A stretch of DNA of 63,547 nucleotides, the filler included, from Platydemus manokwari (taxonomy: Eukaryota), in the NCBI GenBank assembly GCA_037951405.1. It is 6 parts of 6 records of this genome, joined end to end, with 100 filler letters (N's around TTAATTAATTAA, not from the genome) between each part and the next. Parts side by side here need not be neighbours in the genome. Positions count along the whole stretch, not along the records: positions 29,697 to 38,954 come from JBBMOY011276650.1; 5 more parts are not named here. The stretch is one strand, 5' to 3'. Of this stretch, positions 1 to 63,547 are shown piece after piece (position 1 is the first letter of the stretch; each line of letters opens with the position of its first letter). The position numbers and the translations under genes are program-made. The notes beneath the pieces are model-generated. The model worked only from the letters and a program-made list of their open reading frames with translations, had not been told where the DNA came from and made no database searches.

Positions 1-870
1 GAGTGGTTTTAATGGAGAAATAAATTAAAAATTTAATTAAGTAATTTAAGAAGAAAATCAGATTTTACAAAATAAATTTTGCAATAGCATTGATGAAAGT
101 TCACCTATTTTGAAGCCTATAAAATTTTATTTTTCACCATCCTCCTGTCTTACTGAAGACTCAAAAAAATAGTTAAAAGAAATGTAAATTTGTTTTGGTG
201 AAAATAGCTATGAATTGTATTGACATAATTAAAAGAATATTTCATAAATACATTCAGATTAACGTGCAACAATGTCGCATTTTTGGTCCAAGATTTTTTA
301 CAGGTTGTCATACGACCTAGAAAAAAATTATTGATATTTGATTACCTTTAGGTCCAAGATATAAATGGATATGAAGTTAAAATGTGATTTCAAAATCCAA
401 ATCGAATAAATATTTAAGAAATATTCAAAAAACAAAGTTCAGAAAGAATTCATGAATAAAGATAATCAAAACCAAACATCTTGAAATGATATATTTATTT
501 TAATAAAATAAAGTAATATATAATATTTATCGTTAAAATATAATCAATTATAATTAATGATTATAAATTTATTATTCTATAATTATATTAACACATGATC
601 AAATGGTGTGATTTTACAAAAATTCAACGTCAGCAAGAAATTAATACCATGCAAGCTGATACATAATCGAGTAGTTGTAATAACTTCACTTCAATGGAGA
701 TTTGGAAAATCATTACCAATGATCTATTGGAATATCATGGAAATGTCGGGCTCACTAATCTCTGAAATCGTTGCTTAATCTGGATTGTGACGAGAGTTGT
801 CAGTGATTAAAATAGTATAAAAACGCATTGGATTCCTTTGAAAATTATCTTAGATTCCCAGTTCATTGAA

Positions 871-9577
<8,707 letters not shown>

Positions 9578-9949
9578 GTAATATATTTGATAATATTTAT
9601 TTATATTTTATTATTTATTTATTTATTATTATTTAATAATTTATAGTTTTTAATCTATTTGTTAAATTAGAAGTATTTACAAAATATTCGTTTATTATTT
9701 CATTTGAAAGCCATAATTTCCAACAATAACTTACAAAGATTTTCCGAAAACATTGAAAGAAAAATCGATGAAAATTCATTTAGGCTAAAGATATAAGAAG
9801 GGGTCCTAAAATAAAAATTTGAATTTGTTCAGTGAATTGCAATAATTTATGTAATTAGATTTAAAACATTCTGAAATTTTGATTCAAGTACTTAAGAAGA
9901 ATTTTAGTTGTTTGAAATAAAATATTAAACAGATTAGGGCTTCAAAATC

Positions 9950-10049
9950 NNNNNNNNNNNNNNNNNNNNNNNNNNNNNNNNNNNNNNNNNNNNTTAATTA
10001 ATTAANNNNNNNNNNNNNNNNNNNNNNNNNNNNNNNNNNNNNNNNNNNN
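9950..10049. other. Artificial contig linker N44-TTAATTAATTAA-N44
   Basis: Exactly 100 bp; the core has stop codons in all six frames; the identical linker occurs five times in the window. Confidence 0.99.
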
Positions 10050-10095
10050 GAATATCTCAGTAAATATAGAGAATTCTATAAATAGTATAATTATA

Positions 10096-10772
10096 TATAG
10101 GATAAGAAAAAAAGTCTTGTCCGACAGAAAATAATATTTATTTAACCAATAAAGACAATATGTAAATAGTAAATATAAGCTAAACATAACTGCATTATTA
10201 AATCCTTTTTTAAATGTATAATTTCTATCTTATAATTAAATAATTGTTTCAGATAGCTATCATGAAAAACAATATTATTGTGCTGCCCATGAAGGAGTTT
10301 AATCGAAGCGACTTGAAAAAGCTGTCGTAATTTTTGTGGAAAGATGGAATGAATGCGCCAGCACAATTGAGAAGAAGATTAACTCCGTGCTTGGTACCGA
10401 TCATGTGTCAGCGACAAACTGCCAGTGAATAATTGTATAATTCATAGTTGGTAATTTCGTCGTTAATGGTGAAAAGAAGTTGGCCACTATTGGTTATAGA
10501 TGATATAGAAATCAAAGAGTTTCTGACGCACGACAAATATGCTACATCTCATAATATAGCAGATGGGCTGTTTCACACAACAGTATGAAAACGACATAAA
10601 ACAATTTCCAGAACGCTGGCAAATGTATGTGGACCTTAAAGGTGACTATTTTCAACATTTCAGATTTACAGAATATTGATGTTTTGTTTATATTTCTCAA
10701 TTTACATATTTTCTTTATTGGTTAAATAAATATTATTTTCTATCGGACAAAACTTTCATCCCAATGCTATAT
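10096..10772 (+). mobile_element. Internally deleted mariner element with about 95-bp inverted repeats (copy 1)
   Basis: About 10096-10190 is an inverted repeat of about 10678-10772 (AAAGT(C/T)TTGTCCGA(C/T)AGAAAATAATATTTATTTAACCAATAAAG...). The interior encodes mariner remnants: KKINSVLGTDHVSATNCQ (HTH region) and PERWQMYVDLKGDYFQ (C-terminus). Confidence 0.85.
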
Positions 10773-11084
10773 ATAATGCTTCTCTCCACATTATATTTTG
10801 GGCATTATTCAGTTAACTCTTACTTATTTAAAAGTAAATAAATATGGGGCTTTATTGAACCCTATATTAGATGGGCTATTATTGTGACCGATCACTATTA
10901 TTTTCATACATATTCATATTAATTTTTAAATATCAAGAACTGTTCAGATTCTATTTTCTGATAAAAGACAAATAAATTAATCCAATAACCATATTTATTA
11001 GCAAGAATTGATTCAATCTTTCAGTATTTTTAAAATCGATATTTTCAATTCGGAAATATATTTTAAACCAATGAAACATGCTAC

Positions 11085-11490
11085 TGTGATAAAATGTGAT
11101 CAGAAATTTTCAATTCAAAATTAATGGGTTTATCGATTCGCACAAATATTTTTTCAGGTTGGTAATACTAGTTAAAATCAGTGTTAAACTTTACTCGAAT
11201 ATCTTCATTGGTTAAAAAGTTAAGCTTGTCATAATTAAAACAATTTGTTTTTCTATTTTTACAATCTGTGATTTTGTTGACCAAAGAAGTTGCATTAAAT
11301 TTTGTTTCCGTCATGAAGAGCATCATTACGATAGATGATTTTAGATTTATATCTACGACATAGAAACAATCCACCAATCGAGTTAATATCGTGCTAAAAA
11401 TGATTCAAGACCGAAAAAATGAAGTCAAAATCTCTGGAAAACCAAGGTTATGATAACAGATTCCTGCAATTATGGCGGGGTGTCCACAAA
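11085..11490 (+). mobile_element. Degenerate mariner transposase fragment (second mariner family)
   Basis: Remnant peptides DQRSCIKFCFR, SIITIDD, YDIETIHQSS, RPKK and KTKVMIT match mariner N-terminal and ITGDETW..YD.ETK.QS..KVML motifs, with stops and frameshifts. Confidence 0.6.
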
Positions 11491-12624
11491 AACTCAACAA
11501 AAGCCATTTCAATCGAAACGAAATCAAAATAATATTACAGATACACACAATCACCAAACAGAGATCAATCAATTATAATAACGAATTCCATTGGGAAAAT
11601 TTCTGAAGATTAAAATTCTTAAAACTTTTCTCTTCAATATACGACATTAAAAGCATTATTCATTGTTCAGATAAACCAAACAACTACAACAAAATATTGA
11701 CAAGGGAAAAATTTTAATTCACGAAATGATATAATATTGAATGTTATTTGGAGAATTTCCAGATCTTATTTCAAGAGAATCACTTGAGCTCCATTCAAAT
11801 CTGTTCTATCATAGTTACAATTAATATTGAAATCAAAGGATTTAGTATGATTGAATGAAATTATGGGTCTTTTGAAATACAGGTTTGGTAGCGTAAACAA
11901 CTTGGTATAGATAAAAATTAGAATTTTGAAGCAAAGAAAGAAAATAAAAGTTTATGCTAAGATATCATTTTCAAGAAACGATGGACATAAAGACATTACT
12001 TTTATGCAATAAAAAGAACTCTTTAATTCAAGGGTATTTAGTTTCGAAAGAATATTGATTTTAGAAACATTGTTGACTCACTAGTTTTTTGATGAATTCA
12101 TGGTCAAATATTAAATTGAAGAATACATCAACATAATGCACGAAATTAATTACGATTAATTGATTTTCTATTTCTATATCCAGTTTGATCTGAAAAATAT
12201 CCTATTTGATAATAATTTATATGATCCTTTTCCTCACGATATCGATCAATAAACAATCAAATTAAATATCACAACATGATCAACTTCATAAACATGGTTA
12301 AAGGTTTTATTTTCTTTCAATTTCAAAAGTTCATGGTCAATTTATTCACCAACTTTTTTTCTATTATTTGCGATGTATCGGAATAATTTCCATTTGGATA
12401 GAGAAAATAATCAATCCCTTTAATTTTTTATTACAAATTTTGTAATGAATAAATGTGCATTAAAATCGAAATTCAATACATTAGAATTGTTTATCAATAA
12501 TGAAAGAAATAATGATTTGCGAATTTTAAAAATTATATTAACATTAACATGCATATATGTGTGTAGTAAGAGCGACAGCATACACCAGTAAGGTGAATAT
12601 TGACCAAAATAATAAATTTCCAAA

Positions 12625-15600
12625 CTAACATGACACTGGTCGGCCAGCAACATTCACATGGTATTGAGACGATGCCTGAGCCACTTCTTTCATTGCTTCT
12701 TCATCGGTTACATTTCCAGCTTGTAGTCGTCGCACGTAATTTACCGGAAACAGACCCTCTTGAGAAGTTGATAAATTACGACCCATCCACCATTCTGGTT
12801 CATTTTTATCGATCAAAACGAGAATAACGTTTTTATCGAAACTCAATTCATCCACATTTTGAGCAGCATAATTGTACATTGTGATCAAATGATCTCCCGG
12901 TTGAGAATCATTAAGTTCAATAACACTGTTTAGAGATGAAGTATCATTGTTTGTCCAATTCGACATAGGTGTTGGAGTTGTGCAAGCAGGTGGTGTTAAA
13001 CTACCATCATTGTACATGGAATCAGAAACTAAAAAATGTAAAAAAATAACATAATACTGACTAAAATTAGTGTTTACATACGTTTGGCTTATAGATTTTA
13101 ACAGAATATAATGCTCAACATTAAATTATTGCAATTTATTCAAAAAAGAATTTTTAAGTGCGATAATTGGTTAAGAGTTGAGGAAAGGAAGTACTGAGAA
13201 TAGCACATTTAATAAGTTATTTAGATATAGTGACGAGATAAATCTATTTGTTTGTTATGAGATTCTGCAACAGAACGCATTCATTGATTATATCATTTTT
13301 TTATTGGAAACTTAATTTTACAATGATGATGACTAACTCTTGAATTTAATTATGTTTTTCTGGATTTCATCATGAAATCATGTCGTATGAACTTGATGAT
13401 TTTTCGGGAAAAACATTTTGATCAAAATCGATCATTTAATTGTTTTATATCCGGCAATAATTTCCATGTAGGAACAAATGGCAAGATTGCGAATCATCAT
13501 CTATTGCTTAGATAAAGATTTACAAATCTTTAGTAAGATTTAAGGATCAAGAAAGGATGAAACAAGGATTTAAAAGACAAATAAAAGTTTGTTGTTTTGA
13601 TAACGAAATGTTTCGGAAGATTAATATTAAAAATCTCGAAACTATTAAGATGAAACTAAGTAGATGAAATTTAAATATCAAAAACATCTGAATGAAATAG
13701 AATACCAAAGATTTAAATATTAAAATGATATCTATGGGGTGTGACAAAAGTGACGTAAAATCTTTGAACGATTATTTTATGACTCCGATTATACTTTTAA
13801 ATATCATTCAATATCTATAATTGATTTAAATTTTAAATTTGCTTTATCGATTCATCGTTTGTGTTAAGCATAAATTGGATTCAAAAACAAAAGTTTGGTG
13901 TATATTTCATCGATATTGGAGAACAGACTATCAACCGAAGAAAGAATGAAGGCCATGAAATACTTTTACAAGTTCAGCAATTACATTAATATCGCAAAGC
14001 AATTAAATACAAAATTACATAGAGACAATTCAACCATCAACAAATCAAAGAGTCGTAAAGAAATCGGAAAACACTGCCTCTGGACTGTGCTGAAGGAGGT
14101 TAATGCCAATATTCAAATATAAACCGATGTCACGTTTTTGTTGTGTTTAAATAAAAACTTAGTGTTTTACATGTATATTTTATTTGAATTTCAGATTTTT
14201 GCGTTACTTTTGTCACATCCTGTATACTACGATTTAGAATCATTCAATCAAACATTAAAGAAAATTCTGATTTTCAATAGAAAGTAAAGATTTTATTTAT
14301 TATTAAAATCTCAAAATAATGATTATTCAACAAGAAACCTTCCATGAAACAGAAAATATTAGCACATTAGGATCAATAGATCAAATAGGGAAAGTATTTT
14401 GCCGAGAGTCAAATTAACCTGATATTAGAAATTGCATTAGTTAAAGACCCATTTTTGTTAGAATTATATTGCAATTGTTTGCATCCAACAAAAACACAGA
14501 TCAATATAATAAACGCAATCTATCTTATCAACTTAAAAAGAAATACTTTTATTTGAAAAATTTATCTTGTACAACTTTTATGAAAAAAGTTTAAAATTTA
14601 AAAATCACAAAATATTGTTTATTAAAATACTAGTATTCGTTTTAATGTGATAGATACGTTTCCCAAAACCTCACCTAAAACCATAACTTCAAATATTGAA
14701 TATAAGGATACTTTTCCAAACTTGATAAAATATTATAAAGCGAAATTTATCGAAAGACTTTTTAAGTGATATTTGGCAAGAGATTTCTACAGATTCACTG
14801 TTATTCATATCAACTGGAAAGATTAACGAAATATCGCTAGTATTTAAATATCTTAACAATATCTTGAAAAACCCAATACCAAAGCATATATAATTTCTGA
14901 AGTCAATTTTAAACAAACAAGCGTGAATCATCATATTCCGATAATATTTTGTTTCCAGCAATCAGATTTTCGACGATTTTTTCTATCCATACTTTTTCAA
15001 AATCCCACATCAAAATAATTTTCGAAAATATTAAAGCACACCCCACTCCATAAAACAAGTATCCCGTGTTTTTCTAAATGTTTTGATGAACATTTTAATA
15101 TTATTCAACGAATAATGTATGGCAATTGAATAGAGAAAAATAATTATTACGAGTTGTAATATTATTACTATTATAATTGCAAAAATCATGATAACTCTAC
15201 GGCTTATAATAATAAAAAATATAATGATAACAAATGCCACTCACCAATGGATTGAGAAGAATTGATAATGTTGACATACTGACCAGGAAACCATCCAATG
15301 CGACGCTGTTGTCCTCGTTGCTAATTAATGAATATCAATAAAAATGAGAGTAGAGATTAATGAGAAAAATTATTGATTGAATAATTTGATGATTGGATAC
15401 AAAATTGATGAGAAATCAATTTGAAAAATGATAAATGTAAAAAGAAATGACACAGACAAAAATCAAAATCAAATAATATGTGCACCACAAAACACTCCAT
15501 GTATATGCCAATGCAAAAATCTATCCAGTTGTGATAAATGATGATGATTAATAAATATAGCCATATTGACTGATAAATAAATAAGCGCAATGGCAAAATA

Positions 15601-18433
15601 TGATTTTTGATTTTTGTTTAAAATTTATCATCGATTTAATTATTGGATACCGTGTATTTTATCTGAGGATATTTTAATTTCAAAACAACTTCGGTAGAAC
15701 ATTAGAACGTCAAGTGAGAATAAAATCAATGATAATTTCTAGTAAAGTAGATTTAAGATTCGAATCAATGAACGAAATGATGATAATAAAATGAAAATAT
15801 TTTCACAAAATAAATAACAATTCATTGTTTATAATTTTTGTGTGATTTTTATATAATATAAGATTGGAACGAAAGTCTGATAGAAAATAATATTTATTTA
15901 ACCAATAAAGAAAATATGTAAGTTGAGAAATGTAAGCAAATCATCAATAGGCTGTAAATGAAAAAAATTTAATTTTTGATAGTGAGGAAACAGTTTTGAA
16001 AAGATCCATTGCCTAGACGTTAACACTCGACCGCATACAGCACGTTTAACTCAAAATAAGCTCGCTGAGATCAGTTTTACGCTAATACCACATGCAACAT
16101 ACAACCTTCAGACAATTAGTTGTTTTTTTTCTATGAAAAACTCACTTGGTGGGAAAACGCATCACTCCACTTGACTTGAAAAAGTGGTTTTCTTCTAAAC
16201 CATTGGAATTCCATGAAAACGGCATAAAACAACTTACAGAATGCTGGCAAATGTGTGTGGACATTAAAGGTGACTATTTTCAACGTTTCGAATTTACAGA
16301 CGAATGGCTTTTTATTTATATTTCTCAATTTACATATTTTCTTCATTGATTAAATAAATATTATTGGCTATCGGATACGACTTTAGTTCCAATTCAATAT
16401 TAATAATTTCTTATACTGCCTATAAGTAGGCTTAAACTTTTTATTATTATCAATCAATATAATCGCTGAAATATTGTTTTATTGAATAAAACCACTTTGA
16501 ATTTGTAAAATTTTTTGAAAAAACACCGTTTTGTGTATAAATCGATGTCCACAAAGAGTTTAAATCAACATATTAATCTACCTTATTTGAATCAGAAATC
16601 AAAGAGTTTTATCATAGATTTGAAGAGCGATAAAAGCCTCAATCCTTATTTTTAATTAAAATAATTAGAAAAAATAATAAACATTTTAATAAATCTGATT
16701 TTGGTCATTTTGGACTGCTTATACATATTTGTCCCCCAATAAAATGATTATCGAAGAATAATAGATATATAAAAATCTACCAGTATTGTAAGACAGATAA
16801 GCAATTCAACAAAAAAGATATTGAAAGTTTGTAGAAAGGTTTGATGTTTCAGATTTGGATACCAATTAAAACAAAATTGGGATGAGCTTTTAAAAACAAA
16901 TGGTAAAAGTTTATGAAAAACGCTTAAGACTTGATGGAATGTTTGGCATAAAAAATTCAGTTCTAAATAAACAAAAAATAAATCATAGTCAAATTTTATT
17001 TATTCAAATGTTTTACCAAAAATCATTGATTCATTAACATCTGAACATAATGCATTACAATCCTATTTTTTATATAAATTATTTTACTACCCAGACTTTT
17101 ATGGAAATTTAAGAAAAGGGTCATGAGAAAAAAACGTCAAAGGAAAAATTATAAATAAATATAACTGAAATCCTATACATAAATCTAGATTTAACAAAAT
17201 CCCAAAGTGGCAGTGTCATTTGAGGAATTTCTCGCTAACAGGCTCTTAACTATTAGTTACCATTAATAGTAATAATGTTACGTATTTAAAACGAGAATGT
17301 GAATATGGGTATGAGAAAAATTCTCAATTCAGTACGGAATTAAAACTCCTACGATCGACTTTGGGTCAAAGAAAATTGGACTGACAATTCTAAACATCGA
17401 TAACCAGAAATAGATTCACTTTAGGCCAATATTTAATAATAATTACATTGTGTCGATATTAGTTTGAAAAGTTTATACTAAAATATTTTTGATATTCTGA
17501 TAATAACAACCGCCAACCCAATCCAGCTCCATCTTTGTTAGTAAAATTATGAATCACAATAAAAGCTCAAAACAAGGTTTTCACTTGTATGTCAAGGAAT
17601 TTCGTACTCTCGTTTTCTTAAATGGAGAAAGTATCAACCCCATAAAGAATGTCACTTATCAGAAGATCTGCTTCTAAAACGATTATCAATTTAACATAAA
17701 TTTTTTAATTCTTTGTTAAAACGGTCTTCATTTAGTTAGATTCGAAAAATTATTTTACAACACAATTTTTTATTTAGAAAACCTTCAAAAATATTGGCGT
17801 CGTATTAGTGTGTAAAATCTTACATTTTCAATAAATTTCTAATGTTGAATCCATTTATACACTAACTTGGATTTCGTCAAAACTTGCTTTATTTTATAAT
17901 TTATTGATATAATACACACTTGTTGGTAACTATTCAGAAAATAAATAAAATTTCATTACAGATAGACTTTTTATTCGTTAATCTGATTTGATTATTTTAA
18001 GAGTTATTTTTTGAGTAGTACACATTCATAGAAATTTTAATCGAATCTAGCGATAAGAAACTACTTATTTCACTGACACTTCCAGGTAAGAAATAATACA
18101 CCCAAACCCAATATCGACTTTCAAAATTTGCGTATTCGTGAAATATTTATTTTTAAGGTATATAAAATCATTTTCAAATGTTATGGATAGGACATGTTAA
18201 GATCAAACATGAATATCACGACCTACCTGTATTTCGCCCTTCCACCACCCACTTGCTGATTTTTCTGTAACTTGAACTAGCTGTCCGACTTGAAGAGGTA
18301 TTTGTTCGGCACTTGAAGCAGTAAATTCGATGACGACTTGAGCGATTTCTGGTGTTGATGAACCGTTAGTAGTCGTCTGATTTGTAGATTGTGGAAAGTA
18401 TAAAGTTGAATTATTATCGCCTTCAGAGATTGT
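12625..18433 (-). CDS. ITSN: Intersectin (short form/Dap160-like), last three exons: SH3D, linker, SH3E; 5' part lies off the contig
   Basis: Exons 18433-18227 (PEIAQVVIEFTASSAEQIPLQVGQLVQVTEKSASGWWKGEIQ), 15320-15245 (QRGQQRRIGWFPGQYV) and 13028-12625 (MYNYAAQNVDELSF..EWWMG..EGLFPVNYV, stop) splice in compatible phases (0 and 1). PEIAQV..GWW.GE.Q.RG..R.IGWFP..YV is the characteristic intersectin SH3D sequence. Confidence 0.9.
13735..14222 (+). mobile_element. Internally deleted Tc1/mariner-superfamily element
   Basis: Imperfect inverted termini TGGGGTGTGACAAAAGTGACGTAAAATCT and AGATTTTTGCGTTACTTTTGTCACATCCTG, each flanked by TA. The internal ORF 13895-14122 resembles a transposase N-terminal HTH region (RLSTEERMKAMKYFYKF). 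Lies in an intersectin intron. Confidence 0.7.
15856..16402 (+). mobile_element. Internally deleted mariner element with long inverted repeats (copy 2 of the 10096-10772 family)
   Basis: Same roughly 90-bp inverted arms. The interior encodes NTRPHTARLTQNKLAEISFTLIPH (DNARPH / HPPYSPDL region) and KKWFSSKPLEFHENGIKQLTECWQMCVDIKGDYFQ (mariner C-terminus). Confidence 0.88.
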
Positions 18434-18641
18434 CTAAAATAGAAACAAAGTGTTTCTAAAATACTCATAATTCCAACATTTCTGGGATAAATAAACAAAA
18501 AATGATGCTGTAAATAATTTTTCAGTAAACATATAGCATTTATCACAAATTGTATTTACTGAGCTATCGAAATCGGTTGACATCGATTTGCTTAATATCA
18601 CACAAATCATAAATTTTCCCATCGTTTACTATAGATTACTA

Positions 18642-18821
18642 CAGTCTTCCTCCTAGCCACCACTTTTGAGGAATTGGAAAAATGTTGCGGTTAAGAGACG
18701 TTTTTTTAAGAAAGATAATAAAGACGAACAATCAAATGAACTTTTTAATTTTTTTATAATTTTTAAACTCCCTAAAAATGTGGCGGTTAAGAGAAATTGG
18801 TGGTTAGGAAGAGGAATACTG
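18642..18821. mobile_element. 180-bp MITE, pogo/Tigger-like
   Basis: Starts CAGTCTTCCTCCTAGCCACCA, ends TGGTGGTTAGGAAGAGGAATACTG, with TA on both flanks. Internal subterminal repeat AAAAATGT(T/G)GCGGTTAAGAGA occurs twice. Confidence 0.7.
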
Positions 18822-19091
18822 TAGTAATTTACTTCTTCTGATTAAAGTCATTAAATATAAGTAAAATATCTTTAAAATTTCCCTGTCCAGTTAAACTTAT
18901 AGCGACTGGTGATAAAAACCATTTAACCAATGAAAATAACGAATTAATTTATATGATTATTGTCGTAAAGCCCGTAAATATTAAAAGAAGACGCAATAAC
19001 TATTGTTTAATTATTTCAAAATTCTTTAAAAATTATTGATTAAACAAATAAAAATCTTCTATATTAATGTCAAAGTATTTATTGATTTTAT

Positions 19092-19191
19092 NNNNNNNNN
19101 NNNNNNNNNNNNNNNNNNNNNNNNNNNNNNNNNNNTTAATTAATTAANNNNNNNNNNNNNNNNNNNNNNNNNNNNNNNNNNNNNNNNNNNN
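19092..19191. other. Artificial contig linker
   Basis: N44-TTAATTAATTAA-N44. Confidence 0.99.
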
Positions 19192-19849
19192 TTTTAAATT
19201 ATTTCATATATAATATTCAGTTAATTCGTTTAAGAATTAAATTATTCCTAAAGTTTGAATTGTTCCCATTTAGATTTTCAAATGATAATTTATATTTATT
19301 TTTAATAATGTTATGCAAATATGAATGACATTTGAGTTTTAATTTTATATTAACAATAATTTCCGTTTGTTTATATGATAATCGCCATGGAAATTCTACA
19401 TTTTTTTCATTTGAGTAGTAATAACGTCGAATTTTAAATTCTAAATTTAAACAACATTTTTGAAATACACCTAATGAATAATGAAAGATAAAACTGATTT
19501 TCATGAGCGACATAATATTTGGAATAATAATTGAGAAAGATTACCGAATATTATCAATGGTTCGAAATTTCCCTAAGATGGTAATTATTATTTCTATTAA
19601 ATTACAATTGGTAACAGAATTTTAATGTGAAATTAATTTGTTTTGAGTTTATTTTAAGATTTGTTAATGGAATATGTGTCAATATCATAATAGTCTTGAT
19701 GTAATTTAATTATATTTAGCATTTATCAAATTATTAAATATATTTAAATTGTTTCTATTCATTGCTGTTCTGCCATTTAATTGAATGGGAAACTATTTTA
19801 TTTACTTATATGATTAAATTTTCACATTTTTTTCGTTTTTCACTGTTTC

Positions 19850-20930
19850 CTCTCTTTTGCATTCCAAACCATTTAACAGGTATATTATGTCCAAATATCG
19901 ATCTCATTCTACATTCAAAATCATCACAGCTATTCTATCCAGTCCATTATATCAACCGATTACGTCATTCCTAGCACAACTTTTATATTATTTGGTTTTT
20001 TATCCGATTATTATTTGTCTCCATCTCGATATTTTATAATGCTCCTTTTATTGACCAATGTTTCTCCTCATCCCTTTTAATATCTTTTAGTGTTTCATCA
20101 CAGTTGTCATGAGATTGGCTTGTCAAATCATTGATAGTTCCTGTTAGCATCTGGCTTTTTGACTTGATTTTGAGATATGTCACTGAATCATCCCTCGATA
20201 TTTCTCCTCTCTTCTGGAGGCAAGTCATCTTGAATCTTAGTATATTTTGGCATCCATTGTCCAGTGTTTTGGTCAAAATTGCGTTTGATATCTAGGAGAA
20301 TCTTCTCTTTCGAGATATCTTTTCGGTAGGGATTTTCGCCATTCATTTCTGTCTTTCAATTTCAAATAATTGGGAGTTGTTTTCAAATATTTTTCTCTTT
20401 TAAAGCGGATAATTTTGAATAATATTCGATTTTCTTACACAGCTATAAATTGTGTGACATGATGACCCATTTCTAGAGATGGTTTGCTTGGTTTTAGAAT
20501 AAAATTAGGCTGATTTTTTAGTTGGTTTGCCTTGTGCCTTTGTGATCGAAAAAAATGTCTGCAAGAATAATCTTGATGTCGAATAATGTTTTCAAAAGAT
20601 TTTAATGGATCTAATTCGCTTCATTAATATCCTGCTGTCAATGACTTCGTAGAAGTCTTTTATTAAAGAGAAAAAAATAAGATCAAATTTCTTCTTTCTT
20701 TGTTTTAGGATATGCCACAATCAAAATTCCTAAACCTTATTTTAAAAAGATTTCCCCTTTAAAATTTCTCGCATAGAATTAACTTTAGATTGTGAGATTC
20801 TGAAATTCTTAGATGCCTCTCGTATGGAGAAAAAATCAGCCGTCTCATTCAGAACAATAACAACTACACCAATTTTATTGTCATTGTTAATGATAAGATT
20901 TTTCATAGGGGAAGATGTAATCACGATATG
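19850..20930 (-). mobile_element. Possible decayed DNA-transposon coding region
   Basis: Collinear broken minus-strand ORFs (20742-20924, 20034-20276); the first carries an HTH-like SIREASKNFRISQSKV. No catalytic motif recognised. Confidence 0.25.
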
Positions 20931-21665
20931 AGAGGTTAATTGGTTAGTGACAGTTGCGCAATCACTAATGACATTTATGAATCTCCCTTACAGTTATAAT
21001 CACCATGACGGAATTGTCTTGAGTTTTTCGCCTATTCTTCACGTTAATTCATATTTGTCGATTGATTTGTAATTATGGAATTGAATGGACACACACACTC
21101 ACTAACTATAATTGGTTTTCAAAGAAAATTTTGAATTTTCAATGCTGATTGATTTTACGATGATGCAACGAACGCCATTGTTAAATATTCAATGCATTCT
21201 TGCAGGGTTTTATTTGGGCATTGTTTGCAGTTGCACAGTCTGTGTTTCGCATTCATAGCGATAAAATATATGATTCTGTATTAATGGACATGTTATCAAA
21301 TGTGTTCTCGTAAATATCGATTTTTATTAATTCGCACGGGATATCTGAAAATTAGTAACAAAAATTTATAATTTATGTTTTTATAAAATAATTATTTAAT
21401 TATGTTAATAATATAAATAATAATTATATTGATAACATAATTAATAATTATATTAATATAATAATAATCATCAGTATTTCAATGGCTTTAACCTCACAAA
21501 CGTATCTGTTACGTAATCGGATATCGTGTCATGGACCGAGAACGAAAATCTTATCGAATAAGGTTATTAATGCACGCTTATCTGAATGAGATTGAAGCGA
21601 AATTTTATGGATTAATAATTGGAGCGGCATTTGTTTACAAAGCAATGCACTGATATAGCAAGCAT

Positions 21666-21673
21666 TATATAAA
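21666..21673 (+). promoter_or_regulatory. Putative TATA box of the Cys-rich protein gene A
   Basis: TATATAAA about 50 bp upstream of the ATG at 21720. The AT-rich background weakens this. Confidence 0.35.
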
Positions 21674-21719
21674 TGTCATGCTATCGGAGTTGAGGTTAAA
21701 GTGTTGAAACATTTTTATA

Positions 21720-22194
21720 ATGAAATTATCAACAATTCTCATAATTTTTCAGTAAGATTTGTAAAATCGATCGTTATCGATATTGATTTGTGCATATTTA
21801 TTTGACTAGGATGATCTATCTGAACGCAACATTCGCTCAACAACAACAACCGAGCACATTTAATCGATGTCCATTTTATTCGTTGACGAATTGCCAATGG
21901 TGTTCTCAATTCTATCCCGATCCGAACCAATGCGATTTGTGTGTGCATCAGAATAACAACTGTTGCTTCGATACGAGAATTCCATCGGTTGCCAACCCCA
22001 GCTTATCAATATGCCAAAGACAGAGAGCTTGTACTTTTATCAGCTTATCGAGATGTGCAAATTGTCGATCACTGGGATTCGGGTGTGTCAATTGTGTTCT
22101 CAATCCACAAAACTGTTGTGTCAATCCACTGAATACAGCAAATAATCTCGTTGCTTCCAGATTTTGCAATGTTTTTACCATTCAACGGCAATAA
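21720..22194 (+). CDS. Small secreted cysteine-rich protein A (138 aa, two 8-Cys modules), unknown family
   Basis: Exons 21720-21751 and 21810-22194 (58-nt GTAAG..TAG intron) give signal peptide MKLSTILIIFQMIYLNATFA, followed by two C-x7-C-x2-C-x(6-9)-C-x2-C-x6-CC-x15-C units. Confidence 0.85.
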
Positions 22195-23882
22195 TGCGCA
22201 TATTGATTGGGTGGGGGGGGGCGGTTTTGATTTTAATTTCGAGAGTATCTCGACAAATACATTGTTTTAATTGATTTGTCTCATTAATTATAAAATCAAT
22301 ACATCAATATATTATCAATAAGATATCCGCATGCTGATTGGTCATGATAAGAGTTGTCTAAATATTTCTATTTTGTATTCTCACGAGCCATTTAATGGAG
22401 ACAGTTAAGGACAAAGGTGATTTTTATTGGAATATTTCTCGACAAATCCACAACACGGATTGTTGTTTTATCATAATCATTGGATCTCATCTGAAAAATA
22501 AAATAACAAATATCATTTATTCAATCTGATTTATTCAGACTACTCATTGTTAGAATTTATGATAAATAATTTGCATGAGAAATATAATTATAATAAAGTA
22601 ATCAATTATCGAGCATATCTTTTTATAATTCATTTGAATTTTCCGAAAACGTATATTTTTGGGTTGAAATTCTTAAATATTTTCCCCACTGTTTGACATA
22701 ACGACAACATTGCACTATAATTGCCTTATTAATTATCTTTAAACATTTCTAATTTGTTAATAACTTGCTAATTATGTTGTGTAAATATTGATTTACGATA
22801 TTCTACTAATGATTGCTTAAAACTAGATCATGCCAACATTAACTAATTTTTCGAGTGCCACGTTAATTATATTTCAATTATTTGCTGTGAGGAAAAATTA
22901 TAATGACACGTTTTCACAAAAACCGTCACACAAAAACAAATCAATCAAGTACTCTAATATCACCAAAGAGAAATTAATTTTCGACTTCTTTGAAAAAATA
23001 GAAATTCAGTTATCAACAAAACGGAAATACTAAATTAAATAAGTTATTGCACAGTGATTTCTCTAGCCAGAGTAACTTTCCGTGGGGCTCCTTTTCAGGA
23101 AAAATGTTGAAAATCAATGCTCTAGTGTATTTAATATTTCTTTTCAAATAATTAGAATTCTTCTCAAGTTCATAAATAAAAAATTCAAAATCTCTTTGAA
23201 GAATGAAGAATTGAATAAAATTTATTGATTTTTGTAACACACTCAATAAATTAAGAACTTTATTTTATCTTAAATTGAGCGAGAAATAGAAAATTAAAAT
23301 AGTGAAAATAATTTAAATAAAACTTACTCGCTTTCAATCAAAATTCAGTCTATTATTGATTGAAAAGGGGTGAATTTATATTATTTCTCAGTGATAATAT
23401 AAATGAAAATCAATAGAATCAATAATAAAATTATCTAGAATATAAGGCATTATAACTGTATATAATCTATTATTTTTATAAATTTCCTCTATCGATAAAT
23501 ATATTGAGTTTTACACACCACTTAATTCTAGAATCAGACATCATTCCACGTGTGAATGTTTAGAAAATTCTCGATGGTTATACTAATGTTGATTGGAAAC
23601 ATTAAATTATGTATTGCTCATTTAATGCCATAGAGGCAATATTATAGAACTACATAAACAATTTATTTACGATTGAGCTAATTATAACTTTGTCAGAACA
23701 AACACAACAACACGTTAGCACGATTAGCAAATCTTCCCACCGAAAATTCATGAGATCAGTTCTATCTGCAATATAATTGATTGGATTCTATCTCAACATA
23801 TTTTTGAAGCCTTATTGGTTTAAAAATACTGGCAGGGAAACAATTACATAAGAAACGTGTTTCAAATCATTTTCATTTTGAC

Positions 23883-24193
23883 ATGAGATCAACAATATTG
23901 TTTTTAATATTGCAGTAAGATTTTCGTTTAACTAATATTTCAATTATATTAATGACTATTTAATCAGAGTGATTTGTTTGAAACAAATGTTTGTGGAGAA
24001 TGTACTGCCGACTCAATGCAAAGATTATAATTATAAAAATTGTCAATTCTGTGTCGATAATTATTCCACTAGAGATGCTTGTATGAAATGTGTTGGAGAT
24101 TACAATCCGATCAAATGCTGCTTTAATCCAACTATCCCGACATTTATTGATCCAAGATTATCGATATGCCTATCTGTGGAAGCGAATAATTAA
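23883..24193 (+). CDS. Small secreted cysteine-rich protein B (85 aa, one 8-Cys module), paralog of A
   Basis: Exons 23883-23914 and 23968-24193 (53-nt intron at the identical position and phase to gene A). Protein: MRSTILFLILQVICLKQMFVENVLPTQCKDYNYKNCQFCVDNYSTRDACMKCVGDYNPIKCCFNPTIPTFIDPRLSICLSVEANN. Confidence 0.8.
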
Positions 24194-25792
24194 TAAAATG
24201 AATCACGATTAATTTAACAGTGTTAAATGAGAACCTTTATTATTGATGATATTCAAGATTAAATAAGAATCCCATATTGAGTTACCTGTGTGTCGAGAAT
24301 AATATAATGAAAAGACACAAAAATTATGAACATTATCTTTATCGTGTTCATATAAAAAAGTGGTATTTACCATAGAATGTAAAAACATCAATTATAAAAT
24401 TAATTCAAAAGCTTACTCACATATCGAACCTCCTTTGTGTCCATATATATTTCAATTTTAATTTAAATTTAAAAATACATTTTCACCCAATAAAAATTTT
24501 CACAACTAATTCGTGTGACTTTGAACCAATAACCTAAACTTCTAAAAATCATCATAACTTTATGTCAACATTTTCAAAAGTCAACAATTTGTAATTATAA
24601 GTGTTTGTTATTAATTTCTCCTTTATTCATGATTCTTCTAAAATGAAAAATCTATGTAATAATTATTATTCGTTAATTCGCTGAATTTTGTTATTCATTT
24701 TGTTTTTTGTTCTAATTTATTTCGATTTCTCCTGCAGTAAATTATTCACTTTCATCTTAGTTTAAAATCATTATTTATAATTTTAATGCTGTTTCTTCCA
24801 GATTCTAATCTATTAATAATCATGTCTAATAATTATCACATTAAAACCAAAAATTGAAATAATACAATTCATAATTAATAATAAAATTATCAGTTGTTCA
24901 CGAATTGTTTTTAATAAATTACTCAAGTAATTAAAGATGTTTTACGAAAATCATATTAACAGTTTTTACTATCAAAATTGTTTATAATTTGACACACTTT
25001 TAACGTTTTCCAAGCTGGTTCAATTCTGGAAATATCATTGATTGGGCTGGAATATTAAGCTGATCTGAAAAGACCAGTTAATTTGTTGTCCTGGACTAAC
25101 TTTGATTCACTTAACTGATTGGTTTTAAATTTGGATTTAAACCGATCTTGCCTATGTAACATATAGCGTAAAAATAAAAGTAAATATAGAAAAAATATTG
25201 ATTCTATCCTATTTTCTCTGGAATTTCCCATTTAAAACCAAGCTGTGATAACTCTTAGTGCAAAAATTACGAGATAAAAATTTTATTTTAACATTTAAAT
25301 TAATTAAACTTTTGTTAGACTCAGAATTAACCATTGAATTTGCTTCGCCAATCCATGAAATGGAGAGATTTAAAAGTGTAGTGATGGAAAATAATTAATT
25401 TGTGCAATTTTATAAATAAAATTTACAATTTTGTTTAAAGGAATAATGCTTGGATGAAATTTAAAATAAAATTGAAATTAAATGATAAAATTACTTCATG
25501 CTTGCAAATTAATCATTATGACAAATTATCAAGCACCTCTTTATTAAGTTAAGATGATGACGTAACAACAGACGTTGAATATGGATTACAAATATCACAT
25601 CACAATCATTGAAGTATTCGAGCTTATATCATTCAAGTTGTCATAGTAACTTGTAGATTACCATGACAACTTAAATAGTTATTTTACCAATCCATGAATA
25701 AGAAAGCAAATAATTTGAAAACAACAACCAATCATGAAACAAATAATAATTTGTAAATGATGAATTTAAGATTATTTATTTAAGATTATTTT

Positions 25793-28531
25793 AGTGAAAA
25801 CGTCAGTCGTTTGCATCAAAATTTATTATTTTAAAAATCACATGCGATATTTCGAACATTTAAATAAATCTAAGATTTATCTAATTTCCCGATGTTTTTG
25901 AAATCTTTTAGAGCCACTCATTTCGACCAGGTTTCGTCTGTTCCTTGATGTGGGCTTAAAAATTTCAATATCCTGAGAGGACCTTCATAAGGTACTCCAT
26001 TATTGTGTGTTTTTTTTTCACTAAACTTCTTCGCCAAACGCAAAAATTTTATAACCTCTTTTTAAGCATTGGATTTCCTAAAGTTTGTGGCTACAGATTT
26101 TAGCTGGTTTTCGTGTTTTTGATGATCTAATCGTGGTATTGTGGTTCATAAATCGTAACTCATGGATATGAGTTCGTGGTCCAAACAATATTTGAAAAGG
26201 GGAATACTGAATTGAGCTCTTATGTGTTGCATTGACGATAAATACTTTCCGAGGTATTAATTTATTCCAAGATCATTTTTCTAATCCCAACGTTGTTTCC
26301 ACCATGTCTCGGACTGTCATAATTATCCTTTCGGCTAAGCTACTTGCCTGGTGTTAGTATTGGGAAAACATATCGCTAATTCCTTCATTTTCATTCCCTG
26401 GAAGACTTTACTCCGATCAGTGTGCATTGGTCTTGGAGCATCATAACAATAGATCCAATTATCGATTATATACTTAGAAATTCCGATCTCATCTTATCAA
26501 ATAAATAGCCTTTAGCTTAATAACATACTGAATCTATCTAGAATAATATTAGGTATCAGTCATAAATTACTCAAAATGCGTGAACTGTTCTAGAGAGTCA
26601 ATCCAGTGTATACTTTGTACTTTGTTGTCGATGCTTTGTGATATATTTGGCCAGAAGTAAATCTTTTTAATTTAATCGATAAATTTATTATTACCGATAT
26701 GAAATTAAAACTCATGAAGGTATTTTGTTAGTTTCCTGCGAATGAACCTCTGGCACAAAATTTTACTTTTTGGCTTGCTTTCGTTAAACTCTGTAAACAA
26801 AAATTTTTGGATTATCTTTGAGAGTTTATTCCCGTTTCCATGATTTGATCCAGTCTGAGATTGAAGTTCAAAATCGAATCCCAATAAGTTTGCAAACCAA
26901 GTTAGAAACTGAGTACTAATCGATTTGTTAGTTTTCTTCATATATGTCAATGCCTTGTAATTGTACCTGAACACACGAAAATCGGGAATAATTATTCCTT
27001 TAGGTTTTCAAAATTCTCCTCACAACTCAGGAGTGCACTCTAATTTATTGTCCTTTTCAGTGATCGTCGTATTTAGCAGGACGCTAATTAGTGCGTAGTT
27101 TTTGATTAATAATCTGTAATTATTACATAATTCTAGGAACGACCTCAATTCAATAATCTAGTTCCAAAATTACATTTTTCGGGATTGATATTGAAACCTG
27201 ACAATTTAATCAACCTGACATCCTTAATGAGTTTCTCATTGTGTTCCTCTGTATTTTTCTTCATTACTCTAAATTATCGTGCAGATAAACAAATCCTTGA
27301 ATATAGTATTCATTAGACTTAGAAACGTTAATGTTGCAGTACATTATCTAAAAGGTAGTCTGTTTAAACAGAACTGCCTAGTTCTAGTGCTGAACGAGGT
27401 TTACTACTTAGAATCTTCCTTAAGTTCGAACAGATAACATTATTGGACTAAATCTATCGTTTTAAAACTGTCGCACCATACACCAAGTCCAATAACGTTT
27501 CAATATTAGGTAGTATAAACACATGTTGATCGATCCATTTTATTTGGAATTAAGATCAATGGAAAAGTTCAAGGGCTCTTACAAAGCTTTATGGCGTTAC
27601 TTTCAAGAAGATTTTCTTGAATTTTCGTTTCTATGTTTATTAGTTACCTTCTGAGATTTTATGCAATAGATTCCCTTTAGCTCGAATATCGTGCTTCACC
27701 AAATCAGTTAGTCCCAAATTGACTTATAAAAATTAAGCCATTTTCTTTTAAACAGCTATTGAATGAAATATCATTGTTAACCTTGATTGATATTGTTGTT
27801 CTCATAGTGTTTGGAGATTCCATGTGATTAACTGGTGTACGATAATATTCCTTTACACAAAAATCTTCTCCATGACGTTTATCGGCTTCTTCGGAATTAT
27901 CTATTTAAAAGTGGCAACGAACTCTCTTCTCCTATCGTCAGACATTGCAAAGTCGAGAGTAAATGTCTCTTTCAATTTCTCGCTATTTAGATATTTCAAA
28001 ATAAAGTCTTGAAACATCTTCGTTACTAATTTCTTGATCCCAAATTTATAAATTCGATGTTTTTCATCTAGCCTTTGATGGATTACCTCCAAGTTCTGGA
28101 CTTGTCGTACACTGTTACAAGACGTGAGAAAGTTTTCAAAAAAGATTACTCAATTTCTTCATTTGAAATATCATCTTTGAAACAGCTGAATTAGTGTCAC
28201 AGTTGTCGGATTTCATCTCTCACCAGCATATCAACTGTAAATGATGATTCGATTTGATTTAATCTGGCAAAATCCTTTGTTGTCTGGAACCATTTATCAA
28301 CAATTTTTGAATTGATGAATCGAAGAATAAAAGCTTCGAAATCAATAATTCCGGAGTCTTTAGGGATAGATTTACAAAAATTCTTTGCCTCTCTTATTTT
28401 TTGGCTCTCGCAAAAGCACATATTGCGTCGTTGTTGCTAGTAAAATATCGGTCATTTCAATAAAAATGTATTATTTTAAAAACCACGCGAAATTTTTCGC
28501 ATATTTAAAAAAATCTAAGATTTATCTAACT
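25793..28531 (-). mobile_element. Degenerate Ty3/Gypsy LTR retrotransposon with about 92-bp LTRs
   Basis: Diverged direct repeats at about 25793-25884 and 28439-28531, flanked by ATTTT on both sides (candidate TSD). Gag-like remnants at 28197-28421 and 27901-28092. RT remnant PNIETLLDLVYGATVFKTID. RNase H end YKALTYMKK..TWFANLLGFDFELQSQTGSNHGN (26705-26974). Integrase remnant NWIYCYDAPRPMHTD downstream, giving the Gypsy order RT-RH-INT. Confidence 0.85.
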
Positions 28532-29596
28532 ATTTTATTTCACAATTGTTTTTACTAAAAAGTTCACACTTTTTTACTTTAAAGTTACTTTAAAATCTAG
28601 AATTGTAACGTAATTGATTACTTTCTAAGATTTTTGTATAAATCCCGGATTGAAATACCAAATATTTCGAACAATTTTTGTGCTCAGCATTATTATTCAA
28701 TTATTGATGATTACATAACCGATTTTTTGTTGAAACAAGTATTTAAATTTATATCTTGTCATAATGATTTAAAAAATATTTCGGGTAAAAACATAAATAT
28801 TAAAAATAATTATTAGAGAATAAAAAACAGTTCGAAAATTTTGAAAATTCATAAATAAAATCTCAGTTTTAAACTTCATTAATTAATGCCGAAATGTGAA
28901 TTTACAACTGTGAACAAAAATATAAAAGAAAAATGAATGTTTTAATCAGAGGCTTTAATTGTTAAAATGAATTTTATAATAGTTTTAAACAAAGCTAAAT
29001 CATTACAAAATTGAAATACAAGGTTCACCTTAAGTAGATAAATGATTACCATAACAATAGGTTATAATGATCAATACCTGTCTAGTTATACGTCAGTTAA
29101 ATTGTTAATGTTTCCATGATCGATTTGTAATGACCTCACCCATTAAATATAACAGGAAAGGCGATTCCACTTATTAAGCACGTTATTTTCAGCAAATTTA
29201 AGTGAATTGGAGACTTTTATTTTTCTTGAATTGTTCTTAAAATTGACGATATGACTTATTGCTATCATAAAAATGTACTTTTATTATTCATGCTTACAAT
29301 ATTGCCTACAATCACTACTGAGATAAAACTATTCTATGTTATCAAACTGATAGTATGGAGGTACTGTTATGTGTGATCAATATTCGAACATTGAAATAAT
29401 GAAATTACATTAAAGAAAGATCAAAATCATTTTATACATAATATATGTTATCAAATCTGATGAGAATTTCAGAATATTGGCAGTAAAATGAATAATATTG
29501 GGTCTATAACTTAAAAACTGGAATTTGACACCAGATGTAAACACTTGTGTGTGTGCTGTAGCAAATCATTAACATACACGTCATTTTGAAGCTCTA

Positions 29597-29696
29597 NNNN
29601 NNNNNNNNNNNNNNNNNNNNNNNNNNNNNNNNNNNNNNNNTTAATTAATTAANNNNNNNNNNNNNNNNNNNNNNNNNNNNNNNNNNNNNNNNNNNN
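29597..29696. other. Artificial contig linker
   Basis: N44-TTAATTAATTAA-N44. Confidence 0.99.
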
Positions 29697-30300
29697 TTAT
29701 TAAACCGTAAGATTGCACAGGAAGTTCTTTATCACTATTATTAACTATGGTTTGTTCTATAGTAAATAAATAGTTTTCATCGACAGTAATAGTAACTAAA
29801 AATTTAACTCCATCTTCATTAACCCAAAATAAATTAACAGGTTTTTCAGGGCTTAATATTTCACTATCACTATTCCATATAGTATCGTTGTTGGGGAGTT
29901 TTACACTAGATAAATTACTAACTAAACCAATTTCAGCAAAATAAGCATTTTCTGTATTAGCCGGTGAAAATAATCTCACTTCAGGACTATTGTTAGATAA
30001 ATCTTGCTTATATTTTTTTAATATTAAATCATCAAATCTAAGTCCTTTTAGTGAAATAGAACCGGTGAGTGATCCAGATTCTATTTTAATACGCTGTACC
30101 CCGCTTTCTTCTTGAACAACAATATCAGCTGTAGGTTCTACTAAAGCTTTTAACTGTTGTTTCTTTAAATTTTCTGCTTTCTGCACTGCTATTTGCTGTT
30201 GCTGTTTTTTTTGTTCAGGTTTTACAACAAAATACTGCCAACCGAAAATTATACTTAAAGACAGTATAATAGCGGCTATTAAATTAATTATATTATTGTT
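29697..30300 (-). CDS. yidC: Rickettsia-type membrane protein insertase YidC, N-terminal about 200 codons (no start codon; 3' end cut by contig edge)
   Basis: Uninterrupted, intron-free frame [85 protein letters not shown] recognise this as the Rickettsia YidC TM1 plus periplasmic domain. The codon where ATG should be (30303-30301) reads GTC. Confidence 0.92.
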
Positions 30301-32899
30301 GACAACCTTGAAGTTATTAAGAACTTCAAAATGTCGAATATTACAACAAATTATGTTATTATCATGTACTTTGTTATCCTGTATTATTTAAGTGAATATA
30401 CAAGTTTTTTATTAGTGACTATAAGAATATAAAACTTTCATTAATTACAGCGTACATGGTAAATGAAAGCAATTTTAAGGACTTCGTAAAACTCATGGCT
30501 ATTCATAAAAGTCATATTAAATACGATTTTTAACAATCATCAAAAAATAAACATGATCATTTAAAAATTTCTCTTATAAAGTTTCAACTTTTAACCGATT
30601 TTTAAATCATAATATTTACAACTATTATATCAATATATATTAAGAATATAGAAGAAAGAATTAAAGAAATAAGTAGAAAAATTATATAATTGATAAAATA
30701 CGAAGTTAGCCGTATCTGATTGGGCGGTGATAAAATACACACACGGACAATTTCCACTTTTCTACCTTAAATCAAATCGTAACCCATTAATGGATTTCGT
30801 GAATTTAAGCGGTTTGAGATTGCTTTGTATTATATCAAGTTATATCGAGAAAAGAAAAAATTAACTTCAAAATATGCCTACACACTTCACTATTAGACTG
30901 ATATAAAAATCTATAAATTATTTTTTGACCATGTCATCTGAAACTGCCATTTACAGGAACTGTTTTTTCCGATATTTCTATAATTTATTGTCCAGATATT
31001 ATTTATGGATACAATCGTATGGAAGAGCTGTTTTAGTGAGATTTCTAAATAATCTATATTGGTATCAAATGCGATTGGAACGAGGAAGTTATATTGATAT
31101 TGTTTTGCCGCTGCTATTGAATTTGAATTTAAGAAATTCGTTCAAAAAATAAATTTTATAAAAACATTTAAATAAATTTTTAAACAAAAAGATTTTTTTA
31201 AATCGTTTTCATTGATTTTATATCTTAGAATTCAGTTCATAAGTGTATATGTTGTCTAAAATTTTCACAGGCTCCTTCGAAAATACCACCATGGAATCTA
31301 TCTCATTTCGTACCTTTAATTAAACTGTTTGTAATATTATCGAATTACATAACCCCATTGCAAACTATAAACCATTTTAATACACGAATTATTAAATTTC
31401 TACTCAACATGACTAGAATAGGACGAAAATTCTGGATTTTTTTAAAATTAAAAATAAAATATTGATTTGTCTTTATTTTATTTGAAATGGGAAAAAAATC
31501 GCATTTACATTGGAGTTGATATACTAAAGATATTCCTCTCGAAGAGTATTCACGTACTGGATTATCTTAACTTGATACTAGTTATTTTAGTTAATTATTT
31601 CATCATCTTACAGTGCTGAAGTAACTTTAAATTTTAATCCTTTGTGTAAAGTGCCAAAGGTACAACCATATAAATATTCATTGTGAATAAAATCTATATA
31701 ACTCCTAACTTATTACTACCATTCTAGTGTAGGGTCCTGATTCCGAACAACTAATTACTGACTCCAAAAATCGAAGGTTATAAGCCTTATTTCTAATTCA
31801 CGTACTACTCAGTAAAAAGCTAAAATTCGATACAAAAAACGTAACCAAAACTTGCCTTCCAATTAGCAGTTGGAAATCTTTACATCGATATTTATACTCG
31901 AGATCTGTGTGTAATTTTTGTGTCATGTTTGTATCGAATTTTAATTTCATCTTTACTTTTCCATGTATCTAAGGGGCTTATTGGTTTTTGTATGTGTGGG
32001 ATTGGTCAATCCCTATGTGCGTATTGTTGTGTGGCTATGTCCATTTTTCCAATTGATGTACTAAAGTAATGTACTATAACAAGTGTTCGTCTATCAATCA
32101 ACAATTAGATCTGAAAACTATATCACCAAAACAAATTACACTCGTAATCTAAGTAATTACAAAGAAACATCTTATAACTCACAATGGTTAATGACACAAG
32201 ACATGACCTATCGGGTGTGTCTGTTTGATGTCACGGACCTTAAATTTCCTTTTTCTGTTAGTAGATAGGCATACTTGAAATTTTCCTCGCATTGGCGAAT
32301 ATTTGAGTTGTTGCCATTTGTAGACATGTGCCTATCGATTCTTAGCTTCTAAATATGGATTCATATTAGAAAGAATATGATTGTATGACGGCACATGTGT
32401 TTATTGGATCTGTGTGTTGAGCCTTTTTACGGTTATTTCCTTTCATCACAAGGATTCCAAAATGCAAATCCATTTTTCTTTTGTAAGATTTTATCTTACT
32501 CAACACCAGGATTATAATTAATATTGTTATGTTTAAAACTATAATTAACTACAACGAAGTACACGCCTTGAAACTTGAAGCTAATTAATCCTAGAACAAT
32601 AATGATAAATCAAGAATCAATATTTGGCTATTTTTCCTCTTGCTTGATCCAATCTCATATACCAAAATGATGTTATCATATATTTTTATTATGGATTGGT
32701 TTGGTTATTCTAACTCATTAGATTACAATTAATATGATCTCATCGATAAAGATAAATAATGAATAAGAAAATCAAAGATAAGCCTTGAAAATAAAATAAT
32801 AATAATTAAAAATACACTCATATCATGAAAATTGTGAATAATAATAAAAATAATTCAGATATTTCACGAGAAAAATTTAGCTAGTAAATGATAGAATAT

Positions 32900-33630
32900 G
32901 TGACTTATTAAAAATAATAAATTCTGAATATAAATCGCAAAAGATAATCTCATAAATAACAAGAAAGAATTATAAATCATATATAATTTCGACGTACATC
33001 AATATCCAGAAGTATTTTAAGGTTTGGTCACTAATAATGTTATTAATATCAAAATATTAAGATAAACTATTAAATTATCGAGTGGTTATCTTAATTTTTA
33101 AACTCACGAAATAGGCGATTTATAATAGAATCAAAAAAATTCTAAGGAAGACTTAGCTATTATTGACCAACACCACGATATTATCAAGATTGTTAATGTT
33201 CTGTCGTAATATAATTTATGTAATCAATATGGATTAAAATTATAAAATCAATCAAACAATAAAAATGTATGAAGATAAGATCTAACAAATATCTTATAAA
33301 GATCTTAAAATGCATAAGAGCCCTATAATCACAAATAAAACTATTACTGGAGTCACTTAACGACCGAGCACCAATTAGATTTTTGATAAAAGGTGTGAAA
33401 TATAGGCATAGATTTTTCCTTATATTATTTTATCATGACCAATGAATGGTTATCGGAAACAAGTCTGCTTGATCGAAACATTATATTAACAATAAATGTG
33501 TACTCATGAGGATCATTTTTCGGTAATAATTTACAAAAAACTAGATAATACCAAATAGATTAAATCCAATTGTAGATGTTCTTGAAATAACTCAAATTCC
33601 TAGTTTGGAAATCAATAATCAAATATGAAG
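32900..33630 (+). mobile_element. Possible Penelope-like GIY-YIG endonuclease remnant
   Basis: Broken peptides KGVKYRHRF..WLSETSLLDR and DVLEITQIPSLEINNQ loosely follow the GVIY..YIGETS..R and LE..I..P.LN pattern. Heavily decayed. Confidence 0.25.
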
Positions 33631-35774
33631 GAAATTCGATGAAATAATGAGTTTCAATTTCAGTGATCTGAATGAGAAATTTAGCTGGAACGCAGCCGCA
33701 GATGTTATGAATCAACGGTTGAGTTCAATTGACGTTGAAGAAAAGTCAAGAAATTTTCTGCTTATATGTTATTTACAACAAATATTAAAGTAATTAAGTC
33801 CAGTTTACTTCTAATACTCTGAGCGTTTGATTTTTCATTTTTATCATAGATATTTGTAGGAATATTTTGCCTTGTGTCTTGATAATAGAAAGACTTTGAA
33901 AGTTTTTGATTACCTTTTTGATTAGCTTTGTTGTCTCGTCGTTGAGACAAAGAAAATTGGCACTATACCATGAAAGATGGATTGATGCGCTTTCTTTATA
34001 TATTTGAACTATTGTTGAATAGTTTACTGTGTTTTGTTATTATTATATTTCTTCATCAATTACATGACATTTTAAAACAATGTTTCTATCTATTTCCTTT
34101 TGTTAATCAGCTTTATCAGATTTACTTCATTTACATTCCTTTTAATCCGGCTTAAATCTTCATAATCTGTTTTAAATAACTTATTTTTTATCTTTATTGA
34201 TTATTACTGACTTTCTTTTATATTTGAGAGGAATAAAATAGTAATTTTAATAAAATTATTTTAACTACAATTTTAAATAACTTAATAAATTTCAAAACAA
34301 AAAATAATATTTTGAAATTTTATTAAATTATTAAATCTAAAGTAATTATTAAATAATTTAAATATTTTTATCTATATATGATTAAGCTTGATAGTTAAAG
34401 CTCTCTAGATAAAAATTTTCAAAAAGAATTAAGTTTGTTTAAAAATTGTTTTATTAGCTTGTATTAAATAAAAGTTAAAAAAAATAGTAGAGATGATTTT
34501 TTCCGAAGAATTCTCAATTTTAACTGAAGTAGCTACTACTAACAATATTATTGCTGGGCAGAGAGAAAATGTAAATTTTCTAAACATTCAGAATAGCCAA
34601 CGGTGGAGAAATTAGTGCTATATTTGGATATCGAAACAAGGGAGAATGAAAAGATACCCATGACTGTTAGTTTATATGGTCGCATTTATATTAATGCCAA
34701 AACAGAACCAGCTAGATTGGCACAATAACTCGACTAACAGAGAATGAAAGTGATAAGGAAAAATTGGCTCATACACACAGCAGCAATGAGGTGAATTGAA
34801 AAAAATGCTGATGTAAGTTGAAAAAGAATGTAAATGAGATCAAGTGGAAAATCCAAAAGATAGAAAGCCATGAATTTCGTAAAGCTTGGGAGCATCGATC
34901 GTGTATGTCAATACCTGACAATCAAACTTATTTACGCACCCATGAAACTATGCTGTTGAGCTTTTGTATTCACATATAGAAATCCGACTACAACATAAAT
35001 AAACAGATTAATGAAATGTATTTGTGTCATTCTGTAAACCCATATTTTATGACGCACATTCTAAAACGCGGAAAATCATAGAATTAACGATTACAAATGA
35101 CTTCAGTCACGGTTTCATAAAACAATGAATTACAAATCGATATCTATTATTAAAAGTCAGCGCATCAGACAGAATCTTAATCGTATTTCTATCATGATTC
35201 ATTGCTATCAAATTCTTATATAAATATTTATAAACACCTATAATTCATAATCAAATCGTCTGTGATTTGTCATGGATTCTCGATTACCATTTATGATATG
35301 ATTAACAAAACAATGAGTAGTTAAAACATTATTTCAGCACAAATCAAATTTGAGCTCTATTTTTACAATTAAATAATCAAATTAATGACAAATCAGTAAA
35401 ATTGTTGAGGGAAAATCATTTCAATTCCATAGTCTCGCTAACTAATCGATAAATCCGTTGGTATTCCTAGCTCTATGACTCCAAAAATAAGCTGTTTATG
35501 TACATGGCAACGTGGAGTGTATGTCTGATGGAGTTTTCGTGGTAATTATTTGTTAGGTACATGTCAGAATTTATAACTAACCATGCATTAATGTGGCAAT
35601 GTTAGTTCCATTTGTTGGAAGTTTGTGTCTGATATTTGAGATAATTTGAAAATAGAATATCAAAATCCTTCTCCTCTAATTTAGAATAATGTATCTTTGG
35701 GAAATGAAAATAAATGCAAACCAAATAATCGAACTCATCTTTAACAACAACGATCAATGTTGAGACAGGGAAAA

Positions 35775-35950
35775 CTTATTATTATCATCAATGTGTATTA
35801 TGTTTACACTTAATACTATTATTATTATGATTATTATCGATATTATAATGAATTGATTTTTCTCGTTACTATTATTATTGTCAGTAAAATTATTGTTTAT
35901 ATTATTTATAATAATAATAATAATAATTATTATTATTATTATTATTGTTA
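35775..35950. repeat. Degenerate (TTA)n/(TAA)n microsatellite
   Basis: Runs of ATT/AAT triplets, including a (TAA)n-to-(TTA)n switch near 35910-35947. Confidence 0.8.
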
Positions 35951-37136
35951 GTAGTAGCTACCCCGTTTAAAATTTAAGATTCAATGGAAGAATTCATTTG
36001 TACGCTTTTCGTAAATTATTATTAGTACAAACAAACCAAACATTTTTCAAACCAATTTAAAATCTTTTGCAGAGAGTTTGTACTACCAATTTTAATCAGC
36101 CATATTTGTACTTAAATGATTAAAAAATTTAATATTAAATTATAATAATCATTATTATTATTGATATCATATTTTCCTTCCATTATTATTATCATTATCA
36201 TTTTATTATTATCATCTTTACAAAATCTTATTATAAAGAAAAAATAATCACTCCATTTTCACCCGTGTCATTTTCGACTTCTCTAAGTGTCTGATGAAGT
36301 AAAAAATGATACAAAATATATTTAACACCAAATAATCACGGATAAAAGTAATAAAATATCAAACATATTTCTTTATCGAGCTGCTCAATTTTTAGTTCGA
36401 TCTCTAATAATACTTTATAATTTATTGCCTTTCTGGATTTATAAATTCATTGCAAGCTTCCTAGCCACAATTTAATTAATCTTGGACATTAAATTATGTG
36501 ATTAATCGGTGGTAAATTTATTTTCAGCAGCTATATAAATGAAAAGCTATTTTTGGAAATTTCTTAAGTCTTGTGCCGAAATACTGATGTGATCTGTAAG
36601 GAATTGTTAAAGGATAATTTTTCATTTATTATTTTATACATTTAATGATAACAGTTATGTTTCTGAAATAAATTCTTAATGACCGCATATAAACCCGAAT
36701 TTCATAAAAATTATCTAATAATAAGTTTATAATCAAGAAACTATGCAGACCACATATTAAGCTTCGGATTTGTTCCACTTGTACTATGGTATCAATCAAT
36801 AAGTTCAGTAAATATATAGTCACTCATGTGTGCAATAAATATTTTGTATTTAAAACATTGATGTCATTCTATTGGGCTGCCCTAGATTATGTTAAAAATT
36901 TCTCCCTTAACAACTAAACCAAAATTAACTCACATGATCTATCACCGAGTACGATGTTCATGTTTAATTTTTCATATGGTTAAGAGAATAAAATTTTTCA
37001 AAATATTTACTGTGGTTAAATATGTTTATTATACAGCTTGCGGTTTTGTTCTCAATAAATAAATATATCGGAGTGATTTTCAAATGATAAATAAAATATA
37101 AATATATATGATTGTTACGATGTGATCATTTATATA

Positions 37137-37292
37137 CAGAGCTTCAATCAACGAATTACCAAACGTGAATTATATATGTAAGCCGCTACTACTTTATAAA
37201 CCATGGATTGAAAACAAACAGAAAAGTCACAACAACACATTATATAAACAATTTATATAAGTAGTATTTATATAAGTAGTTCTTGGAGCCCT
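37137..37292. mobile_element. Possible short MITE
   Basis: TA-CAGAGCTTCAA ... TTGGAGCCCTG-TA, an imperfect 11-bp inverted terminus (9/11 matches). Confidence 0.35.
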
Positions 37293-38814
37293 GTATGGGT
37301 CAACCGAAAATTGGTAAAATTAGTCAAATGCGAGGCTTCATGTGTGACTCAATAGAGGGTAATAGAATATTGGTATAAATAAATAAATAATTTAGATGTA
37401 ACGTTGAAGAATCCTGACGTAAATAAATAACTTAAACACATAAGTAATTTTAACAATGGGTGGGGTTAATTTACACCAGATAAATTTTAAATCAAGATCA
37501 AATAAGTATTCGATAAGTATTCACTATTAAAATCGACGAGTACCGAAATCCAAATTCAAATCCAAACCCAAATATTTATTTCCAAAAATGGAAAATTCTA
37601 TAGTTACGGGTTTAGTGAGAGAAAATTCGTGAGATCGTATGTTTTGCCACCTCAGTTAGAGATGACTACAAATAAATTTAATCCAGCAGTTTTGGTTCAG
37701 ATTTAATTGTTATTATCGATCTTCACCACTCGCAATTTATAGCGACTGCACATCATGGATAAACAATTATTTGTACTTTTATGCTTTGGAATTTTTTATT
37801 GTTAATGTCGAATATATTTATACTTTCAGGCCACCACTAATTGTGGCTTCGGGCTATTTTTCAAAACGAGTTTACAACTCATGCAGTTATATATATGATA
37901 AAAAGGAAGGAAAATTCATATCAATCTAACATTGGAGAAGATGTCAGGACTTATAATACAGCTATGAAGAAATCTTACAAGTGTAATCTTGATAGGCTGA
38001 TGTATAATGAGGTATAGTTGGTTTAGATATGGGTTATTTCATCAATCTTCAATCTCGTATTTTTAAATTGAATTTATAAAATCAAATCACAATATCTCCG
38101 TCAAGGAGATCTTGAAATCGATTTGACATCAGAAAAACCATCTGATAAAAAAATTGATTTTACATTACGAATTATTTTCTATCAATAATTTATCGTCTAA
38201 ATTTATATTGAATCTCATCCACACATTGAATCGGTACTCAAATATCGACAAATCACACGATTTCCAGCCACATCTATCTGATATGGATAAAAGAAAATAT
38301 AAACAAACGAAACATTATATGTATATAAGTGATTTTTAATATATATTTTTTCATACCTAAACTAATCTAATACAAACCGTTTTGAGACCGATTTTAGAAT
38401 TGAATCATTGATATAATAAGCTTGATTAGAAAGGTGAGTGTTATATTAATTATAATAAGCACATCTCGTGTATTAATGATTTCAATGTTAGTGATTAAGC
38501 TTGTTAAACACTAGAAATATATAGATATATAGATATATATGTATATCAATGTATGTGTATATATAAATATAAATATAAATATATATTTGCATATTGTGAA
38601 TTTGCATAATTGAGGTGTTTCGATTCTGAATTTGTTATGAATCTCTCTCACGGAATAAAATATTGTTTGAAATCATTTTCGTTAGGAAATTTAAGCATGA
38701 TCGGTGAGTGTTTTTTTTTAACTGTTTTGGAGTTTAAAATTTGTCAAAGTGTTTTCTTTATTTTTTCGAAAGGATTGATTTTCTGTTTTCATGATTTTTA
38801 TTATTAAACGGAAA

Positions 38815-38954
38815 TAAAAATGATAATAATAATAATCATTATAATAATAGTAATAAAATAACAGTAACTATAATGATAATAATAATGATAATAATAATGA
38901 TAACAATATTATAATTTATGATATTAATAATAATCATGATAATAATAATGATAA
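38815..38954. repeat. (AAT/GAT)n microsatellite at contig end
   Basis: Imperfect AATAATGAT repeats running into the linker; likely cause of the assembly break. Confidence 0.85.
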
Positions 38955-39054
38955 NNNNNNNNNNNNNNNNNNNNNNNNNNNNNNNNNNNNNNNNNNNNTT
39001 AATTAATTAANNNNNNNNNNNNNNNNNNNNNNNNNNNNNNNNNNNNNNNNNNNN
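38955..39054. other. Artificial contig linker
   Basis: N44-TTAATTAATTAA-N44. Confidence 0.99.
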
Positions 39055-41413
39055 GTCTTTGTGTAAAACAAAATCGTTCAAGTCGATTACTTGAAATAAA
39101 AACATATGCTTCTTTAAAACACATGTTTCTTTCTTACTTGAAGTTTTCTTGTATTTTATTCTTGTATAAATATTTAAATCAAATAGTTAAATCAAATGTG
39201 ATAGTCAGATGTATCCATTTCGGAATTCCTCATTGATGTCCACACGTTTGTAATGCTCCCACCATCTTGAAGAACTGATCGTCATCTCAAAGAAGATTGT
39301 CAGTTCAAATTTTATCTTTTCATTTTTCTCGATGCGAATGACCTTCTTGGGCTTGATTCCACGATACACAATGTCGTTCCAATTCCCAGCACTATCCTTT
39401 ATTAAGTACTGGCATCTTCTCAACACTTCTTAACAAACTTCTGGATAAAGTGATTTCAATGGAAATTATGTTTGTTTCAGCTATATCTTGCCATAAAGGC
39501 GATGTGGATATTTTTATGATGATAATATTTACAGAAATGATTGTGTGACATTATGACACTTGCCGGTTTAATATTACAGCAATTTTACGTTTTATTATAC
39601 GTTTTAGACACCAAATAAAATTATTTCAATACTGATATATACTTAATGCAAAAATCTACATTTATACACATAAACGTAAAATATTTTTCATACAATTCCA
39701 AAGCACATTATAGTTATTTATTGTTCTCACGAGGAATAAAACCAGGTATTGTGGAGGGGATCAACCCTGTAAATAGGAAGAATATGCGGTTGTTTATAAA
39801 TATATTTTTTATAAATTTATATTTTATATTTATTGGATCTAGCTTTATCTTCCTATGGAATTAATGTTCTTCCGGTACGAGTACTGGGAATATACAAAGT
39901 CTGGATCCCTTGTGCAATTGAATCTTCTTCCGTTGGTTCATAATACTGATGTAATGTATTACTACGCTTCGAACGAAATACCTATTCTGTAACTGAATTT
40001 ATGGTAATCTATTCTCTGCAATTAATTCCACTATAACTGAGAGAAATTGTCTGTGATAGCTATTTTATTTTATTTGATGCATTGATATTTATTTAATGCG
40101 TGGCTATTCAATTTAATGTTTGCATATTTAATCAATGCATAGCTATTTATTTTATTCTAGGTTAATATTTTATCTACTGTGCGCGAAAATTGGTGATAGA
40201 TATTTACTGCGCAATAATACATGAATTTATAATTATTATTTTATTGGTTTTTTATTAAAGCAGAATTTTTAAAGGCTTTCTAAATTATTTTATTTTAATG
40301 GATATTTTTAACGGGTAATTGAATATTATTTTTGGTTTTATTTATATTGTATTTAATTTAATTCAACCGCAGAATTTCTGAAATTTTACAACAAAAAATA
40401 CAATATTATTTCATGGAATTAAATATTATTTCATGTAGAATACCTTTGTACACAGATATAATGGTAGGTTTAATACATAATATTGTTGGGCACAGAAATA
40501 AACTAAAACAGTGGTATTAGAATATTAATTAATAGTACAAAAAATCAATTCAGGATTATTAATTAGCATAAGACGATTACAATAAAATAACCGACAGGCA
40601 GTGAAGAATCGCTACAAAACCAAAACAAAAGCGACTCGGAACTGCTCAATTATTCAAACAAGTAAAATTATTTTATAAACTTTATTATCAATAATCGTAT
40701 CTTGGGCACAGCTCAAAAGCACTTTAATTTACTCTTAAATTTAAGTAAAATAATATTAATTTATCTTTGTAGCTTGCCAGACTATTAAGCCCCAACTATC
40801 TATAATAAATTAAGGACCTTACCTCTCTCCGCTCAAGGATCATATAAACTTTTAAGAAAACAACAGCGGTTAATTAATTATTCTAATTAATAAAAAAACT
40901 CCAGGTTGGGTAATATTTAGGAAACAACATCAGTTGATTATTGTTGCTTATTGTCATTGAACTTTTTGTTTTGTTTACTATTTATTAGTTTGTTCTCGAG
41001 AAAATATATATTGTTATATCATTTATTTAATTTATTTATTTATAATTCAAATCATGGACATCATTTATATGCACTGTTTTCTGAAATCAGGGACCACTCA
41101 TCTCCAAAACTTTTTGATGTTAGGAAATCAAATTAACCCTTTGACACTTAACAATATCAAGGGTAAAGATAAAACAACATGAACATAACAAAGTCATTAT
41201 CTCCAAGATAACTGTCACAAAGTCGATTTTTATCAAAACCCCAACAGTTTAATATTTGTTAAATAATAATTATCATTTAAATAATGCCTGAAAAAAACTA
41301 ATTAATGATTAAACATGTCCAAATTACCATAAAAATTTGACTACTTTCTAAAACAACTCTGACACGATCTCATTTTTACACTATGGTTGAGTGGCAATCG
41401 TTCCCAATAATTA

Positions 41414-41656
41414 TTATTTAACGCCTTCGTACCAGCTTACGGATACACGAAAAGACTTATTTAAATTTAATTTGTTTTTAATCAAATCACATTGTATATT
41501 GAAAATTAAAAGCATTACTTTTACTTTAATCGCGGTATTATCTAACTGCAGCGTAATTTGTGTAATTGTTTCAGTAACTATTGTAGCGACTACTTTGTCG
41601 AATGTCCTTTTTAGGGCTCGATGAATCACTGGTTGAAATTCTCTGCGATTACTTAT
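41414..41656 (-). CDS. Probable terminal exons of an unidentified small gene, divergent from the DnaJ gene
   Basis: After an AG: ISNRREFQPVIHRALKRTFDKVVATIVTETITQITLQLDNTAIK, then a GT..AG intron, then SFRVSVSWYEGVK-stop. GC content is higher than the flanks. No family recognised. Confidence 0.4.
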   Translation of the reverse strand: MSNRREFQPVIHRALKRTFDKVVATIVTETITQITLQLDNTAIKVKVMLLIFNIQCDLIKNKLNLNKSFRVSVSWYEGVK

Positions 41657-42172
41657 CTAATGCACTGAATATATTTTTACTATAGACTTTTTTTATGTAG
41701 AGGTAAATTTTCTATGATTAAATTAATACTAAAATTATTAATAATTATTTGGACCGATTTGATCAAAAATAAAAAAGCCATTATTAAATGGTATAAATAA
41801 ATAAATCATATTTAGGGCTACAAAAAATCAGATTTAAACATAATGCACAATAAAAGGAACAGGAATAATCTTTTTCCTAATTAATACGATTTTATCAAGT
41901 TGTTTTGTGCTTTCCTAAAATAAATTATTTTACATCAATTGATATATAAAAAACTGGTGATATTAAATTATTTAAATTTCCTGATGTTCTTAAAATTTCC
42001 AACAAATGATTTGCTTATCATTGATTATGTTTTAAACATTTTAATTAAGACATCAATATCAACAAAATTTAATAATTTTTTTCTAATTTAAAGCCATTTG
42101 TTTAAATATTAAATATTAAATTAAAAATAAATGTTTTAAAATGCTTTATTTTATAGTATATCTTGTTCACAT

Positions 42173-42797
42173 ATGTTAAAAATATGTTTAGAATTTAAGC
42201 AGATTTTATTATTTAATATCTTTTCAAAATATAAATGTTATTATGAAATTCTCAATGTACCTTCAGATTCGTCAAATAAAGAGATTAGACAGTCTTATAT
42301 AAAATTATCGAAAATAGTAAATATATGCTGTTTGCTATCATATGATATTTATTGCAGTATCATCCAGATAACCTAACTACAGGATGCATTCATAAATTCA
42401 AATTAATAAATGAAGCTTATAATATTTTATCAAAGCCAAAAACAAGAATTTTATATGATAATAAGCTGCACAAACGCAATAGTTCAATTTCTAAAAATTT
42501 TGAAAAGTTAAGAGCTCATTGTTTTCGTTATTAATTAACATATTTAGTTATCAATTCTCTTATCAATATTATTCGATACATAAACGAAAAATTACGTTTG
42601 AAGATAAAGTTTCTTTAATATTGTTTGGATATTTGTTGGTCGTTTCTATAATTCAATATGCTATCATCATGTAAGTGAAATATTTTTAATAAGCAATTGA
42701 TTTTCTAAGATTTTTTATAAGGTTTATTAATTAAATTTTTCTTATTTTTAGTTTGGTTGTAAATTCATTAAAGAAAAAAAGTGAAAGAAGTATTTAA
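42173..42797 (+). CDS. Small J-domain protein with C-terminal TM helix (DNAJC4/DnaJ-60-like)
   Basis: Exons 42173-42316, 42358-42506, 42548-42670 and probably 42752-42797 give YYEILNVPSDSSNKEIRQSYIKLSKI-YHPD..FKLINEAYNILSKPKTRILYD (HPD motif intact after splicing), then hydrophobic VSLILFGYLLVVSIIQYAII. Confidence 0.85.
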
Positions 42798-42842
42798 TAT
42801 ATTTTTACAAATATTTTATGTAAATTCGCATTAAACAATATC

Positions 42843-42852
42843 NNNNNNNNNN
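42843..42852. other. 10-N scaffold gap within a contig
   Basis: Short N run without the linker core. Confidence 0.95.
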
Positions 42853-45800
42853 TATCGATTGTTTTTTATTAGATTAAAATATGGCATTTGTAATTCTTAA
42901 GTTTTAAATGCTTATAAATGTTGATAATCGGTTAAATTGAAGTTCTTATGTAAAATGTTAAACAAATTTTTAGCGTGTTAGTTTGACATTAATGATTGAA
43001 TATTGATTAAAACCCAAAGGTTGGTTGGTATTATCTTGTTGAATAAGGCTTGTAACTGGAAGCTGGTATATTTCACACGATAACTATGTTCGTAAAAATG
43101 CTGCATTATGTGTAATCTTTTGAAAAGTCACCACTAGTTAGTGTCGAATAAGAGTCAAACTAAAGGAAAATATTGATTTTGTTTAGTAGATCACAAAGAA
43201 ATCAAACTATTTGCGAAAATTATGACAGGAACGCAAAAAGGTTGATAAGCTCGGTAGACAATTAGATTCTTCTGTCCATATTTAAAACTCGATAATGAAT
43301 TGGCGCGTACTACCAATATGTAACTAACATCGAGATTTGAAAATGACACGGGAATACATGAAAATTTTCTAACAATCAGACGAGTGAACTACTTTGTCGA
43401 ATGAAAAACTAAGCCCTGAGACATGAAGTGAACACCTACCATAAGCCTATAAAAGTAGTTGGATTTGACGAGCACCTGCCAGCCTTTTTGGTCGTCAATT
43501 TCTATTCTGCGTGACTCGCGTAATATATCTGACAACCAGTATTTGTGATTATCTGTTTTGTCGTTTAATTTTTGGGTGCTGATTCCCCCTTGGGTGATTA
43601 TCTATTGTTAAATTAGAAGGATTTCGACTATTTAGTGATAATTTGCGTTTTGTAATTTGTGCGATTTCTAATTACAATTTTTCAGCATCATTTGATATCG
43701 TAATCAATTTCATTATCTTTATAAGTAGCATTGTAAATGTGGTGTCGTTATGATAGACATTTGTACATCATATACATACTCATCATCGGCAACTGATAGA
43801 ATTACAAATGTTAACACCGCGTCAACAGAGAAACAAAAACACTTACATAGAAAAGTAGAGTATGCAGTTCATTATTTGGATTCATTTCGCTCATAAATTC
43901 TTGAAGACTGGTCACATTATATTTTGTAGAAAGAAGATGAGTGTTAAAACAAGATTTCAGTGAAGAATCTATCCAAGATTCCTTAGAAAATAATTGGTAG
44001 TACCAAGTTAACCAAACCAAAATAGCTTTCGCGTAAAAAGAAGCATATATGTGCAAATAATATTGGTATCGAGTATGTTTTGAAATGGTGCAAGACACCA
44101 AAAATATAATAAAAGAGAATGCCGTCGAGAACCGAAGAGTCTTCATCCGAGTGGAGAACTCAGATGATGAATTAGATATCTCAAAACTAATAACGGATAA
44201 AGAAAGATAAGCAGGCTTGGAAAGTAATGATACTTCCAATATCACCTATAAGCATAGTAGGATGTAGATTTGATTTAAAGATAAAAATAAAGAATCTAGA
44301 AGACACGAGAGGAATGCGGCATCTTACCTTATTCGAGGTCGAATAACTAAGATGGAACAAGTTACCATAGAAAAGTGAAGAAAAATTTGGTGAAGCTGTT
44401 TCAAAAAATGCAAATATTTATCACAAATCATTCAATTAGAAAATCCTCACAAAGAAAAAATAGCAACGAATAAAATTCGTACATGTCGCAATGGCCCAGT
44501 CAGCATTTACTGCACCATTAGGAGAAGTGGCAATAAATATTCTAAATTACCAAGGGGACCATATTTACTCTCAAGTTATAACCTTAAGGCTAAGGATAGG
44601 GAACTATAAAACTCAACGGCATGGCCTAAAAGGTGAAACCACTGAAGGACAAAAAGATGAGTTAAAAGTTAAGGAAAAGGTAAATAATATTTTCAAAGGA
44701 AAAATAGCAGTACGATACAAGGTGCAGGAGGGAATGAAAGCGATCAGAACCGCCATCGGTGATATGTATGGTGTAAGATAGTTATCCGATGCATTTATAT
44801 TTCAAGATGGCGTAAAATGACGTGGGGAGAGGTTCATATTACACGAATTGGCCAAATATTATTTAAAATACGAATTCCAGCAGAAATTCGCAAACCCGTA
44901 ATATGCATAGTAGAAGTTATTGTCAGAAGATGAGGAATTAGAAACGAAAACCGTTACTAAAAGGAGAGAGATTCCAAAAAAGGAAACATTCAATAAGACG
45001 AGGAAGCAGAAGAAAAAGGTAAAGCCCAAACCACTAGGATTAGAGTAATCGTTATTTTAGATTCCCCTGAAGAAGAGGTAATCTTAGACAAAGAAAAAGT
45101 GCAAATACCAATAAAAGAAACTAAAATGAATCGAAAAACACATGTATGGGAAGTATATTTGAATAAAGATTTAACATACATAGTGAACGAAAAATACGTC
45201 ATCCCGAAGGAAAGGGTTGAGACTCAGCAATACATTCGAAGTAGAGTGCGAAGGATTATTCGAAACGGAGAAACTCGAAAATAGAAATAGAAAATGTAGT
45301 GTAACCGGATGAGTCTTCGATCAATTTCACAAGTCCCTATCAGAAATTCCAAGAAAATGGCGACATATACCCATTAAGTTATCTCAGCTATGTCTGTAAC
45401 AGCACAGGTGAGAAGAGGAAAGTCAAAAAAGGAAGTTTTAACGAAGTCAAAACTGCATTTTTAAAACATTGATTCTCAATCAGTGTTTTTATTATTATTA
45501 TTTAATAAATGATGTTTAATCAATAATTTGTTTTTTTGATGTTTTGAGATTACGAAATCTCAATATTTTGTGAGGACGAATTGATGAGCTTAAAGATAAG
45601 CAAAATGAGATAAAACCAACTAAAAATAAAATAAATGCAATTAAGAGTAAAAGATTAAAATAGTATCTAAAAGATGATAATTGCACAAATTATTATTAAA
45701 TTACTGTTAATAAATATTTTTAATTGTTTTATTGTTGTATTTTGAATTGTATTTGAATTTTATTGTTGTATTAATTACCTTGGAAATATTCTGAAATAGA

Positions 45801-47269
45801 GGATTCGATGAAATGTGTCAGGGCATTCATAATGATAAATAATTAAACAAAATGCAAATTTATCCCATGATTTAAGCAAACTGTGTTGAATCGGTTTTCC
45901 AAAATTATTTTTAATAAAAATTTTTAAAGTTAACCACTAAGGTAGTGCTACTTTTTAATCAATTATCGATCATCTACGGTGATTCTCTTGAAAATAATGA
46001 CTGATAACACATAATAAAGGAATTCACGATGTCTACACAAGTATATGTTATTGACTAATGTTTGGATTACACATTTATGACCTGTGTTGGTTTTCTGATA
46101 CATCATAAATGAATTTGATCTGATCACCCACCAATTTTGCAGTATGAAAGCTGATGAAAAGCAGCATAGGGAAGCCAAAATCAAAAAAAATGTTTAAATA
46201 TTTAAGTTAAAAACGAGAGATGATTTAATTTAAATTAATAATATTTTTTAATGTACTTATAACAATTATTTACTGAAAAATGATAATAGTAATAATATTG
46301 GGAAATTGACAAATTTATACAAATAAATAACCGGAATATAGCAACAAAGAAAAACTCTTGAATAATTTAGCGACTAATAAAAATAATATTTGTTTAGATG
46401 AAAATTGCCAATGTTTAAAGGGTTAAACAGCGAACTCACATATGATAGAACATTATCTATAGGAACCCAATAAGTGAATTGGGATTCACAAATTTTGAAT
46501 CACTTTGAAACCTTTATCCGTACGTTCTCTAAACACTGCAATGTTCATTTTGGAAGAAATATTTTAAATAATCAATAGCCAACATAAAAATTTGTGATTT
46601 TTCACAGTTACAAAATTTAATAAACTCTGTTCTTTTGTACGTAAATCAATTTTATGTTCATGACTCAGAGCAGGTATTTTCTCTAAATGATTAGATAAAA
46701 TGCTAATAAATAATTTAATACAGAACTAAAAATAAATTTGACTGTTCCATGAAATATCATCGAGTTTTATCTTTAGGATATTTTTTGAGTATTTTTGTGT
46801 TTGGTTTGTCTTGAACCACAGAAACATGTTGAGTCGATTTTTCCAAGGATTCCTTTACCATTTCAATTATTTGTCTATTGGTTGAGATGTAATTCTGAAA
46901 ATGTATAATTATTTTCAAGATATTTATCCAAGAATTACTTGATAATTTCCATTATTTTTATACAACGAAATTTCATCACACTGTTATACTCAATGCTAAT
47001 GAATTTTTTAAAAATGTTCTAAGAACTCGAATACCCAATAAATATAATAATCAAAATTGAAATATTGATTTTGGTGAATAATATTAATTAAAAAATAAAG
47101 GAAAATCAATTGGAAAATTGTTTTTAAAAGAAAATTCTTTATCACTGAATGTCGAAACTGAAACGACAGGAAATCCAAATTATATTTTAATAACAATTAT
47201 TCTAACAAATATTATAATTTTTTATAAAATCTGATTTTAAAGTTTTTCAAATTTCATTTCAATATAAAT

Positions 47270-47450
47270 CGTCACAACGATGGCATCGTAAATTCAACTG
47301 AAAGAAGAAAGTGTACATCATGGGTATTTCAAGAAACTGGAAACAAACAATAGTGCTGCTAGGACTATAAAGATGGCTATTAAAGTCAAAAGAAAACAAT
47401 TTAGTTAAATTCTATTAAAATTGATAAGAAAAATTGATCAACAAACAGGT
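47270..47450 (+). mobile_element. Possible Mutator-like (MULE) transposase C-terminal remnant
   Basis: SQRWHRKFN resembles the MULE E.WH..FN motif, followed by a broken Lys/Arg-rich helix. Confidence 0.3.
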
Positions 47451-48718
47451 ACACTTAATGGGTGATTTAAATTTTAATTTTTATAATGTTCAAACCATAA
47501 TTTTGAAAGTACATGCCCACATATCATTGGCCGAAACTGGTTTGAATTATTCCTCCTAAATATAGGCGAAAACTTGTGCAAAACATGTATCCACATTCTT
47601 CAATAAATAACTCTTTCAACACCTTTTTTTATCGTTTGGACTGGATTAGGTATCGCTGATACTTTTCAAAAGTTATTCTTCAGGACACGTCAGCTTTTGC
47701 ATCAAAATCAGTTAAGTTTTAATTAAATTTATTTTGAATATTATATAGTTAGCCTATCACTATATCTAAAATTAATCATTGTTGTATCACTAAATTTCGT
47801 TTAATTTTTATTGATTAATACAAGCAACTTATAAATTGAAAGAAATTAGACTATTGATAGAGATAATACTATTATATAATTCAACATCTCATTGAATTGA
47901 GCTTGTAACCAATAATATAAGTAAAAGCCCGCCAATATCAAGTTTTTAAGCGATATAAAAAATATTTACAAATTCTAATTTAAATATTTTTTTAATTTAA
48001 TTCGTAATATATTATAACGATAATAAATCAATTTATCGATTTTATTTCAAATAAAATAATCAATTCATTTATTAAGTTTATTCCTGCATGAATGATGTAA
48101 ATAATTAATAAATTAATTCAATTTCAATAAAAACATTTGGATGAATGTAAGGCTAGTCGAACAAAATCCAACAAAAACATATCATTATTTATTCTAGCTG
48201 TGTATTATACATATATATCTGTGTGATCAGTTGCCTCATAGAATATCTGTTAATGATAATATGGAACCAAAATGTCACGTATTGAATCAATCCGACATTG
48301 CTTGATCAATTGATTCATATCCAATAATAGTCGCATTTGTTGAAAAATATAATTTTTTAATTCCATCATTATCATCATCATCATCATCATCAATAATGAT
48401 GACCGATTTATCGGGTTTTATTCGTTTCATATTAAATCGAGTTTGTCTGTTGGTAAATTCTCTCCAAACGCCATGTATTTGACATACAAGAGACCAACTG
48501 ATTATTTTGTGATTGAAAATATTTTTACCATTAAAAATAGAAATCATGCCTGATTGGTATTTAGTTTCGGTAAAAGTTCTTTTTTTATCATTCTATTATT
48601 ATTATAAAATGATTAATAATAGTGTTTATTATTTGATGTGGTTATTTATCAGGATATTGACAAATCAATAAATTATATATTAATGAGGTGCTTCTATCTG
48701 CTTGTCTCATTATATAAA

Positions 48719-50090
48719 AGTTAGATAAAAAATTAGATTTGTTTTAATATTAATAAAATAAATAAATATTCATGGAAAAAATTGATGTTTTTACTGGCAA
48801 CCACGTTGAAATGAACGCTCTGACTAGAGCCAAAAGAGAGAAGCGCAAAACATTTTTGTGACTATTATTGATTCCGAAACCGTCATTCTTCAATTAATCA
48901 ATCCATAATGCTAAAAAACGGTTCCAAACAACCAAACATTTCGCGACATTTATTCATTTGCATTTGACATACTGTTGAGAGATGACTCCAAACAACTGTG
49001 GCAAGAATTCAGCATTTTCGAAGAAGCTGTTTCTCACATTATCAAAACAGTGTATGACAAGGTTCAGGATTTGGCAACATTGCAACAAAGACCAGATGAA
49101 GCTAGTTTCGGAGGTGTTTGAGAAGAAAAACACTATTGAAGAAATTTCCGCAAGGTCTAAATAGCAAAACATTGCAATGTCCAATGATAGAAGAAGAGAG
49201 CTGGCTGTCAATTTGAAGAAGTTAACTCTGACGAACCCTATAAACGCCATCTAGCAAACATATGCTCAGTTTGTATTTCTGAGTGTTCCAAAGAAAAACC
49301 TTTCAGAAGGAGTCCAAGTCCAATCATGCAAAGGAAGAGATTTTGGTCTAAAGGACAAAATCGAAATGGCACTGAAGAGTATTGATGATAAGAGTGATAT
49401 TTCATTGAATAGGTCTATAAAAGAAAAAAGCACAATTTTTATGGCTTCTCGGTTCGATTTGGACTAACAGATTTGGTGAAGCACGAAATCCGTACAAAAA
49501 GAGAACCTATTGCAGAAAACCCCACAAGGCATCCAATAAATTTAGAAACCAAAATTCAAGAATTGATAAAAAATCTTCTTGAAAGCCATGCAAAAGCCAT
49601 TGGACCTAGTTCCAAAGAAAGATGGATCGATCAGGATGTGTTTAGACTTCAGAAAATTAAACGAACAGACTGAGAAGCTTTCTTTTCCGGTACCTGATAT
49701 CCAAACGATATTGAACTCAGTGTATGGAGCGACAATTTTCTTCACGATGTATTTAGGCCAAACATAATATCAGGTCGAAATTGAGGAAGATTCTAAGTTG
49801 AAAAAGGGGTTTACTACTAGATCAAGGCAGTTTTGTTTTATCACACTACCTTTTGGATTATGTACTGCACCAGCAACGTTTCAGAGTCTAATACATACGA
49901 TATTCAAGGATTTCACTTACAAAGGCGGGACTTACAAATGTATACACTGGACGGACTAAAGAAGTTATGATTCCAAGGGAAGAGTTTGGTCCTATGGAAA
50001 AGATCGTTGTTGAAGTTGAGCACTTTGGGGAATTGATGACTAAAACCAAGTATCTGTTGGTCATTGTAGATAGATTTAGTAATTTGTTTT
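48719..50090 (+). mobile_element. Second, 3'-truncated copy of the short-LTR Gypsy family
   Basis: Starts AGTTAGATAAA..TTTTAC then TGGCAACC (PBS-like). Gag remnants KRFQTTKHFA and MSNDRRRELAVNLK match KWFQTTKDFA and MSDDRRREFVATFK of the 25.8-28.5 kb copy. RT: LVPKKDGSIRMCLDFRKLNE..FPVPDI..LPFGLCTAPATFQ. Integrase start KYLLVIVDRFS near 50050-50080. Confidence 0.9.
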
Positions 50091-53000
50091 TGGATATTTA
50101 ATCACAGACTAAACATTGTAATTCATATAAGTCTTGCTTGGAATTGATATTGTTTGGTACTTATGATTTGCATGAAGAAAAGATGTCGTTTTACATAATT
50201 GTTATTAGGTGTTTTACATTTTCAGTGTAGATGTTTCATTAAAGTGTGTTATTCATCCACGAGGCTTCTGGTTTTCATTATCCTTTTATGTATCAGCAAT
50301 TTTCAGTTCACAAAAATCAACATACATCAGTAAAATACTAATAAAAGCCTCTATAACAATGAACATTATCTTTATAATTATCTTTATAATTGAGAGAGCA
50401 CAGAAAATTGGAAAAGAAAGCTAAGAAAAAAGAAACGACATTAAGATTGTACCAAGCAAACTTAGTCAATAAGGAAGATAGTCTGTGTGAGAATGAGAAG
50501 CAAACGCTCAGGAAATGAGAATAAAGTAGAAAATTTGTTAAAAATAGAAATTATTAGAAGCGAACGGAGATGTGTAGTGAAGATCTTTCTATAAAAAAAG
50601 AAATATAAGATAAATTGAATATATATTTAGACACTATATCTTTGATTCCCCAATCAATAAAAAAACTGTTCTAATAAAATCCTAATGTGACTTTAAACTG
50701 ATTTTACAATGTATACAATATTATCACTGATATTTTATTTCACTATGTCTTTTAAGGTTCTTATCTGGTATTATTATTTTACTGTCAATTCTTTATCTTG
50801 ACAGTGTCCACGACTTAATTAATTTAACAATAACCCACTAGCAGTAATTAGCTATTTATTTTATTGAACAAACTTTTATTGATAATTGACACCAATATTA
50901 CAACAATAAAAGCAATTGTTTAATAGTAACTAGTAATATACACCGAAATGCAGATTATAGGTACAATACGCGCAAAATGTTGGTTAATTAACTCCCTAGC
51001 TTTTACTCCTAAGAATGAACTTTGCTCTATATACCCGAATATAAATTTATAGATGATTTTTACAAAATGTTTCCTTATATACTGATGCTCGATTATAGGA
51101 TCGAATGTGAAAACGTTTCCAAACACTTTCAACACGGTTACAGGTTTTGAGAAATCGATCTTCTCTGACAACTTTGTACGAATACTTGTAGTAAACATAT
51201 GCTAGTAGTTTCTAAAGATTTAATTGAAAAGGGCTTATGTTTTTTACTGGTAAAATTACACTTTGCATTTTTTAAGTTAGTCATGGAAGTTTATTGTATT
51301 TTATTATATTTTTAATAATTTTATTATATTTTAATATTAAATTATAACAAAGATTTTTGAAATGAAAAATTTCATTATTATTTAATTTTGCTTACATAGT
51401 CGTCAACTTAATCAGGATAGTTTGTGGGTATTTGTTGTCACAATATTAAATGAATATTAAATGCAATTTTGGTTTATTTAGTGGTCATTTTCTCGGATAA
51501 AAAAATATTCTTGTAAAAAGGATTCTTAAATTAGAAACAATATATTAATGTTTCGATAATATTGGTAATAAACTTTTAAGCATTTTTATTTTTAATTCAG
51601 TGTATCATTTTTTAGACTTTGGAGAGCTGTGATAAAAAATATTTATTAATACATATGAAGTGTTTCGAGCTTGTGGTATTTTTGTTTTAATCAGTCTCAA
51701 ATTTAATTTTATTGATTTTTAGGATGGATAGCCGTTGTCTTGATCAGTCTCAAAGGAGTTCTAATCAAGCCTAAGGTACAAACTATAAAACCTTATTATT
51801 TTTATTATTTTAACTATATAATTGATTGGCAACAATGATCCAAAGGGGTTTCTAATTTTATCAGTCTCACTATTTTATAACTATTTATTGTACAATCCTC
51901 GATCAATAACTTAACTCCTGCTACACTAAACGTTTATTAAATATAAAGCAATAAATTACAAGTTAATGCTACAAATATACACCTAATAAAAATGTTGGTT
52001 CAAAGGCTAGCTTGTAATTTCAAGATTAAAAAGCGATTTATACTTCCTGCTCTTGGATTAAAACCAATGTTACATTCAACAGAGTTTTTTGTGAACACCG
52101 CTCTATAGTCAAATAATAAACGATAAATACTGATCAGTTGTTTTATATAACAATTGAACTTACTACTTGGTAATGGCAAATGGCATATACTGTTGACGAG
52201 CAATCAAATTATTCTTAATAAATCTTCTTAAATAACCTAGTAGTTTCTTAAAGTGGGCAACACAACACGAGCTAGTGGTTTCAGTAAATTAATGGGTAAG
52301 TTCTGATGTTTCGAACTTCTTATTATATGAAATTTATTCCGTGAGCTTAAAAGGTTTATTTTGTTACATAAAATTCTATTCCCCACGGATTTCCCATTTA
52401 ATATTAAATATTTTTCCTTAATTATCGAATTTTTATTATTGGAAATATTTAAAATATTTTAATACTATTTCATTTTCCTTTAAAGATTTTTTAAAATTAT
52501 TTCATTCCCCTTTTTTGCCAATACGAAATAATTGTAAAATTAAATATAAATTGTCAATATTATTATGTCAATATAATTATCAACATATTGGTTTTTTAAT
52601 CAACCGCTTTTTGATCATGAATAATTAATTTCAAAATAAAAGTGATACAATTTTAAATGTACCAAAACATAAAATATAACAATTCAGAATTCAAACGATG
52701 TGTTAAAGATTGTCAGGTTGTTGACATAGTAATAATAAGTTCAAATTACAATTGTACAATTTGTAACTCGATGTTATAATTCACAAAATTTGATCAGAAG
52801 GATTTAAATAGATTTAATGATAGTTGCCTTAGATCTTCAACTTATCCGGACTCCAAACAGAGAAGAGGTTGTTGTTGCTAGAACACTCGGGTGATAATAA
52901 TAATAGTATTTAAAATATAAATGATAAATAAAATAGAATGAGCAATACAAAACAAAATAAAATATATTGATCTTAAACTGATAATTGCATTACAACAAAT

Positions 53001-54372
53001 TTAAATAACTCAAGACGGTATTCGTTATTGTGGGGGGAAAGAGATATGTAGTCAAGTAAAAAGTAAAGGGCGTACCGCTTAGGTGCTCGGGTAAGCCTCT
53101 CGTGACAAAAATTTGAAAGTGGGGAACTTTTTAAGTGAGAACCTATAGGAATTTAAAAGACCTCAAGGCTAAGACTAGTCGTGGTTCGGTATTTAATAAA
53201 ATAGTGAAAAAATATACTTGTTAAATGCATCATAAAATAAAATTCTTCAAATGTGGAGGATAAATTTTTCATACAAGCAATAATAAGTTTCTTCAAATTC
53301 TGCGGCTTCAAATGGTCATACAATTTGTAGATGTAATGAGTCGAAGTGCAAGTGCTGTCTGTTTATCCCAGTTTACATACTATTTTATGTCTTATTGTGA
53401 ATCATACATCCTGTTGCTTTTTTTGGTAACATTCTATGCTTAGCAGTATATGTTGCTAATTTTAGCATATGTACAGCACAGGTTACTATTTTTAGCCTAT
53501 ATGTCTATTTATGGCAACAAGTGTGGTTATTTTAGTTTTACGTACACCATTGAATCTGTTTTTATATTTGAATGTGATTTTACCCAATGACCTTAATGTC
53601 GATTAATTTTGGTGCAGTAAAACAAATTTAAAAATTTTATGAACATTTTTTGTATTTTTGAAAAAAATTTTATATTATTATTTTTACTTATTTTATGCTT
53701 TGGTTGGGTCAAAGTGGCTTGGTTAGTTCTTCACATATGCTACTAAAAATGCATCGTAACATTACCAAAAAGGTACATTTAGTTCTGCTACCTTGAACAC
53801 AATCGTTACGTAAAAAATTTAAAATTCATATAAATTATACACTATACATTGATATAAACATTGCTTAACTTATACACTGATATAAATTACTACTTTAACA
53901 GCAGATAATACAATATTGTTTATAGAATACAACAGCTTATATGAATACAGGATTTTGTCAATTGTTTATTGTTAGTTTTTTACTTGTTTGCCCAGATCCC
54001 CAACACATATACAGAGTGAAGGTTCACACAGTGATGTAATTCTGTCATATTGGAACTCTTGTTTTGGTACTTTACACATATAATGCCTACACAACTATAC
54101 ATCCATAACAATTGACCAATAAGAGAGGCCATAAATTGGAGATTCTAAACTAGTGAAGGAATAACTGCATAATAACCCACACAAAAGGTACGACCAATCA
54201 CGATAATAGAAAATCGATAAGTTCAATAAGATTTGGAGACATAGATTATCAAATTATTTTTAGCAACCAATGATACACACAAATTTCAAGCATAAATAGC
54301 CACGTAAACGCAACATATTAACACTTGGAAGCTGAACGGATGTGTTTTTTGTTTATTGATGTGGTGATCAGC

Positions 54373-54473
54373 AAGAGTAGAATTTGGAGACATCGATTTT
54401 ATAGTTGAGTGGTATCCAGAAAGAGTAGAATTTGGTGACATCGATTTTATAGTGGAGACTTATTCACGAAGAG
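54373..54473 (+). repeat. 48-bp tandem repeat (2 copies plus start of a third) at contig end, possibly coding
   Basis: AAGAG starts at 54373, 54421 and 54469. One frame reads RVEFGDIDFIVEWYPE / RVEFGDIDFIVETYSR. Confidence 0.75.
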
Positions 54474-54573
54474 NNNNNNNNNNNNNNNNNNNNNNNNNNN
54501 NNNNNNNNNNNNNNNNNTTAATTAATTAANNNNNNNNNNNNNNNNNNNNNNNNNNNNNNNNNNNNNNNNNNNN
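54474..54573. other. Artificial contig linker
   Basis: N44-TTAATTAATTAA-N44. Confidence 0.99.
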
Positions 54574-54679
54574 ATTTTATATTTTGTCCATTTTCCAATG
54601 TTTTATACCAAATATTGCTTTTTTAGAATGAGCTTTTTTGTCATTGGTTATTGGTATTTTTCTTCATACCAACTTATCG

Positions 54680-54682
<3 letters not shown>

Positions 54683-54737
<55 letters not shown>

Positions 54738-54744
54738 GGTGTGT
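54683..54744. repeat. Compound (AT)n(GT)n microsatellite
   Basis: Directly visible; typical of eukaryotic genomes. Confidence 0.95.
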
Positions 54745-57700
54745 AACAGAGGGTGAGCTAATTACACATGATTTACAAAAACCAACGAGAACTTAAACAT
54801 CCATTGAAATTATATAACGTTGGATTTTGTTACATTTTTAAATGATATTTTCTATATGAACTTATTTTAGAATTTTTCTACATAAAAGTGTGCTAGCACA
54901 TTTATCTGACGTCTATTACATAAGAATCTCCAATTATCGATTTGATTTGCTAATTTGTTCCCTGTCATTTTCTAATGACGATTTCGTGTTCTTACCATTA
55001 TTGGCATCTGGGGTTTTTAGTCTGTATTTATCAATTTTTGTTTTCGAATTTCAATCTGTAGATGAATTTGATTTAATTTTATCATTTCATAATCAGGAGA
55101 GCGAAAGTCTAGAAAATCACGTACCGACCAATGCTGCCAATATGCCAAATGAAAACAATGAAACAGTCACATCGTCCCAGGGAGGGAATGTATAAGGATC
55201 GATATATACATATATATAATACACATATATATTGAATATCACTGAATTCTGATTAATTTTTGGGATTTTTTGTATATGAAGAATTTTTTTCTGGGTTTCA
55301 TTTCTAGCAAAATGATGGTGTATAATATGGTTTAATTTTGAATTATTTTTGTAATGCTGCTGTTCCTACCGTACTACAACCGTTGCTGGTGATGGTACAA
55401 GCGGTATTATTCAAACAACATCATATCCATTTAAAAATTTTATAAAATTGCAAAAAAAAACTAAAAAATCAATAGAAAAATTAACTTAAATATTTAATTA
55501 TTTTTTTAATCGATTATCTTTGTGTTTCTCAATTTTTGTGTCAGCATTTATAAAAACAACTTTATACGTAATTGTCTTTATATAAATATATAAGGTTTGT
55601 AAAAATTTTACTGTAATTAAAATTTTCGAAATGTCGATAATTGTCGCTGGTAACCATAGTAGCAGAATAGATATTTACAGAAATTATTTGACTGGGTTTT
55701 TTTTCAATTTTTAATTAATTTAGGTTATTTAATAATTTTTTTCTAACGGAAATTGATTTTACTAACTGATAATAAGTATAAAATGTTCATTTTTGAAAAT
55801 ATGCTTATTAATTGATGTTATGTTGTTTTAATAAATGCTTTGAATCAGAAACCGTAATTCAATCGATAGACTTTAAATCGATGACAATGTCTGATAATTT
55901 TCGGTTACCATACAAGAAATATACCAAGCAAAGTGAATTTAATTCTTTGGTTCAGGTTCAAAGGATTTATCAGTTTGTTTACAATTTCTATTAAATGGTG
56001 ATCATTTTCAATTTTTCTTCAACATTTATCTGCATCAATAATGGATTTTATAAAGTTTTAACATGATTTTAATTATAGATGAATATTGTTGCTTGAAATA
56101 AATAATACCAAAAGCCTAACGAAAATATTATTGTTTTTTCCTTTATAGTAATATTGAGCGATGAAAGATTTTATTTGAATTTTCTAAACAAACCAGCATG
56201 TATTTTCTTATAATTGACTTGACTAGGTTGATAACACAAACAAACTTATTGATTTCATTTGTATATTGCGAAGCTGTAATGCTTCATCATATACTTTGAA
56301 CTTATTTTCCATTGTTATTATTATCACGAGTTCATTTGATGAGTTTTATTACTCTTGCATTGTTATGTGAGAAAATCAAACCCAACCATTTTATATATAA
56401 GTTTGGAGTTGTTATTTCTATAAAGACCACAATCGATTTTGATTATTATGAAAACAATTTTAACAATTCAATAGATTAGGATTGGTTTTTTCTGAAAAAC
56501 TCTTCAATGTTGGAAATGAACGATTGTTTGAATATTTTATTGATCAAAATATTAGTTCCAAAGCAAATGAAATCCCAATAGGCTAAGTCATTGTCATATA
56601 TTTAATCGACCAATTGTATTTATTGAATGAAATTATGAATTACTGAAACAACAATAATGATCAGAGAACTAGTGTGAAAATAAAGCAGTACTGAATAATA
56701 TACAATAACAAGACTTTTTAAAATTTTATGAGAATAGGAACAATATAGAAAATATATATTATGAAACATTAACGGTTTCCATAGGTCTTAATTACATTTC
56801 ATTTTTAATTAGATTAAGTTACATTTAATAGATATAGATCTCGGACAAGAATCTCATCAGAAAAATGCTTTGCTCTGTGATATTTAATAATTTTATTCAC
56901 ATTCTGTACAGTGCTTATTATTGAATCTTTAGTTAAGCTTGATATTACAAACTGGGTCGAAATCTAAGACGTTGAGTCGATTCAAACTACTTGGAATAAA
57001 TCCGCTTTATTATGAATTTATTTATAAATGTCAATCGGAAACAATGGATTAGAAGGGTATCTTCTATTTTCTAAAATCAAATAATTCGTCTTTCTGGCTA
57101 TAATATTGAAACACTAAATAAAGTCGTACTGCCGATATTTGTGATTGATTTTAAGTCACTTTTTACAGTGAAATTTTAATCTTGGAAGTAATATATAAAA
57201 AATACTATATAATTTGATTATAATCGAAGTCAATAAGATAATAAATCAGCGACGTTATTAGTAATTTCTATATAATCTTTCTCGTTATAAATATAAGCCC
57301 TTAAAACTTTACTTCATTATAGTTGACTTTATAATTTTTATTCATATTTTTTAGCTATTTATGGTTTTATTCAACAAATATAAACAAATATTGCCGTTCT
57401 GCATTAAAAAATGAATCAGAATCCCAAATATCATCGAATCTCTTTTTTAAAACAAATCGCCAATAAAAATCCCATCAGTCTTATTTGACCTTAAGGCACA
57501 AAAGAAAACAATCTTCTAATTTTAGATTCGATTTAACAAATTAATTAAAGGTAAATTGTTTGAAATTAATAATCATCTGAATTAGTAAATAGGTTTTAAC
57601 GATACGTTACGGGATTTCTGTGGGTACGAAATGGGAAAATTTTACAATTAATTATTCTTGATTTCAAGTTCGTTACAAAGAGTGGTTAAGAATTTCAATA

Positions 57701-59963
57701 TATTTAATATAAATAATTAAAAATTTAACTAGTTATTACTGAAGGAATTACAAAATTAATGAGAATAAAGCTTTAATAATGAAAATATTTGTAAAAGGAG
57801 TTGAAAATATAAAACCTTAGGAATATCTGTTGTCGAAAATATATTTGTGAATATTTTCATAGATGGTATTTTCAAATAGCTTAATTTACTTTTCCTTGTA
57901 TTCTTAAACTCTTATTGTTTCATGGAGTCTTACTTTTTCAAGAAAAACATGTCATGACATTGTGTTATACTTTGAGCCCACATTATAATTTCATTTATCA
58001 CCTTTTAATAATTTTCAAATCCCAAATTCTTGACTCGAATGTAGCTTAAAATTTACTAAGTGACTCATTATTTTGCAATCCTCGATTTTATCAATTACAT
58101 ATAGATATGTCTACATTAGTTTACAAGCACACATGACGACCAATCAGAACCATGATAAAATATAAAATTCATTTCACTGTAACACAATGTAACTCAACTG
58201 AAAAATAATAGAGGATGACCAATCACTGCCCTGAATAATTACAAATTCCAATAATGAATTTCGAAAAATGGGTGATTTACGAAAATCAAGCACATAGAAA
58301 AGGACCGCAAAAGCAATAATAACAATTCACTAATAGAAAAAATGTTAACATATAGAATAAGTCTATTATCTAGAATATAATATTTTTTTAACAATAAAGA
58401 TGCTTTATCTCAACAGTTTTGTTTTAATAAAATCGATATAGAATGTTATAATCATTGTTTAATAATACAGTTTTTTTAACTTTTGAGATAAGTTGCGCAT
58501 TATTCTACATACTAAAGCCCGTAGCCACGTGCTGCTGACATAGAATGCAAATTGCTTAATAACTGTTATCAATTATGGCTGTGTGTTATTAAAAAGTATA
58601 AAATCAGTTATGAGATAGAAGACGCAGTCTTATTTCCATGTCACAAAACAGAATAATAGTACCTATACAACAAACGTGATTGGCAAAATATGGCTATACA
58701 AAACAAAAAATTGCGTCTGGTTCTCTTTAATTAATTCTTGTGAATGACCGTATCACAAAATCGTATCTGAAACTAATAACATGCATTGTTCGAGTCTCGA
58801 TGGAATAAACTTTTGTCTAGGTTAAGTGTAACTATAAGTATTATCGGTTAATTTAGAGATTGACCGTAAATCAAATCAGTTTTCATTGAAAATTAAACAC
58901 ATTATTGATCTAACAACCTGGTTCCGCTAATTGTTTACCAAATGTGAGATCAAAAACGAATGAATTTTTAACTTTTTGGAACAGAAAGGCAATATTTTTA
59001 AAACAGACGAAATCGTCTACTTACAAATCACTCAAGCACACTTGATAAGAATAGGCACTACATATTTCTCGAGTAAATTTGACATTTGTATTTGATACTT
59101 ACGTTCATATTCTTGAAATACAAATCAATTCGAGTAAATAAATCAATTAAACCTCATATTTTGTCGGGATAGCTTTTGTAGAATTAATTTTCAATCTTAG
59201 ATTTCGGCAATGTTTTCCTTTTATATATATGGGAAATCAGAGCTTAAGGGAATAATTCAATTCGCTGTTTGAATCTTTATTAATCCTTTATTAAAAAAAT
59301 AATATTAGCAAGTGTATTTTAAAATCAAACTCAATCGATTTAGCTATTGATTATGTAATAACTATATTACCTGAATTAGACAAGAACGTTTATTTACATT
59401 TTCATTGTGATTTTGAACATGATATTAACCAACGATTTTAATTTAAATATACAATGGGTAAAATTATTCGGCAGTTTAAAAATAAATTGGCCAAGTTTTT
59501 CAGCAAACCAATCATATAGGTAAGATTCAATGTTTTAGATAATATCATGATGCATTTTAATACTTTATGTCTACATTTGATAATATTAGTGAGTGACGCA
59601 CTGGCTTTTTATAATTTACAAAAGCCACAACGTATTATTTAAGTACACACACACATAAATGAATCATATTATTAACGCATAATTTTTCAAGATATTTGAA
59701 AATGGGTGATTGGATACAAGATAAATAATACAAATGTTTGTTATAAATCTATATCTCTGATATTAAAATTTCCAAGGAATGAAAAAAAATTTTCAAAATA
59801 ATAAAAGTACAATCGGATTTCAGAAGGAGCCGCACTTAACTCGACTGATAGTTACACACTTTCTTAACTACCGCATTTACATTTACGTTGCTATTTACAA
59901 TAAAGAATGAAATAATAAATGACGATTAAGTGAGACTGAACATATTGGCACATTGTCTTGTAG

Positions 59964-60502
59964 TGAATATATTGAGTGAGATGTCATGAATATATTGAGT
60001 GAGATGTCATGAATATATTTAGTGAGATGCAATGAATATATTGAGTGGGATGTAATGAATATATTGAGTGGGATGTAATGAATATATTGAGTGAGATGTC
60101 ATGAATATATTGAGTGAGATGTCATGAATATATTGAGTGAGATGTCATGAATATATTGAGTGGCATGTAATGAATATATTGAGTGAGATGTCATTTATAT
60201 ATTTAGTGAGATGTCATGAATGTATTATTTGAAACGTAATGAATATACTGGGTGAGATGTCATGAATATATTGAGTGAGATGTAATGAATATATTGAGTG
60301 AGATGTCATGAATATATTGAGTGGGATGTAATGAATATATTAAGTGAGATGTCATGAATATATTTAGTGAGATGTAATGAATATATTTAGTGAGATGTCA
60401 TGAATATATTGAGTGAGATGTCATGAATATATTGAGTGGGATGTCATGCATATATTGAGTGGGATGTCATGAATATATTGAGTGAGATGTCATGCATATA
60501 TT
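59964..60502. repeat. 23-bp minisatellite, 23 full units plus a 10-bp partial; consensus TGAATATATTGAGTGAGATGTCA
   Basis: Head-to-tail units with substitutions only: 59964 to 60493 is exactly 23x23 bp. No spacers. Confidence 0.97.
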
Positions 60503-60773
60503 TTAAAGTTAGAAAAAACAAATACTGACAAACAAAAATATATATAATTAACGCAAATTGCACTTTACGGTTCAAATTAAAATATTTGTCACATAATATA
60601 TAATTAACGTATAAAGCTTTCATGATAAGATCAACGGAATAAATAATGAAACAATATCGATCTTTAGCACATCATCGGGTAGAGTGAATATATTTCTCAA
60701 ACAATTATAAAATTCTCTTAATACCAATAATCTAACAGAAAACCAATTATTCAAAAAAATAAAATAAAATAAA

Positions 60774-62506
60774 CTATTGTCCAAGGGTCCCAAAAATTAT
60801 TTTCGCTTTTTCATTGACCAATGCACTCTCAACGGAAGATATTGTTTCAATGAAACCAGACGTGTTTAACGACATTTTTCCAATAATGGAATCGAGTTTA
60901 CTAATATCCGGTTTGTTTGAATTCAAAACGTATTGAGTAGCTTCGATTTTGTGTGACTGCAACTCCTTTACCATTTGACCATACGAATGTTGAGTAGGAA
61001 GAAAGGAGATGAATATCAATTCACACACACCGACTTCTTCGATATATTTCTTAAACAATGGAGCAAATCGATAACCTTGATATAATGTGTTTTCTTCTTC
61101 ATCTGTTACCAAAATAATTGTTTTCAGATGAGTTTTTCCTTCATAAAATGGCCACAAGGCAGCTGCTGGGGCGGTAGAATTAGTTGCTTCGGTATTGAGT
61201 GCGAGATCAATGACATCGGAAATGGAATTGGGATTTTTAGTCGGACTCCAGTATTTATCATTAAAGAAAACTAATTGAGCACTTGTAAAGACTGTCAAGA
61301 ATGACGAGATAATCGTAGCGATTCTTATGGCAACGTTCATGGAAGAAGAAGCATCAGCGAACACGCCAATCGGACCCTCAAGATTATGAGTATATTCCTT
61401 TAACTTTTTCTCTGCGATCTCCAATAATTGATTATAGAAACAAACATCCTTAGGTTTGAGCATCATTAATCTTTCCATGAGTTTTCCATATCCAAACTCC
61501 AGATTTCCTTCATTCAATATTCTTTCTCTTATGACTTCATCGACTTCTTTGCACTCGACATCCTCATACCACCAAATAGCACGACCAACATTGTCATCAT
61601 TTCTCACGATAATTGCCTTTGATTCATTGGTGAGAACGTTTTTAAATTTGCTAACTTTATGAAATGGTAACGGAGCGGATTTCAAAATTTCATTGACATT
61701 TTCAGCGTTGATTTCTTTGGATATATGTACTGATGAGATATCAGGAGCCGGTTCACCATAGCAATAAGTCAAGAACCATGGCAACGAGTGAAATGTTTTA
61801 CTGGGATTAAAATGAGCAATGTCCGCCATTTCTTTCCACACACCGGTTTCGAAATTCATGGCTGTAAATTCCAGTTCCGATTGATTGAATTCGGTTGCCC
61901 ATGCTCGTATTTGTCGACAAAGTGCTCCACTTACTGAACCGAAATTGAGCTTTTGTTTGTTTAATATCGCAATTTTTCGCTCATATTTCTTAAACGTTGA
62001 CATGTTCACTGTGATTTTTTTCTCTTCAGTGAGCTTCTTCAATTTATCGACTTTCTTTTGAATGGATTTAATTTGTCGAGGAATATCAAGAATATTCAAG
62101 GCTTTTGATACTTCAACACAACTGAAAATCTTTTTCATACCCAAGAAAGTACTGGCCATATCACGATCCTTTCGAGCCCAAGCACAGCAAAGCATTTTGA
62201 CTTTGGCACCTTAATCAATAAAATAAATGAAAAATCCATTCCAAAAATTCCATTTTACTTACTGGGAAGAATTTCGATTTTCATATAAACCAATTGGAAA
62301 ACCGTTGCAAGATATCGATTCCGGTGATTTTGCTGAGCATCATAATGAGCATTGAATGTGGTGATATTTAGAAAGTAGGCAGTAGGATTTGTTATAAAAT
62401 CATATTGTTTAATAAAGGCATCGTTTTCATTCGATAAAGATGATTTCCGGATTGATAAATTTCGAACACGATTTTTACGATTTTTACGTCCTTTTTTAGG
62501 AGCCAT
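60774..62506 (-). CDS. 559-aa protein with C-terminal vWA (MIDAS) domain, Ro60/TROVE-like architecture
   Basis: Exon 62506-62263 (MAPKKGRKNRKNR...) plus 53-nt GTAAGT..AAG intron plus exon 62209-60774 gives 1680 nt in frame. MIDAS-like motifs: GVFADASSSM, NSTAPAAAL, IILVTDEEEN. These are preceded by a large helical, basic region. Confidence 0.8.
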
Positions 62507-63547
62507 AGAAATAAACTGAACAGAATACAAGATAGATATAATTTGAAATTTAATTGGCTTATGAGAAATTTTATAAATGACGTAGTTACTAATTATAGAT
62601 ATTATCGATTATTTGTCGAACGTTGTACCTCTGCAATATTTACTGACATTTATTTGCAATTCACAATACAATGCTATTTAAAACTATTTCATCACACCAT
62701 AGCAATTATTGGTGTCCACAAATTTATTCGGAATGCGGTAATAATTATATATATTGTGTAATAATCATCATATAACTAATAATTATAATAATATGTAAAT
62801 AATCAAAGGATTACTATATCTACTTAGATAAATAAAATTAAATAAATAATTAAATAAATAATAATTAAATTTCCATATTATTTTTTAAAAATATGATTTT
62901 ATTTCCAAGAATAACACTTTTCCAATCAAGAATGCAGACAACGTTTCTAATGACTAATTTTATTTTGTAATATTGAAGAACATGTGAAAAAATGCAGCAA
63001 GAAAAATGGATTCACAAATATCCAATCAAATTGTGCCAATCGATTGTGTCTCAGATTTCTGTGTTTTGGCTTTCGATTTCGTTGGACTTTTCCAACACTA
63101 ATCTATTTTCGTTTAAATGTGTGAAAAGGGTTTCAAAAATGAATCGTTCACAGTCTTTTATGCTTTAAGTTATTATTGATTTTTAGTTCCTGTTTGAAGT
63201 TTATTTATTGGAAAATTGAATAAGTCAAAAATCAACCAATTAGAATAATTATACTTTATGACTGAAAACTATTTAAAAGTTACCTTGTGGTATTAAAATA
63301 GTTTTTGAAATAAATTTCGATGACGTTGGCGTTATATTTTTACTTAATTGGTATTAAATGATATTTTTTTCGTTCAATTAGGGTTACAAGCACAGAAAAC
63401 TATATAAATTGATGGTACTGTTTCAATAAAAGTATAATATTTAAAATTTTATAAAGTTTAATAGAATTCGGGGTACTATACGGTTATCGCTGTACATATT
63501 TTTAATCTTTTTAAATTCATTATTGATTTCTTTATCTTTATTGATTT

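Follow-up and report, generated by a model that had tools for sequence, protein, structure and literature searches.

Two short genes with the same exon-intron structure lie in tandem on the plus strand within a 10,405-base piece (positions 19192-29596; no N, 28.6% GC) of the 63,547-nucleotide window, by which we mean the whole stretch of DNA that was analyzed, filler included. Gene A occupies positions 21720-22194 and gene B positions 23883-24193, and both models were obtained by direct reading of the sequence and exon-by-exon translation. In each gene the first exon is 32 nt long (21720-21751 in gene A, 23883-23914 in gene B) and comprises 10 codons, the start codon included, plus the dinucleotide CA, which opens a glutamine codon that the intron splits (CA/G in gene A, CA/A in gene B). 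The introns are both in phase 2 and measure 58 nt in gene A (21752-21809, GTAAGA...TAG) and 53 nt in gene B (23915-23967, GTAAGA...CAG). They begin with the same nine bases, GTAAGATTT, close with an AG preceded by a T-rich stretch, and are poorer in GC (27.6% and 18.9% for A and B, respectively) than the exons (40.8% and 33.2%). The second exon of gene A (21810-22194; 40.8% GC; stop codon at 22192-22194) encodes the remainder of a signal-like segment, the first half of which is specified by exon 1, followed by two cysteine-rich modules, A1 and A2. The second exon of gene B (23968-24193; stop codon at 24191-24193) likewise completes a signal-like segment and carries one module, B. The stop codons lie closely 3' of the last module in each case, giving products of ∼138 residues for gene A and ∼85 residues for gene B, and 1,688 nt separate the stop codon of gene A from the ATG of gene B. 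The initial annotation of this DNA had proposed two same-strand genes about 1.7 kb apart, each with a 32-nt first exon and a phase-2 intron, and the sequence and its translations agree with that description. Its remark that the unspliced open reading frame (ORF) track misses both first exons was also correct, the listed ORFs beginning at GTG codons at 21790 and 23969. Upstream of gene A, 47 to 54 nt 5' of the start codon, a TATA-like octamer on the plus strand (21666-21673) is a possible core promoter, a weak suggestion in DNA of 28.6% GC; in an alignment of the 5' regions of the two genes, its counterpart at gene B was degenerate.

The three modules are copies of one eight-cysteine framework, C-x7-C-x2-C-x6/9-C-x2-C-x6/8-CC-x15-C. 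From first to last cysteine, all on the plus strand, module A1 spans positions 21868-22014 (x7, x2, x9, x2, x6, CC, x15), module A2 spans 22030-22167 (x7, x2, x6, x2, x6, CC, x15), and module B, which is of the A1 type, spans 24017-24169 (x7, x2, x9, x2, x8, CC, x15). The modules measure 46 to 51 residues between these cysteines. Both the number of copies and the spacings claimed for them in the initial annotation were recovered by regular-expression scanning and by translation, and a six-frame scan of positions 19192-29596 detected no further copies. The cysteines are even in number and conserved in spacing, the loops between them have diverged, and the genes stand in tandem, a combination that marks orphan secreted disulfide-rich proteins as a class. 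The cysteines are probably paired in disulfide bonds, of which the initial annotation proposed four per module.

Comparison of the modules with one another supported the view that genes A and B are paralogues with a shared exon-intron structure. Modules A1 and B are clearly homologous by alignment (BLASTP E value, 2e-10; 41% identity). A1 and A2, with an E value of 4.3, are linked by the framework alone and not by alignment score. This paralogy, together with the common gene structure and the homology of A1 and B, bears out the earlier proposal of a duplicating family.

To find relatives, we searched 1.84 billion representative proteins with a profile of the three modules of the kind suggested in the initial annotation. 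Six matches were returned, of which one was a true relative: P0001 (UniParc UPI0006054099), an uncharacterized 137-amino-acid protein that forms a singleton cluster. Gene A and P0001 share 56% identity over 113 residues (E value, 6e-44), with 16 of 16 cysteines kept. Like gene A, P0001 has a two-module layout, 16 cysteines, and a hydrophobic N-terminus; unlike the pair described here, it comes from another genome, and its likeness to gene B (42% identity) is confined to its first module. The remaining matches (P0002 to P0006) were rejected: they are long sequences in which 60 to 95% of the 8-mers are repeated, the cysteine framework is absent, and they aligned to just 13 to 29 positions of the profile, many times over. 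A permissive tblastn search of the piece with gene A, gene B, and P0001 as queries yielded no decayed or extra copies.

Other searches traced the limits of this distribution. A word-indexed protein search returned no relatives besides P0001 itself for any of its three queries (genes A and B and P0001), although the query with gene A did not retrieve P0001, at 56% identity. At the DNA level, metagenome, prokaryotic-genome, and viral contigs contained no match to the alignment or to P0001, and exact look-ups on assembled contigs found neither P0001 nor the unspliced ORFs of gene A. The products of genes A and B were absent from public protein collections (15 billion proteins). A literature search by shared peptide words, the UniParc identifier, and cysteine-pattern keywords returned nothing on the family. 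In the public data searched, which comprised proteins and metagenome, prokaryote, and viral DNA, the family as recognized by its sequence is very rare or narrowly distributed, and its earlier description as lineage-specific fits the finding of one relative among 1.84 billion representatives. The apparent rarity may in part reflect an annotation gap, since short spliced eukaryotic genes often go unannotated; absence is therefore weaker evidence than the numbers imply.

The distribution of the two module types offers some insight into family history. Conservation of the A2-type module between gene A and P0001 is strong, and it implies that both module types predate the split from the source of P0001. 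Gene B, with its single A1-type module, could then descend from a duplicate that lost its second module, or it could date from a time before that module was acquired.

We compared the modules to known protein families, translating and searching the exons separately rather than as joined spliced proteins. At E values up to 10, no Pfam family matched either second exon, any of the three single modules, or P0001. In particular, there was no Pfam match at this threshold to the ShK, knottin, Kunitz, WAP, TIL, or three-finger families, which the initial annotation had set aside on spacing, and PDB searches agreed on this point. Sequence and profile searches of the PDB gave chance-level matches only. 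Among these, a Kunitz-type identity for gene B was rejected on phmmer E values of 0.26 to 1.7, which are at chance level, and matches to lactoferrin and to a co-chaperone were insignificant at E values of 0.2 or worse. With neither a confident Pfam match nor a solved structure to account for it, the module merits the label "unrecognized" that it had been given.

To say that the spacing fits nothing known would hold for Pfam and PDB matches but is too strong, given a likeness at the level of pattern to the PSI (plexin-semaphorin-integrin) domain, which the initial annotation had overlooked. The PSI domain is an extracellular unit of ∼50 residues in which two CXXC motifs, separated by a few residues, are flanked by further conserved cysteines; in MET, the motifs are C529XXC532 and C538XXC541, five residues apart (PMC9604360). 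The modules are similar in having about 50 residues, two CxxC motifs (6 or 9 residues apart), one cysteine before these, and three after, and at pattern level only they show the seven to eight conserved cysteines and two CXXC motifs that characterize PSI domains. A highly diverged, free-standing PSI-type domain in a small secreted protein would account for the run of C-x7-CxxC-x6/9-CxxC and three more cysteines in 46 to 51 residues, and the CXXC motifs might then be redox-active in thiol-disulfide exchange, as reported for the PSI domains of MET and integrin, rather than purely structural. However, the Pfam PSI models were unmatched at E values up to 10 by whole proteins and single modules alike, so that the resemblance does not extend to the profile. 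Although plexin, semaphorin, integrin, and MET chains are numerous in the PDB, none was among the profile matches. The modules also differ from PSI domains in the adjacent CC pair formed by the sixth and seventh cysteines and in the constant x15 tail. Moreover, PSI domains sit within large multidomain receptors, whereas the modules are free-standing in proteins of ∼85 to 140 residues. The PSI domain is the nearest analogue at the level of pattern, but membership is not supported by these comparisons, and we regard a PSI-type origin as doubtful.

Structure prediction gave models of low confidence. AlphaFold2 reached a pLDDT of 65 for module B with the three-module alignment and of 61 for mature gene A with P0001 and gene B (the five models ranged from 40 to 61). 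In these weak models, the CxxC motifs are borne on helices at residues 6-15 and 19-28 of module B and at residues 16-25 and 29-38 of mature gene A, in module A1, so that the two runs agree in placing the pairs on two successive short helices. Such an arrangement is suggestive of a hairpin of helices in which the CxxC pairs brace one helix against the other and the four remaining cysteines fix an N-terminal arm and a C-terminal loop. One model had no match in a Foldseek search against the PDB and the other none better than an E value of 7.8, both models being weak; the structural comparison that the initial annotation had recommended therefore produced no meaningful neighbor at pLDDT values of 61 to 65. 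PSI-containing structures were not returned by Foldseek either, which counts against a PSI-type domain only to the extent that such weak models allow, as they cannot exclude the fold. Cs-alpha/alpha toxins and CHCH-type twin-Cx(n)C proteins likewise carry paired cysteine motifs on consecutive short helices, which in these proteins are antiparallel and cross-linked by two disulfides. In the low-confidence models, the modules resemble these helical hairpins in that their CxxC pairs lie on successive short helices. However, the hairpins are built on Cx3C or Cx9C motifs and two disulfides, whereas the modules have Cx2C motifs and four further cysteines, and no helical-hairpin mini-protein appeared as a Foldseek neighbor of the weak models.

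The N-terminal segments point to secretion. The peptides encoded by the first exons have a mean hydropathy of ∼+2 and one basic residue close to the start, and in both genes the hydrophobic run carries on over the nine residues that open exon 2. The N-terminus of P0001 is an unbroken, uncharged run of 20 hydrophobic residues that gives way to a glutamine-rich polar stretch. The N-termini of genes A and B are signal-like in sequence, and we infer that their products are secreted. The putative signal peptides of the initial annotation fit the hydropathy and charge of these pieces and the unbroken P0001 segment. Sites of signal-peptide cleavage usually have small residues at positions -1 and -3. 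Cleavage predicted by this rule would leave an N-terminal glutamine on the gene A and P0001 products; the predicted site in gene B is less canonical than those of gene A and P0001.

The predicted mature products of gene A and P0001 carry a charge of ∼+5 and have a pI of ∼8.5 (with cysteines counted as thiols), whereas the gene B product is neutral, with a pI of 6.2 and one N-glycosylation sequon. Asparagine, glutamine, and aromatic residues are abundant in all three, and the composition is also rich in proline. Charges as low as these do not favor an antimicrobial peptide of the classical, strongly cationic kind; beyond this, charge and composition do not discriminate among roles as ligands, toxin-like peptides, or matrix components. 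The toxin, antimicrobial, pheromone, and mucus-peptide roles named in the initial annotation are thus candidate functions only. Among the roles that charge and composition leave undistinguished, matrix components come last in the list. A role in a matrix would make the products structural constituents of a coat, shell, cuticle, or mucus, with the modules serving as stable, cross-linkable units. Such a role would suit a modular build of one or two units, the asparagine-, glutamine-, and proline-rich composition, the modest or neutral net charge, and the single sequon of gene B. However, the proteins are very small, lack low-complexity or repeat-rich spacers, and contain two modules at most, and the family has a tiny footprint in public data, while matrix families are usually large and multicopy. 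Given these discrepancies, we consider a structural role improbable.

Several lines of evidence indicated that the genes are real and under constraint and that they are probably spliced. If the intron is left in place, translation from either ATG would end after 11 codons, at a stop within the splice donor; this in-frame stop renders exon 1 meaningless unless it is spliced. On the 5' side of the cysteine-rich part, exon 2 of gene B contains a single in-frame ATG, which lies 11 codons ahead of the first cysteine and has no hydrophobic stretch downstream of it, so that exon 1 is required for a signal-like start. Within exon 2 of gene A, an in-frame ATG at 21811 is followed by only nine residues before a polar run. 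In addition, a repeat family detected in the piece (D2) pairs exon 1 of gene A with exon 1 of gene B at 71% identity over 48 nt, and the exons share 21 of 32 bases and the introns 9 of their first 12. By this comparison, exon 1 and the donor are paralogous between the two genes at the DNA level.

Coding constraint was assessed between modules A1 and B. Synonymous differences amounted to 0.89 per site and non-synonymous differences to 0.38 per site (Fisher P = 1e-5), and identity was 56% at first, 65% at second, and 37% at third codon positions, the third being the least conserved. Because the synonymous sites are saturated, we relied on proportions and a contingency test in place of a dN/dS estimate; the selection check envisaged in the initial annotation thus yielded an excess of synonymous change rather than a ratio. 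All 24 of 24 cysteines are kept across the three modules. The duplication is old enough for silent sites to have become saturated, yet every cysteine has been retained, which is evidence of purifying selection since that event. Taking together the intact frames, the matching splice sites, this constraint, and an independent relative, genes A and B look real.

These data bear directly on whether the open frames could be chance ORFs or unexpressed, non-functional relics. The piece is AT-rich, gene-poor DNA with no other recognizable gene in 10.4 kb, and the absence of both products from public protein collections would be expected of relics. In contrast, the framework occurs three times here, while 200 shuffled versions of the piece contained no full framework and no five-cysteine core; both frames are intact, with splice sites that match; synonymous change exceeds non-synonymous change, as under purifying selection; and the relative preserved elsewhere, P0001, retains 56% identity. 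Non-functional frames are, on this evidence, very unlikely.

Zinc knuckles and ribbons typically have paired CxxC motifs 6 to 9 residues apart. An intracellular zinc-binding protein translated from unspliced exon 2, with the CxxC pairs as ligands and the first exons coincidental, would share that spacing and could start at the in-frame ATG at 21811 in gene A, but it is very unlikely, as gene B exon 2 offers one ATG only 11 codons before the first cysteine, exon 1 and its donor are paralogous in DNA, the P0001 N-terminus is continuously hydrophobic whereas that of A and B needs splicing, the eight invariant cysteines per module, CC pair included, fit disulfide frameworks, zinc-finger Pfam models were unmatched at E values up to 10, and the CxxC pairs are placed (in weak models) on helices and not in knuckle turns.

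We therefore favor, with moderate confidence, the hypothesis that genes A and B are intact tandem paralogues of an AT-rich eukaryote that encode small, secreted, disulfide-stabilized proteins from a hitherto undescribed family of narrow taxonomic range. According to this hypothesis, a signal peptide of ∼20 residues, split by the phase-2 intron, would direct each product into the secretory pathway, where its removal would expose the N-terminal glutamine of gene A and P0001. Each module of ∼50 residues would then fold oxidatively. The two CxxC pairs would lie on consecutive short helices, probably cross-braced to each other, while the first cysteine, the CC pair, and the last cysteine would anchor the arm at the N-terminus and the long C-terminal loop, leaving the variable loops to form a binding surface. 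The gene A product would present two modules and the gene B product one. The proteins may thereby act as extracellular binding ligands, most likely as defense or interaction peptides.

A bolder reading is that the locus represents one of two novelties: a new disulfide-rich fold, consisting of a double-CxxC helical hairpin tied by a CC pair and a long C-terminal loop, in secreted binding peptides that are restricted to a single, poorly sampled lineage of eukaryotes and expand by gene and module duplication; or the first free-standing secreted PSI-like module with a redox-active CXXC. We put this forward tentatively, as a possibility that is worth keeping in view although the odds are against it.

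The class to which the favored reading assigns genes A and B is a familiar one. Toxins, defense peptides, symbiosis regulators, and signaling ligands have repeatedly come from small secreted disulfide-rich proteins, and new cysteine frameworks occasionally yield new folds. Orphan cysteine-rich secreted families are very common across eukaryotic genomes. For example, the bacteriocyte-specific BCR peptides of aphids are encoded by orphan genes, carry a signal peptide, and keep the spacing of six or eight cysteines while the rest of the sequence has diverged; their genes form tandem clusters, for which local duplication has been suggested (PMC3574423). The parallel with genes A and B is an analogy of kind, drawn from the published description and not from sequence comparison, and gene A is unlike the BCR peptides in its internal module duplication. 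Within this well-known and common class, the locus is a well-documented candidate for an undescribed, narrowly distributed family. It adds an undescribed eight-cysteine framework with a clear gene model and one independent relative, and it records both gene duplication and module duplication. It also illustrates that prokaryote-style ORF calling misses genes of this type, as eukaryotic annotation probably does as well.

The DNA surrounding the two genes was sparse in recognizable features. No tRNA genes or Rfam families were detected in the piece, the flanking open frames matched no Pfam family, and AATAAA did not occur above chance frequency in this AT-rich DNA. Between 26.2 and 28.2 kb, GC content is slightly higher and there are many short open frames on the minus strand, one of which matched retroviral-type integrase cores with an E value of ∼1. 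This region may contain a decayed mobile element.

A word-indexed protein search with the second exon of gene A, the two-module member of the pair, did not return P0001, the uncharacterised 137-amino-acid protein that carries all 16 cysteines of gene A. P0001 was recovered by the full profile search, and the same word-indexed search returned P0001 when P0001 itself was the query. Gene A and P0001 are 56% identical and have several 5-residue words in common. Since a protein this similar was recovered by the full profile search, the blank word search for gene A was a false negative.

The profile search was run with the three cysteine modules of genes A and B. Five of its six matches at an E value of ≤0.001 were to the proteins P0002 to P0006, the best of these at 1.8e-14. 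All five were rejected as relatives: they are translations of tandem repeats in which 60 to 95% of 8-mers are repeated, and their scores are sums over many short partial matches to the profile. Because such matches add up, the E values of short cysteine-rich profiles need to be checked against the sequences themselves.

Downstream of gene B, the single-module paralogue, an 88-nt direct repeat occurs at positions 25797 to 25884 and 28442 to 28529 (81% identity), with no homology beyond the 88 nt detected in an extension check. Between the two copies (∼25.9 to 28.4 kb), GC content is slightly higher and short open frames are numerous on the minus strand. A Pfam scan of pieces from this strand gave no matches, and one piece aligned to retroviral-type integrase cores at an E value of only ∼1. 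The region may be a much decayed mobile element with many interruptions, a reading that we do not regard as established.

Approximately 250 nt upstream of gene A lies a tract composed only of A and T (21373 to 21467). The tract fits two descriptions: 3.4 copies of a tandemly repeated 24-nt unit, with 81% matches, and a near-perfect 47-nt palindrome. A canonical TATA-like octamer is located ∼50 nt upstream of the gene A ATG (21666 to 21673); in the alignment of 5′ regions, the corresponding gene B position (∼23845 to 23852) is degenerate. If the octamer is functional, promoter strength or usage may differ between the paralogues. On the 3′ side, a near-pure run of G (16 nt, 22209 to 22224) begins 15 nt past the gene A stop codon, conspicuous against a background of 28.6% GC and without a counterpart at gene B. 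This run may represent a 3′-end signal, a structural signal, or a product of slippage.

What the first reader, a model, noticed from the sequence alone, without database searches (positions are those of the whole stretch)
29697..30400. Intact Rickettsia yidC fragment fused to host-like DNA exactly at its start codon
Seen: 604 bp of stop-free, intron-free Rickettsia-type yidC sits at the end of a contig whose remaining 8.6 kb has no bacterial genes and looks like host intergenic DNA. The recognisable frame begins at codon 2 (AAC AAT AAT), the ATG position reads GTC, and the frame upstream closes at 30390-30388 with no ATG. The junction lies in a near-palindrome, GTTGACAAC. Inference: either a recent endosymbiont-to-host nuclear insertion, which would imply a Rickettsia association with this animal, or a library/assembly chimera. 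A breakpoint exactly at a gene boundary and at a contig end keeps the artefact explanation fully open.
Basis: partly seen in the sequence, partly recalled or inferred. Interest (0 to 1): 0.7.

Follow-up and report, generated by a model that had tools for sequence, protein, structure and literature searches.

The report
Rickettsia yidC piece misjoined to host
A real 600-base piece of a Rickettsia gene sits at the end of this animal contig, but it was most likely glued there by the assembler through a 21-base A/T-only stretch that both genomes share, so it is not a gene transfer into the host.

Summary
Window 30300..29698 (minus strand) is a stop-free N-terminal YidC fragment, 97.7% identical in DNA to R. 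asembonensis. Likeness to Rickettsia stops at 30297. The remaining 8.6 kb has no ORF above 75 aa, no Pfam hit and no match to Rickettsia flanks.

The junction is almost certainly an assembly chimera. In run X19, the only run holding both halves (0.92 of sampled words), no listed contig crosses it.
- The Rickettsia-side contig (depth 4.4) fits up to 30297, then continues 60 nt unlike the window.
- The host-side contig (depth 9.2) fits down to 30277, with 57 further nt unlike the window.

The two parents therefore overlap by exactly 21 identical bases, 30277-30297 (yidC codons 3-9, all A/T). That is the signature of a short-k de Bruijn graph misjoin, and it explains why the break seems to sit at the start codon.

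The Rickettsia part has about half the host depth. It is also 601/601 identical to Rickettsia contigs in two other runs, which continue into genuine Rickettsia upstream DNA.

A real nuclear insertion is not excluded, because contigs cannot prove absence. I give it about 7%. Interest is low.

The parts
29697..30276 (-). Rickettsia-only part of the yidC fragment (codons 10-202; first membrane helix and the start of the periplasmic P1 domain), cut off by the contig end
   Evidence: NCBIfam and Pfam YidC hits. 97.7% nt identity to R. asembonensis. 100% identical to contigs of runs X20 and X21.
30277..30297 (.). 21-bp A/T-only stretch TATTAAATTAATTATATTATT (yidC codons 3-9, N N I I N L I) found in both the Rickettsia contig and the host contig of run X19; the window's switch point lies somewhere within it
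   Evidence: table 8: X19 record 3 fits 30056-30297 and record 4 fits 30277-31781. Each has 57-60 further letters that do not fit the window.
30298..38954 (.). AT-rich (about 27% GC), non-coding, eukaryote-like host DNA
   Evidence: No ORF above 75 aa, no Pfam, tRNA or Rfam hit, and no match to Rickettsia loci. Depth is 9-12 in X19 and it contains a high-copy repeat.
31700..32500 (.). Very high-copy interspersed repeat of the host genome
   Evidence: Summed contig depth reaches about 25,700 in X19 against about 9 in the flanks, with many joints and loose ends.
38813..38954 (.). AAT microsatellite at the other contig end
   Evidence: TRF: period 3, 47.7 copies.

Best explanation
The contig is an assembly chimera. 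The sequenced sample held the animal's DNA at about 9-12x word depth and DNA of a Rickettsia at about 4x. That Rickettsia's yidC 5' end is 97.7% identical to R. asembonensis and 96.8% to R. tamurae.

The first codons of Rickettsia yidC after ATG-AAT form a run of A/T-only bases. Twenty-one of these bases (30277-30297) also occur by chance in an AT-rich host region. A graph assembler working at a short word length (k of about 21) walked from the host path through this shared word into the low-coverage Rickettsia path.

The apparent breakpoint at the start codon follows from where this A/T-only run lies: between the G of ATG and the GCC of codon 10.

Shown: the identity of the fragment, the end of likeness at 30297, the two parental contigs with their 21-bp overlap, and the depth difference. 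Inferred: that the 60 unlike bases on the Rickettsia-side contig of X19 are genuine Rickettsia upstream DNA (they were not printed), that X19 is the source sample or equivalent to it, and the assembler's word length.
For: table 8.
- X19 record 3 (302 nt, depth 4.38) fits 30056-30297 with record positions 1-242 and 0 differences. Its last 60 nt do not fit the window.
- X19 record 4 (1562 nt, depth 9.18) fits 30277-31781 with record positions 58-1562 and 0 differences. Its first 57 nt do not fit the window.
- No listed piece bridges 30277-30297 with unique sequence on both sides.
- Depths are 3.7-4.4 on the Rickettsia side and 9.2-12.3 on the host side.
- X19 coverage fades at 29697-29796 (0.74), matching the contig end.

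table 7: X20 (depth 1043) and X1 leave the window at the same base, 30297. They continue as ATTCATTCCTAGGTCTTAAATTTTCATATT, which is the reverse complement of the Rickettsia upstream region seen.

tables 3 and 8: the X20 and X21 contigs show 0 differences over the parts they cover, so the fragment shows no decay.

1.0% of 21-mers in the host part and 0.12% in eight Rickettsia loci are A/T-only. There are only 2^21 (2.1 million) such words. An 18-mer is already shared by chance between 8.7 kb of host and 53 kb of Rickettsia, so chance 21-mers between the whole genomes are expected in large numbers.

the A/T-only run in Rickettsia lies directly after ATG.
Against: Logan contigs drop rare variants and show presence, not absence. 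A minority junction-bearing allele in X19 could have been pruned.

It is not proven that X19 is the sample the window was assembled from. If it is another individual, its host contig would be an empty allele, although that would still leave the 21-bp identity unexplained.

The 60 and 57 non-fitting letters of the two X19 contigs were not printed, so their identity is inferred.

A depth ratio of about 1:2 would also fit a heterozygous insertion.
Confidence: 0.86

Rival explanations
1. A real, very recent insertion of Rickettsia DNA into the host nuclear genome, joined through 21 bp of homology at the start of yidC. The rest of the insert is lost at the contig end because free Rickettsia reads tangle the assembly graph.
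For: The contig exists in the assembly. The depth of the Rickettsia part in X19 (about 4) is about half the host depth (about 9), as for a heterozygous insert. Contigs cannot prove that a junction is absent (tool caveat).
Against: No listed X19 contig crosses the junction. The Rickettsia-side contig continues 60 nt beyond 30297 into non-window sequence, and the host-side contig continues 57 nt beyond 30277 into non-window sequence. A 21-bp perfect identity between the donor and the empty site is far longer than usual end-joining microhomology, but equals a standard assembler word length. The fragment is 601/601 identical to free Rickettsia in other runs, so it shows no decay.
Confidence: 0.07
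2. A library chimera: one or a few physically ligated or template-switched molecules joining Rickettsia and host DNA, for example during amplification. Template switching favours short identical stretches.
For: The join lies at a shared stretch, where template switching in PCR or MDA could occur. Coverage is low, so a single chimeric read could decide a path (depths).
Against: No chimeric contig is seen in X19. An overlap of exactly 21 bp is explained more simply by graph word length. This cannot be told apart from an assembly chimera without raw reads.
Confidence: 0.06
3. The whole contig is bacterial (a Rickettsia chromosome or plasmid variant with rearranged DNA upstream of yidC).
For: The GC content of both parts is similarly low.
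Against: 8.6 kb has no ORF above 75 aa and no protein family hit. It contains microsatellites and a repeat present at thousands of copies in X19. It does not match the Rickettsia loci. Contig depth differs between the two parts. X20, X21 and X1 hold only the yidC part.
Confidence: 0.01

Closest known systems
De Bruijn graph chimeric contigs joining a contaminant or symbiont to host sequence (the 'partial (chimeric)' contaminated sequences that FCS-GX trims; PMC10898089)
   Same: A terminal bacterial span on an otherwise eukaryotic contig. The join lies at a low-complexity word shared by both genomes, the two sides differ in depth, and the parental paths both continue in the read-derived contigs.
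   Different: Nothing essential. The only curiosity is that the shared word coincides with the A/T-only first codons of yidC, which mimics a breakpoint at a gene boundary.
[quoted passage not shown]
   Same: Rickettsiales DNA next to animal DNA on one contig.
   Different: Accepted cases have junctions supported by reads, PCR or long reads, host-level coverage, and usually some decay. Here the junction is unsupported, coverage steps, and the fragment is identical to free-living Rickettsia contigs.
YidC membrane protein insertase of Rickettsia (closest genomes: R. asembonensis and R. tamurae)
   Same: The N-terminal 202 residues match the YidC N-terminal and periplasmic domain models. Identity to R. 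asembonensis is 97% aa and 97.7% nt. Against R. asembonensis, 10 codons differ synonymously and 5 non-synonymously.
   Different: Only the first third or so of the gene is present. It has no start codon in the window and lacks the catalytic C-terminal 60-kDa insertase core, because the contig ends.

Membership tests
YidC/Oxa1 membrane insertase (bacterial YidC, N-terminal part) | Match to the YidC N-terminal model (TIGR03593) and the periplasmic domain (PF14849) above their curated cutoffs | tested here: met
   TIGR03593: 160.1 bits against a cutoff of 58.25. PF14849: 109.8 bits against a cutoff of 24.
YidC/Oxa1 membrane insertase (bacterial YidC, N-terminal part) | Complete gene with a start codon and the C-terminal five-helix insertase core | tested here: not met
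   GTC stands in place of ATG and the contig ends at codon 202. The full-length equivalog NF002353 scores 207.8 bits against a cutoff of 365.
Endosymbiont-to-host nuclear insertion (LGT) | Junction carried by independent reads or contigs from the host sample | tested here: not met
   No listed X19 contig bridges 30277-30297, and both parental contigs run on into other sequence. Raw reads were not available, so absence is not proven.
Endosymbiont-to-host nuclear insertion (LGT) | Same coverage on the bacterial and host sides | tested here: not met
   Contig word depth is 3.7-4.4 against 9.2-12.3. These are contig-level depths only.
Endosymbiont-to-host nuclear insertion (LGT) | Insert differs from living donors (decay), or is present in symbiont-free individuals | tested here: inconclusive
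   No decay: 601/601 identical to X20 and identical to X21 over the 547 bases it covers. That fits a free bacterium but also a very recent insertion. Symbiont-free individuals could not be tested.
Short-k de Bruijn graph assembly chimera | Both parental sequences are present in the reads and share an exact word of about assembler k length at the join | tested here: met
   21-bp overlap at 30277-30297 between X19 records 3 and 4. Such A/T-only words are expected to be shared by chance.
Short-k de Bruijn graph assembly chimera | The assembler actually used a word length of 21-22 or less | not testable with these tools

The most novel reading that the evidence does not exclude
A genuine, very recent and possibly heterozygous insertion of Rickettsia DNA into this animal's nuclear genome, joined by an unusually long 21-bp homology at the first codons of yidC, in an individual that also carries the free bacterium.
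Probability: 0.07. Interest if true: 0.5.

Novelty: not a real feature. Interest (0 to 1): 0.1.

Why it matters
If taken at face value, this contig would be counted as a Rickettsia-to-animal gene transfer. The evidence makes it a worked example of a false one: a symbiont or contaminant read path joined to host DNA through a shared A/T-only word. The practical outcomes are to trim 29697-30276 from the host contig and to flag the sample as containing Rickettsia DNA. The yidC fragment is 97.7% identical to R. asembonensis and identical to a strain seen in other 2024 runs. Whether that DNA reflects a true infection of this animal is a small but real open question.

Tried and rejected
- I scanned metagenome contigs for 30 bases of the host side of the junction, hoping to see the native host context. 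There were 0 matches.
- Three exact-protein look-ups tried to fetch the X19 contigs and read their non-fitting ends. The queries were the host ORFs 30931-31149 and 30331-30429 and the yidC partial 29779-30066. None is on record.
- Rfam gave only a sub-threshold miRNA match (27.9 bits against a gathering score of 100) inside the high-copy repeat. I rejected it as chance.
- The promoter and terminator scan around the junction was no different from shuffles.
- The near-palindrome GTTGACAAC lies wholly on the host side and plays no part in the join, so I treat it as chance.
- I did not run the large protein searches. The protein's identity was already settled by the family scans and the genome loci.
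- The host species could not be named, because run organisms are coded and no host gene lies on the piece.

Full report
**Observation.** The piece is window 29697-38954. On the minus strand, 30300..29698 reads 201 sense codons without a stop. GTC (30303-30301) stands where Rickettsia genomes have ATG. Further upstream the frame closes at TAA 30390-30388, with no ATG, GTG or TTG in between.

The 202-residue translation is an N-terminal YidC. It matches NCBIfam NF002353 at 3e-61 over profile positions 3-216. It scores 160 bits on TIGR03593 yidC_nterm (cutoff 58) and 110 bits on Pfam YidC_periplas (cutoff 24).

A scan of one genome per bacterial species puts it in Rickettsia. R. asembonensis and R. 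tamurae are both at 97% aa, then Ca. R. kotlanii and R. australis at 90-92%. Torix and bellii-type symbionts are at 80% or less. At DNA level, 29697-30297 is 97.7% identical to R. asembonensis (14 mismatches in 601, no gaps) and 96.8% to R. tamurae. Against R. asembonensis, 10 codons differ synonymously and 5 non-synonymously, as expected for a functional gene of a related strain.

Alignment with four Rickettsia genomes shows their well-conserved upstream region (..TTTAAGACCTAGGA-ATG-AAT) has no counterpart in the window.

The other 8.6 kb is 20-34% GC. It has no ORF longer than 75 aa, no Pfam hit for the ten longest ORFs and no tRNA. Rfam gives only a sub-threshold match, and blastn finds no match to any fetched Rickettsia locus. 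The stretch contains TAT and AAT microsatellites, one of them at the far contig end.

**What the public runs show.** Of 24 runs that hold part of 29697-31500, only X19 holds both halves (0.92 of sampled words). X20 holds 0.34, which is the Rickettsia share of the query (604 of 1804 bases). The others hold 0.19-0.26.

I laid the contigs of X19, X20, X21 and X1 on 29697-32696. The key pieces in X19 are these:

| Record | Length | Depth | Fits window | Record positions | Remainder |
|---|---|---|---|---|---|
| 2 | 291 nt | 3.7 | 29777-30067 | 1-291 | none |
| 3 | 302 nt | 4.38 | 30056-30297 | 1-242 | last 60 nt do not fit |
| 4 | 1562 nt | 9.18 | 30277-31781 | 58-1562 | first 57 nt do not fit |

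All three fit with no differences. No listed piece bridges the join.

Each parental sequence therefore passes through the place of the join and goes on into something else. The two overlap by exactly 21 identical bases, 30277-30297: TATTAAATTAATTATATTATT. These are yidC codons 3-9 (AAT AAT ATA ATT AAT TTA ATA).

X20 (one contig, depth 1043) and X1 (depth 19) leave the window at the same base, 30297. They continue as ATTCATTCCTAGGTCTTAAATTTTCATATT, the reverse complement of the genuine Rickettsia upstream region seen. X20 shows no difference over 601 bases and X21 none over the 547 bases it covers. X1 shows 10 differences.

**Reading.** A contig that switches from one parental path to another inside an exact 21-base word shared by both is what a de Bruijn graph assembler produces at a short word length. 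Twenty-one is a common smallest k. That is my general knowledge, and the method of this assembly is not known to me.

The shared word consists of A and T only. In the host part, 1.0% of 21-mers are A/T-only. In eight Rickettsia loci, 0.12% are. Only 2^21 such words exist. Already 8.7 kb of host and 53 kb of Rickettsia share an 18-mer by chance. Between a whole AT-rich animal genome and a whole Rickettsia genome, chance 21-mers should be plentiful.

The same fact explains the feature that made the finding look special. In Rickettsia, the A/T-only run lies between the G of ATG and the GCC of codon 10. A misjoin through it necessarily appears to sit at the start codon. Codon 2 of the window (AAC, against AAT in Rickettsia) is host sequence that merely resembles the gene.

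The contig ends inside yidC where X19's Rickettsia coverage fades (depth 0.74 in 29697-29796).

The caveat is that these are contig-level word depths.

**What remains open.**
- Contigs drop rare variants, so a minority junction allele in X19 cannot be excluded.
- X19 is only presumed to be the source sample, or equivalent to it.
- The non-fitting ends of X19 records 3 and 4 were not printed, so their identity is inferred from X20 and X1.
- A 1:2 depth ratio would also suit a heterozygous insert.

I therefore keep about 7% for a real insertion through an unusually long homology. I keep about 6% for a physical library chimera, where template switching at the shared stretch is possible. Raw-read mapping across 30277-30297 would settle all three readings.

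**The rest of the piece.** 30298-38954 behaves as nuclear DNA of an AT-rich animal, with unique depth of 9-12 in X19. An interspersed repeat at about 31700-32500 reaches a summed contig depth of about 25,700. It shows many joints and loose ends, which indicates thousands of diverged copies. I could not name the host, because organisms are coded and no host gene lies on the piece.

**Comparison with known things.** Chimeric contaminant-host sequences and true endosymbiont integrants are both recognised categories in assembly screening, and FCS-GX (PMC10898089) handles them separately. Rickettsial DNA in an animal genome project has been analysed before as symbiont versus LGT (Trichoplax, PMC3641634). 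This case fails the tests for an integrant that could be applied here: junction support and equal depth (decay was inconclusive). It meets the testable features of a k-mer chimera.

**Attempts that led nowhere.**
- A metagenome scan for the host side of the junction gave nothing.
- Three exact-protein look-ups meant to fetch the X19 contigs gave nothing.
- The promoter and terminator scan was at background level.

**Verdict.** The junction is most likely (about 86%) an assembly artefact. The feature is not a real biological structure. The only biological content is that Rickettsia DNA was in the sample. Its yidC fragment is 97.7% identical to R. asembonensis and identical to a strain seen in other runs. 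Interest is 0.1.

Noticed in passing
window 31700-32500: Very high-copy interspersed repeat of the host. Summed contig depth in run X19 reaches about 25,700 against about 9 for the flanks. More than 1,500 contig pieces were laid, with many internal joints and loose ends. It has no ORF, Pfam or credible Rfam identity. It may be a non-autonomous element family.
   Followed up: partly
window 29697-30297 (runs X20, X21, X19): The Rickettsia fragment is identical, base for base, in 2024 runs filed under different coded organisms and studies: X20 at depth 1043 (601/601), and X21 and X19 at depth 3-4 over the parts they cover. Either one strain is widespread across hosts, or there was carry-over or index hopping from a heavily infected sample. 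The roughly 0.4% depth ratio would fit the latter.
   Followed up: no
one search run list: Runs holding about 0.19 of the words, meaning only part of the Rickettsia stretch or a relative's conserved part, include indoor and air metagenomes.
   Followed up: no
window 38813-38954 and 35817-35950: Imperfect AAT and TAT microsatellites. One forms the far contig end, which is a typical short-read assembly break.
   Followed up: yes
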